NCBI GenBank assembly: GCA_010093815.1
Contig: ML996567.1
Length of the DNA stretch: 64,000 nt
From: Pseudovirgaria hyperparasitica
Taxonomy: Eukaryota
Reading direction: 5' to 3' (one strand)
Every line of letters begins with the position of its first letter. The first letter of the stretch is position 1. A program made the position numbers and the translations under genes. Positions 1-64,000 of this stretch are shown here, in pieces. Under the pieces are notes generated by a model. That model was not told the origin of the DNA and made no database searches. It worked only from the letters and a program-made list of their open reading frames with translations.

Positions 1-639
1 CTATAAGTAGTTACAGTGAGCGTTAGAAATACCTGTCTACTTTCTATTTACTCTTCTCTTTTGAAGATCCGACGTGAGACATTGATTAGTCGGTAGCAGG
101 GAGGAGTCGAGGGATGAAGGTCAGTCTTACGATAGGCATGTGGATTCAGCTGAGTTTTCTTTATATCACAAAGCGTCTGCCTTTGTAGCCAATACCAGAT
201 AGGCCGATCCAACAAGATTGGACCTCCTGGATCTGGCACGAGCGGTCCGCCATCATGTAAAAAGTCGCAGCGATGGCCTTTTGAATATAGTGAGGAGAAG
301 AAGTGAAACAAACGACAGGACTGCTGGCACTTTGACATCACGAACACACACAAGTACATATGGAGAATTTATTCTCATTCATGCCCTAGGCAATTATACT
401 AGTTCCTCTCGCTTTCGAGAGGAGCAGCCCAAAAGAGTAGTAGCTAGCTTTGACGTGAAGCGATATGGCGCTCCTGCCCGTCAAGCCCAGAGCCTCAAGT
501 GATCGTGGCAAAGTGTCTAAGGTAGCATGATCCGGGATGCGCCTTCATCGGCGCATGTGAAGCCGAAGCAGAACACCTTACAGTAATATCAGATACAGCG
601 AAAGAGTTACGAAGTCTAAACGGATTGTGATGATAGCCT

Positions 640-3600
640 TCATGAGGGGCCTAGGTTGGGGAACGGCCGGTTACCAATAGGCACGTTGAATGGGTTGTGG
701 GGGATGCTGTGGCCTTGGATAGGGCTACCAATCTCCCCTACTCCAGACTTCCTTGCGAGATCAAGCCCCTCTTCGAACGTGACGAATAGACGTGAGCCAG
801 ACGGGTGAAAATGGAAGAGACCTCCTCCATTAGTGTTATCGCCTTCTGTCTCAAGAACAGCCTTTAGATCATTTGGAGTAGTCGGTGCTTCATTGGGGTT
901 TGAGTTGATTCGTTGAAGGATTTCGTTAAGCTCACAGTGCTCGTATTGGGACTTTGACGCGTTCAGATCCCTATAAGCTTGTATCGCTCTCAATCGAAGC
1001 GACACGGCATATGGAAGACTAGGTCTCGAAGCACCAAAGCCAAACGGGAGCCCTCGTCCTGTCGGAGAACTTCCCCATCCACCTGCAGAAGGTAGACCAG
1101 GAGCAGACATTGGACCAAAACCTGTGGGTGTACTCCACATGTTGCTGGCTCCGCTGGGGCCGCCAAGTCCAAAAGATTCTACTCTAGGCCTATTCGGAAC
1201 TGGAAACATCGATCCATTTGGTGCACTTCCGAAGGGCATTCTTGAAACTCCCTGTGGTATGCTACTGCGCCGTGAATCGACATCATTCGGTGCAAGGGTT
1301 TCGTTTGGGTCATCGGTATCATCCAACAAGGCTTTGCTACCAAGATGATTACTTAGGTCGTCAACTTCTGTACTGTTGTTAGGCCGATCTTCTCGGGGCT
1401 TTACACTCGAAGGACGCTGAATTGGAGTTGGTCTCGCGATCGGATTCGGAGGGTATCCACCGTGAGGGATATCATCAACATGGGGCACGCCATTGAAGCT
1501 GTCCATTGTTCCAGAAGCCTGTCGTGAATGGGATGGTAGACCTTCTCGAAATCCTGGACCGGGCATCGGCATTCCGATTCCAGGGATAGGAGCAGGAAAT
1601 CCAGGTGGAGCGTTTAGTCCGTAGCCTTGACCATGCGGTGGCATCATTCCTGGCCCTCCCATACCCGGTGGAGGTGGCATTCCCGGTCCCGGGGGCCCAA
1701 GGCCTCGAAACTGGGATGGGATAGGATTCTGATGATGCATTGGAAACATCGGAGGCATGCCCGGGCCAGGACCTCGTTGACCCATGTTGGGTAGTAGGGG
1801 AGACGGAGTGATGAAGCCATTCAAACCCGGTGGCATTGCTCCTCCGAATCCGTGGTTAAGATGCTGATGATTTATTCCAGGTGGACCAAGTGATTGCGAA
1901 GGTGACGATGATTGTGTACTCTGTGTACTAGATCCGTGATGTTGTGAAGGCCGAGTGAGGAGCTGCTTGGGTATACCAGTGCTTGCTATCGTGCTTGGTG
2001 AGGTTGACTTGCTTGGAACGATTGAAACATGCGGCGTCTTTGGCGAAGAGCCATGAGACCCTTGTTGTGACGGCTGCCTTGGCTTGATAGGCGTCGGAGC
2101 TTTAGGAAGGGCAGGTGTTGCAATCGGAACTTGAGGAGATGCCATCGCAGGCGGCTGTCTTGGTAGTAAACCTGGAGGTAAGGCCACCGGTACTGTTTGT
2201 ACATTCCGCTTCGATGCCGTCGTGCCACTTTGTGCTGCTGGTGCATGTTGGATACTTGATTCCTCCTTACGCGCCCGATCCTTGGCCTCTTTTTCAGTCT
2301 TTAATTTCGAATCGCGGTCACGTCTAGACTTTTCATCATGTGCTTTCTTTTCTTTCGCTTCTTTCTCCTTTGCTTCCCGTTCCTCTCTCTCGCGGCGCTT
2401 GGCATCTTCCCGGGCTCTCCTCTCTAGAGCCTTTTGCTCTTGAACTTTCCGCTCAGCCTCTTGTTGCCGTTCTCTCTGCTCCACAACACGTCTTTGTTTT
2501 TCTTGCTCCTTGCGGGCGCGTTCTTCCTCCTGGGCTTTCTTCTCCGCCTCCTTCTTTTTACGCTGCTCCTCCTTTCGCCTGCGCTGCTCCTCGGCTTTCT
2601 TCTCTTCTAATGCCCTAGCTTCAGCCTCCTCCTGAGCCTTTTCAGCCTCCTTGCGAGCTCGCTCTTCTGCCTTTGCTTGTTTCTGCTGGGCCTTCTTGTC
2701 TTTCTTTTTCTGCGCATCTCGGGCTTTCTTCGCTTCCCGCTGCACACCTTGTCGTTCTTCATCTTCGAGTTCCTCAAGCAGCTTTTGCTGACGCTCCCGA
2801 GCTACTTTTTCGCGGTATGCCGTCAATACTCGCTGCTCGAACATTCGCGCAGCGAATATCTGGAACATGCGGCGACCTTCCTCCATTCTTTGCTCTTCGG
2901 TCATCGCATCCTGAGTAAGGGTCAATAGTCGTTCACTACAATTGGTAATACTGCTAACCATCTCTTCTTCCTCATATTCGTCCCCTTCACTTTCGTCGTA
3001 CTCTTCCTCGTCGTCTTCGTAGTCATCGTCATCGGGTAAATCACCATGGTTATGGCTATGGGTCAAATGTGGGTCTGATCTGAATTGCGCCTGCTCTTCT
3101 CGCTGCATACGGCGCTCGGCTAGTTGTTCCATCATTTCGATGAACTTCTTGCCATCATTCTTGAGGAGATCGTCTGCCACAGTCAGGATGCCACCTTTCA
3201 CAGTTAGACTATTGCCAAAATTGAAGAAGTCGGCCTGGCCCCGAGGAATCTCTTCAATATCCTCCTCACTAATGTCATCTCCTTCATAATCGTCATCGTC
3301 GCTGTACTCGTCTGATTTCCCCCCTTCCTCATCCTCATTTCCATCATCTGCCAGCTCTGTCCGGTCATGAGAATGTGTATGGGCGTGCTGAAGATGAGGC
3401 ATACGATCTGGAGGGTGTCGAGCCAGCGGGTTTGCGAACCGGCGAGTTGGTGGAAGCATGGGTGCACCGTCGGTAGAACCATGTGGTAGATGTGCGTACT
3501 GCTCCAATTCCTCGTAGTATGCATCGTATAGTACTTCCAGCTCTTCTTCGATTGCTGTACGCTTTCTGCCACAGACCGTGCAACTACAGCTGTGTTTCTG

Positions 3601-4266
3601 CTGTTCCTTCATTTTTTTCAAGACAGCCTCTTTCTCTATCTTAACCAAGGACTTGCGCTCATCCTCACCCAGCGACAGCCAGAACGCCTTAATGTTCTCA
3701 CGTTCTTCTTGGGTTGAAGTGTTCCATATTTTATCACGGGTGTGAATGCTGTGGGAGACAGACCTGAGCGCTGTCTGTGGAAACGGCGGCGGTGGAGGCG
3801 GAGGCGCGTGATTATGGTGGTGGTGATGGTTATGTAAAGAATTAGACCTCGTTTTACGTTTGACTTTAGAACCTGTTGCGTTTGATGCATGACCGTTCAA
3901 GGCTTCGTCGTCATCAGAATAGTATTGGCTATCTATCTCGGCGTAATGCTCAGGCTCCGCTAGATCAGGATCTGGGTAGTCTGATGGCATGGACTCAGCA
4001 TGCGCCTGCTCGGTAGCCTGCTGTTTTGCAGCCAGCTTGGCTCTGCGTTTTGCCTTCTTCTTGTTGCCGCCAACCGTTGCTGGACCTGGGCCGGCAGCGA
4101 CGCCATTACTAGTGTTTGATTGACTTTTTAAGACTTGGGCCATGTTGTGAGGGTTATCTTTGCGGATGGTATCACTTCTCAAAGCGTGGGTGGAGGACCG
4201 GTATTGAGGATCGGCCTGGTGTCCTGGTTTGCGCATGTTTAGCACTGGACGTAGGGCTGAAACCAT
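640..4266 (-). CDS. NST1: Stress response protein Nst1 homologue
   Basis: Conserved Nst1 blocks IWNTSTQEERENIKAFWLSLGEDERKSLVKIEKEAVLKKMKEQQKHSCSCTVCGRKRTAIEEELEVLYDAYYEELE, GGILTVADDLLKNDGKKFIEMMEQLAERRM and RMEEGRRMFQIFAARMFEQRVLTAYREK, then a long coiled coil and a Pro-rich tail. Probable in-frame intron 2911-2958. Start uncertain (ATG 4266 or 4143). Confidence 0.9.
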   Translation of the reverse strand: MVSALRPVLNMRKPGHQADPQYRSSTHALRSDTIRKDNPHNMAQVLKSQSNTSNGVAAGPGPATVGGNKKKAKRRAKLAAKQQATEQAHAESMPSDYPDPDLAEPEHYAEIDSQYYSDDDEALNGHASNATGSKVKRKTRSNSLHNHHHHHNHAPPPPPPPFPQTALRSVSHSIHTRDKIWNTSTQEERENIKAFWLSLGEDERKSLVKIEKEAVLKKMKEQQKHSCSCTVCGRKRTAIEEELEVLYDAYYEELEQYAHLPHGSTDGAPMLPPTRRFANPLARHPPDRMPHLQHAHTHSHDRTELADDGNEDEEGGKSDEYSDDDDYEGDDISEEDIEEIPRGQADFFNFGNSLTVKGGILTVADDLLKNDGKKFIEMMEQLAERRMQREEQAQFRSDPHLTHSHNHGDLPDDDDYEDDEEEYDESEGDEYEEEEMVSSITNCSERLLTLTQDAMTEEQRMEEGRRMFQIFAARMFEQRVLTAYREKVARERQQKLLEELEDEERQGVQREAKKARDAQKKKDKKAQQKQAKAEERARKEAEKAQEEAEARALEEKKAEEQRRRKEEQRKKKEAEKKAQEEERARKEQEKQRRVVEQRERQQEAERKVQEQKALERRAREDAKRREREEREAKEKEAKEKKAHDEKSRRDRDSKLKTEKEAKDRARKEESSIQHAPAAQSGTTASKRNVQTVPVALPPGLLPRQPPAMASPQVPIATPALPKAPTPIKPRQPSQQGSHGSSPKTPHVSIVPSKSTSPSTIASTGIPKQLLTRPSQHHGSSTQSTQSSSPSQSLGPPGINHQHLNHGFGGAMPPGLNGFITPSPLLPNMGQRGPGPGMPPMFPMHHQNPIPSQFRGLGPPGPGMPPPPGMGGPGMMPPHGQGYGLNAPPGFPAPIPGIGMPMPGPGFREGLPSHSRQASGTMDSFNGVPHVDDIPHGGYPPNPIARPTPIQRPSSVKPREDRPNNSTEVDDLSNHLGSKALLDDTDDPNETLAPNDVDSRRSSIPQGVSRMPFGSAPNGSMFPVPNRPRVESFGLGGPSGASNMWSTPTGFGPMSAPGLPSAGGWGSSPTGRGLPFGFGASRPSLPYAVSLRLRAIQAYRDLNASKSQYEHCELNEILQRINSNPNEAPTTPNDLKAVLETEGDNTNGGGLFHFHPSGSRLFVTFEEGLDLARKSGVGEIGSPIQGHSIPHNPFNVPIGNRPFPNLGPS

Positions 4267-5439
4267 TCTGTGTAGGTTTCTCCGATTGTACTCACCTCAC
4301 AGCCCGCGATGTTTTTGGGTCACTGTTCGAGACAGTAGTCGCGATCCTGGAATATATATGTACAGACCTGCCGTAAGCGTGACTGGGAACTTTGGACAAG
4401 ACAACCTTGGTTTGGCCCGTCAGCATACGTATGAGAGTTGGCAGATCGTTCCCAGTTTCATCCAGGAATGTATTTGCTCTGTTCAACGATTCCTGAATCC
4501 CTCGCGTGCATGGAAATCGAGCGGTCGGTGCAGAGATGTTCAACGGAGGGGTGGAACTCCGAATACCTTACGTACTTGACACGGAAGCGAAATGGCGCTG
4601 TAATGCCTGAACTGATCGGTAGTCCTGGTAGAGTGGGATAGGGGAGAGGCAAAGGGTATTCGATTTGGTCTGTTAGTAGCGAAAGGAAGTCCAAGCAGTG
4701 GCTTGAGCAGCGATAGTATTGTTGATTGGCAGATTCACTGCTTGCTTGAACATTGGTTTGAGCACCGTCACGTGGTGGGGATGTATATTTAGTCATCGGT
4801 AATATTTTGCCTTCTGCCTGAGGCGTAAACTACGTTGACCCATGGATGCTACAGCAAGCGGGTCCCCGGCACCTGCTGGCTCACGCTACAAGTCCCTCGA
4901 TTGCGAATGCACCGCGACTCTTAGCTGCACGTCAGGATCCCAACAACATCGCTGCCACCCGATTTCACAGTTTCCATCTCGATATTATTGTAACTCTTCC
5001 TACCCACTGCCACAATCGCTTCACTTTGATCGCCTAAACTATAGCCGCACAGTGCGCAACGTTCACCCAAGGCTGCCCCAGTTCCGGGTGCTAAAACACT
5101 GATAGGAACCTGACAAGCACTGAGCCATTCTTCTCCTCGCAGCTACCACGTCGAGGCACTTTAGCCTGTGTACATTGGTCACAGTATAACATCGTCTCCA
5201 ATAATCCATTAGAAGAATTCCTGGTCAGACAAACCTAGCGAAACGGCTCCCGGTCATTCAGCACCCAAGCATCGCATCTCCGCCTTACGCCTTACAATCC
5301 TACAGCTTTCCACTGGCACAGCAGCAGGATATACCACACTTGCCAGGCTACGTGAACCACCAGGTTCTTACGTCAGTCAAGAGAAGCGACCGTTTGACCG
5401 TCGTGCAGTTCTTGGGTATTCACAGTCACGTCTTACAAA

Positions 5440-6418
5440 ATGGCACAAGCAGGCGAAACTGTAATGCGAAGGTGAGCTCTTCTTACAACACTGTCTTTAC
5501 TGCATGACAAATGCCCCTTCATGTTTCGTGGTGGTGTCACTGGATAGTCTGCATATTACGAGGCGGCGAAGACACTTGTATGAGGTAGCCCTGTGTTCAG
5601 ATGTGGTATGAAATGAACGTCAGCTGCAGCCCCTTCTTAGTCATACAATGTTTAGCTTCAATCTTGCGCCTTACTCAATCTTTCGAATCGACATATCCAT
5701 TGTCAATCATGGACTATTGGCTGACACCTTGGGAATAGGAAATTGGTGATAATCGGCGATGGGGCTTGTGGCAAAACCAGTTTGCTCAGCGTATTCACCT
5801 TGGGCTATTTTCCTACTGTAAGCTCGTTGCCATGACATGCCACCTTCAATAACTCAGCTGACCAATATTCCAGCGCTATGTACGTCGAGGGCGAATCTGA
5901 GCAATGGCTTTGTACGGAATTCTAACTTGCACTAGGTACCAACCGTGTTCGAAAACTATGTCACGGATTGTAGAGTGGACGGGAAGTCTGTCCAGCTGGC
6001 TTTGTGGGATACTGCTGGACAGGAAGACTATGAGCGACTGCGGCCGCTGGCCTACTCCAAAGCCCACGTAATTCTCATTGGCTTTTCTGTTGACTCGCCA
6101 GACTCTCTGGAAAACGTCAAAGCCAAGTGGGCGGAAGAAGCACGTGAAAGATGTCCCGGGGTCCCCATAATTCTAGTTGGACTGAAGAAGGATTTACGCG
6201 ATGATCCTCTTGCACAGGAAGAGATGCGTAAGAAAAGTCTTCGCTTTACTACCACGAAAGCGGGAAATGATACGAAGGACCTTATCGGGGCACGCAAGTA
6301 TCTCGAATGCTCTTCGCTTACCGGGGACGGGGTAGACGACGTATTTGAAGCCGCCACTCGTGCTGCACTTCTGTCTGTCGACAAGAGCGAAAGTAACGGC
6401 TGCTGTACGGTCTTATGA
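5440..6418 (+). CDS. RHO2: Rho2-family small GTPase
   Basis: Exons 5440-5471, 5739-5817, 5874-5879, 5936-6418 give [84 protein letters not shown]... P-loop, DTAGQE, the Rho2-typical VFTLGYFP, and C-terminal CaaX CCTVL. Confidence 0.95.
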
Positions 6419-6798
6419 GTATTGTGTTGTGGTTTTCGTCTTGCATGACTTGGTGTTAGGGGTGGTTTGGTTGGCTTCCAACGGCGCTCTGCTTTGCGGC
6501 GCACTTGCATGGCTGCAATGGGTTCCCAAAAGCTTTCATTTATCACGGGGCTAGGGAAAGAATTGCACAAGATAATCGAAGCGGTAAGCGAGCGATCCCG
6601 GATTTTCGGTAATTACCATTGTCCGAATTGCTCCTCCAAGAAAAATTCGAAAGTCTTTGAGTAGGTATTGATTACGAGTGATTGGGTTGATCCCACCTCG
6701 CACACACAAACAACATCGGACGCTTATATATAATTATTGAATGCAACCATCAGCGATATTTACAATGTATTTTACAATCGTGCTTGTGACCTAGTGTT

Positions 6799-7464
6799 CT
6801 ACCTAGTCCACTCATGATTCCATCCATTTCGGGGCGGATAATCGGTCTGCGCCCGAGCATACTCAATCGGGAACCCTTTCCCGGGACCCCAGACTCTCTT
6901 CTTCTCCATTGCTATCCTGAAGAGCCGCCCTACTTTCTTGTTCCCGTTAGCATCCGCTTCAGAAACTCGCATGCCATTCTCGTCCGTCAACCGCAACTCC
7001 TCACAGGCCCTCGCCATCGATTGATATTGCCGCTCAAGCTCCTTCTCCCTCTGTGTGTTCGTCTTCGCTTTGAACATCTGCCAGGCGCGATGAATGGTCC
7101 AGTGACGGAGGGCGCGCAGGCGTGAAAATCGGAGCGGTCGGGGGACCCGTGGATGGAAGAGGTGATAGCGTATGTTCGCTGTCCGTTGTTAGCTGTCACT
7201 GTCTCCGTGTCCCGACAGTGTTCTTCCCCCGGGGGGGAACATTGACGTACTGACACGTGGGTCAACCTGTTGTACGGCCCCTTTCCTTGCTGGACGTGGT
7301 GCGCTGGTGGAGAAGCATGACTGTGTCTGTCGCGAGGATTGGATCGCTGTGGTCGTGTTTCGTAGAGGAGATGGTGTTGGCACAGACAGCGATGGTTGTA
7401 TGTGTGGTCTTAGAAGCACGGAAGACACCTGATGGTGCACCGTGGCTAATCTACCGCCTGCCAT
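6799..7464 (-). CDS. MRPL28: Mitochondrial large-subunit ribosomal protein mL40 (MRP-L28 family)
   Basis: Exons 7464-7251 and 7178-6799 (intron GTACGT...CTAAC...CAG). Ser/Thr/Arg-rich presequence, then DPRVTNIRYHLFHPRVPRPLRFSRLRALRHWTIHRAWQMF...LERQYQSMARACEEL...FPIEYARAQTDYPPRNGWNHEWTR. Confidence 0.85.
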
Positions 7465-7788
7465 GACGAGAGCGTGGTTGAGGATAGACGACGTGGTGAT
7501 GCGTGGACAAGACAGCTTGGGGGCGGCCCCGTGAAAAATTACCCCGGAAATATATTTCAATTGAAAACGGAAACGCGCTAGCTTTAACTAGCTCAGCCCT
7601 ATAGACCCTCGTGGACCCAGTGATTTGCTGCTAGGTGAACTCGCGCCCACGCATCATACCGTAGCATCTCAGCTGCCCACCAAGCTCATTTTGTTTATCT
7701 GTTCACGGCACTTTCTCTCTCTCTCTTTCTGTCTCTCCCACCGAACCTCCGCAGAATTATACCTTGACTCCATATTGTGTTTATCAAT

Positions 7789-9703
7789 ATGGCTACTATC
7801 AATGACAAGATCCTTGCAGCCTCTGCGAAGCATCCGCAGCCTGGCAACGTCTTTCAGTACGGTACTGCTGGTGTAAGTTTGAAGTCCACCGACTGAGGTC
7901 AACTTCACTGACGATTTGGTTGACAGTTCCGCATGAAAGCGTAAGAGTCCCTATGGCTACAGCTTCTACCCCCAATTCCACTCTTTCGTTGTCCTGCTCT
8001 GCCCCGCAATCCAATGCTGAACCCCGCAATTAGGGATCTCCTCGACTCTGTGGTGTTTCGTGTCGGCCTTCTTGCGTCGCTCCGCTCGAGGAAATTCGGT
8101 GGCCAGGTGATTGGTGTTATGATCACTGCCAGTCACAACCCACCAGAGGATAATGGCGTGAAGTTGGTCGATCCTTTTGTAAGTCTGCGCGAATTCAGAG
8201 CATCGTTGGATGCCTTAGCTGACCAAGTGTACAGGGCGAGATGCTAGAGGTACGTGAGCTGTCTCTCTCCGATGGAATTCCACTCACAGACTGCAGTCAT
8301 CCTGGGAAGCTTATGCTACGCGTCTCGCGAACGCTAAGACCGACAAAGAGCTTCTTGCAGTCTACAACAAGCTTGAGCAGGATCTTGACCTTGGAACAAA
8401 CAAGACTCCGAAAGTCATTTATGCTAGGGATACGCGTGCATCTGGCTCTCGTCTTGTAGGATGCCTGGTCGATGCTCTTGAAGCAACCGGAACCGAATAT
8501 ACAGACTACAAGCTCCTCACTACCCCTCAGCTGCACTATCTGGTCCGCTGCTCGAACACCAAGGGTACCGAATACGAATATGGTGATATTAGCGAGAAGG
8601 GTTACTACGAGAAGCTAGCAAATGCATTCAAGCTTGCTGTCAAGCACAAAAAGCCTCAGGGTCCTGTCACGGTGGACTGCGCGAATGGTGTTGGTGGACC
8701 AAAGCTCCGAGAGCTGATCAAGTACTTGGACGGCACAATCGATATCCGGGTCGTCAACGACGATGTGTTGAAGCCAGAGAACCTTAATGTTTCGGTAGGA
8801 TCTTACCTCCTTAAGAACCAAAAGATGCTAAACCCAGTGTAGTGCGGTGCAGATTATGTCAAGACAAACCAACGTGCGCCCCCGTCCTCGAAGGCAGGGC
8901 CTCTTGAGCGTTGCGCTTCACTCGATGGCGATGCTGATCGTATCGTATATTACTTCAATGGTGAGAACGACAAGTTCGTTCTATTGGATGGAGACCGTAT
9001 TGCCACTCTCGCAGCGTCCTTCCTCGGCGAGCTTGCCCGTCAGTCGGGTCTTGCTGAATCGCTCAAGATCGGCGTTGTACAGACAGCTTATGCGAACGGC
9101 GCGGCGACCCAGTATGTCACGTCGAACTTGGGGCTCCCTGTGGTTTGCACGGCAACGGGTGTCAAGCACCTGCATCATGCTGCGCTCCAATTTGACGTTG
9201 GTGTGTACTTTGAAGCGAATGGCCACGGTACCGTTGTGTTCTCCCATGACGCATACAAAGCCATCAACAACCATGAACCGCAGTCTCCGGCGCAAGCCAA
9301 CGCACTCGAGACGCTCAAGGCGCTTTCTGACCTCATCAACCAGGCAGTTGGCGATGCACTCTCTGATCTCCTTCTCGTGGAAGTGATTCTCGCGCACAAG
9401 GGCTGGAGTGTTAAGGACTGGGAGGATACGTATGTTGACTTACCGAACCGACTCGTGAAGGTGCACGTCTTGCTTCGCTCTATGTTCGTGACCACGGATT
9501 CAGAGCGCCGTCTACTAGAGCCGGCAGGTCTACAGGCCACTATTGACTCGCTGTGTGGAAAGTACAAGGCTGGAAGGTCGTTTGCTCGTGCCAGTGGAAC
9601 GGAAGACGCTGTGCGAGTGTATGCGGAAGCAGCTACGAGGGGGGAGGCAGATGACCTAGCGCAGAAGGTAGCTAATGCTGTGTCCCGTGCCACACCGGCA
9701 TAG
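7789..9703 (+). CDS. PCM1: Phosphoacetylglucosamine mutase (AGM1/PCM1)
   Basis: Exons 7789-7872, 7927-7940, 8034-8178, 8235-8249, 8297-8794, 8843-9703. Motifs YGTAGFRMKA, catalytic MITASHNP, metal-binding [32 protein letters not shown]. Confidence 0.95.
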
Positions 9704-10456
9704 GTGAGCAGGCAGGCAGGCAGTACAGTACCCAGGTAGGGTGGTGCGTCAGGGCGAAATCATAGGTCTGATGATGGACAGATCAGAAGCCTTCATGGAA
9801 AAAAAAGACATCATGATTGAGTGATGCACACAGACGTAGAGGTAGAACCAAAAAAAACGATCTGGGAACAAATACAGGATATTTGGCCAATCAGAAAATA
9901 GCAACGGACATTTGAGGCTCAAAATGACTTTTTGGGAGATGAAGCTATTTTGAGCGCAGAGATCGGCATGGCAGTCGACATCGGCCCCACTCACTCACGT
10001 ACTAATAAGCGTCCACTTTGAGCCTCAGCCTGGTTTCCTACAAGGCGCGGCTCTTTTTAGCCAGAAGTGATTATGAATATTGTGATGTGAACATGAACTC
10101 TCGTCCATCGTCTCCATCTTATTCTACCCTCCTCCCAAACCTCGTCATCAATCTCCGCTAAGGTAGGTAGTAAGCAGGACAGGCCATTCGTACTTTCTAG
10201 TGAGCCTCGTGCTGCTTGCTGCTCATCAAGTGCTTCCATTAATAATCAAGTGCACACTGCATTCTGTTGTTCTGCATCTGATCCCATCAGGGCATCCCGC
10301 GCATGTCCGTCCGTACTACGACGACGACAAGCAGCCCTGACTGACAACGCAACGACTAATGGAGGACGCGAGGGGTGTCTGGCTTACGTGCTCGTGAACA
10401 GGATTCAGCACCGCATGACTTATGGCGCACTAATTGGCTAGAATGTCGGCCCATGG

Positions 10457-10505
10457 TGACTGACTGACTGACTGACTGACTGACTGACTGACTGACTGAC
10501 TGACT
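10457..10505. repeat. (TGAC)12 microsatellite, followed by a CA/CG-rich tract to about 10573
   Basis: Directly visible tandem repeat. Confidence 0.95.
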
Positions 10506-12504
10506 TGACTGCCCAACAGGACGTGGAACACACACACACGCACACGCACACACGCACACGCACACACGCACACATTCGGACCCCATCCGGCAGTGCTGTT
10601 TCAGGGCGACAGTCGTAATGGGCTGATTCTGCCATCTGGCACGACGAGTCGTCTTCCTTCTTGAGGAGTCGCGCATGCGTGCGTGTGTGTGTGTCAGTGT
10701 CTGTGTGTCTAGCTGCATTCTAGAAGCAGCCACGATCGCGATCGTTTGGGCATGCAGGTCGGGTTGCCAGGTACTGTACTGTACAGTACAGTATGTAGTA
10801 AGTAGGTTCCTTTTAAATGCACCAGCCATCCAACGCGCTGGAAGCAGGCAGGCAGGCAGGCAGGCGAAAGGAGATGAGATGAGATGAGTTTGACAAGATG
10901 CGCGGTGGTGGCCGGCCAGCAGCAGCTTTTTCCCCCCTTCCCTTCTCGTTAAGAGATAAAATAATTAACTGATGGCGACCTGGCTGGCATGCATGCAATG
11001 CATGCATGGCGATGACTCGGCCCATTCATTCCCATTCCCGCATCGAAAGAAAGCGTCATGGCCACCACGCCCGCCCCGACCAAACGGTCGTCGCAGAGGC
11101 TGGGCCCCTGGCGGAACCTGCTGTAATGTTTTGAAGCAGTGGAAACGGCATGTCAGAAGGATGCTGATGGGGCCACAGGATGGTCATTGGGGGCATGCAT
11201 AGTAGTAGTACGAGTGAGTCTTTAAGTAAGGGTCGGTTTCTCTTTTTTTTTTTTTTTCTCTTAAAGTTTGTGTGGGTGGTGGACTTGACATGGCGACAGG
11301 AGTGGGATAGATAGGGATGGGGGAGCAAGCAATAGGTACCCGCCACAGAGACCGGGGCTGGCTGCATCCTAGTAGTATTAACCCTGAAATGAAAAGGCAC
11401 CATTCAGAGGCTGCAGATGCGAAAGAAAGGATCCTGACCACTGGCAGACTAATGCGACAGTGCAGTATATTACGGCGGTCAGTGGCCAGTAGTCAGTGGT
11501 CGGTGGTCAGTGGTGCTGATGCTGATGCTGATGCTGAGAAGTCGATGCTGGTGGAGGGTTGGGAGAGGGGGGTGGTGGTGGTGGTGGTTGTAGTAGTGGG
11601 TGTGTTCAAATAAGAACAGGCGTGTTTTGCGTCTTGCGTCTTTGCGTCTTTGCGTCGTCCTGCACTGGACGTGTGATTAATTATTACTACTACATATTCA
11701 TATTATTCTTATTCTTCTTTTCCTTGATCCTTCTCGTGCCTCTCTGACCTGACCCGGACACACGCACACGCACACGCACGCACACACACTCTCTCTCGTT
11801 TCGCTGCCTTTGCCTGGTCTGTCTGTCTGTCTGGCTGGTCGCATCGCATCGCATCACATCGCATCCTGTCTTGTCCTGCCGGGTTTGGGCTGTCTTGCAC
11901 CCGCCACGACATACCAAAGCAAAGACAAGACAAGCCTGCCTCCCTCCACACTTTGTCCCAGCTGCTCCTCTCACATGCCCTCTCCTCCCACTCGTCTGAG
12001 AAGTGCTGCCCTTGATCCTTTTTTTTCCTTTTCCTTTTCCTTTTCACTCATTCTCTTCTCTTCTAATCGCTCTCTTCTCTTTCTGACCTTCCTTTTTCTG
12101 TTGCTCTCCTCCGATCGCTACCACTCGAATACTCTCTTCACTTTCCTGGAAACTCGTCTCGTCTCGACTCGGACTACTCAACGCCACTGCTTCGGAGCCT
12201 ACCGTCTGTACTATTCTGGCTATATCACTGCTCCTATTGGTCAGCTGTCGCTTCTTTGTTTGCCGAATACGCCTCTATCCTGCCCACCACCTATCAACCA
12301 ACCACCAAACTATCTTACCATATACCAACATTAACCATTATTGCTATCCGAGAGAGAGAGAGAGAGAGAGAACACTTTCTCCATCCTCGATCTCTGTGTC
12401 CGCTCAGACATTCAGGACGCACCTCGCAGAGATCCGAGGCCTTTTATTTATTCACCGGCGCTGTCTTGACACAAACACTCTTGACCAATCAACGACAACG
12501 CACC

Positions 12505-12687
12505 ATGTGTTCTCAAACAAGATATCATTATAGTCCCCAACGGACAAACCGCAAGACCTCTAGGGTGTACAGCACATGTACGAAATGGCTCTGCTGCTTT
12601 TGTAACACGGAGAACTGCACCTCGTCAATCTGGTGCGGCAAGTGCTGGCACTATACTGTGAACTGCATAGACTGCTTCTCGTACTGA
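12505..12687 (+). CDS. Small Cys-rich putative double zinc-ribbon microprotein 1 (60 aa)
   Basis: CACC-ATG context after about 525 nt of ATG-free pyrimidine-rich leader. MCSQTRYHYSPQRTNRKTSRVYSTCTKWLCCFCNTENCTSSIWCGKCWHYTVNCIDCFSY; the motif is shared with two downstream ORFs. Confidence 0.7.
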   Translation: MCSQTRYHYSPQRTNRKTSRVYSTCTKWLCCFCNTENCTSSIWCGKCWHYTVNCIDCFSY

Positions 12688-12993
12688 GCGACGCTGGATG
12701 TCGGCTCTTTACGAGGCTATGGAGCTCTTGACCGCGTGGAAAACGTCTTTTCACAAAGGCGGAGTATAGAGTATTAAAGGAGGCCTCGACCATACGTTCT
12801 ACTTCTTCCTTTCTCAATCCATACTGAGATTTATATACATACACCTTCAAAGCGCGATACCATCCGAACGAGACTTTCGGTGTACGAATCAGCGAAAGAC
12901 ACGCCCCAAAGACACACAACTTCTATACCACACGACTACGCTACTCTTACTTCGCACTCGACACTAGCATTGCGAAGACTGAACCCGGACGCG

Positions 12994-13128
12994 ATGCCCG
13001 TAGGTTCCACGGGATGGGTTTGTTGTCGGTGTGGAGCAGACAACCCCTGTTCTACACTGTGGTGTCATGGTCGGGGCAAGACTTGTCAACACTACACTGT
13101 GAATTGTGTTGGCTGCTTCTCCTACTGA
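12994..13128 (+). CDS. Small Cys-rich putative double zinc-ribbon microprotein 2 (44 aa)
   Basis: MPVGSTGWVCCRCGADNPCSTLWCHGRGKTCQHYTVNCVGCFSY. C-terminal HYTVNCxxCFSY* matches ORF1 with several synonymous differences. The frame is open upstream to 12778 but has no earlier ATG. Confidence 0.7.
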   Translation: MPVGSTGWVCCRCGADNPCSTLWCHGRGKTCQHYTVNCVGCFSY

Positions 13129-13629
13129 TGTTCTCCTGGAACCAGTCCCGGGCAGCGCGCGGGTACGGTGAAGGCTGGTCTCGTCGTAAGAATGGGCACC
13201 CGGAGCAGGTTCCAGCACGTGGTGCGACTGGTACGGAAACCACAACAATGCAAGCGGACATTGGGAGGAACTGTAATGATCTTTTTGTACATTTTAAGGG
13301 AGGTTTTTTGTTTATTCTAGATACCCCCCCCCCAAAGTCTCTTGTCTATCAGCAGAAAGAACAACATAATATTACAACAATAGCATCTTTGCAGAATAGT
13401 GATTCGGTGGTTCGCACTTTCCTAGGACTGAGCTGATTGATCTCTATACGCCTCCAGTTGACGGGTGGACCCCTCATCTTCTCTACTCGTCTTCCACGCA
13501 ATAATTCAGGTCAATCTTTTTTTGGCCTTCCTCTTGTCTTCGGGCTACCGAAGCCTCGCCAACATCCTCTGCGCACAATCATCTATATCCAAATATACTT
13601 ACCTCAGTCACTACACTTTTCACTCCAAA

Positions 13630-13851
13630 ATGACTACCATTCCTCAACTTCACCGGTCTGACGCTGCAAACAACATCCGCAACGCCCGCCCCGACATCGT
13701 CCCAGCGCGCAACCTAGCAGGCAGAGCGGTCAGTTCCCGGGACGGATTCTTCTGCTGTGAATGCGGGGTGCGATTCAGCCTGAGCACGGATTTCTGCTCT
13801 GGGTGCGAGCATTACGTTCGGACTTGTGTGTGGTGTTCGACTTCGAGATGA
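13630..13851 (+). CDS. Small Cys-rich putative double zinc-ribbon microprotein 3 (73 aa)
   Basis: CAAA-ATG context. MTTIPQLHRSDAANNIRNARPDIVPARNLAGRAVSSRDGFFCCECGVRFSLSTDFCSGCEHYVRTCVWCSTSR; same Cys/His spacing as ORF1. Confidence 0.7.
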   Translation: MTTIPQLHRSDAANNIRNARPDIVPARNLAGRAVSSRDGFFCCECGVRFSLSTDFCSGCEHYVRTCVWCSTSR

Positions 13852-14518
13852 AAAGGGACGTCGTAAGTTATGGGAATGGTTGGGGGGGGGGGTTATGTTG
13901 GATTTGGTCGTGCGTTTGTTTGATGGCTGATGTTTGTTTCATAGAAGGCTTGATGGGATTTTTGGGGTTTGACCTGTGGGATGATGTGGGGATGTATGCA
14001 CTTTGTTTCTGCGGTTCGGATGCAGGATGGTTTGGATGTGTGGCTAGGGTTGATGATCAAGTGCTATAGGAAAGAGTGCTGAGGCGGTGTATCTTGCACA
14101 TCAATTAAATGGCATTTGACGTCTGGCTTCAGCGCTCGTAGATCGATTGATACTGAGGGTTTTGGATTCTGAGTTACGGTTTCTGATCTCGTGCTTGTCA
14201 CAGTAGACTTTGAGGAGCTGTATGAAGAACACAAAACTGTATAGCACGTTTGTCAGATGCATGCAGGGTACCTGTGGATCTGCTCATCGAGTTTCAGAAC
14301 AAGATGACGCAGATCTGTAGAATCCCTGACGATCATAAACACGATTCTGTTTTGGGTTAGCCTAGTAGATCGTACTAAGAAGCTTGCCTAGGTAAGCTAA
14401 GCCGCGGGAGTCCAAGCTTCTTCGGCTCTCCTTGACTTTGCATCATCGCCATGTGAGAGAGCTCCGTCGCAACACCAGACCACTCTCACCACTCACTTAC
14501 CATCACCACCTCACAACC

Positions 14519-15937
14519 ATGGAGGACGACTACGAAGACACGCGTAGCGTCCTGCACCTCGCAATGGTTCGTCCACTCCTTCCCCCACTCCCTCCGCCGT
14601 TCCCCAACTAACTCCAACCCCAGGACACCGTCCTCCAGCCCGCCCGCAGCACACTCACAACCCTAACCTCCAAAACCGCCCGCCGAGCCTACCTCACCAC
14701 ACTCCTCATCTTCCTGACCTCGCTCCTCCTGCTCGGCACCGCCGTCGTCGCCTACATCACCTTCTACTACGCCTACGTGCCCCTGCGCGGCTTCTCCACC
14801 CCGATCCACCTCCAATTCGACCCGCTGGCCCAGACCCACCCGCATGCCACCGCCCCGCTCGGCGACGTCCTCGTCGCGCACCAGAAGTACGACGTCAGGC
14901 TCAATCTGCGCATGCCGCGCACGCCTGCCAATCTGCGCGCGGGCAACTTCATGCTCGATGTGCGGTTGCTTGCGCCGGGACTGGCCGGGCCGTTGGATAC
15001 GGTTGTGCGGGCTGCGGCGGCGGCGGTGGCGGGCGACGAGGGCCCGGATGATGTGGTTGTGCGGAGTAGTCGGGCGGCGATTCTGGAGTATCGTAGTTGG
15101 GCGATGGAGGTGCGGGAGAGGGTGGTGTGGGGCTTGTGGTATGTGGCTGGGTGGAGGAGGGAGGAGGAGGAGGTGAGTGTGCGGATGCTGGAGGATGTGG
15201 TGTTTGAGAAGGGCGTGAGGGGCTTGCCGAGATGGGTGCGGGTGGATGTTCGGGGGAGGGAGGTGCTGCAGGTTTATGAGTGTGAGATTGTGTTTCGGGC
15301 GCGGCTGTCTGGGTTGAGGTATGTGGTGCTTTACTCCTGCGCTGACTGATTTTGGTTTTAACTGCTTACGCGGACTAGGTACATCATGTACAACCACCGC
15401 ATCATCTCCTTCATCACCTTCACCTCCCTCTTCTACGCCATCGAACTCACCTCCCTCCTCATCTCATGGGCCCTCCTCTCCCTCCTCTTCCCCTCCTCAT
15501 CCAAGCCAAAACCACCCCCAAAATCCCCAAAGCGCGAAATCAAACCCGACGACGACGACCCAGCCATCAAACTCGAACACGACCACGACCACGACCACGA
15601 CTCAGACTCCGCCGAATCCACCACCCTCTCAACTACATCCCGCTCCTTCCCCACCTACACACGCCAACCACCACTACACTACTCCTCCCCGCCGCCCATC
15701 AAGAAAGAAGAAGACCCCGAAGATTCATCCGGAGATCTCAGCGCTCTGCCCCTTGCTGCCGGCGAAGCAGCCGATGATGAGGATGACGACGACGAGGCGG
15801 ATGATTTCGTGCTGGACGAGGATGAGAATCTGAGGCGGATAGCGGCGGATTCGGGGCTGGGGACGAGTCTGGAGAGTTCGGGTGGTGGTGGTGGTGGGGT
15901 TAGGCGGCGGAGGAGTGGTGGTGGGCTAGGGAGGTGA
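14519..15937 (+). CDS. SEI1: Seipin (lipid-droplet biogenesis protein)
   Basis: Exons 14519-14566, 14624-15318, 15380-15937. Two TM segments (RAYLTTLLIFL...AYITFYYAYVP; MYNHRIISFITFTSLFY) flank a luminal domain with QKYDVRLNLRMPRTPANLRAGNFML and LQVYECEIVFRARLSGLRYIMY. Acidic tail with DSGLGTSLES. Confidence 0.85.
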
Positions 15938-16499
15938 AGGCTGAGCATATTGGTCAAATCGAAAAGCTTTTCTATTTTGCTTTGAATGAAAGGGCAGACG
16001 CAGAACGAGTGATGACATATCCATATATCCATACAGACATACATATTACCCATAGACCCATGCAAGACACACACGGCCATGCACGGAAGACACGGGGAGG
16101 GCAAAGTAAAGAATAAAAGTCTCACAATTTCAAAAGGTATCAATTACCACACTTCCAAGCAAAGCATGCAAAGATAGCAATTATATACATAAAGCATCCA
16201 GCGCACGACGTCTGTTATTAACGGGAATCCAAAGAAGAAAAGAAAAGAAGCCAAGAAAAACGCCCGCTCTCTTTCTTCCCCAATGAGGTAGGTATCTTCG
16301 GTGAAATGAAAACAAAACTAAAAACGGACAAAGGCGAAGACAGTGGCTGTGTCTCTCCCTCTATCCTGACAATAATGGACCGCAGCATGCAGCATGCATG
16401 CAAAACAACCAACCAACCAATCCCAACACCAAGCATCAAGTCAAAAAAAGTCATCACATCATACCAATCACCAACCCCCAACACCCTACTCATCCCCCC

Positions 16500-18954
16500 C
16501 TACTCATCCCCCTCCCCCTCCCCACCACCCTCCAAACCATCCCCCCCCACCCCCTCCAGCAAATCCTGCTCCTCCAACTCCGCACTAACCTGCTCCGCAA
16601 TAAACGACTCATGATCCTCCAGACTCTTCTGCACATGGACTTTAAACCGAATAACATCATTAAGCATGCGCTCGATCTCGGTGTGGAGTTCCTCGCGCAG
16701 CGCAGCAGCGCGCAGGGTAAGCTGCTCGTAGGCAATGTTGGTGTTCATCTCGCGCTGCTCCATGAGCTGGAGGGATTCGCCGAGGCCGGCGCGCATCTTG
16801 GCGAGTTCCTTTTCCATGCGTTCGATTTGGGCGTCCGAGTTCATTTTTTGGACTTGGGTTATCTGGTTGGGTTGTTTGTTAGTTTGGGGGTTAGAGGGGG
16901 ATGGAAGGATTAGGGGGAGGTTGGGGGGGGGGGAAAGGGGATCAGGCATACCTCCTTGGTCTTTTCGAATTCCTCCTCTGCGGCGCGCACTTTGTGGCCC
17001 AGCGTTTCGACCTCGGCTTGTCGTTCGTCCATGGCCTCCTTCACCTTGTCGAGAATGTCGTGGTTCTCGATGTCGGCTTCCAGGGCTTGGTTGCGTCGCT
17101 CGCGGATCTCTTTCCGGAGCTGGGTGATGTTGTTGCGCACAGTTCCCTTGATGTCGAGGTTCAGGAGGTGGTGTGCCTGGTACCCGTTTCCTGAATCTGC
17201 CAGGAGACGATCAGACTCGGGAGCGCCTGGATTTGAGCTGCCCATTTGGGAGCCGCGGAAGTCTGGCCCTTCGTTGACGGTGAGGATGAGCTCATAGTCC
17301 TGTCCTTTGGCGTTTGCCGCTGTTGATGGGATGACGGCAATTTGATAGCCGAGAGCGTTGTACTTTTCAACTACAAGCTCGAGCTCATCCAGCTTGGTGC
17401 TGGCTTCCATTTCCTTCTCTGCAAGGCGTTTCTTAGACTCTTCAAGCCGGACGCTGAACGTCTCAACACCCTTTTGTAGTCGTTCACGCTCCGCGTTCAT
17501 CTTGTCGATATCAGCAATGGTCAACCCTTGCTTGTCGACCATGTCCTGCAGCGTCGATCTCTCCCGCTCCACCTCCTCGAGCTCTCGATCCGTCTTCTCG
17601 ATCTCGTCGCTGAGGAGCTGCACGCGCTGCTCGTGTCGCGCAACCTTGTCCTCCATCGTGTTGTTGTATTTCTCGAACTTGACGCGGTCCTCTTCCAGGA
17701 CTTTTATCTGTTCCTCGAGCTTGGCCATACGTGGGCCGTCCTTTGTGAGCTCGTCAATCTGGTCTTGTAACGCTTTATGCTCGGCTTCAAGCATCTTCAT
17801 CTGCTCCAGGTGATACTCGTTGGCCTGTTCGAATTTCGCAGCCATCTGTTCCACATGAGGCTGGACAAGTTTGTCCGCGTCATCTTCGTCATCGTCGTCC
17901 ATTTGTAACCAGGTCCGGTATGCGTCGCTCAGGAAGTCAAAGATAATTCGGTCACCACTAACGTCGAAGCCAGCTTCGGCGCAAGCGTGATCGAACGCAC
18001 CGGTCGCGTATTGCTGCATCATTTGCGCAAGTTGCATCATCCAGTGCAGCATTCCAAGAAAGGTGAACCAGTTATTGCCGCCCACCGCTGTGAGTGAGGA
18101 TTTCGAGATGTTCCGTGCGAAAGGGTACCTCATCTGCGTCAATAGTGGCGGAACTTCCGCATCAATATTCTTTTGAAACCTGTAACTGGGGTCTATTTGT
18201 CGGTACAGCCATTGGAACATCATGATAAAATCCTTTTGTGTCGGACTGGTCATGGCTTTTGGTGACAGTTGGTACTTCATATCCATTTCAAAGTTATTTT
18301 GCGTAAGGTACTCAGTCAATTGGTGGGCCATCTCGTGCCTTACGCTCGCGTCTCTCAATCTTCGTGGATCTTGGATAGTGACGGCCGAGCTTGCCGCCGT
18401 CTGTTGGAAGAAGCTCGTTCCTGTGCTGGCTTGTGCGCCCATTCCAGATGAAGACCGGGCTTTGAAAACACTACTTCTCCTTTGCGCACTTTGATCCATC
18501 GAATGTGCGGATGCCGGTGTTTGCGCAACCATATTCCCACCGGGCGCGAAGCTCTTTCTCCCGGGCGCGCTGCTAAACATGTTCGCAGTCGAAGTGCGCT
18601 GCACCGAATGCATACCCATATCTGCCAGATTATTCCCCGAAGACGAGCGATGAAAGACAGGTTGGCTCGGGCGCATTCCTGGAGCAAGCGACATGCGCGA
18701 CCCAGAGGTCGAGCGCCCGTGGGCTCCAGTAAATGGCGGCTGTTGGAGATTAGAATTGGAATTGGACCGTTTCATTGCGGATGCAGGCATTGGTATCGAC
18801 GAATTTGCGTTTTGAGAGACTGCACCAAGGGTCTAGATCCACTGTCAGTCAGGATTCGATAGTCGTGAGACCCGCTGGGAAGCTGCGCATCGCAACAACG
18901 CGTTGTTCGTACCTCTCGCGGGCGACGTGCAGAAAAAAGGCCGTCGAGGGCCAT
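16500..18954 (-). CDS. NDC80: Kinetochore protein Ndc80/Hec1
   Basis: Exons 18954-18913 ([14 protein letters not shown]), 18832-16952, 16862-16500. CH-domain region DPRRLRD...[43 protein letters not shown]...[12 protein letters not shown], then a long coiled coil. Confidence 0.93.
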
Positions 18955-19342
18955 TTCGATGGGAAGAGTAATACGTGGTACTTCAACAATTAGACGTAAG
19001 ATCTGCTGGCTAAGACGTGTCGGCGCAAAGAATATCTAGGTGTAAATAACGCACAGATCATGCTGCAGTGCTCAGAGTTGAGTATCATAACAAGCTCGGG
19101 AAAATACCGGCCAAAGATATGTTGCCCGGATACCGCACAGCAACACCAATCAGCGCCCGAGCTTGACACATTGAACAAGACGCTTCTTGTTACTTCTTCA
19201 CATGTACGTCAGTCTTCACCATATTCGATCAGAGAGTTCGTGAGTCCAAATTTGGAAGCTTGTATTAACTACATCGTCGAAAACTCAATTCTCATTGGCA
19301 TCACGTCCACGAACCACGCTGTACAGTCTGCATCGTTAATGT

Positions 19343-20631
19343 TCATGAACCTGGCGTTGTCTCAGTCACGGTTCCACTCTCTGCAGTGTCTTTCTTTTCA
19401 TCGTTCTTCTTTGCAGCAGCCATTTGCCAGGCAGGAATTGCTGCACGTCCATTCGTAAACCTTCCATAAGGGCTTTGTGGTTTATCCGATGCGGCTGCTG
19501 CTGCTGGAGCCCCCTCAGAGGACGCATTATTCACTCCGTTTGATGTTGTCGCTGCGGTGGCCGGTGCCACTGGAGCTGGACTTGGTGGAATACCTGTAGA
19601 TGATCCACTAATGCCTGGGATCCCTGGTTGATTGTGTGTAGTCGTTGCAACGGGTCGTGGAGTGGTGGCCGGAGCAGTTCCCGCACTCATTCGGTTTGCG
19701 ACAAGTGTCTTGAGACTCTTCAACTCATTCCCGAGATCTTTCAGCTGTGCGCTTGTAGTCTCTTTGTGAGATTCTAGAGCCTTTGGTATAAGGTTGCGCA
19801 ATCCGCGAACATCATCCTCTATGCGCCGACTGTCTTCGTCTCGTTTTCTCGACGAATCTTTGAGCGATGTAATTACGCCCTCCATATCTGCCAAAGCAGT
19901 ATCCAGTCGCTGCGTTCTAGCTTCTTCCGAAGCTTTGAGAGCGGTGGTGTCGGTGTTCAGCTGGTCGAGGAGGGCGAATGCGCGGTTGAATGCTTCATCT
20001 ACTGATGCCTTATCCTGTTCCAATTGCGGAGGTGTAGGAGGCGCGATGAGTGGATAGATGTAGCGCTTTCAATGGTCAGTCTTGTAAACATGTTGTTCGA
20101 GTTTGAGTATCAGGTACCTTGGCGGTGAAGTATAGCCCGTAACTCACACCACTGAGAACGGTAGCCATTATGAACCAATCTCGCCAATCTCTTCTTGGAG
20201 CTCTATAACACATCATCGTCAGTATTTCGACAGGAGGATATGTCATGCGATCGTACATACTCTTGTGGTGGTTGTGGCCAGTAGCCCGCTGGTCCATATC
20301 CGGGTGGAGGAGGCGGCCGATATGCATAGTTTGCACCTTGTGCTTGCGTTACCGGGGCTGCATAGGAGCCATCGCCGGCGCGAGCTAGGGAGATGTCGAC
20401 CTCTTCTTGGGTGAGGTTCTTGGACTGGAGAAAAGCTATCCGTTTGTCGAGCGGGGAATTTGCGACGGATGGATCTTGGAGGACTATAAAGAGAGCATTA
20501 GCATGCGCTCATACGAGCGATATGGCATATCTAACGCACAGGAGACCTGTGATCATGTTAGTGGCGCCGCACGTAGCTATGCGAAACGACTATCGACTTA
20601 CAGCAGAGTTGACCAGGTCTTCTCGAATCAT
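19343..20631 (-). CDS. PEX14: Peroxisomal membrane docking protein Pex14
   Basis: Exons 20631-20602, 20546-20540, 20483-20261, 20202-20118, 20065-19343 give MIREDLVNSAVSFLQDPSVANSPLDKRIAFLQSKNLTQEEVD (Pex14_N), RDWRDWFIMATV, PPTPPQLEQDK, ELKSLKTLVANRM, AAIPAWQMAA. Confidence 0.93.
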
Positions 20632-20913
20632 GATGAGCAGTGAATGCACGGCTATAGGCGCCTGCGAACCTGAACTTAGTCCGAGACGACGATGGAACAC
20701 CGACTTGGAAGCGATGTGAAATGGGCTCAAGAGTTGAAGAAAGCGTTCTTTTGGGGGTGGCTGGCGATCACATTATCGGCCGCGACTCTATCCCCCAGCG
20801 TCACGATGCCGAGGTCTCGGCCACTAACGCTGCGTCGGAGCACGCTAAGTAGCACAGTCAGCTCTGACAAAGGCTAGCTCTCGAGTTGCTGCCTTAGTAA
20901 CATTTCTTGATTT

Positions 20914-21960
20914 TGGCAGTTGTCTTATGCTGCCCCTTTTAAAAGCTGATATCCTGTAGACTCAGCAGAGCCATTTTAGTGTATTTATTCTACCTTGAAT
21001 CTTCCCTAACTTCGTCGGAACGCTTCGATGATCCGTCCATATCGGTGCCTGCTTTATGTCTAGCATGACTGAGGTTCGCGCATGAATCAGTCAAGACTGA
21101 GTTCTCACTTCCGAATATAGGGTCCAAAATATTCAGATTACCATACAGGGTTTTGCCTGGAAAGTATGGGATACTTGTGGCCAGGGACTCTATTCTTTTT
21201 CATCTTTACTCTCGCCATGTCCACTTATTTGTTCAAGTCATTTTCCCACTAGGGCCCATAAGGCTGGCTAACAGAGTGATCTGACACGCCCGGCCTAGCT
21301 TATCCTCTTCTGAGATTCTCATTCCTGTTTTTATAGAAGGACCCTCTCGTAGTACTAAATTGCTTCGTTTGTCTCCCGTTTCTTTCTGATGTCGACTCTG
21401 GTGCGACAGGCCATGTGCCACTTATTCTCACTGCTTATGTATATGGCATATCGTCCCACGAGTGTTATTCGAGATGTCCTGGAACAACCACCAGGTCTCT
21501 TATCATGTTGCCTTAGGCCAGTACTTTTACTTCATATCTCAGTTATATTTGTGCCAATAGTCAAAGCCCGGGCCCAACATACCCAACATAGACTGCCCCT
21601 ATTTAGACGTCTCTTTGATATAACAGCGATCTTGCACAAAGTCATCTTGGTCTCTTTCCCTCTATCAATGTCTTGTCATGAAGAATGTAGCCCAGATTTT
21701 GCTTCATATCTTTTTCTGCTTCTTGTGTTCTTTTTCGTCGACTATGTACAGGTTGTCATCTCGTAAAAGGCCTTTGATGGTGTGCTTAAAGGGGGTATCA
21801 GGCGTAGAGTCTCGTCTCTCAAAGGGGAGTGAAGCTAGGAAGCTATCTATCTCCATATCAGACTACGTATCAAACTACTAAAAAGGGAGGTTCAACTCCG
21901 AACGTCATTCTCTAGGGACTTACTTTGCAGAGCTATAGGCACATTCCAATAGGGTTCGAG
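20914..21960 (-). pseudogene. Probable RIP-like degraded gene of unknown family
   Basis: One minus-strand frame reads protein-like for about 300 codons (DMEIDSFLASLPFERRDSTPDTPFKHTIKGLLRDDNLYIVDEKEHKKQKKI*SKIWATFF...) but has many stops. It is preceded by an intron-like GTAAGT...TTTTTAG at 21923-21878. Family not recognised; stop density is close to random expectation. Confidence 0.3.
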
Positions 21961-22577
21961 CATCAAGACTCTTTTCGTAGCACCCGGGCAGTAGTAAGTA
22001 CAAGTTCGGTGTCCCCGAATTGCAGAGACTGGAAAACAGGCTCTTCACAGCTTGTCTGTAGACTCACTGTTATTCAGTCGTACACGCTGCAAGCGAGCAT
22101 CCTCTAGCCGAGTATTATGAGTCTGATGTGAAGCCTATGCTCATGATAAAGGTGAAACCCACGAGGCTCAATCAGCCTCAGTGATGATACTGGACTGATA
22201 TTGGGACTTGTTATAACCCGTGATCACTCTATGGACTTCCTATATTGCTTTGCCATCAGTTCGACGTTATGAGTTTGACTGGGGTCCATATGAAAATCAT
22301 TTACAGGCTTTGACTGACGGAATCTATCTTACATTATCAAGACCTAGTCCTAATGCCATGCCAAGGCCTCTCGTTTGATGCTGAGGCGGATGAATGTCAT
22401 CTATATTGGGCCTCAGAGAACCTGTCAGTTGCGAGTTGGGGATCTCCTAAGTTCAAGAGCGAGTATGAAGTTTTACATTGGGCTCACTCTGAGCTAGTGT
22501 TGGTAAACATTCACTTGAGAGAGTTACGTAGCCGAAGCCCGTGCCCTCGGTTCCAGGGACGCACCGTATTTCGTCAA

Positions 22578-22585
22578 TATATAAA
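22578..22585 (+). promoter_or_regulatory. TATA box (TATATAAA) upstream of orphan gene
   Basis: Consensus TATA followed by a C/T-rich stretch, a probable 5'UTR intron (22710-22896, GTACGT...CTAAC...TAG) and the ATG at 22932. Confidence 0.55.
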
Positions 22586-22931
22586 CACCGTTGACCCTCT
22601 TACTTCTGAACACCAAGCTCCATAGATATTCCCAACGCTAGAAGCAAATCCACCATTTCCTCCACCGAGACAGAGCAGAGATAGACTGCCCAAGACATCA
22701 AACACAAAGGTACGTACACTCATCATATCAGATCTGGCAGCTGGCTTTGTCCTTCACACAGTTCAGACAGGCTACAGAGCCCACTACCACACTACGATCC
22801 TTTGCAAAAGCAGATCTTGCTGTAGCAAAGAAGAGGAGCTCTGGATAGCCATCTGCCACAATCAAAGTGTCTCAACTAACTGTACCTCGCGTTTAGCCTA
22901 TCCACAAGCACAAACATCGCATCTCCTCAAC

Positions 22932-24573
22932 ATGACCACCCCAACCGATGCACTGGCTGTCCTGCTTCAGTACACCAACGCAGAGAGGATCTTCGTCAGC
23001 GGATCACAAGCACCATTGGTGAACATGGATCGACTCCGAGCCCCTGACTACTACTTCGTGGGCCGGTACCTTTATGATGGCACGGGCAAGCCCATGGAGG
23101 CGTTTCCTGCCGGTGGTGGAGTCGTATCACTGAGATACATCCAGGCTGACCGAACAAAATCCATCCCACCATGGATCGTCAGGAACGCGCCGTCAATCCC
23201 AGGTACATTTAGTGCGCAGATGCGTGTCGTAGACATCGTGGGCCGCAACTGTCTGCGTCAAGATGCCATCGACATGCCCACACAAGCAAACGCGATGAAA
23301 TCGCCCATGGGACCCCTGGAGCATCATGGCTTGCAAGAGGGAGATCCGATCACGTTCAGGGCCCTTTACATGCAGCATGGCAGAGGCAATTTCCCCAGAG
23401 TCGAATATAGGGACAAGTTCGGCGGCCGTTTTTGGATCCCTAGTAGGTTGCCCCCGATATATCTACGCCCATGCAAAAGGTCGAGCTGTACTGACTGCGG
23501 GAACAGAATGGGTCAACTTGCTCCTGGAAGAAAGAGCCATGAGCGCGGACGTCCTCCGCAACCTCTCCAGATCGACTCGTCCAGCGCATATCCCCGTGAC
23601 GAATACCATCAAGCCCACCCCTCCAGTCGACACCTCCCGTCCCAGCTTCCCCACGCCATTCAAGCACCACCGCAACCAAAGCCAGCCACGCGTCGGCCAC
23701 CACGCCCTCCTCCCAACCCGGCCCTCGACGCCAGCGGGCCCCTCCGGACAGACTCCCCAGCAGCACCAGCAACAGCAGGGCCCAATCATGGCCCCAATCT
23801 ACGTCGCCGCCCGCATGATGGTCAGCAAAAACTTCCGCGGATGCCGCTACGAGGACGTCCTCCTCGTCAAGACCCCCGACGGCCGCCGCGTCCTGGAAGT
23901 AAAGCCTCTGCCCGACAACTGGGCCTCCGACCCGCGCAACCCCTTCTGCGTGCCCGCTGCTCCCACCCCCCGCGGCCCCGATCTTGCCGTGCCTGGCTCC
24001 GCTGCCGCTGCACCCGCTGCCCGCGCCTCCTCCGGCCCTCCATCCGTCATCTCCAGCGCAAACGCGGACCTCTCCCGCTACACCCACCACATCCACACCA
24101 ACCCCACCCCTACCATACCCTCTGACCCCAGCTCCTCCTTCACCAGCTCCCACCCGGCCGCCCTCCTCGCGCGCTCCCCAACGCCGCACACACTCGTCGC
24201 CCCAGCAGTAGAAGCATGGCGCGGCACAGGCCCCTTCGAGCACATGGCCCCCGACACAGGTGATTTCCCCGCCGGACTGCGCTACTGGGTATGTAATGGA
24301 CCGGACGGCAAGGTGTACTTGCTCCCACTGGGGATGCGAGACCAGTGGCAGCGGGAGATGCCGGTGGATGCGGCGCGCACGCTGCCGTTGGAGGTGGCGT
24401 GGCCGGCTGGGGTGCCGGTGCCGGAGGTGGAGAGGCGGCCGGCGAGTGTGACGCAGAGTGAGGTGTTGCTTGTGGAGGAGGAGGAGGAGGAGGAGGGAGG
24501 AGGAGGGGAGATCAGGGGGTTGGGGCATAGGCGGATTATGAGTCGGAGTGAGTCGGATTTGAGGCTGATGTAG
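22932..24573 (+). CDS. Hypothetical protein (about 525 aa), no recognised family
   Basis: Two overlapping ORFs are joined by a canonical 64-nt intron 23443-23506 (GTAGGT...CTGAC...CAG), giving ...GRFWIPKWVNLLLEE... CAAC-ATG context. Confidence 0.7.
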
Positions 24574-24960
24574 GGGGAGATTGGGGGGTTTACTGGGTGT
24601 TTGGTGGGTGGGTGTTTGTATTAAGTAGATAGAATAACATGGTTTCGCTTGTATCGCTGTGGTTGTGCTGTGGTGTGAGTGCGTGATGGTGGAGGATGTA
24701 CTTGATCAGGACACTGTTTCTATGTATACCCAGTAGAGCAAACTGATGTTCTACGTAGAATACACCGTCGTGAAAGTTGTAGTAATATCATAAGCCTAGG
24801 TTCCACTACTAACATGATAGCCTATGGAAGAGTACGATTGTAGGCAAATAGAAGCCAGGTCAGAATGGATGCATACTCTTTGTAGAGCATTCAGGGACAC
24901 ACGAACGATTAAGTAAGATATGGTAGTGGATACAGCACTACCCATAATGACTTATGCCGG

Positions 24961-25799
24961 ATCTGCATAGTCTTACGCATTAGAAATTCGCACCTTTGGA
25001 CTTCTTCAGAACAAGGCATTGGTCGATGGTATTCTTAAGATATCGCAATGTCCCGAATGCGATCTGTGCATGTTGCTCTGACGGGTTGGCATTGAAAGTG
25101 GCGCACATTCCGACTGTAAAAGCAAGATCTGGACGGGTACCAGTAACAAGATAGTTAAGTGTAGCCAAATCGACATGTGAAGCCGAGTATATGGCTTGCT
25201 CAAAAGCAACAAGTCATTTACAATGGGCTCTGTTAGGCATCAAGGAAATCTTTACACTTGCAAGTTGCGACATTCCGATTCCCTTCCTTCTTATGGACAA
25301 TCAAGCAGCCCTAGCACTTATTCGAAATTAGTAGATCACAGTTCGGTCCAAGCATATAGCTATACATTACTACGCCGTCCGTGAACTGTTTACGAATAGA
25401 GTCATAGCCATTTAACATGTCGTAAGTTGCGACAACATTGCAGACATAGGAACTAAAGGATTACCTTTACCGCTATTAGATAAGTTAAAAAAGGCGATCG
25501 ATTTATGCTAGTACTCGCTCACACTCTTACTTTTATCTTTATTATCTTCTATCTTTTATTACTACTCATTTAAACTCTCCTTTATTGAATATTACTAAAT
25601 GTATATATACACTTAGCATTGGGGAGTATTATAGGAAAGTCCTATGGCTAGTGAACACAACTTTCTAAAAGGGATTAGTGTCTTCACAGATAAATAGCTT
25701 TCTTCTGAGTCTCTTAAACTTAGTTCTCTACACACTTACAATACAATTGAATGCCTCATCAAATACATCAACTCTCTTCTTCCAATAGGTTATGAGCCC
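24961..25799. mobile_element. Degenerate, rearranged Ty1/copia LTR-retrotransposon remnant
   Basis: Minus 24980-25168: RT C-terminus LNYLVTGTRPDLAFTVG...PSEQH...LRYLKNT. Plus 25158-25511: RNase H SVAKSTCEAEYMA...DNQAALAL...RSKHIAIHYYAVRE...DNIADIGTKGL with in-frame TAG/TAA stops. PPT GGGGAG at 25621-25626, then an LTR, then PBS GGTTATGAGCCC at 25788-25799. Confidence 0.9.
25627..25787 (+). repeat. Putative 161-bp copia LTR
   Basis: Lies directly between the PPT and the PBS. Termini TATTA...CAATA equal canonical TGTTG...CAACA after G>A / C>T transitions. Confidence 0.75.
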
Positions 25800-27571
25800 C
25801 AACGCTCTACCCTAGAGTTGTAGAACTGTAGCGCACATTGGACGTAGGTATACTATGATAAAACTTGGAGTATAATAAATGAGTCAAGCTATGACCTTCA
25901 TTCCACGTCTATCGAGGTCAAAGAACCTCAGTTCTGTCTGCTGTGAGGACTCAGAATATCACGTCCTGGTAGCATACTGGCTGGTTGATACGCAATGCAC
26001 ACATGTATATAGCACTGGACATTGGGGAAATTCATGGATATGCTAAGATTGCCAGGTCGATAATCAGCTGTGTATCGTGGGAAATGGCAGTTTTGCATGT
26101 TTCACAGAGGCTGGTCTATACTGTGTGTGTGTTTTACTACTACGCAGGTCTTTTGGAACAACACTCCATGTTCACGATGGAAGTGTCCAGACCAACACTA
26201 CTCGTCACTGTCTTCTATGAGGTTAAGTAATATCATGATGAAGGGAACAGTGATAACACACAATGACCATCGGCAGAGCGTAGACCGCAAGCGTGACCGT
26301 AACCGTGACCGCGAACCGTGACGGTGGTAAGACACCGGAGCCGGGAAAAACGAACGAGTGGGAGGCAGAGGAAGGAAGGAGTCGGGTAAGCTAGTCCCGG
26401 CGAGCGAGAACGACAGGCTAGCGAGTCATGCAGCACCCCCTCGTCCTCCCATAATAATCCTTGTTTCAGCGCATCGGAGTTTGATCCTTTCGGAGAACGA
26501 AGGATGGTGGTGGTGCTGCAGCGTCTGTGGGTTGTGTGCGGATGCGATGCGATAACGGCGACTACTACTACTAATTACATATTACGAAGGCCATGATTCG
26601 CGCGTATTTTAAACGGTAAGCAGCAGGTAGAGGCGATGATGATGGGAGGGAGACGGGAAAGTGATTTATATAGACAAAGAGAGGAGTGAGCGAGAGACAA
26701 GGAGAAGAAGGAGAAAGAAGATGCGAGCGGTTGAAGACCTTGCGTGAGTGGCACAGGGGAGGACCTGGAGAGAGTTCACATGCGGCGCAGGGCAGAATGA
26801 TGCTGATGCTGCTGCTGATGCTGGTGTTGGTGCTGGTGCTGGAGTGCGCCGGGTAAAGAAAGGCTGGAGCGGCGGCATGGGCGGCATAGCCTTGACGTGT
26901 ATGTACGTGTATGTGTGTATGGACGGACGGATGGGTGGATGTATCTACTGTATGTATGGTATCTACAGTCATGAATGTTTGTTTTCTGCTGCTGTTCACT
27001 CCAGCTTTTCCTATCCTCACACTCACACTTACACCCAGAGTGTCAACCGCGGTAGAAGCCGTGTTCCGGCACCAGAAAGGGCGAGATTGGGGAGGGCAGA
27101 AAAGACTAGCGCCGGGCTGCGCTATGGAGATGCCCCAAGCCCGCATCTCTGCCCCCGTTCATACTCACTCTGCCCACTCTCTCTCGCTCTGCCACCGAGT
27201 GGACAGTTATTAGTTAGGTTAATAGTTAGTCAGTGTGGTCTGTCGGGTAAGAGTAGGTCGGTAGGTAATTCGTGATCAAATTCGTTCTCGTCACCAGCAC
27301 CACCGCCGCCGACCGAACCGAAGCCTGGCCCCCGGTGTCTGCCGTCTAGATCGAATTGTCGCGGGAAGCTTGGGGCACAGCGCGATTGGCACATACCGTC
27401 GAGGGGACATGGCGACGAGGGACAAGAAAAACTGCCAGACGCTGCCAAACTGCCCTGGTTGGCGAATGGCGAATGAATCGTTGGCTGATCCGCCGCCGTG
27501 TGTGGTGTGGGAGGGAGAGAGAGAATCCGCAGTCGGATTCCCCTTCGTCTCCGCCGCCCACCCGCCCGCCA

Positions 27572-27573
<2 letters not shown>

Positions 27574-27602
<29 letters not shown>

Positions 27603-27628
27603 TCTCCCCTTCGTCCTGCGTCTGCTAC

Positions 27629-27661
<33 letters not shown>

Positions 27662-27760
27662 CTTCCATTCTCACTCTCACTCACTCAACCACTCACTCTC
27701 TCTAACACATATACACACATATACACACATATACACATACACACACACACTCTCTCTCTC
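27574..27760. repeat. Compound microsatellite (CTG)9, (TC)n, CA/TA-rich tract upstream of the Zn2Cys6 gene
   Basis: Directly visible. Confidence 0.9.
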
Positions 27761-27857
27761 CCCTCTCTTTTCCACTCAATTAATCGTTCTCCATTCCCCC
27801 ATCATAATCATCGTTGTCATCACCTTCTAGAGTCTCGTCACGTTGCGAGCACCAGCC

Positions 27858-30428
27858 ATGTCCGACTCTGCTTGGAGACCAGTCAACATGACTGGCGAAT
27901 CTCCCTTGCCGCAACCACCGTCGACGGCAATGACAAGCACCACCGAGTCTTCGATTCAGACACACTCTTCTCATCAGGCATCGCCCGTGTCCAATTCCTA
28001 CCTCAAGCGGAGTCTGCCTGACGAGTCCGCGCTCGATGCCGAGAACAGGCGCAAGACGCCCAAGGTCAGTCGGGCTTGCGATCTCTGCAAGGCAAAGAAA
28101 GTGCGCTGCTCCGGTACTCTTCCCTGCGACATCTGCGAGCGAAAAAACCTCTCGTGTGTCTACAATGCGAGATATGCGCGAGGCAAGCCGAGGACTCCTC
28201 CCGCCGCTGCCGACGACAACGGCTCCAACCCGCCGCGTCTGCTTGAAGCTGCTCACACTTCAGCCTCCAGGTCAGTGACTTTTGTTATCTTTTCCATCTC
28301 TAATTCATCACTATCTCGTCTATCAACGCGCTCTCGATTAGTGTTTATTTTATTTTTTTCATCATTCTTTTCTGTCACGCGTTTCCACGCTGCTCCGAGG
28401 GCCGTGGGCTACCTCGGAACGCGCTAGGCCCGTTCAAGAAGAGTGCGCCATCGCATCCGGTCCATGCAGGTGCCGTTCGCGCACTGTATTAGTGTATTTA
28501 TTCGCGATGCTTGTTTGGTCCACATCCTCATCGCTTGGCTTGTCTCGGCACATTTCATCTAGAGAATTCGTCCTGGCGTGCACTACCACCATATTACCGC
28601 GTAAAACATCATTACCTCCCTACTGACACTCGTCTTAGATATGAAAGTAATGGCTTCTCTCCAGCACTTCCAGAACGCAGCGTCTCTCACCTCTCGCCAG
28701 AACAAGAGGTGGTCGAGAAAGATGCATCACAGTCCCCCTCTTACAAGACGCTCTTCATCTACAGAATCTGGAAGCGCCTTGCTGACCGAGTTACTGAGGA
28801 TGCCCATGAGTCTGGTCACAGCGTCCAGTCCCAAGTCGTCATGACTGCCGGTGACAGACCCTTTGACGGCCCAAGACCAGACAGATCTAGTCTGCCCGCT
28901 CCAGACAGAACCTTCCACGCAGAACTACTCGAGTACTATTTCGACTTCTGTGTCGTTACCTACCGAATCTTTCACCGTCCCACCGTAGAGGATTGGCTCG
29001 AGACTGCCTTTGCAGAGTACGACCGTCACCGTAATGGCTGGGTAGAGTCGATCGGCCCTGTCAAGTCTGCAGTCATCTTCGCCATGTTTGCCATTGCCTC
29101 TCTCCGAAAGCAGAAGATTGCAAGCCTGTCACCGCGCGAGGAAGGCAAACCGTCGCCGCGCAGTGACTATTTTTTCAACGCAGCTGCATGGATGACCGAC
29201 TCGGAAATGGGCTTCCCAACGCTGGAATCTGTACAAGCTCGGTTGCTTCAAGTTCTTTATCTCCTGCAGTCGTTGCGCATGAATGAAGCACGTTATCTGT
29301 TTGGAATGGTAGTGCAGATGCAGTCAGCTTTGGGTTATCATCGGAAGGAGAGAGAATACCGGCGCTTGGCGTTTGGCCTACCAGAAGACTACATCAACAC
29401 AGAAGTCATGAAGCGTACATTCTGGGTGGCATATACCATGGACCGATATCTTGCAGTCGTGTATGGCCGTCCTCGTCACTTTCCTGACGAAGAACTCAGT
29501 GCTGTGAGACCCGATGCCGCCAACGACGAGGAAATGACTGCGGCCGGCAACACAGGCCAGGACAACCAGGAAGACTCACACATTGAGTCGTTGAGAGCCC
29601 ACGCTGAGTATGTGATCCCGATCTGATTATAACTCTTATTCATACTGACTGATGCGTCTAGAATGGCACACTTTGTTGGACTGATTACAAAGGATGTTTA
29701 CGCAGCTAAGACGGTCGCCACAAGCGATCGCTGTAAACACGCTCGACGCTACTCGACCGCGATGCATGCTTGGCAGGATAACCTCCCGCCTCATCTTGGC
29801 AGCGTCAGGCCGTCATTTCTGATTCCAAGTTTCAAGCGCCAGTCCATCGCTCTAAAGCTTGCATTTGGCCACGCGCTCGTGTATGCAAACAGACCATTCC
29901 TCCTGTCGAAGCCAGCATACGCCGACCACGGCGACATCCAGAGGTGTGTTGATGACTGTTTGGCCGGCGCACGTCAAGTGCTCGATCTCTTCGAACTCAT
30001 GACCAAGGACCAGACTCTGATCCATGCCTACTGGTGGACCAGCTACGTCGTCTTCTCCGCTCTATGTGTGGTCTACGTGTGGGAGATTTCGCTGAGAACG
30101 CACCCGGACCGAGGTGTTACATGCGTCAAACTCAAGGGACAGCGTGATCTGTTTGACCTCGCGGAGACTGGGTTTACCCGTCTCTCCAGCGCTCCCGGTG
30201 CCGCAACGCCGATACAGCGATACAAGATCATATTGGAGGAGCTTAGGATGGAAGCCAGACAGCCCCGGGACGCGGCTCAGCCAGCAGGGTCGAATCTCTT
30301 TAGTGGCTGGCAGACGAACGACTGGGTGGAATTGGATGCCTCTGTGAGTTCTGCTTCGCGTGTGACGATGCGCAATTTTACTGACGGTCTACCAGGTGTT
30401 TGACAGCTTCTCCGACATTGTCAGGTGA
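27858..30428 (+). CDS. Zn(II)2Cys6 transcription factor with fungal-specific TF (middle homology) domain
   Basis: Exons 27858-28270, 28639-29607, 29662-30343, 30396-30428. RACDLCKAKKVRCSGTLPCDICERKNLSCVY; LESVQARLLQVLYLL...ALGYHR...KRTFWVAYTMDRYLAVVYGRP. Confidence 0.92.
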
Positions 30429-30806
30429 TGACGCTAATCGCCATTGACACGAAAGCTACGCGCATACGACGGTCTATCTGTTCTGTACAGTACACTCCCA
30501 CTGTTCGCTACAACGATTCAACCAAAAAGAAACCTTTCTTCTTCTTTCGAAGTATACATGTCTAAACAACAAACGCAATCCATGGCTTTCTATCTTCTTA
30601 CATTACACCGGGGCGGTGCGAATGGTGTTCTTGGGGGCGCGTTGGGTTTGGGCGGGGAGCTGGAGCCGGGGCCCAGAGATACCTGTTGAATATGCCTGGC
30701 TGGCTGGCTGGGGCGGACGGGTGGCACGCATGCACACGACGGAAGGAAAACTGAAAAACGTCTATTGAAGTTTGTGACTTTGAACGGGCAGCGGTGTATA
30801 AAAATG

Positions 30807-30807
<1 letters not shown>

Positions 30808-30841
<34 letters not shown>
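30808..30841. repeat. (AGT)11 microsatellite
   Basis: Directly visible. Confidence 0.95.
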
Positions 30842-31131
30842 CAAGTAGTAACTAGTTGTTAGTCTGTAATTAATACAACACATATACGTGTGTACTATAT
30901 CCTTTGAACCTTCATCGCGTGTGCATGCATACGTGCATGTTATCCTATCCTGTACTGTTTATCCAATCCAAGCTATGCCATGCTATGCTATGCCATGCAT
31001 ACATCCTTAGTACAGTATATCAATCGGCACGATGTGGCACCACCTAGTCTAGCCTAGGTAGTACCGAGTACTTGTCGGGTGTGTATGACGCAAGACTGCT
31101 GCAGTGCGCATTTTTTTTTAGCTGTTTCTAA

Positions 31132-31226
31132 ATATATACACTACGCACATATATACACTACGCACATATATACACTACGCACATATATACACTACGCACA
31201 TATATACACTACGCACATATATACAC
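31132..31226. repeat. Perfect 17-bp minisatellite ATATATACACTACGCAC, 5 copies plus a 10-bp partial
   Basis: Identical tandem units with no spacers. Confidence 0.95.
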
Positions 31227-32218
31227 GCGCATGTTTATACAGAGACAGACGTACGTGATGGACACAGATACTGAGGTAATTATAGGTATAGATACCTATA
31301 GGTAGGCACATGCCACACGTACATCAGAGCAAAATGCCCCGCTACATATACACTGAGTAATTACTCTGGCTGTACCGAACCTACCTACCTACCTCTAGCT
31401 AATTAGCATAGCCTAGCCCGAGGTTAATTAGCCTACCTACCCTACCCAACTCCGTAGCGTGCATCCCACTCTATCATCCCACTCTATCCCACTCTTATCC
31501 CACTCCGTCACGTCCACTTCCACTCCGCCATCTATGCAGCTAGCTAGCTAGGTCTAGTCGAAATAAGCTTTTTTTTTGGGGGAGGGGGGAGGACAGGAGG
31601 CGAGGCGAGGCGAGGGCTGGGTTGATTAATTAATTGGGTAGCGAGGCGAGGCGAGGATGGCGATTTATGGGTATGGGTGGTATGTGATTGATGACTGCGT
31701 GGTTAATATAGATAGGGAGATGGTATGGACATGTCATATACCTGGATGTTTGGATGGTTGTTTAGATGGATTGGTGGGTAGGTAGATAAGAGATGGCAGG
31801 ACGGAAGATGGGGGTTATGAGGGAGATGATGAGTTGAGCTGGATGTGTGGATATGATTATAGCGTGCGCCTTGGATGGATGGATGGATATATACAACATA
31901 TAACGGTGCAACAGCACAGGATCAGGGATGCCAGACAGTCAGTTTGGCATTGCATGTCATGTTTGCATGCTGCATGTTTGCAGAGCAGAAAACAAGGCCA
32001 TATATAGAACAACGGGCGCGTACCTACATGCCCTGCCCTTGTCTCCAGCTGTCAGGCCCAACAAGGGAAGGGATGAGATGGGATGGATAGACGGGAACAG
32101 TCCGGTAGGTAGCTTAGTACGTCACCGACACCGAACAAGCGCAAACGAGAACGAAAAGAACAGGTGGTCAAGACGTCGTACACCCGTAAGGGAGCTACGC
32201 GGCATTCCCCAAGGGTGG

Positions 32219-32271
32219 CAGTGCAGTGCAGTACAGTACAGTGCAGTGCAGTACAGTGCAGTGCAGTGCAG
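32219..32271. repeat. (CAGTR)n pentanucleotide repeat
   Basis: CAGTG/CAGTA units in tandem. Confidence 0.85.
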
Positions 32272-34369
32272 CGGAGGGAAGTGCACGGAAAGGCACAAAC
32301 AAAAAAGAAAAGGTAAGACAGACCAGGCCAGACCCCGGAAAAACAGTAACAGTTGGACAATCCGGACTCCTACAGCATCCAGCATACAGCATCCAGCATC
32401 CAGCACAGCCAACAAACGCATTGAGGCTGGAGCCGGATGGAATGAAATAGCCGCATCGACAGCCAATCAGGCACTTGTCGCGAAAACGTCTGAAACGCGA
32501 ACGATTCTGAGAATGACACGTGAAAGACGCGGGGTGGTGGGGATGATCTTAGTGGGTGGTTAGTGTTGTTGGCTCTACGAGAATTATAGTAGTGAGTCAT
32601 TCCTGTAGGCAGCAGCATTCCAAGTCAATACTCTGCATGTCGCCTTCACTGGTACCACCACCACCAGTAAGCAGCATTTCTGTAAACGTGTCCTGTATGT
32701 ACTGCACGCACACTACTATAATGTCGCAAGTGCAGAGAGTGTAAAATAGAGTTCCCAAGCCAAAAACAGAGTTGATCGTGTCGTGAGACAGAGCACGGAA
32801 ACCATTTTGGGGGGGGGGGGGTGGGTGTGCGTGCGATAAGAAGAAGGAAAATTCGAATCGCAGGTTTAACCATGGGCGGGCCTGCTTAAGCGGATGCTAG
32901 GCGGCTGGGTCCACGAACTGTGGTGAGACAAATGGGCGAATGGGAGGACAGCAAAGGGATAACCGATAATTTCCCGGCCGCTGGGCCTCGATTCGCGCGG
33001 CCCAAAACCACCCAACGCGCGTCATCTCGCGGTCAGTCCGGACCTATTGTGCGCTGGTTTGCTGGTGAATGCGCTGGTATGTACGATGCGCCGGACGAGG
33101 ACGAGGACAATAGGGAAATGGATGATGGAGTCGTGAATGGGAGGCATTCCAAAGGGTCCATATACACCACATGCATACTGTGAATAGGAAAACACTGCCG
33201 GTGGACGTGAAGGTGGATGTTTGCGGCGCAGAAAGGGAGACATGCTGGCTGTGATGGCAAGTGCAAAGTGTTGTGATCATTGGGAAAGCAAAGGAAGGCG
33301 CATCGCGACTATCTGCAAGCGTTCCAGAAGGAGCAGGGGGGATGGATGTGTGGCGGACCTATCAAGTGGCGCACTAGCGACTGACCGGAGCAGTGATCCA
33401 TGGCACATCCCTGCCGCATCCCTGCCGGATCCCTGTCTGCGCTTGGGCCACTTCTCCTTTCCTTCCCTCTTGGCGCAATGTCTCTGTGGGCAGCCCGTCA
33501 GCATAAATAGCGCTGGCCCGCCCCTTCTCTTTCGCACATTTTTTGCGCCCTCCTACCGGTTTGTTGACGCCCTCGCCTATCTTCCCCTCTAAGCTGCGTA
33601 ACATCCCTTCTCAAATCCCAAAACCAGAACTCTCCCACTCTCATCCAACGACTTCTTTGCGCGCACTTTTTCAAAAAAGTCGTCCAAAGCTTCGTGCGCA
33701 ACCTTGCTACGGTAACTTTCGAGTGTGATCAAGAAAAAGTCTCACTCAGACACCTCTCTTCAGAGTATCAGGATCTAGCTATCCACATTCGGTTAGACTA
33801 GTGCCGTTTCGCGCACTGCAGCCTTGCCAAGTCCTTTCCGCTCGTCTTCGCTCACTCGCATCCTCAACCTCAACCTTCAAAACTCAACCTCAAATCAAAT
33901 TCATCTTCGTAATCTTTCCATCTCGCTCTGCTCTCAAAGGTCGAGCTGGTCCTGTCCTTTGTACATCGCTCTCATCTTCATCCTATCGTCGAAGACTCTT
34001 GACGGCGCTCTGTGAGGGAGACATTCGCTTGTTCATCTCCCACTAACGGTACGGTTTTTTCCTACGACTCCGTCAAATCATCTCCTGTGGTACGACTGCA
34101 AGTCGTCCAAAGGCTCATCTCGTCCTCGCACAGTCCCTATTCTCACTGCGAGCTCGAGCCTTCGATAGCCGTCGCAACAATAGCCCAGAGTTTCTATTCA
34201 CCCCGCAGACTCTAATCCTTCACCAGACGTCAAGCTTGGACCATTCAGCAGCATACCTGCCACTTTACCAGCCTCTCCATTTTACATAAGAGATCTCTCT
34301 CACTACCAACCCTCCATCTCCTCTAAACTCCACACTCGGCCCTCACCGAACCTTCAAAAAGTGCCCAAA

Positions 34370-35283
34370 ATGGACACTCTCACCACCCATCCCGCAACCG
34401 CGCAGCAAGCAAAGGCCTTTACGTCGCCTGCCTCGCTCTCTTTCCCAGGTGGCGCTGGTGATTTGACTCCGCCATCGTCGGAGAAGGATGCATCGCAGCA
34501 ACAGAGCAACGGTGTGAACGGCGTGACGCCTGCAACTCCGGCCGCCACTCCTGCCGCTGGCCAGGGCGTGAGCGGCATCGTACCGACCTTACAGTGAGTA
34601 CTTATCTGACCCTGCACTCTCCTTGACCAAGAGGTTTAACGCCCTGTCAAGAAACATCGTTGCCACCGTCAATCTCGATTGTCGCCTGGACTTGAAGACG
34701 ATTGCATTGCATGCTCGCAATGCAGAGTACAATCCAAAGGTACTGACACCAACCAGCTCACGCTTGGTTTCTGTTTGCTGAACATGCTTTCTAGCGTTTC
34801 GCCGCTGTCATTATGCGTATTCGCGACCCCAAAACCACCGCACTGATCTTCGCCTCTGGCAAGATGGTCGTCACTGGTGCAAAGTCCGAAGACGATTCGA
34901 AGCTGGCGTCACGCAAGTACGCGCGCATTATTCAGAAGCTGGGCTTCAATGCAAAGTTCACCGATTTCAAGATCCAGAACATTGTAGGTTCAACGGACAT
35001 CAAGTTCCCCATTCGTCTTGAAGGTTTGGCCAGTCGCCATCACAACTTCAGCTCTTACGAGCCCGAGTTGTTCCCTGGTCTCATCTATCGCATGATGAAG
35101 CCGAAGATTGTGCTCCTCATCTTTGTCTCTGGCAAGATCGTCCTCACTGGTGCCAAAGTTCGCGAGGAAATCTACCACGCCTTTGAGCTGATCTACCCTG
35201 TGCTATCAGGTCAGTTGTCCATCAATGTCACCCCACTTGAGCTTTGTTGCTAATGGCTACCACCAGACTTCCGTAAATCTTGA
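34370..35283 (+). CDS. SPT15: TATA-box binding protein
   Basis: Exons 34370-34593, 34652-34739, 34795-35209, 35267-35283. [68 protein letters not shown]...[27 protein letters not shown]...DFRKS. Confidence 0.98.
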
Positions 35284-36601
35284 TTTTGTCAAGCTGGTCT
35301 CACAGCGCAGGTGATCAAGACACCCTGTAGCACCATCTCTTGAACTCTTGTATTAATATTTCTCAAGGGCGATGAAATCCGGTGTCGGTTTCTCGTTCGA
35401 TCCTACTCTCGCTTTCACGTTGGACACTTGCCACGTCTGTCCATGTCGATCGCGCGATAGCTTGTCATCTCTCTTACCTCTTCTCAATTTGCGGCATTGC
35501 ACGGCGTTGAAGGAGCTTCTTCATCGGAAGCCTTCTGTTCGGATACAAAATTCCTGGTTTTACGACTTTCACACATGCTAGATTGCTGCACGCACCCATC
35601 CTGTGGGATTGGTGAACGGTGCGCTGGTTGAGACACGACTTCTCCAACCGCTTTCTCATTCATCTTCAACCCATCTACCGTGCAACGGCTTACTCTGATT
35701 GTCAGCTCATCCTGCTTGGAGACTCGCAGTGGCGGGCTGCCTTGGTGGACGTCTGTGTGGGCAGGTGTGGTCGGGGGTTGCTTTGTTGTTGCTGCACTTG
35801 GCAGCGTTGTTGTTGCTTGCGCGTACAGATGTTGATATGCAGCGGCCGCTTGATGCTGCGACATCTGGTCTTTTATTAGTATTTGAAATCAATACGTAAC
35901 GGAAGCGTGACGTCGCTCAGTTGAAGGAGCTTCGTCTCGATAGTTCCTACGATAGGATAGTTAGTTAATACTACCTCGCTTCCGAAATTCATACTCAATG
36001 CTTGTGTCTGATGACGTCGGAATGTCTGCTTACCGGCTTTCTCTGTTGGGGTGATGCCTCTCTTGATCTTTTGATGTGTGCGATAACAGCCGTCAGCATA
36101 GAGACGAGGTCAGACCCTGCACTTGTCAAATTCACACTTTCTTCATGCAGGGCTCACGCCTCGCTCAATGCCATGGTGTGAAAGCACGTACAGATATCTC
36201 CGGGACTGAACTGAACTCAATAACTGAACTTAATATCGCCTCGAAATGTTATAATTTCCGCCCAAGCCTCTCAATTTCCCTCAATACGCTGTGAAACCAT
36301 TATTTCCATTCCCGGAAAAGACTTGTATCTCACAGGGCGTAATCCGTGAAGAGTGGAGACAGCGGGTGACTACTCTCCAGTAATACCGAGTCGGTACCTA
36401 GACCGCTAAACTTTTTCTCAAGGTCTGACCTATTCGGCGCGCCAACTGAGCCGTCGCACCAAATCAATCTTTTGGAGGTTGTTCTTACTTTTGACCTCAG
36501 GTGACCTTTTTCATCCGTCTTTTCCTTTTTCTTCGTTGCTGCATAGTCTGTCTGTCTCGTTTTCTCTTCCACTGCTTGGCTACATACACGTCGGGCGCAT
36601 A

Positions 36602-38341
36602 ATGGCGACCAGCACAAGCTCTCCTCCGATTCCGGCCTCGATCCTTATCGTCGGATCCGGCGTTTTTGGACTTTCCACTGCATATGCCCTTGCGACGGAT
36701 CCGGACTTCAAGGATACAGAAATCACGGTCGTTGATCGCCAGGAATTTCCTGCTGCAGATGCTTCAAGTGTAATTCTCACCTTGGCTTTTTTTCTTTTCT
36801 TCTTCTCGCGTTGCTTGAATCCTTTTCCGTCTTGGATTTCCAGTGACTTCTTGCTTTCTTCCTATTGGTTGTCGTTTTCGCAAAAATTATCGTCTCTTCT
36901 CTAAATCACTCACCACCTCACCTCTCTATCTATAGCTCACACTGCTCCACCCAACACACCGCTAACCTTCTCCCAGATCGACACCTCTCGCATCATCCGC
37001 GCCGACTACGCCGACCCCGCCTACGCTGCTCTCGCCTTCGAAGCGCAATCCCACTGGCGCGGCACCTGGGGCCTTGACGGCCGGTACACCGAGACAGGCC
37101 TTTGCGTCGTAGCTGAGCCCGGCTCCGATGCCTATGTGCGCAGCAGCCTCTCCAACGTCCGCTCCCTCCTGGCCCAATACGGCGACCCTCGAACCGACAA
37201 ATCGCTTCCCCCGGTCGAGGAGCTCAACTCCCAGGATGCCATCAGGAAGGTCATGGGCAAAGGCCCAGTGAGCGGAAGCACGGGGTACTTGAACCGCATG
37301 AGCGGCTGGGCCGACGCGGAGGCCAGCATGCGCTATCTGGGCGCCCTGGTGCGCGCAACGCAAAGAGTCACCTTCGTCCAGGGCACCGTCGACAACCTCC
37401 TCTTCACTCCCTCACCATCACCCTCCGCATCCGCACCCAGCTCCGTCGCCGGCGTCCGCCTCAGCACATCCACCACCACCCTGACCGCCGACCTGACCAT
37501 CCTCGCCTGCGGCGCCTGGACATCCGCCCTCCTCGACACCCGCGGCATCGCCCGCGCCACGGGCCAGATCGTCGCGTACGTGCCCCTGTCACAGCACGAA
37601 ACGAGCACTCTGCACTCCTGTCCTACCCTGCTCAATCTCGACAACGGCATGTTCATCATCCCGCCCAGCAGCGCCCATTCCACGCTCAAAGTCGCCCGCC
37701 ACGGCCACGGCTACGTGAATCCGTCCCGTATCCCGCACCCCGAAGCCGCTGCTCGGCCCGGTCATCGGCAGGAGACTATCACAACCAGTCTGCCGCGCAC
37801 ACATCTCACCTCCCCGCCTCAACTCGGGCTCCCGCGCGAAGCGAACCACGCTCTGAGATCATTCCTGCAATCCTCCCTCGCTCTATTATCCGTGCCGTCG
37901 ACCTCACCCTCGAGTCCAACCCCACAAGACCCCTTCTCCCCATCCTTCCCCTCCTCCCCCTCTTCCACCCCTGCGCCCCCACCCATCGCCGCCCGCGCAT
38001 TCAGCCAGACCCGTCTGTGCTGGTACACCGACACGCCGACGGGCGACTTCATAATCGACTACCACCCGGCGTACGCCTCGTCGCTCTTCGTCGCTACGGG
38101 CGGCAGCGGCCACGCGTTCAAGTTCTTGCCTGTTATTGGGGAGAAGATTGTGTTGTGTGTTAAGGGGCGGAGGGGGGATGTTGCGGCGGCTGGGGTGGGT
38201 GGGGTGTTTGATGGGAAGTGGAGGTGGAGGGGGGAGAGGGTGGAGGAGGAGGGGTTTGAGGGGGATGGGAGTAGGGGTGGGGAGAGGGGGATGGTGCTTG
38301 GGGTGGAGATGGGGAGGGAGGGGAGGGGGTGGAGGCTTTAG
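36602..38341 (+). CDS. FAD-dependent oxidase, sarcosine/pipecolate/fructosyl-amino-acid oxidase family
   Basis: Exons 36602-36769, 36977-38341. ILIVGSGVFGLSTA (Rossmann fold), ASSIDTSRIIRADY, RLCWYTDTPTGDFIIDYHP, LFVATGGSGHAFKFLPVIG. Confidence 0.9.
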
Positions 38342-38344
38342 GGG

Positions 38345-38490
38345 GAGGGATCGAGGGATCGAGGGGTTGAGTGATTGAGGGATTGAGGGATTGAGGGTTT
38401 GAGGTTTTGAGGTTTTGAGGGGTTGAGGGATTGAGGTTTTGAGGTTCTTGAGGCTTTGAGGTTGTGAAGTTCTGAGGTTTTGAGGTTCTT
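38345..38490. repeat. Degenerate 8-bp tandem repeat (TTGAGGGA/TTGAGGTT) right after the oxidase stop codon
   Basis: About 18 diverged units visible. Confidence 0.8.
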
Positions 38491-39468
38491 GACGCTTCGA
38501 GAGGCAAGGGGAGGGATGGGATGGGCATGGGAGTTTGACTCGACTGCTGCTGCTGCTACTGCTTGCTTGCTATTGACACATCACACACCACATATCACAC
38601 ACGCATAGATATACATAAACCATAAAACATAGATAGACACGCTAGACTAGACGATCGACCCGCCAACATAGACATAAAACACACTTTCAACACTTCCTTG
38701 TACCAGCACCAGCACCACCGCCACACTGTACCACACACCAGATAGAACACCACCACCACCCCCAAACCCCCCTTCAACACTAAACCCCACCGCCGAACAC
38801 GCCTCAGTGTGGGTTGGCGTGGTGGTCTTTGGGGTGTGCGGGAGGTGAGGTTAGTATGTATGTATGTGTATGTTCTGTACCACAGATACGCGAATAGTCA
38901 AGCGATGGCACGATGCCAAGGCAGTATGCAACGCTCGCATGCCTAAATATCACAGATCTATTATTTATGGCGTGGCACGCACAGGGGAAGGCTGATATCA
39001 CGGACGGAACGACGCAGAGAGGCGTGCAGATATGATTGTTGTTGTGTGTCTTAACAATACTGGTGAGGTATTGGGTCATCAAGGGAAGGAAATGATTTGT
39101 AGTGTTTATGGGACGAGGTGTTTGGGCGGGTTTGTATGTTTGGTCGATCTGAGTATCTATTGACAGGCTTCCATTAATGGAGGCATAATGATCTGAGTAA
39201 AGATAAGCTTTGCGGACATGGGCGAGTGGGTATGTTGTGATGTGGGGAGTTTGTTTTGGGGTCATGTGAGCGTGCGGACATGGAATTGGCAGACACCAGC
39301 ACGTGATGACTCACCAAGTACGTGTCCTTACATAAGGCGCGCGAGTCATGACAGGAGCTCGAGCTCCAAGTCGACGCGTCTCCGCTTGATTCTCGGCCTC
39401 ATACATGATAAATTTCCAGACTTCTCAACTCCGACTCATTGAGCCGTGAGCAGAAGACCGCACCAGCC

Positions 39469-40491
39469 ATGACTGTCACGACTGCGATGCGTCCCGTACG
39501 GGCTGGTTTTCGAGCCATGCCGCGTGCCAGATCCATCAGCCGCGTCGCCTTGAAAGACCACCACGCAGCACCGCCGCGCGAAACACCAAAGCGACCGCAG
39601 ACGATCCGCGAAGCCATCGGGACTGTGCGCTACATTCCGTTCGTGCTGATGGGCGCCACGACACTTTACGTTTCGTTTTACTGCTCGTCAGTCTACATGA
39701 ACTACCGCCGCGTGTCCAGCACGCCCTACAAGCCGGTACCCGCAGACGTGACGGATCGATGGGACAAGGAGGCTGCAACGTTCGACCGGGACATGGGCCC
39801 GATGGAGTTCTACATGGGCATGAATTGGCTCCGCAAGTCGATGACGCGACAGGCGCACGGCCATGTCCTCGAGGCCGCGGTAGGGACTGGGAGAAATATC
39901 AAGTACTACAAACCGGTGCTCTGCGAGTCGATAACGATGGTGGACCAGAGCAGGAAAATGGTTGACGTGGCGTATGGCAAGTGGAAGGAGTATTTCCCGC
40001 GTGCGGAAGATCTGGCCAAGGTCACCTTTCGGCATCAGTCTGTCATTGACGACGTGAAGCTGCCGGATCCAGAGGGCTTTGATTTTGTGATCCAGACGAT
40101 GGGCCTATGCTCAACGCCGGAGCCTGAGGCGCTCATCAGAAGTCTGGCGAGAATGACGAAGAAGGATGGGGGGAGGATACTGCTGCTGGAGCACGGGAGA
40201 TCGAAGTACGACTGGCTTAACCGTGTGCTGGACAAGACGGCAGCACCACACGCCGATAAACACGGATGCTGGTGGAACAAAGACATTATCAAGATTGTCG
40301 AAGACAGCGGAGTTGATGTGGTGGCCATCAGCAGATATCACCTTGGCACGACGTATTGGATAGAGCTCAAGCCTGGCGAGAAGTTCCAGAGGACACTACA
40401 GCAGGAGGAGGAGATGCGCACCGAAGCCAGGACACAAGCAGCTACTCACAAATCCAAGTCAAACACCTGGTGGCCGCGATGGAATTCCTGA
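39469..40491 (+). CDS. OMS1: Mitochondrial SAM-dependent methyltransferase, Oms1-like
   Basis: Arg-rich presequence, one TM segment, motif I VLEAAVGTGRN, FDFVIQTMGLCS, GGRILLLEHGRS, HADKHGCWWNKDI. Confidence 0.8.
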   Translation: MTVTTAMRPVRAGFRAMPRARSISRVALKDHHAAPPRETPKRPQTIREAIGTVRYIPFVLMGATTLYVSFYCSSVYMNYRRVSSTPYKPVPADVTDRWDKEAATFDRDMGPMEFYMGMNWLRKSMTRQAHGHVLEAAVGTGRNIKYYKPVLCESITMVDQSRKMVDVAYGKWKEYFPRAEDLAKVTFRHQSVIDDVKLPDPEGFDFVIQTMGLCSTPEPEALIRSLARMTKKDGGRILLLEHGRSKYDWLNRVLDKTAAPHADKHGCWWNKDIIKIVEDSGVDVVAISRYHLGTTYWIELKPGEKFQRTLQQEEEMRTEARTQAATHKSKSNTWWPRWNS

Positions 40492-42843
40492 TAAGATATC
40501 AAGCAGATGAAGAAGCTTAAGCTCAGGCCACGTCAGCGCGAAGGAGCAACAAACAAGGGGGAAGGAAATGGCATTGAAGCTCTCCAGGGTCTGGTGAGAG
40601 TGCCGGGGGCGTGGCTCCGTGCTCTATTAGTGTGTGACCATCCATGGCGTTGGGATGGGAGCGGCTTACAAGCTCAGGAGCTGAAGGACGATCGCTCCGA
40701 AGCTATTCGTCTCGTGGATGTGATGTCACGACGCGCGCGCGCGCGCACGACTCGCGTATGCCGCCGTATCTTATCGCTCACACTCCCCCCCGCTTCACAC
40801 GAAAAGCCATTGACCGTTGCGCGCCTGCAAGCACGACGATGAAAGTACGGGAGTGTGGTCCTGTCCTGTCCTGTACAAAAAGGAAGTAGATAAGTAATTA
40901 GTAATTACTAGGGGGCAAGCCGAGCGGTCACCGGCCCTGGTAGAGCTGGTAGATTGTACAACCCCCACCACCCCCTGCCTGGGTAAATACAAGGATATAG
41001 ATGGTTGGTAGCGCATACGGAGCCAGGAAAACCGTTGTTGTACCTGGCCTGGCTGGGGTCCTGGACGTTGTCGTCAATCCGTCAAGGAAGCAAAAAGAAA
41101 ACATTTTCGCATTTTTGTGGTGGGTGGTACAGACTGCGTAGTGTAGGTCTGGAGATGGACGCGCTTGCTGGGGGGGACGACTTGAAACATGGCAATTCAA
41201 TCAACGGATACTATATATGAGTGTGATTTGGCAATCGGACCTGAATTCATACTTTAGAGGGGTACAGCACAGGCAGGTCATGCGCCAAAGTCCAGCAACG
41301 AAGAACCCGTCACGATGGATGGTGAGTGACATGCCCCCATGCCATGCCATGCCAGCAGATCTATCACGGAGACTGATGATGGATGAGATGAGATGAGGGA
41401 TGATGGGATGGATCGGACGAGGCAAAAGTGCAGAAGTGCAAAAAAAAAGATTCTTTTTCCATATTCGTACAGGGGGGGAGGGGCCAAAGGAAGTGGGGTG
41501 GGGCATGCGTCAGGACAGGATCAGGACAGGATGACTGACCCACCCGGCGTGTGTGCCGATGAGATGATGAAAGTGTGCTTTGTGTACCTTTGAAGGCCAA
41601 AATGCGCGCGGAGGGCAGCTAGGTTGGTGCTTGGTGCTTGGAGTGAATGAGTGGTGTACTAAGGAAGAAATGCATGCATAGGGAGGGAGGAGGGGCGGGT
41701 CTCTCGCCCCCCAAAAATACCGTTTTGCCGTAAGCCGTTACTTTTCTTCGTTTCTCTTTTTTTTGGTTTCGTTTCTTTCTTCTGGCGCGACGCACTAAGA
41801 AGAAGAAAGTCTCTGCTTTTGCGCATGCGACTGACAGACTGACAGACAGACAGACAGACAGAGTGAGAAGCAGGACTTGCTTACCTTACGACAACAATTA
41901 CTGTAGACGGCTACTGTTGGCCTGTGGTGACGCGGACGGACTCGACTAAGAAGCAAAGAGCCAAGTACATACATACTACATATGTACATATATACTACGT
42001 ACCCATTCTGCCCATTCTGCCCGCTTTGGACGTCATCTACGGACTCTCCATTCGTTGGTTGTAGTGGACCGGTCTCGCTCCCCAGGACCACAACCGCCCG
42101 GCCCTTCTTCCGGCCCTGGGAGTCCTGGGGAGCGAGCAAGCATGCATGAATCCATCCATCCCATCTCTCTCTCTCTCTCTCTCTCTCATGTCGGGCGTCG
42201 GACTGGTAAAACCTCCTGGGAGGAGAGAGGAGGAGGAGGATTAATTAGTGTAGCTGTGGTGTGCTGCTGGTGCATGGACTTTGTGTGCTGAGGGCGAGAA
42301 ATGGCTGTTATTGATGCAGGTTAGAGGCACGAGCAGCAGGGCTGACGGTGAGTTGATGTACTATTACTACTTTACTGTATGTACTGTTATAGGTAGGCGT
42401 AGGCGCAGGCTGTGAGGGAGTTTGTGAGTTTGTGAGTCTGTGAGTCTGTGAAGGCAGGGGGGGTCCCGAGAGAGAGAGAGAGATGAGGCATCTTTTCATG
42501 TGCTAATTAATTAATTACTGTATGAAGGATGCGTTGAAGAATAGGGAGACAGACCCCCCCCCCCCGGGATCGCGATTGTTAGCCTTACGACCGAAATCGT
42601 TCGCACGCAGCATATCGTGGCTGCGTGCTGCGTGCTGCATGCAAACACAACTGCAACGGGCAGCGAGGGACCAATTATAGCATCTCCACCATCGCCTGGC
42701 ATCCATCATCACATTTGCATCATACACACGCATACACACATACACACATACACACATACACATACAGGAGATGGATATGGGCAGTGTGTAACTATGGCGT
42801 TTTGTGTGTTGTGAGCATTGGCTCTATCTATGCTTGTCCCTTA

Positions 42844-42877
<34 letters not shown>

Positions 42878-44073
42878 GCGTGCACACACACACGGCCTGG
42901 ACGAGAGAGAGGCCCGCATCCGCAACCCGCAACCTTCTCCGTCCTAGGCCAAAGCTAATAAACACACACAAGAAAAAGAATAAGAAAAAAAAAGAATTAA
43001 CGTTTCGTCGGACGAGCGAAAAGGCAGCGGTGACAGCAGCAATGCGTCTTTGTCCAAACCAAGATGGGAAAAGTGCGTGTGCGCGGTGGCTTGCAAGTCT
43101 GGCACGATTTGCTCTCCACTAGGCCGGGTCCCCGTCTTCTTTTGCATGATTAGTCCACTACCACTACCACTAATCCCCCTCCCCCCCCTGGCAAAACAAA
43201 AAAAGTGAGTAAGAGTGAGAGTGTGCACTGCGCAGGTGTAGGACTGTGTGAGTTTGAGTTTGACTCTCCGTTCTGCGTCTGCGTCTGCTTCTGCTTCTGC
43301 TTCTGCGACGGCGGAAAGGGAGGGATGCAGTAATTAATACCAGCAGTAATACCAGTAATACCAGTAATTAATACCCAAGTACCAGCACTACTCCACTTTG
43401 CGCTCCACTTTGCACTTCCGCTTCCACTCACTCTCCCTCCTAATTCTTCCCACCGTTGCTTTCCCAACTTCCTTCGATTGCTCTATACAACAACAACATC
43501 AACATCATCAACATACTCTGAGCTGATTGTCTCTACCGTCTCACACTTCATTCTCGCAGACAGACCTTCATCCCTGCTGCGTGCCACCTTGCGACGCTTA
43601 TTACCTACTCTACTGCCTATCCGGATCCGTCCTTCATCTGGCTGAAAGGGGCGCCGACCCTCTCTCTCTCTCTCTCTACCTTATTCTAAGCAACATCTTC
43701 TCACGCCCACCACAACAACACAATCAGCAGAAAGTCTACAACAAGAACAACAACAGCAACAACACATCACTCACGGCTCCTACGTTCCAACACGCTGTTT
43801 ATTTCATACCTTGCGTCGCCTGCATCCTACCAGACTACCAGACCGGGTTCAGTCTCACCGTCTGCATTCCATGCAGCCTTCCGACCAATAGGACCTTCCG
43901 CGTAACCAGCTCGCCCATACACTTTTTGCACTTTCGCCTTACACCCTGCCACCGTCCGTCCTTTCGTAGCCGTCGTCGCGCGACAAGATTTGATACTTTT
44001 TCTCGATTTCTGCCTCGTCGCTTTCTACAACTACGACAATACCATCCTCCGTCTATCCTCATAATTCGCCATA

Positions 44074-45367
44074 ATGCCCTATAATACAAGGCGCAAGTCG
44101 CTGTCCCTGGAGTCGCTAGGCATCCACGTTCCAAACAGCTCCCGCGCCTCGAACCGCTCACCGCCCTCCTCCTTGCCGACCCCGGTCAGCGTCAGCGACG
44201 AAAAATCACAACCACCGCCAAAGAAGGTCAAACGTTCGCATACCATGAGCTCGTCGGGCTCCGTCTCGTCGCCGAGTCCTCCACGCAAGTCTACCATAAA
44301 GTTTGCCGATGCTGCGCTCACGAGCCGCGCCGCTGAGAACACTCCGCCACCGTCTCCGGGTGGTTTGGGCCGGCAGAATAAAATCGACACGGAGGGTATC
44401 AATGATGACATCGTCGTCGGCGTCATAGAACAGCTGGAAGAGACGGGCAATCGCCCTCATCTGCTGAAAGAGCTCGCGGCAGTGCTGTCTACAAGGCTGC
44501 AGTCTGTCGAGAGGTAAGCTGTCGTACTAGTCCTCCTGTATCCGCATCCTGCTAACAACCTATCCCAGCTCTGCAAATCCTGCTGCCATAATCTCTTCGC
44601 GTCTCGCAAACTACCTTCGACGGACCTGGACGGCGCTGTCGCCCTGTCCTCTCGACAAAGTTCTCGTTGGAACGCATCCAAAGAGAGTCTACTACTTCCT
44701 TACCACTACGCCTCATCAGGAAATTCCTCAGCATCCCGACTCTGGTCCTGCTGTTACCTCGCGCATCATCTCACCTTCACTGTCAGGTGCCACTGATGAG
44801 GAGATTGAGGACCGCGCTTCAAGAGCTCGTGCGCAAATGTCGCCCTCGCCCGAGGTCGACCTGCCGGATCTTGACTTGGGTAATGATGGCATGAACACTC
44901 CATTTTCGGAGCATGGATCACATCCGCCCATCTCAAATAACATGGCGCACAACCGTCGAGCTGCGAGTCCGCCGCTCGAGCGCGTTGAGCGCGAATTCTC
45001 CGGTCTGGCCAGCACGCTGCAGCAACGAAGTAGATGCCAGAGCGAGAGCATGGAAGATGTGACTATTGAGCCTGTCGTTGAAGATCCTGCACCATCGATC
45101 GAAATCGATGAGACCGAGGAAAGTGCCGCGCGGAAGAATAGCGAAACCGCCGCAGTCTTGTTCGGATCATCCGTCGAGAGCCTCGCCCTAGCTACAGCGG
45201 CAACGGTCATGAGCAGTCCGCTTGTCAAACCACAAAGCCTGCCCTCGGTCTTGAGCCAGAAACGGCCATTCGAGGCCGAGGTGAAGATGCTCGACGAGGC
45301 GAGGTGGGATCTCTATGAAACCAACGTCGAACTCGACGAGCTCGACGAAATGTTTGGAGATTACTAA
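44074..45367 (+). CDS. Gds1-like winged-helix domain protein
   Basis: Exons 44074-44513, 44569-45367. Conserved filamentous-fungal N-terminus MPYNTRRKSLSL, core INDDIVVGVIEQLEETGNRPHLLKELAAVLS...SANPAAIISSRLANYLRRTWTALSPCPL...HPKRVYYFLTT, and C-terminal VELDELDEMFGDY. Confidence 0.75.
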
Positions 45368-46035
45368 AGGAAAACAAAAGTCTGTGGAATCTGCGAGGAA
45401 ACGAAAAATGATTACCAATCGGTATGCACCTAATGCGCTTGTTTTAAGTCTTTAATTTTGCAGCTACGTATGTTTTTGTATTATCGGATATTGTTTTGTT
45501 CTACAAGTTACAGGCTCGCGCCAGGGGAGAGTAGATTCCGCTGTATATTAGACTTGGACGGGCGTTGTACTGTACTGTATACTGTACTGTACTGTGCAGA
45601 TTCAGATGACTGGGCATGGCGCTATCGGCGTTGACACACGCCCAGGAGGGCTTTGAATTTGTATCGGGCGGGACCTTGCGATTTTCGATTTCGAGTTCGA
45701 TCTCATCGTCTGATGCATAGATTCTCGGTGTGTTAAGAGGGTGCGCGGCGAAGACGGGGCTGAAGATACCATTTCAATCAAAAAGAACTTCCACTCTTCA
45801 TGACTTGCACTCTTCGTGCAGATTCTTGAGCTATTCCACGTATCAAGTTTGTACATGTTTCAGGTTGTGACAGCGTAGAGTTGTCGCATTCGGAAAACGG
45901 CTTATATCCGGCGTCTAGAGTTGCGTCATAGCTCCAAGCCGAGCTCCATCTCAAAACTTAAACATCCTCACTTCTGTTCAAACATCGTCAGGTCTTCATT
46001 GATCCTGTCAGTCACGCCCTCTCTCTCCTACTACC

Positions 46036-47250
46036 ATGGCCACGACCACACTTCCTCGCTACGCTCTACGGCGGCAACTCTCCCTACCCTCAAGAACCCG
46101 GGTAGCGCACATACCCTCTCACATCTCCCAGCAGCAGCGTCGCCGCGTCTCCGCATACGGCTACGAACAAGCCAAAGCCCTCACCTTCCGCGACTACGGC
46201 GAGCCCAGCGACGTCCTCTCCCTCCACTCCCACTCAATCTCACCCGCCCACTCCAACCTCCTCACCCTCCGCTTCCTCGCCTCGCCCATCAACCCGGCCG
46301 ACATCAACCAGATCCAAGGCCTCTACCCCAGCAAACCCACCTTCACCACCTCCCTCGGCACCCCCTACCCCCTCGCCGTCGCCGGCAACGAAGCCGTCGC
46401 CCAAGTCCTCTCCACCGGCTCCGCCGTCTCCGCCCTCTCAAAGGGCGACTGGGTCATCATGAACCGCCCCAGCCTCGGCACCTGGCGCACCCACGCCCAA
46501 CTCCCCGAGTCCGCCGTCCTCAAAATCGACAATCACGAACACCTCTCCCCCATCCAAGTCGGCACCGTCAGCGTAAACCCCTGCACCGCATACCGCCTCC
46601 TCCGCGACTTTGTCCCCCTCACCCCAGGCGACTGGTTCATCCAAAACGGCGCAAACTCGGGCGTCGGCCGCGCCGCCATCCAGCTTGCCCGCGCCTGGGG
46701 CTACAGGAGCATCAACGTCGTGCGCGCCCGCCCCGACGACCCCGCCGCCACAGATGCCCTGCGCGCCGACCTCACAAGTCTAGGCGCCGACATCGTCGTC
46801 ACAGACGCAGAGCTCCAGGCCCGCGACTTCCGCGACCGCGTCGCCGAATGGACGCACGCCGGCCGCGAGCCGCTCAAGCTAGCACTCAACTGCGTAGGCG
46901 GCAAGCCCGCTCTCGCGCTGGCCAAGCAGCTCGCCCCGCACGGCTGCATGGTCACGTACGGCGCCATGGGCAGGAAGCCGCTTGAAGTGCCCGCCTCGCT
47001 GCTGATCTTCAGGGATATCCGCTTCGCTGGGTTCTGGGTTAGTGAGTGGGCGGCGCGGCATCCCGGGGAGAAGAAGAAGACGGTCGAGCATGTGTTGAAT
47101 TTGATGCGCGAGGGCGGGTTCCGCGATGCGCCGGTTGAGCGGGTGGAGTGGGGGTGGGAGACGAAGGGGGAGGAGCTGGTGCGGAGGGTGGAGGGGACGT
47201 TGGAGGGGTTCAGGAGTGGGAAGGGCGTGTTTGTGTTTGGGGAGGAGTAG
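46036..47250 (+). CDS. ETR1: Mitochondrial enoyl-ACP (2-enoyl-thioester) reductase, MDR family
   Basis: FLASPINPADINQIQGLYP, AGNEAVAQV, GTWRTH, SVNPCTAYRLL, IQNGANSGVGRAAIQLA, LALNCVGG, VTYGAMG; presequence present; intronless. Confidence 0.92.
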   Translation: MATTTLPRYALRRQLSLPSRTRVAHIPSHISQQQRRRVSAYGYEQAKALTFRDYGEPSDVLSLHSHSISPAHSNLLTLRFLASPINPADINQIQGLYPSKPTFTTSLGTPYPLAVAGNEAVAQVLSTGSAVSALSKGDWVIMNRPSLGTWRTHAQLPESAVLKIDNHEHLSPIQVGTVSVNPCTAYRLLRDFVPLTPGDWFIQNGANSGVGRAAIQLARAWGYRSINVVRARPDDPAATDALRADLTSLGADIVVTDAELQARDFRDRVAEWTHAGREPLKLALNCVGGKPALALAKQLAPHGCMVTYGAMGRKPLEVPASLLIFRDIRFAGFWVSEWAARHPGEKKKTVEHVLNLMREGGFRDAPVERVEWGWETKGEELVRRVEGTLEGFRSGKGVFVFGEE

Positions 47251-47263
47251 GGTCGGGCTGGGG

Positions 47264-47336
47264 GGCTTGGGTGGCTTGGGGGGCTTGGGTAGCTTGGGGG
47301 ACTTGGGGGACTTGGGGGACTTGGGGGGCTTTGGGG
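47264..47336. repeat. G-rich 9-bp tandem repeat (GACTTGGGG-like), about 8 copies
   Basis: Directly visible after the ETR1 stop; followed by a GT/TA tract. Confidence 0.85.
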
Positions 47337-47676
47337 AGGGAAGAAGTGTGTGTATGTGTATGTGTGCGTGTGTGTGCGTGTGTGTGTATGTGTACATAGC
47401 GAACGGAGTGGCATGCATGCATGTATTGTATGGCTTCACGGTTGAATATTTGGACCTAGCAGATATACATGTGCGGCCTAAGCTTCAAATGCCCTCCTCC
47501 CACTTCCCCCTCTCACGATCCCACAAACATCGTCGGACCATCCCACTCCGATCATCACAACACAAGGCCAGACAGACCACATATTCCATCCGACAACACC
47601 GACCACACCCGTCTCAGCCCTCCAACAACACCGACACACTCCCATCCTAGCACAGCCTTACTACCACAACCAACCC

Positions 47677-47736
47677 NNNNNNNNNNNNNNNNNNNNNNNN
47701 NNNNNNNNNNNNNNNNNNNNNNNNNNNNNNNNNNNN
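47677..47736. other. Assembly gap (60 N)
   Basis: Run of N; probably hides the ISN1 stop codon. Confidence 1.
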
Positions 47737-49381
47737 GCTCCTGCAACCGATCCAACTCCCCAACCTCATCCAGCAGCGCACACGTCTCCCCCGGCCCCGC
47801 AATCCAAGCAGTCGTACACGCCATCCTTGCCCTAAAATCATTCGCGCCGCCGGCACTCAAGAACTGATCGCCCACATGCAGCGTCTTCGCGCCCTCGACC
47901 CCACCGAAAAACTTCTGACACGCCCGCACGCCCCAGGATTTATCGCCAATGTCGACGAAGACGTCGGTTCCGCCGTTGAAGGCGCAGAAGGGCAGGCGGC
48001 GGCCGACGGGGGAGTGGTCGAGGGCTTTTTGCACGGCCAGCACGGTTTCTTCGAGGTTTTCGCGGGAGAGCTTTGCGGGGGGGGTGTCTGTGGTTGGGGG
48101 GTTAGGGATGATGCCGACGGCGCGGGGCTTGCGGATGAGGGTTGCGGGGAGGGAGAGGGTGGAGATTGTGCTGCGGAGGGCGGACTCGGCGAGGTCGAGG
48201 AGGGCGGTGATGTCGGCGTCGGTCCAGAGGTGCATTTCGGGGAGCTGCCAGTCTGCGCGCGGGACGGGGCGGAGCAGGCTGGGCTGGGAGGGGTCGAAGG
48301 CGAAGCAGTAGTTGCTTTCGCCGCCGAGGATGACGAGGTTCTGGTTGTGGGGGGAGGCGGTTGTCTGGATGGCGTCGAGGAGGCCGTGGAGGCGGTGGTA
48401 GTAAGGGGTTGCGGTCGGGTAGCCGGCGGCGGTGACGATGCCGATGCGGGTGCCTGCGCGCATGAGCTGGAGGATGCGCGGGATGACGGGGTTGTCGGGG
48501 GTGAGCTCCATGCCGTCGTCGTAGAGGGTGACGTCGCCGTCGAAGGTGACGAGGTCGAGGGGGCCGGTGCGGACGAGTGACATTACCTGGGCGGTGTTGA
48601 GGATGAGGCGGATGTCGTTGAAGGAGGGCGGGACGTGGCGGCGGCGGGAGATGAGGCGGCGGGTGTCTTGGTAGATGAAGGCGTCGTGGAGCTGGAGGGG
48701 CGTGAAGAAGGTTGAGACGGTGGGGACGAGGAGGCGGAGTTTGGAGCGGTCTTCTGTGCCTTCGAGTTGGTGGATGACTGGGTGGGTGGGTGGATGGTTA
48801 GTGGTGTTTTGATGCTGTGGAGTTCATATGAGAAGAACGGGGCGTACTGTGGTCGTTTATGATGCCCTCTACGTCGCGCATGATCTCTGCGTATCTCTTG
48901 TGTGCTCCCTCGGCGGACACCCGGATCGACTCATGGCCGGGCTCGAAGATGGCCGTAGGCTGAGAGTGCAGGACAAAAGGCACGGCAAGGAGTCCCTGGA
49001 GCCCTTCATGTCAGCTCCTAGCACATCGTGGCTGCTATCAGGACCAAGGTCAAGGTCGTACTTTGATCCATTCAATCTATGACAGACGGTTTAGCAGGTG
49101 TCTCTTTGAGTCGAGTGTGTGTATATCACGGAGTATTGATGCTCCGGACAGCAGGCTCACCAATTGGTCCCTTCGATGCGACTACAGTCCCATTCCCAGC
49201 ATTGGTTAGCGAGAGCGAGCAAGCTAGATTTATATATACCCCCGTCGAGGAGTACTGGTGGAGTGGACGCACCTTGAGAGCATCTGTCAGATGGATTAGC
49301 ATAAGTGAAAGCTGTAGTCTGTCTGTCAGACCAGAGGCACATGTTTTGCAACGTACATTCGACTCGATATCGTGTAGTCAT
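47737..49381 (-). CDS. ISN1: IMP-specific 5'-nucleotidase Isn1 (HAD family); 3' end runs into the gap
   Basis: Exons 49381-49357, 49283-49273, 49181-49161, 49076-49062, 48995-48848, 48777 onward give MTTRYRVEYALKSHRRDQLIEWIKGLLAVPFVLH... Motifs VTFDGDVTLYDDG, IVTAAGY, FCAFNGGTDVFVDIGDK, TLHVGDQF. Confidence 0.93.
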
Positions 49382-49841
49382 TGTTTTGTTGTTGGAGTTT
49401 GAGAGTAATAGTAGTAGCAGTAGCTATTATTATATCGTTCTTGGGGACCCCGCGAGCTTTAAGTGGATGGATTAGACGGGAAGCCGGAGCTTTGCACGGA
49501 CCGGGTCAAACGTTCATATATACGCCTCCGCCCTCCCTCTCCAATGTCCAAGGTGGAGCAGCAGCACCGGGAAACTGACTTGTCGTACCGTACAGCGGAG
49601 GAAGTGAGTGGCCGACAGATCTATTCACTAGCAGCTAGCTGCAGCGGCCTCGTGGCTACTTTCGCGACTCGCATATATCGTCCTACTCGGTCAACCAACC
49701 TCCCTCGCTCCAAGCCACCCGAAATTACCTAAGCCGCTTGCAGCCGCGGTCGGCGGAACGCGTTGAAGCTTCACCAAGCTCAGCTCTCCACCAACGCGGT
49801 CGATCTGCATACCATTGAGCACGCACACGCACTATAGAATC

Positions 49842-51864
49842 ATGACCGACACCTCCAAGTCCGCCTTCTCGCTCTCCCTGCGGCCCTGGCCGGGTCAGAG
49901 CAAGCAAGCAGAGTCCAGCGCAGAGCTCCAGGCCCGACTGTTCCAGCAGCGGGGCCACTTTCGTCACATCACAGAGGCCGGGCTCGAGGAGGAGATCCGC
50001 GCGGCGGCGGCTGGCGAGACAAAAGACGGCGAGGATGCCGACTCGCACGAGGGCGAGCATGAGCTTACGGAGAAAGAGTGGCGGGAGAAGCTGGTGGCGC
50101 AGAAGATACTGATGTTAAATTATCTCCAGTAAGTCTGGCCGGGGTGGAGTCTTCGACGTTGTGAGTTCGCGTACTAACGTGAAAGACAGACAGGCTAACA
50201 ACGAAGCCATGATTGCGCGCGACTTTATATCGCTCCTCATCTCGAAAGACTCGCCCAAGACCGCGCAGATCTCCCTTTCACCGGCGGCGAGGGAAGCGGT
50301 GCCGATGGGGTCCCTGGGCTGGACTAGGTGGCATCGTCAATCAGCGCTAGAGCCGACGAGTGAAGAGAAGGAGCAGGAGGAGCGTGATGCGCTGTTGGCG
50401 CAAGGCGCGCGAGTACAGGCGCTGAACAACGCAGCTGATATCCTATTAAATGCCGCCACGCGCCTGGAGACGGACGTGCGGCGAGAGACAAAGTACTGGG
50501 AGCAGGTGCTGTCCATCACCGAGAAGGGATGGTCGGTACGAAAGATTCAGAATGACAGGTTCAATATGGGTGTTCAGTTAGGGTTCGCGGAAGCAAGTGA
50601 TCAGTTCAAGAGGAGGGGATTCACTCCACTACGGACCGACGAAGACGGCAGTGTGATTCTGGACCAGGAGCTGACAAAGACACCGCATACCCTGAGAGTG
50701 CGCATCGTACAGGATGGGGTCATTCTGGGCACATCACAGCTTCGGCAACACGTCAAGACAGATCATGCCGAACTCGAACAACTGATTGGACGGGCCAGAG
50801 ATTCCCTCTTCGACGAGGAGCTCTTCCATGAAATATCTCTAGAAACACGGGAACTCTTGTCCTACGACGTCAAGATGAAGGACTCCACCATACGCATCCC
50901 CCTAATGTCCCCCACCCAAGAAGCAGACAACAAGCGCGAGATCCAAATCGACCTCATGCAGCTCAGCGAGTCCACCGTGCCATCCCACGATCCAAGCCTC
51001 GACGACCTAGCACAAAACATCGCCATCGCACTCCGCCTGCTCCTCTCACGCGTCCATCGACAGCGACTCCAGCGCCGCTCCGAGCTGCCCGCCCCCCTCT
51101 CCAGTCGCAAGGAGCAGAAACCGCCAGAGGCCATCCTCAGACCGCTAATGGCCTTCTTCCTCCATCGCCGCGACGCAGCCGCCGTACGGCACTGTCTCGA
51201 ACAGACGCGCAAGATCCTCCGCTCCGCCGGCCTGGCCATGCCCCTCGAATTCCACACCTGCGAAAGCATCACATCCTCCATCACCAAGAACCTCGCCTCG
51301 TCCACGTCTCCTTCTCCCTCCCCCATCTCCACCCTCCTCGCCCCGTTCGTCCAAACCCTCCACTCAACCGCCCTCCTTACCCTCCCCTCCTCTTCTTCCC
51401 AATCACCATCATCATCAACCCCCCTCCACATAACCCTAACAATAAGCACAAAGCTCTCCCCCCCAACCTTCGGCACCCTCTTCACCCTGCACCCCCCCGC
51501 CCTCTCCATCCCCACCGTCCCCGCCCTCTGCACCCACATCCACACCCTCCTCGCCCTCGACATAGCACACAACATCCTCGGCCCCCGCGTCCTCCCCCGC
51601 TTCAGGCCCGACGAGCGCCAGGCAATGCTCTACGGCGTGCTCGGCGGCGCCGCAGACACAAACGCCCATCCGGACAAGGCGTGCATGGTCAGCGTGGCGC
51701 TGCGCAGCGATCGTCTGGTGGTCAGGCGGAAGATGGTCAAGGCGAAGCAGGGGCGGGAGGATGTGCTTTATCATGTTTGGACTGCGGAGGGCGGTAGCAG
51801 TGGGAATGAGGTGGTGGTGGATATTGCCGAGGTGGTGCGTAGGTTTGTTGGTGTGGTGGCGTAG
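49842..51864 (+). CDS. SRB4: Mediator subunit Med17/Srb4
   Basis: Exons 49842-50128, 50190-51864. LSLRPWP, QRGHFRHITEAGLEEEI, DFISLLISK, AADILLNAATRLETDVRRETKYWEQV, ARDSLFDEELFHEISLE. Confidence 0.88.
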
Positions 51865-52161
51865 GTCTGGAGATTGAGGATATGGAGAGATGGTGGGAGT
51901 ATGCGTAGGAGTAGTAGTAGTAGGGCAATCTATGTGATAATCTATAAGCCTGCATTGTTGTTGTTTGCAGGGAAAATAAATATAAGTATTGAGAAAGGAC
52001 AAAGAATATAAAAAGGCTTTGTAAATGGGTATCCAACGAGAAAACCGCGGTGCCGCTGCTGGTGGTGGTGCGAAGCGACACAGATGCAAATGCCATGTTA
52101 TCCCGACCATCAATCACATCACCACAAATCAAAAACACTCTCTTGAGCCATCCGTCCTCGC

Positions 52162-54253
52162 TCACACCTGGCTGAACCTACGCCTACTACTCCTCCCACC
52201 CACCGACGGCGGCGGCGGCGGCACAGGCGCAGTCGGCGGCGAAACAGCAGGCACACTCCTCCGAAACTCAGGCGGCGGCCTCGGAAAGCCCCCCCTACTA
52301 TCCCGATGATCTCGCTCCCTGAACCGCTCCCGCTCCCTTTCCCTCTCACGATCCCTCTCACGGTCCGAAAACACAATATCCTCGTCGTCAATCTCCCACG
52401 TGTCCATGCTGCCGCGTCTCCGACTGACCGCTCTCGGAGGAGGAGGAGGATGGTGCCGCCCCTCAGGCCTCCCGCCATCCACACTGCGAGCCCTCCTCGA
52501 GCCGGCACCAGCCGCAGACGGGCCGACGCTCGTCCGTCTCGAGGACGCGCGGCCCTCGCCGCCTCGTCTGCTGCGCTTCGGCTTCGCGGCGCCCGTGGGC
52601 GCAGGCTTGAGCACGTAGCCAAAGGACTCGGGGTCGCGTCTGGCGAGGTCGCGCTCGAGGCGGAAGAGCGGGCTCTCGGGCAAGTCTCTGTTCTGGCCCT
52701 TTTCGGCGAGCGGGCGCGGGAGGCGGTAGAAGATGTCTGGGTCTGGGCCGGCGGCGTCGTCGTAGTTGATGTGGAGGGACCAGTCTGCGAGGGCGGGGCA
52801 GGTGTAGGTGCTTTTGTCGGCGACGCCGGGGCCGCGGAAGTGGAGGCGGGCGCGCACGCTCGGGTGGATGTATTCGCATGTGTCGGTGAGGAGGCGGTCG
52901 GTGGGCCGGTTGGTGGTTGGGTCGGCGGCGTGGTAGGAGCCTGGGGTGCGTGTTTTGCCGCCGCCGAGGGCGTAGAGGCCGGCCATGGAGTTTGGGATCT
53001 TGCCAAAGGACCAGGGGCGGACGTCTTCGTCGCGGGAGGCATAGTAGCGGTCGTTTGCGTCGTCTTGCTCGAGGACGTAGGCGCTGCGCATGTCGAGGAA
53101 GGGCTCGAGTTGCGACATCATCCACGCCAGCGTGATGTTGGCGAGTTGCTGGTCGTCTTCGCCGCCGCCAATGTTGGAGTGGACGCCAGGAAACCAGACT
53201 TGGCGCAGCTTGGTCTTGTTGCCAGCCGGTTTTTCCCAGATGGCCGGGGCGAATGCACTGCGGCGTTCGTCGAGGGCGAGTGCCTGGAAGGCGTTGTCGA
53301 CGTTGTTCCCGAGCTTGGTGTCGTGGAAGGATGTTTCCTTGGATTGCTGGCTTTGGAGTCCGACTTTTGTGAGCCAGCCGACACGGGGGAGCCCGAGACT
53401 GCCTACTGTGTCCCATACCGCAATTGCTTTGATGCGGACCCCTAAGGTTGTCAGCCCTCGCCGCTCGAGCTCTCGCGCATACGTTGGATCGGCGGCACTT
53501 GGTTTCTTAGGAAAGGGGACATCTGGATATTTTGGGCGATAGTCGGGGTCTCGCCTATTTTTGACGTCTTGGTGGATCTCAGCTAGGCCTGATAGACCCT
53601 TCTTGGTCAAAATGCCTATCACATCCATGAAGCCTGCTATCGAGCGGACAGTAAAGGCACCCCGAGAGAAGCCTATCAGGAAGATCTCGTCGCCAGTTGT
53701 GTAGTTGTTGGCGATGAAAGAGTATGCCTCACGAACATTTTCATCAAGGCCTTCTCCAGTAGTACCTAGATTAGATCAGTGACTAGTCCCTGACAAGAAG
53801 CAGCATTGACAATGGTGTTCTACGAACCTTGTAGAAGTCGCTCTACCACCCCCCCTCTTGATCCGACCCCAAAATGATAGTACACAATCTGCGGTATCCC
53901 GTCCGCGGACACATCTTTGATTGCTCTCGATATCCTCGTGACATTACTCGGAATCGCAAGTTGACCGTTGATGAGGCCATTGTCCGCGTTGAGCCACGTC
54001 CCTGCTCAGTATAAGCATTCACTCTGGCTCACGTGACCATTTGTACCCAATACAACTCACCGTCAGCACAAACAATTAATCTCTTGAACGGCGGCCCAGC
54101 TATTGGCGGTGGTGGTATTGCAGTTCGTGGCCTCGACACCGAACGCGCGCGCACAACCGACGTTGCCCTCGCCAGCTCCTCCGGATCCGTAACCGGTACG
54201 CCATCCCTATAAACATCATAAACCTTGCCGTTAGCCCTGATCTCCGCAGCCAT
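52162..54253 (-). CDS. DUF2235 / Tle1-like alpha/beta-hydrolase (putative phospholipase)
   Basis: Exons 54253-54061, 54001-53828, 53765-52162. KRLIVCADGTW, PSNVTRI, GVG, nucleophile elbow GFSRGA, AVWDTVGSLG, ALALDERR, QVWFPGVHSNIGGG, ITLAWM. Confidence 0.9.
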
Positions 54254-54893
54254 TTTCTGCTCTCTCCCAGCGGCTACTGCAACCCTCAAATCCCTCAACC
54301 GTCTTTCAGTTTCCGAAGTCGTTCGTGCGCGTAATGCACACCCGATTTGCGCGTTACGTTAGTCCGGGAAATCGGCTCGGCGCGCGCCGTGAAGCTCTAG
54401 CTGAGCTGACAGGAAGACCAGAGGATCCAGCGGAATGTAAAGGTTCGGCAGCAACGCGGTCGACAGCGGAGTCCATGTCCTTGTTCGCATACGGCAGAGA
54501 GAGGGAATTGGGCGCGGCCGGTGTGCGAAGAAAGAAAAGAAAGGCTGGAGAGCGTGGGCACGAGACTTGATTGATGCCCATTCGCAGGCATCGTCCTGGC
54601 GTTGGGTTGGTGCACTGGTCGTAGGGCAGAAGAGGCGTTGACGCTAGCGTTGTTACGTACGTCCGTCGGCTGGGGCGTCCCTTGCCCCTTGCCCCGGCCA
54701 TTGCAATATTATGTCAACAACAAAGTTGAACATGATTACCACAACAACAAAAGTGATCTGGAACTATCGCAGGCATAAGTCCTCCGTGTATTGGACTATC
54801 CACTGGAAGTGAATCATGACAAGGTGCCCAGGGCTCAGCCTGCACCTTCAACCAAAAAGTACATAGGCATCAAGCCCAAGCTGCATGATATTG

Positions 54894-57032
54894 CTATCCT
54901 AGCGTGATCTCTTTCCATTGCAACCCTGGCTCCAACGATCCTTTATGGAATGCATCGGTATGTATTCTTGCCAATCCCACTCTCTCGGCCAAGGTCTCTG
55001 GCTGGATCCAACAGATCATCAGCGCGTAGTATGCGATACCGAGAATCCCGGCTTGAGCATCCGATATGGCCAAGAACTCAAAGACTTCGCAATCGTAGTT
55101 CGAATTACTGTCGTTCAAGATGACTTCTCCACACCATTGACCCGAGCGATCCAGCAGACTACGCTTGTATACCCCTGGGGCTACGTTGAACGCAACCTGC
55201 GCTAGGCTATTCCAATAAGGACCAGACTCCCGCGAGCCCAACCCCGGCGAAAGACTGAAATGAGCACTCCAGGTGCAAAAGTTTAGACAGCCCTCTATTG
55301 GATCGTGTGTTGGATAGTTGGGAAAGTCTTCGTTATTCAATTGCCATTCTCGTCGCAAGGTCCGGCCAAAGAAGTCGACATTGTCGACGTTCGTTTGTCG
55401 ATATCCATACCACTTGATCGTACCGTCAACCTCGTCTTGACTAACACCACCCTCACTTGATCCCTCACCGGTTGACAACACAAGATCATGTGATGAGTCT
55501 GCTCCAATCCACCAGATAACCCATGTGTTTTGTGCCAGCCATTGGTGTAAATCACTGCGAGGCTGGAAGGTCGTCCCAGGATTCCACCACGAGGCGCCAC
55601 TCCACCCACACCAAGACCAGCTTGGGAGTATGCTACCTGCGCGCTCTTCCAACGGGAGCCGCCGTGAGAGCCCCTTCGGTTCCCAAAGTAGAGACCAGTC
55701 GAAATGAGACTTGGGCAGTCCATAGCAAAAGATCAATCCGCTCTTTCTAGAATCCGCGGCATTTGATAGTGCACCGAGAACTCCTTCAAAAGCTAAAAGT
55801 CTGTCCCGGGAGAATGCCAACTCTCTATGACTATAAATCTCCACGTGTTTTGACAGTCGGTCTATTGGATTCTGTTGCGGAGTACAGAGCGAGGACGGTG
55901 AGCCCATTGTAGACAAAGCCTGGATTTCATCTGCAGAGAGCCGTGATCCAACCTTCTTTCTGCTACGTCCGCATTCGTAGAACACGTCTTCGTCTACAAA
56001 GACTAAGGCTCTGGTAGACAAGACCTTCTCTTGGAATGTCCATCCGCGGTGATTCCAGCGAGAGGAGATTATCTGGTCTCTTAGTGTCTTCATGACACCC
56101 AGTCTTAATGGGCCATACGAACCAGAGGTTCGAATGAATGCTCGTGACATAGAATCGGGTCCGAAGATACCGGCATTCGCATAGTCGCTACTCGCCGCGC
56201 AAATAGTCAAAACAGCTTGTCCGTAGACGGTGTCCATGAATGGAGCAGTCTTGTGGAAATCCTCTAGACTATCCTGAAGGATGCACAGAGAATCTACCCA
56301 TAGATACTGCACTCCCAGTCGAAAGGCTATATCAACTGCGTCTCGGACCGTTTTGGGTAAGGTTTGGTGATCATCCAGGAATGCTCCCGGTTGTTCTAGA
56401 GCAGCCAAATTCTGTTTCGTCAACACCAACGGTGCTGGCTGCGAACCGTTGCTACCCCATACGTAACTCAAGGCGCAATACTTCAATGGAGTCTGCTTTT
56501 CTACAAGGCAACGTAACTCCGTGTCGATCACACGAAGTTTAGGCAAGGATCGATCCCGCGTACAGTACATCTGGCAGCTTTTATCGTGGCTATGCTCACA
56601 TTCTCGTATCCATGAGCGAACCTCATCGAGATCGACTGAGGCAGAAGCTTGAGTACGGCTTGGGTTATGATCATTAAGCAATGCTATGTAAGCTGGTGTG
56701 AAGATAGACTCATCGCTGAAAATTCGAAGCCTTCGGTTCCGATCAAGTTGAGATTTCTGTGGCCAGTCCATAAAGCAATTCACTCGATCGCCTTGTACAT
56801 CGAACCCATCAAACACGATTTCCTCGTTTTGAGGGGTGTAGATCGCATCGCAGAGCAGGTCACAAAAGGTACAGTCATGTCTTCTCTTGAACAAGTCGTC
56901 TAGATAGCCAATTCTGACTGCGTGTCCTTCTGTGTTATTGGAAGGAATCGAGCTGTGCGAATAGAATTTAGCCGGGCTAATATCGAGGGCTCGACATGTA
57001 GAACAAAGACGTGCTAATGCGGAATCTCCCAT
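54894..57032 (-). CDS. HET-domain (heterokaryon incompatibility) protein
   Basis: Intronless; first ATG 57032. WIRECEHSH, LRVIDT, YCALSYVWG, LPKTVRDA...YLWVDSLCILQD, MDTVYGQAVLTICAAS, WNHRGWTFQEKVLS, FDWSLLW, PSWSWCGW. Confidence 0.92.
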   Translation of the reverse strand: MGDSALARLCSTCRALDISPAKFYSHSSIPSNNTEGHAVRIGYLDDLFKRRHDCTFCDLLCDAIYTPQNEEIVFDGFDVQGDRVNCFMDWPQKSQLDRNRRLRIFSDESIFTPAYIALLNDHNPSRTQASASVDLDEVRSWIRECEHSHDKSCQMYCTRDRSLPKLRVIDTELRCLVEKQTPLKYCALSYVWGSNGSQPAPLVLTKQNLAALEQPGAFLDDHQTLPKTVRDAVDIAFRLGVQYLWVDSLCILQDSLEDFHKTAPFMDTVYGQAVLTICAASSDYANAGIFGPDSMSRAFIRTSGSYGPLRLGVMKTLRDQIISSRWNHRGWTFQEKVLSTRALVFVDEDVFYECGRSRKKVGSRLSADEIQALSTMGSPSSLCTPQQNPIDRLSKHVEIYSHRELAFSRDRLLAFEGVLGALSNAADSRKSGLIFCYGLPKSHFDWSLLWEPKGLSRRLPLEERAGSILPSWSWCGWSGASWWNPGTTFQPRSDLHQWLAQNTWVIWWIGADSSHDLVLSTGEGSSEGGVSQDEVDGTIKWYGYRQTNVDNVDFFGRTLRREWQLNNEDFPNYPTHDPIEGCLNFCTWSAHFSLSPGLGSRESGPYWNSLAQVAFNVAPGVYKRSLLDRSGQWCGEVILNDSNSNYDCEVFEFLAISDAQAGILGIAYYALMICWIQPETLAERVGLARIHTDAFHKGSLEPGLQWKEITLG

Positions 57033-57786
57033 GAAAGCGATACGACCAGAATTATTTACGAGTGATAGGGACAGAACGAGAGGTAATACACCTGTGGAAG
57101 AGAGTAATGTTATAATATACTTAATTATTGGCGTTGAGTAGCGGCTGAAAACAGGAAGGTGGGGTGACCTGTTCTGGAGTCTGGACACGCTGTTGGAGGC
57201 TCACACTATTACACTCAACGAGGCTGAGACATGACTGACCCGTAGAATTGCATTGGAGACGTCAGTTGGGCCATTATCCTTAGTGATCGGGACGCTGACA
57301 ACACATAGGATCTTGAGGCACACAGATGCAATATCTGCAAAAGATTTCGTCCGCCATGATATGTGGCTCACTTGCAGCGTTTATATATCGAACACCAGAT
57401 TCTCCAGCACCTTAGACTGAGACTTTAGCCCGTGAACGCCAAAACTTCTTCGTGCAGACTAGCCAGTTGAACCCAACTGTGGCGTAGACTCGGTATCCAG
57501 TACACCTCATGGAATATGTCCACCCAAATATGCAAGGTAAATAACTTTACCAGCCCGATCTTTTGGTGCAACCTTACGACGGGTCTCCGTCATATCCTAC
57601 GTAAGTTGTAAATATTATGTATATATATAAGCCTCGTTGCAAGCAACTCGCCCAAGACGTTGTCAATGACATACGACAAAGAAGACCGCTCCAATGGTCC
57701 ACATTATATTGCAGAGAGCGACACTGGGGACATAGAATTACAGATCGAAAACGTATAATATTGAGCTGTATCGCAAGGGAAAGATA

Positions 57787-59789
57787 TCATCCCAGGCGCT
57801 TCCTTTTACGATCGTCCATTGGCTCGTCCTCGTCGGCTCGTTCTGCAGTTTCTGCAGGATTCAACAAAGAATGGACATTCGATGCCATACTCGAGCGACG
57901 CGTAGGAGGTGCAGAGGTGTCAATACCTCTGAAAGGGAACTTGGCGCCCGGCAGTGTCCAGCCAGCATCTGGATTAAGTGATGAGCCTTGTTCCCCAGTC
58001 ATTGGAGGCGTCGCTTGGCGTGATCCTTGTGGGCGTGGGCGGCTGAACTCATACTGTGCAAGCTGATCTCGAATTTGTTGATCTCCAGTAACTAAGGGAC
58101 CTCGATGTGGAGACGAGGGCCATTGGGAGCTATTATTGCCTGAGGCATAAGGTGACGGCACTGGAGGAGGTCCTTGCCAGCCGTGTAATCGAATATCTGC
58201 GGACGTGTGTCTTCTCGAAAGATTCATTGGCGGCGAGTCATTTGTTGAAGAGTTCGCGAGAGGGTGCTGAATCGTTGGGGGAGGCGGTGGCGGAGGAGCT
58301 TGTGCATGAATTGGTGTGCGTTGCGATGGGGAGTAGGCACCGGCGCCGATAGAGCCGTACCGCCTTGGTGATATGGCCAGGTGGGGCGCAGCTGGAGTTC
58401 TAAACTGCCCTGGCTGGTTTATATTCGCGAGCGAGCCTCGCCGAGATTCAGATTGCGGCACCTGTCGAGGAGATAATGGCATCCCACCTTCGTGACCGAA
58501 GTTCGAAAATATAGCTTGTCTTGCCGAAGGGAGCGATTCCGTAGGGTCGTGTAAGTATTCCAGTTGTCGCTGAACTTCATGTCGCATGGTCATGGCTGAT
58601 ATTGGTTTAGCCAAGCTCCCGCCGTATAGCTTTCGAACATACCATCTTTATGTATTTGATCTTCGGGATTCTGGACTATTCCTGCGATCATATTGGCTAG
58701 ATCGATGTTGCACTAGCAATATTCGTCAGCGAAAGCACGCATAGAAGTCACTGCCATCGTCTCCATCTAACCTGGTAGCTCCGCATGAGATTCTCCGTGA
58801 GTATATCACATTTTTTGTTCAAATAAGCGGCGCCATCTTCACTGCGTGCCAGTCGTTGCCATGCGTCCTGTGCATACTGTTCCAAAATTACCAACCGGGC
58901 TTCAATAGGATCTGGCATGGCGTCCACAGGAGCTCCTGTTGGTGGTCCTGTGGGGGGTTTTGGGCCTGTAGAGAAAGAGTCTCGATGAATCAACGCATGA
59001 CGCGAAGCACGGCGCTTGATTTCTCTCAGGCCAATAAGATCGCCTCTCTTGAAGTTGCCATTCCCGTGTTTAAATTCCCACAAAGGGGTGTCTGGTGAGC
59101 CCGTGTGGAAGACGTCGCTGACTATGGCTTGATCAGAACTTGCTGCGACTGTAAGAGGTATACCGGAGCTTACCTTTGTGAAAGCCGTACATGTTCAATT
59201 GTCGAACAAATGACGATATATTTGTGTGCTTGAAATATGATCCACGAGACCTTAGCATTCTTTATATCGTATCTACAGTATTCACTTACGACAGAACTTT
59301 TGAGAACTCGCTCGAGGGAGACATGACGAAACTTTCGTTGGTACTGGACCACGAGATCAAATGTTGTATAGTTTGATCTTCTAGCATGCTGATATTGGTC
59401 AGTATTTGTAACGTAAAGATCGACGACCGTCGACTGCCTACTTACTTATATAGTTTATGAATAAAAGCGGTCTGCACTACTTTTGGCTGCTGTGCAGCGG
59501 CAGCAGCTCCGACTGCCGAGCCGGTATTACCATTCGTACCCTCCGTATCTTGGTTGGAGACATGCAGTTGGCTATTGCTAGGTCCAGTGCGCTCAGCGGA
59601 GGGGCTACTCATAGCCGGTGGTCCCATAGTTTGGTCGTGGGAAGGTGAAACATCCATCGGATCGCCCGGGACCGATAAATTCGAGGATGCTGAAGTGGAC
59701 GGAAGGATTGGAATGGACTTGTGAGATCCACTTGTGTGTTGATCGGCTTGAAATGGGCTTCTGGAAAGAGACTCTGTTGTGGATGCCAT
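57787..59789 (-). CDS. SFL1: HSF-type DNA-binding transcription factor, Sfl1-like
   Basis: Exons 59789-59446, 59388-59290, (59250 or 59241)-59174, 59121-58772, 58712-58643, 58595-57787. QTAFIHKLYNMLEDQTIQHLISWS...YFKHTNISSFVRQLNMYGFHKVSDVF...WEFKHGNGNFKRGD; PKA-like sites RRGS, RRHTS, RRSS. The HSF family call is firm; SFL1 orthology is less so. Confidence 0.85.
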
Positions 59790-61781
59790 CGCCGCCAGCA
59801 ACTCTTTTGATTATCGATCTACACCGCCCAAAGCGCGCAGTCCAAATTCAGACGATGCCTATGAGATGGACGCCACAATGTACGAAGTCAAGATGTGTAG
59901 GCCAGTGACCAGGCAGCTCAGATGGTGTTGAAGGCTATTAGAGGTATTCGTGGGGCGTCGAGCTTATTGCATCGTACTTGGATGACGAGTATCTATCAAG
60001 ACGATTGAGGTATACAAGCGCTTTTTGGACTATTTCCAGAATCGTGATGCGATCGCTTCGCAGACTCTGAAAAGCTTGGTATATAGCTGGCACTATTCTG
60101 GAGGAGAGGAAGGTAGTGGTTGCGCGTTGTGGACCACGGAAACCGAGCGATGAGGTAAGAACATGTACATGCGGACTCTGTATTGATGATGAGTATCGGG
60201 CTTCTCCCTCCAAACATGAAGCTTACCTTAAGAGCTCCGTCGAGGCCGGTAGGATGCGCGGATGGTAATGGGAGGAGGGGAAAGGAGAGGTAGCTTGGGA
60301 AACTGGGGTATAGACTAGCTCGACCGGCAGATAGCGATACTGGAGAGCTGGATGAGGAATAAGATATGCATGGATTATATGGATTGCAAGAGGATATCCA
60401 AACCGAAGCTAGATTGCCGTTTTCGACAACGAATGATTCAAGAAGGTCTGCGCGTCGTCGACGCTGTTGCAGCTCGAACGACAAAAAGGGAGGAGTAGGG
60501 CCGGAGAGGGTCCAAGAAGCTCAAGCAGCTGGTCCGGGCGTTCGTCCAAGCCCCCAGCACAAAAGCCATGGATCTCATCTTTGGCGTGCTCAGGCTTCTC
60601 TACGCCCAACGCCCATCCCGAGGTATGGGTGCCCGGTGGCCCCAGTCCCAACCTGTGGCCCCGGACGATCATTGATACACTAGAACGCCATCGTCTAGGA
60701 TGAGAAGACTGTAACTGTGTTTGAGCTGCAGGTGTAGCTATCCCGCGACGATACGACGCAGACAATCCCGGCTTTTTGCAGCAGGACATAATTCCATTGG
60801 CCCTACCTGAATACTTTGCTCTCACAGCCTGCACCAAGACTCGACTCGACCTGGTTGCGGAAGATGCTGCTTGCTGCTTTGGATCCCGGTAAACCTACAG
60901 ATTTAGTACATTGCCGTTTTGCTTTCTCCGTAAAGTTGGACTCTGATAGCACAACAGCCGATCCATCGCGCCACAGAAGCTTGGCCAAAGTTTGGATGTA
61001 TTTAAACCCGGCTTGTACCGAATGGTAGCGAATGGATCTGATTATCATGACGTGACTCAAAAACTTCTGACATATGAAGAACGATTCTCGCACTTAAAAA
61101 GCTTAATCAGCAATCCGTTCAAGTACCTGGTCTATAGCCTCATTTTCGTAATGTATGTGGTATGTATATGTAATATGTATTCAATTCCTGATGCAATCAA
61201 TTCAGCACATAGACCTGCTTCTTGACGGAAATACATCGGTGTCGCAATTGCTGTAGACTTTCTCGCTTCATGCAGGTGAGGTCGTGGATGTTGAAATAAG
61301 ACCGGCTTTCTTTCCCTTCCTAGTAGTTGTACCCACTTTCTTCCTATGTCTGAATTGCTGAATGATCGGGCGGATTTATATCCAAACCAGAAAGTATATG
61401 CTCAAACATTCTGATACATCGAAAGATTCGTTTCCGGATACACTCAGTGTTTATTTATCTCATCACTTCGTGTATACGGCGCGTGCTCCTCGGTGTTCGG
61501 AGGTTTAGTGTTATCCTATCATGGGTTGACGCTCGCGTAGACAACTTCTTTGGGGTCCTTGTAGGCCCAGTTCTTCTATACCTAGAGCAGCGAACTCCTT
61601 CTTTTCCTTGCCATCCTCCATCAAGTATGACCTGGGGCTTGGAACTTTCGTGATTGGAACATACTCAACATCCCTCGTGTCGATGCTCGACTTTTGCAAC
61701 GCTGGCCGTCTAACCCATCAGAATATCCTCAAAAGTCACCATGGTCCAGTTTCAAGGACCCATAGTCCTACTCGGAGAAGC

Positions 61782-62078
61782 TCATGACGAGTGAACTTTC
61801 TGTTCTCGCATCTTGTTTTGTATTTGAGCCTGGAAGACTTGTACCTCCTCCAATTTTCAGCCTAGTGCTTCCGTTACCAAGCCCACTGAGGCTCTTACGG
61901 CGTTTTCCGTCTCGGCTTGACACCGTCTACCAGGAATCTTATTCTTCCGCTGTCTAGCCCATGATTCGATGGACCAATTGCAACCTTCGATATGGATATC
62001 AACAAACCCTGCAACGCAGCCAGCCCGGATGTCAGCGCATGAATGATCTTGAAACAAGCTACTATGGATATCAGGCAT
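61782..62078 (-). pseudogene. Decayed C-terminal fragment of a LaeA-like (LLM) SAM methyltransferase
   Basis: AGFVDIHIEGCNWSIESWARQRKNKIPGRRCQ...GLVTEALG*KLEEVQVFQAQIQNKMREQKVH follows the family pattern as I recall it (AGFVDV..K.PIG.W.KD.K.K.IG...LFTRVLGWS.EEVQVFLA.VR.E.....H), with TGA at the conserved Trp (61857-61859). No intact N-terminal half is seen. Confidence 0.55.
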
Positions 62079-63135
62079 TCGAAGCGTAACTCACATGAAG
62101 TTTTAGGATCAATGCGATGCTATCCACCATGAGAGGGTCAATTGACCAAGTTCTTTACTGAGAGTCATCAAGAAGACCAGGACAAAGGCTACAGAACTGA
62201 GTTATGTGTCCTCCTATACGTAATATGACTGATTGAGAAGCACCAGACATCTTGTATAGTTCGTGACGAGACTTTTCTCATCCGGCCATCCTTAGCTGTT
62301 GGCGATCAACCTCGCTGCTCCCAACGTACGCGAGGTGGTCCGGGTAGCGATAAGGCATCTGCATCAGCCGCGTGTGAAGACGACGCGGACATCAGGGGGG
62401 TTCAGGAAATCGGGTTCGCTAAGTCTTCCGCAGAGAGTCCGGGCCGGTGTCAAGGAGGTCGAAATAGCATAGCATGATGGTACAAGTTTTGCTGATTAAG
62501 TGAGTTCACGGAGGGCGGAGCGGGACACACCTGGGCAGATCACTAGTTCCAACGGCTGCTCCCGCGGCGTGGTTCCACTAGATGTTGCGGGCCACATGCA
62601 CAGGGTCATGCAACAACAATGTCATGGGAATCAGGTTCTGTCATTGGAAGATGGATTGACAAGCCTTTGCAGCTTTGAAGCAACATCAATCTACAGCGGC
62701 TACGTAAGTAATAAAGGTCGGTAATATGGATCCTACATGCTCTTAGAATGCTCGTTGATTGAATAATAGCAGCAAAAACTGCCAACATGCTAAAGATGCC
62801 CCCTGTCTGCATTTCAGGAGTGAAAACGGTCACATACTGCTACCTACATGGCGTCAGGTATATATAATAACAATAATGATGATGATGCATATTTCAGCTT
62901 TTGATGGGCATACCTATATGGTCAGCAGACACAAGCGTGCTCTGGCGAATAAGGCATCAGGAAAGACTTCCCTGCGCTAGCCCAATACATCTAGTCAAAA
63001 AATACGGTGCCTTTGACAAAACCTTCTCGGCGCTGCCCGCAATTCGCACTTTGGGACGATGATTTGTCGCGCAAATAGGTCGCGTTATTTGCCTATTGCA
63101 CTCCTTCACAGGAAACTGGACTACGGTTAATCAAG

Positions 63136-63968
63136 ATGGTTGAGAAGACTTACGTTACCTATAATCAGGTATGCTCTCTCTCACCTTGTTCGCCCCGCAA
63201 GCACACGAGCAAGAGCTTCGGGCTAGGCCCCCTCTGGTGAAGACAGAAATTTATTTTGCTGCCACAGGTTCACAAGCTCTGCCAGGAGTCTGCAGACAGA
63301 ATTCTCGATGACTTCAAACCCAATCTCATGGTCGCTATTGGCGGCGGAGGCTTTGTTCCCGCTCGTATCCTTCGGTAAATTTATGCGCCGTTCCCATCCT
63401 CGATGCGTATCCTGACACTTTCTCAGATCTTTCTTGAAGAAGCCTGGCAGCCCAAACATCCCTATCCAAGCTATCGGTCTCTCCCTGTACGAACAATTCG
63501 ACAACTCGGGCCCAGTCGAGACTCCTGGCACAAAGGTGACCCGCACACAATGGCTGGACAAAAGCCTGGAGACCGCTGGAGTGACAACTCTCATTGGCAA
63601 AAATGTTCTGATCGTCGACGAGGTTGACGATACCCGTACTACACTAGAATATGCAGTCAAAGAACTGCAGAAGGATGTAGAGAAAGAGTCGGAAGAGGCT
63701 GCAAAGCGCGGCGAAGACGTAAAGAAGACTACTTTCAGCGTCTTTGTGCTTCACAACAAGGACAAACCCAAAAAGGGCAAGCTACCGAGCGAGCTGCTCG
63801 ACGGAGGGAAGTATTATGCTGCGAAGACTACCGGTGACGTTTGGATATGCTACCCATGGGAGGCAACGTAAGTCAAGCTACGTTGCATCACCCGGCATAC
63901 TCCGCGCTAACAGCTTTAGGGATATTGATGAGCATGACCGCTTGTCTGCTGCAGAGACCAATGCATGA
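63136..63968 (+). CDS. XPT1: Xanthine/hypoxanthine-guanine phosphoribosyltransferase
   Basis: Exons 63136-63168, 63268-63374, 63427-63867, 63920-63968. MVEKTYVTYNQVHKLCQ, AIGGGGFVPARILRSFLK, PRPP-binding VLIVDEVDDTRTTL, VLHNKDKPK, WICYPWE. XPT1 and HPT1 cannot be told apart here. Confidence 0.9.
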
Positions 63969-64000
63969 AACAGGAGTCAAGTGCATACGCATACACTAGA

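Follow-up and report, generated by a model that had tools for sequence, protein, structure and literature searches.

Zinc fingers of the RanBP2/NZF type, as in HOIP, TAB2, Npl4 and Nup153, sit within large proteins, and their PROSITE motif reads W-x-C-x(2,4)-C-x3-N-x6-C-x2-C; NZF fingers contact ubiquitin through a T-F dipeptide. ZZ fingers carry a final His/Cys pair in their last third, and metallothioneins are Cys-rich and have neither aromatic residues nor a fixed fold. Small proteins with little beyond a zinc finger have been described in Haloferax volcanii, whose C(P)XCG proteins are shorter than 70 aa and often unannotated, and regulatory or stress phenotypes are reported for such one-domain zinc-finger micro-proteins (PMC6562870, PMC11241148). 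Plants have the B-box microProteins miP1a and miP1b, single-domain zinc-finger microproteins which bind a larger protein (PMC4807768). Our sequence comparisons indicate that the three ORFs listed below are genuine protein-coding genes which arose by ancient duplication and belong to a rare family of fungal microproteins without a database entry.

12505..12687, + strand: ORF1, 60 aa; family HMM 56.0 bits; start context CACCATG
12994..13128, + strand: ORF2, 44 aa, little besides the module; family HMM 58.3 bits
13630..13851, + strand: ORF3, 73 aa, the most diverged member; family HMM 49.7 bits; start context CAAAATG

Re-reading the ORFs from the window (the whole 64-kb stretch of DNA that was analysed) returned the positions and the lengths of 60, 44 and 73 aa given in an earlier note on this DNA, with gaps of 306 and 501 nt between them. 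Each ORF carries one copy of a Cys/His module. In ORF1 it occupies residues 28–60 (DNA 12586–12684) behind a basic, unconserved N-terminal tail of residues 1–27, while the copies of ORF2 and ORF3 lie at 13015–13125 and 13747–13836. Both ORF1 and ORF2 terminate in C-F-S-Y-stop, so that three residues separate the last Cys from the stop, compared with four in ORF3. The core motif was said to be carried by all three ORFs, and a search of all six frames of the window with the pattern [WFY]-x-CC-x-C-x(8-14)-C-x(2-7)-C-x-H-Y-x3-C-x2-C found it there and nowhere else; the full motif matched three times in the window and not once in 100 second-order Markov shuffles. Likewise, the family HMM scored the three ORFs at 50–58 bits and the next best stretch of the window at 10.6 bits, and it detected no further degenerate copies in the window or at the metagenome loci described below.

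The module spans about 33 residues with the consensus W-x-C-C-x-C-x3-N-x6-C-x2-C-x-H-Y-T-[VI]-N-C-x-D-C-F-[ST]-Y. In an alignment of 20 rows, C11, C14, C25, C28, H30, C35 and C38 are invariant (20/20), and at position 12, where the CC pair ends, 19 rows have Cys and the remaining one has His, a replacement which suggests a metal ligand at this position as well. This agrees with the eight conserved Cys/His positions claimed earlier, seven Cys and one His, a number fitting two zinc ions; ORF1 has three further Cys beyond the conserved set. The module therefore has a ligand set with which it quite likely binds two Zn2+, as judged from the pattern of conservation. Besides the ligands, the aromatic residues W9, Y31, F39 and Y41 are conserved, with W9, N18, T32 and F39 each present in 19 of the 20 rows. 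In the ribbon half of ORF2, four inserted residues separate the third conserved Cys from the fourth, giving x6 in the last ribbon knuckle where the family has x2 and the relative P0004 has x4, and ORF3 keeps all eight ligand positions while it has lost the W, N, T and F of the family, with F at both the W and the N position. Outside the module, the tails vary among members, being basic, acidic or absent and either N- or C-terminal, and we infer that the module is the sole folded part of the protein.

Combining an exhaustive HMMER profile search, a word-based search and a metagenome scan, we found the core in 14 predicted proteins and seven metagenome loci. The whole core was present in 12 of the 20 matches of the profile search; two more predicted proteins came from the word-based search, which gave no relative when ORF1 alone was the query, and seven of the eight pattern matches of the metagenome scan were relatives. 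The viral contig L008 does not hold a member, as it has only H-Y-T-V-G-C-V-D-C without the CC-x-C half. A pattern scan of the genomes of 185,579 prokaryotic species found no relative, and the only named source of relatives so far is one lichen-forming fungus. Among the 14 predicted proteins none has an informative name, and the clusters of the ten that we looked up were all singletons. With only 14 predicted proteins among the billions searched, gene finders do largely miss the family, as anticipated. The ESM Atlas gave nothing usable: the best match, 0.89 for ORF3, was to unnamed clusters, and the ORF1 core matched no named cluster. Searching among longer proteins returned only proteins of 81–200 aa with unrelated tails, and no larger fungal protein carrying the module was found. 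At the RNA level, Rfam reported on 10000–14700 only a palindromic repeat, which matched mir-3149 with 35 bits (cut-off 100). That the arrangement has no characterised function agrees with full-text word searches of the literature, in which the motif itself was not a search term and which returned nothing on the family.

Neither the array nor its surroundings recurred at the loci seen. Relatives were to be tested for arrays, and all seven metagenome loci are single-copy within ±10 kb (less at contig ends). Nor was there any sign of the AGM1–seipin synteny that was also to be tested: none of the window's neighbour genes occurs at the seven loci, and tblastn of eight neighbour proteins against L001–L007 gave no match. 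A metal transporter was found nearby in two of the four distinct metagenome contexts: in L001 an HMA-type P-type ATPase lies about 7 kb from the family gene, and in L002 the distance to a Cation_efflux (CDF) gene is about 2.4 kb.

The divergence of the copies speaks for old, selected coding sequences. At the DNA level the only similarity within 11600–14100 is that between the 39-nt 3′ ends of ORF1 and ORF2, which are 82% alike, so the flanking DNA is indeed dissimilar. The earlier note had listed four synonymous differences between these ends (TAT/TAC, AAC/AAT, TGC/TGT, TCG/TCC); all four are present, but two more are non-synonymous (I/V and D/G), making six in total. Over ORF1 and ORF2, pS is 0.88 and pN 0.28, and among the remaining pairs of typical members, a set that leaves out every pair with ORF3 or L007, pS is 0.82–1.06 and pN 0.26–0.38. 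Since synonymous sites are saturated while pN stays in this low range, the peptide is under selection, as had been proposed. The near-identical pair L002/L004 has pS 0.12, pN 0.04 and dN/dS 0.30. Moreover, each window paralogue is nearer to a foreign protein than to its neighbour copies, with core identities of 70% between ORF1 and P0004 and of 79% between ORF2 and the metagenome protein P0005. One could still read the ORFs as chance or decaying frames in a non-coding RNA or an intergenic spacer, given that they are short, unannotated, modestly expressed and without a Pfam family. However, the shuffled sequences yielded no motif at all, 18 more distinct sequences of other origin keep the core despite the saturation of synonymous sites, and all three frames are open from an ATG in favourable context to a stop right after the module. 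A chance origin is thus already close to refuted, and we give it almost no weight.

None of the Pfam models reached its cut-off with the family; the nearest were the RanBP2/NZF ribbons, ZZ and B-box, all below threshold. The first half of the module shares the spacing W-x-C-x2-C-x3-N-x6-C-x2-C, which we take to be that of RanBP2/NZF ribbons, including their W and N. The PROSITE RanBP2 motif fits ORF1 and 17 of the 20 alignment rows and fails with ORF2 and P0004 because of their x6 and x4 knuckles and with ORF3 because of its F for W and N. Matches to PF00641 (Zn_ribbon_RanBP) covered profile positions 3–25 of 30 and stayed below the 27-bit cut-off (17.0 bits for L007 as the best, 15.4 for P0012, 13.6 for L001), and none of the three window ORFs matched this model at E ≤ 10. 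Sequence matches in the PDB were weak, single stretches of the HOIP and TAB2 NZF fingers, Rpb12 and eL40 (E 0.0045–0.06, profile positions 4–29). Compared with RanBP2/NZF fingers, the module has four more invariant ligands and carries a tail conserved as H-Y-T-[VI]-N-C-x-D-C-F, it lacks the NZF T-F dipeptide, and it stands alone.

Read as a whole, the module has a C2...C2...C2 layout similar to that of ZZ and B-box fingers without their last third. Like the module, the ZZ finger of PF25299 (ZZ_ADA2) has three Cys pairs in succession, the second preceded and the third followed by an aromatic residue; its profile positions 1–31 of 48 were matched by 5 of 15 members, below the 27.5-bit cut-off (best whole protein P0008 at 15.8 bits, best trimmed core at E 0.0035), whereas the window ORFs gave no match to it in the Pfam search. 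Three of 15 members matched positions 1–27 of 39 of the ANCHR-like B-box PF22586 (best E 3.7e-4; best score 19.5 bits for P0015, cut-off 27). The last third of the ZZ_ADA2 profile remained unmatched, and many members stop three residues past the third pair; in the window, the stop after three residues (ORF1, ORF2) or four (ORF3) leaves no room for the fourth ligand pair of ZZ. Where ZZ has this downstream pair, the module has the additional Cys in CC and, after the second knuckle, the His of C-x-H, and these two residues would replace the downstream pair of ZZ and B-box fingers. The designation as a double zinc ribbon, taken in the sense of the Pfam family DZR (PF12773), did not hold up: only ORF3 matched, at 12.4 bits against a cut-off of 27.3 (E 0.19), and ORF1 and ORF2 gave no match. 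Across the family 3 of 15 members matched DZR (best E 0.051), and five of the eight partial matches of the exhaustive search were repeat proteins of DZR or Zn_Ribbon_1 (PF13240), covering profile positions of about 4–30. These prokaryotic ribbons differ in having neither the C-x-H-Y...C-x2-C-F tail nor the CC pair. The C(P)XCG proteins of Haloferax differ as well, being archaeal proteins with four ligands, one zinc and a different motif, in contrast to the eight ligand positions found here, and they showed no sequence relation to the family in any search made.

Structure prediction gave weak results. In a first AlphaFold2 prediction one model reached a pLDDT of 74.2 and the other four 50.5–59.9, and ORF2 was predicted poorly (57.9). 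Foldseek against the PDB returned no match at E ≤ 0.001 among 97 at E ≤ 10, its top rows being PHD, B-box, FYVE and RING fingers and eL40 with TM scores of 0.26–0.49, and a wide VIA-align search found nothing above Z 2.1 among 48,161 chains. A complex prediction of the ORF1 core with ORF2 and four zinc ions, run without controls, had a score of 0.02 and a mark of 0.34. The apparent likeness to ribbon, ZZ and B-box fingers is sub-threshold but consistent.

As to function, the proteins may tentatively be regarded as intracellular, zinc-stabilised binding modules for a protein or nucleic-acid partner, acting as small adaptors or competitors. This is argued by analogy to miP1a and miP1b, which are likewise single-domain zinc-finger microproteins; the classical microProtein logic, in which the small protein is a paralogue of a multidomain one, is unsupported since no larger fungal protein with the module was found. 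An intracellular location fits the absence of a signal peptide reported earlier, as none of the N-termini has a hydrophobic stretch, and for the same reason a secreted disulfide-rich effector is rejected. A RiPP precursor does not seem to match either, as conservation is confined to the Cys/His module and the rest varies, the reverse of leader/core logic.

Two other functions can be weighed against that of a binding adaptor. Eight ligands within about 33 residues, three gene copies and the transporters near L001 and L002 could speak for metal handling, i.e. for zinc or copper buffers, stores or chaperones. However, these transporters are of two different kinds and are not adjacent to the family genes, no metal gene lies near the array of the window, and 11600–13630 contains no ZRE-like motif (a weak test). 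Conservation also extends beyond the ligands to W9, Y31, F39 and Y41, and these aromatic residues point to a fixed fold, unlike metallothioneins, whose families were absent from the Pfam matches at E ≤ 10. Metal handling is thus very unlikely. The C-terminal C-F-S-Y resembles a CaaX box, and the products could be prenylated peptides akin to lipopeptide pheromones; the last Cys is fourth from the end in ORF1, ORF2 and eight further members (10 of 21 distinct sequences). Yet ORF3 and ten other members extend further while this Cys, part of the C-x2-C pair, is invariant, Tyr is an unusual X residue in a CaaX box, and known pheromone precursors do not resemble the conserved module of 33 residues, which makes prenylation highly improbable.

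The following features bear on how the three ORFs are transcribed.

11653..13976, strand not assigned: cover by unspliced contigs, 11660–13894 in X3 and 11653–13976 in X4, with 0 other letters and 0 gaps
11978..12504, + strand: ATG-free, pyrimidine-rich stretch before ORF1, presumed promoter and 5′ UTR; GC skew down to -0.59
12722..12993, + strand: ATG-free stretch before ORF2, presumed promoter and 5′ UTR; TATATA at 12832; GC skew -0.35
13279..13629, + strand: ATG-free stretch before ORF3, presumed promoter and 5′ UTR; GC skew -0.47

X3 and X4, both from a single sample of a single study, are runs whose contigs carry no strand, ends or local depth. Their kind is unrecorded, and we treated them as RNA-like because GT..AG introns of AGM1 and seipin are missing from their contigs but present in the DNA runs X1 and X2. 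In each run all three ORFs lie inside one unspliced contig of 2.2–2.3 kb, and cover is thin or absent at 10172–11507 and 14180–14513, positions thus unusable for transcript ends. Such a contig cannot prove a single molecule, since overlapping or read-through transcripts assemble together. The ATG-to-ATG gap before ORF1 is 530 nt (at least 529 nt in 6 of 2216 window gaps, top 0.3%), that before ORF2 275 nt (at least 272 nt in 47 of 2216, top 2.1%) and that before ORF3 354 nt (at least 351 nt in 25 of 2216, top 1.1%). At -3, ORF1 and ORF3 have A and ORF2 has G, and GC skew has three separate minima, one upstream of each ORF.

An ATG-free leader, a C-rich stretch and a purine at -3 thus precede every ORF. 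Together they speak for three short mRNAs, each of which would have its own C/T-rich promoter region, rather than for a polycistronic RNA, and we hold separate mRNAs to be the likelier arrangement. What does not fit a short ORF1 mRNA is that the contig starts about 850 nt upstream of ORF1 and runs past an ATG at 11975, which opens a low-complexity ORF of 119 codons. The same proteins could instead come from one 2.3-kb polycistronic RNA, with ORF2 and ORF3 translated by re-initiation after short upstream ORFs; a single long transcript would give just such an unspliced contig over the three ORFs in both runs. With 44–73 codons the ORFs are short, and short upstream ORFs favour re-initiation. Work in yeasts and filamentous fungi has demonstrated bicistronic expression based on re-initiation (PMC10352335), and polycistronic transcripts are reported to be widespread in mushroom-forming fungi (PMC4503453). 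The ATGs between the ORFs all lie within 150 nt downstream of the preceding stop, where a ribosome not yet recharged could pass over them; however, four of them follow the ORF2 stop and one of these opens a 102-codon ORF. Besides, each ORF has its own upstream stretch and start context as described above, and the relatives occur singly, so that co-transcription is not a trait of the family. A polycistronic RNA therefore appears rather unlikely.

Taken as a whole, we lean towards a real gene family with a putative two-zinc module that may serve as a binding adaptor and is probably expressed from separate mRNAs. In a bolder reading, the module would have a two-zinc fold of a new kind, in which a second site of CC, C-x-H and C-x2-C closes a RanBP2-like ribbon, and would define a class of stand-alone microprotein regulators restricted to fungi, with three anciently diverged paralogues co-expressed from one multi-ORF RNA by re-initiation. 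This combination is quite unlikely; if true, a filamentous ascomycete would here possess a small sORF “operon”. Small ORFs are routinely left out of fungal annotations, and the family provides a clean case of conserved, selected and transcribed microproteins which are almost invisible in protein databases. Since the eight-ligand module fits no curated zinc-finger family, its structure, once solved, is likely to extend the ribbon and cross-brace fingers by a new variant. The three-gene array is a compact test of how adjacent sORFs are expressed in ascomycetes, by separate mRNAs or by re-initiation, and also a test case for the role of stand-alone zinc fingers in fungi.

On re-reading the sequence, the three short open reading frames reported in the earlier note were recovered at exactly the same coordinates and lengths, in tandem between a gene for phosphoacetylglucosamine mutase and a seipin gene:

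about 7745-10090, + strand, phosphoacetylglucosamine mutase gene (AGM1 domains), one flank of the array
12505-12687, + strand, ORF1, 60 aa
12994-13128, + strand, ORF2, 44 aa
13630-13851, + strand, ORF3, 73 aa
14623-16119, + strand, seipin gene, other flank of the array

The Cys/His motif that the three share was matched three times in the six frames of the 64-kb window, namely in ORF1, ORF2 and ORF3, and in none of 100 second-order Markov shuffles. The only DNA similarity within 11600-14100 lies between the 3′ ends of ORF1 and ORF2 (39 nt, 82%), with the four synonymous changes noted before among the differing positions; the N-termini of all three ORFs are non-hydrophobic, in keeping with the reported absence of a signal peptide. 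The three-ORF observation is confirmed well beyond chance, and the genes are real. Farther from the array lie NST1, a Ras-family GTPase and NDC80, and elsewhere in the window the genes are of ordinary Pezizomycotina type (Fungal_trans, HET, Med17, ISN1 and others). One protein there carries a catalytic domain like that of the T6SS phospholipase Tle1 (E 3e-66) and adjoins a HET-domain protein (52162-53775 and 54894-57200, both - strand). Between AGM1 and the array, a 202-codon open frame (10356-10964, - strand) is without a Pfam family.

Four sequencing runs carry this stretch, two of which (X1 and X2) behave as DNA. The other two, X3 and X4, are runs of unrecorded kind that derive from one sample of one study; in their contigs, unlike those of the DNA runs, GT..AG introns of AGM1 and seipin are skipped, so X3 and X4 behave as RNA. 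A single contig from each, free of joints and differences, spans ORF1 to ORF3 (X3, 11660-13894; X4, 11653-13976). These contigs show that the array region is transcribed without introns, and they are silent on strand, ends, local level and whether the transcript is a single molecule. The end of the X3 contig at 13894 falls just past a G10 run (13880-13893). Together with a C10 run (13323-13336) on the other side of ORF3, this run makes a 14-nt inverted pair (93% complementary, spacing 543 nt); it could be a structural element, or the assembly may have broken here at a homopolymer. Within AGM1, two apparent micro-exons of 14 nt (7927-7940) and 12 nt (8236-8247) were seen: the RNA-like contigs carry their letters at the joints 7872/8034 and 8179/8295, between the two flanks, and either string is found a single time in the window, within the skipped part. 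The palindromic or repetitive segment 10451-10711, which a mir-3149 model matched on both strands (35 bits against a cut-off of 100), was also flagged as a skipped repeat at which the DNA contigs break.

The shared module was compared in an alignment of 20 distinct sequences, from which one protein nearly identical to another (P0021, to P0016) and three metagenome loci with cores identical to L002 or L004 (L003, L005 and L006) were omitted. In the numbering of the ORF1 core, C11, C14, C25, C28, H30, C35 and C38 are invariant, and C12 is Cys in 19 rows; the one exception, P0017, has His as the second residue of the CC pair (W-S-C-H-E-C), a swap typical of, and expected at, a metal ligand. W9, N18, T32 and F39 are each found in 19 of 20 rows, and it is ORF3, the outlier of the entire family, that has lost all four of these residues while keeping the eight ligands. 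Conservation is confined to the module. The tails range from basic (ORF1) through acidic (P0012, L001) and Lys/Ser-rich (L007) to nearly absent (ORF2, P0005), and in the lineage represented by L002-L006 the module stands at the extreme N-terminus, followed by a 32-residue extension.

As the earlier note had proposed, the codon comparison points to selection on the peptide. Over 33 aligned codons of ORF1 and ORF2, pS is saturated at 0.88 while pN stays at 0.28; other pairs gave pS of 0.82-1.06 and pN of 0.26-0.38, excluding ORF3, L007 and the close pair L002/L004, whose dN/dS of 0.30 comes from five differences only. Pairs involving ORF3 reach a pN of 0.47-0.55. Although dS is incomputable at saturation, this contrast between pS and pN shows conservation of the peptide and not of the DNA. 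For ORF1 and ORF2 alike, a sequence from another source is nearer (P0004 at 70% for ORF1, P0005 at 79% for ORF2) than the other ORF, so that the duplications must be old, with each copy retained.

No Pfam model was found for any of the three ORFs, and a word-based protein search with ORF1 as sole query gave no match. A profile of the three cores, run exhaustively with HMMER against 1.84 billion representative proteins, returned 20 matches at E <= 0.001, 12 of them with the complete core. The other eight align over no more than roughly half of the profile (about 3-32; 18-36 in P0010): five (P0002, P0006, P0007, P0013 and P0018) are repeat proteins built of generic zinc ribbons of prokaryotic type, P0001 and P0011 have only sub-threshold or scattered Pfam matches, and P0010, another repeat protein, is unrelated. 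Two further members came from a word-based search with a 15-row alignment as query. One of these two is the sole named member, entered as a “hypothetical protein” in the metagenome-assembled genome of a lichen-forming fungus, Pyrenula ochraceoflavens, and all ten clusters looked up were singletons from JGI, ENA or Logan. When JGI metagenome contigs were scanned for the pattern, seven of the eight matches proved to be relatives, and their eukaryote-like contigs also bear CSN7, RGS, kinase and PIG-Y genes. Applied to 185,579 prokaryote species, with one genome for each, the scan yielded no relative, and in viral contigs it gave only one partial match, which is false. Word searches of the literature found no description of the family.

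In 17 of the 20 aligned rows, ORF1 among them, the first half of the module is spaced like the RanBP2/NZF ribbon motif, and the family profile gave weak single-stretch matches to the solved HOIP and TAB2 NZF fingers, Rpb12 and eL40 (E 0.0045-0.05). In Pfam scans run member by member, every match fell below its cut-off:

Sub-threshold Pfam matches of family members
ZZ_ADA2 (cut-off 27.5 bits): top whole-protein score 15.8 bits, top trimmed-core E 0.0035; alignment over positions 1-31 of the 48 in the profile
ANCHR-like B-box (cut-off 27 bits): top score 19.5 bits; alignment over positions 1-27 of the 39
Zn_ribbon_RanBP (cut-off 27 bits): top score 17.0 bits; alignment over positions 3-25 of the 30
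DZR: best E 0.051

The module seems to set out its three Cys pairs in the manner of a ZZ or B-box finger over that finger's first two thirds; the final ligand pair of such fingers is absent, and its place would be taken by the additional Cys in CC together with the C-x-H histidine. With AlphaFold2, one model of middling confidence with short beta-hairpins was obtained (pLDDT 74.2, against 50.5-59.9 for its four companion models), and for ORF2 a poor one (57.9); Foldseek and VIA-align found no convincing structural neighbour.

Whether the array makes one RNA or three bears on the suggestion that it is polycistronic, which is more likely wrong than right. ATG-free + strand gaps of 530, 275 and 354 nt end at the starts of ORF1, ORF2 and ORF3, and, counting both strands of the window, only 6, 47 and 25 of 2216 ATG-to-ATG gaps are as long or longer. 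The ATGs between the ORFs all lie within 150 nt past the preceding stop, in what would be 3′ UTR sequence. Every one of the three start codons has a purine at -3, and separate C-rich minima of GC skew (-0.59, -0.35 and -0.47) lie just upstream of the three ORFs; pyrimidine-rich tracts are usual before start sites in filamentous-fungal promoters. This pattern is as expected of three monocistronic genes with abutting or read-through transcripts, the arrangement towards which we lean. A single multi-ORF RNA translated by re-initiation would suit the shortness of the ORFs, and bicistronic expression of this kind functions in yeasts and filamentous fungi according to PMC10352335; we regard it as the less likely arrangement here. 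With its start about 850 nt upstream of ORF1, the RNA-like contig also takes in an ATG at 11975, the sole one between 11600 and the ORF1 start. This ATG opens a low-complexity, Leu/Ser/Phe-rich frame of 119 codons (11975-12334, + strand), which is probably not a gene but, should the ORF1 transcript truly start near 11653, would form an upstream ORF. The array and its AGM1-seipin setting, which the earlier note proposed to test in relatives, are not conserved in the loci seen: the metagenome relatives are single-copy within +-10 kb, with neither gene nearby, so that the array and its position are particular to the lineage of the window.

The ORFs most likely encode small intracellular proteins, each with one folded element. 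This element would bind two zinc ions and could act as the surface to which a partner, either protein or nucleic acid, binds, and the variable tails may add specificity or recruit other factors. Among the nearest functional analogies are the single-domain B-box microProteins miP1a/b of plants and one-domain zinc-finger micro-proteins of archaea, as described in PMC4807768 and in PMC6562870 and PMC11241148, respectively. The search with the 15-row alignment found no larger fungal protein with the module, and so gives no support to the idea that the ORFs act as classical decoys of some multidomain relative. The main functional rival is metal buffering, supported only by the density of ligands and by a P-type ATPase or CDF transporter a few kb off in two of four distinct metagenome contexts; the conserved aromatic positions argue against it. 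In L001, the family member has a heavy-metal P-type ATPase with four HMA domains (1-2748, - strand) some 7 kb away, and in L002, as in near-identical loci, a Cation_efflux (CDF) gene (6587-7663, - strand) lies about 2.4 kb away; such proximity may be chance.

Overall, the family is rare and has neither a curated family nor an informative name. It is a new family inside a very familiar class, the small Cys/His zinc fingers, and the three ORFs make it a good, testable microprotein case.
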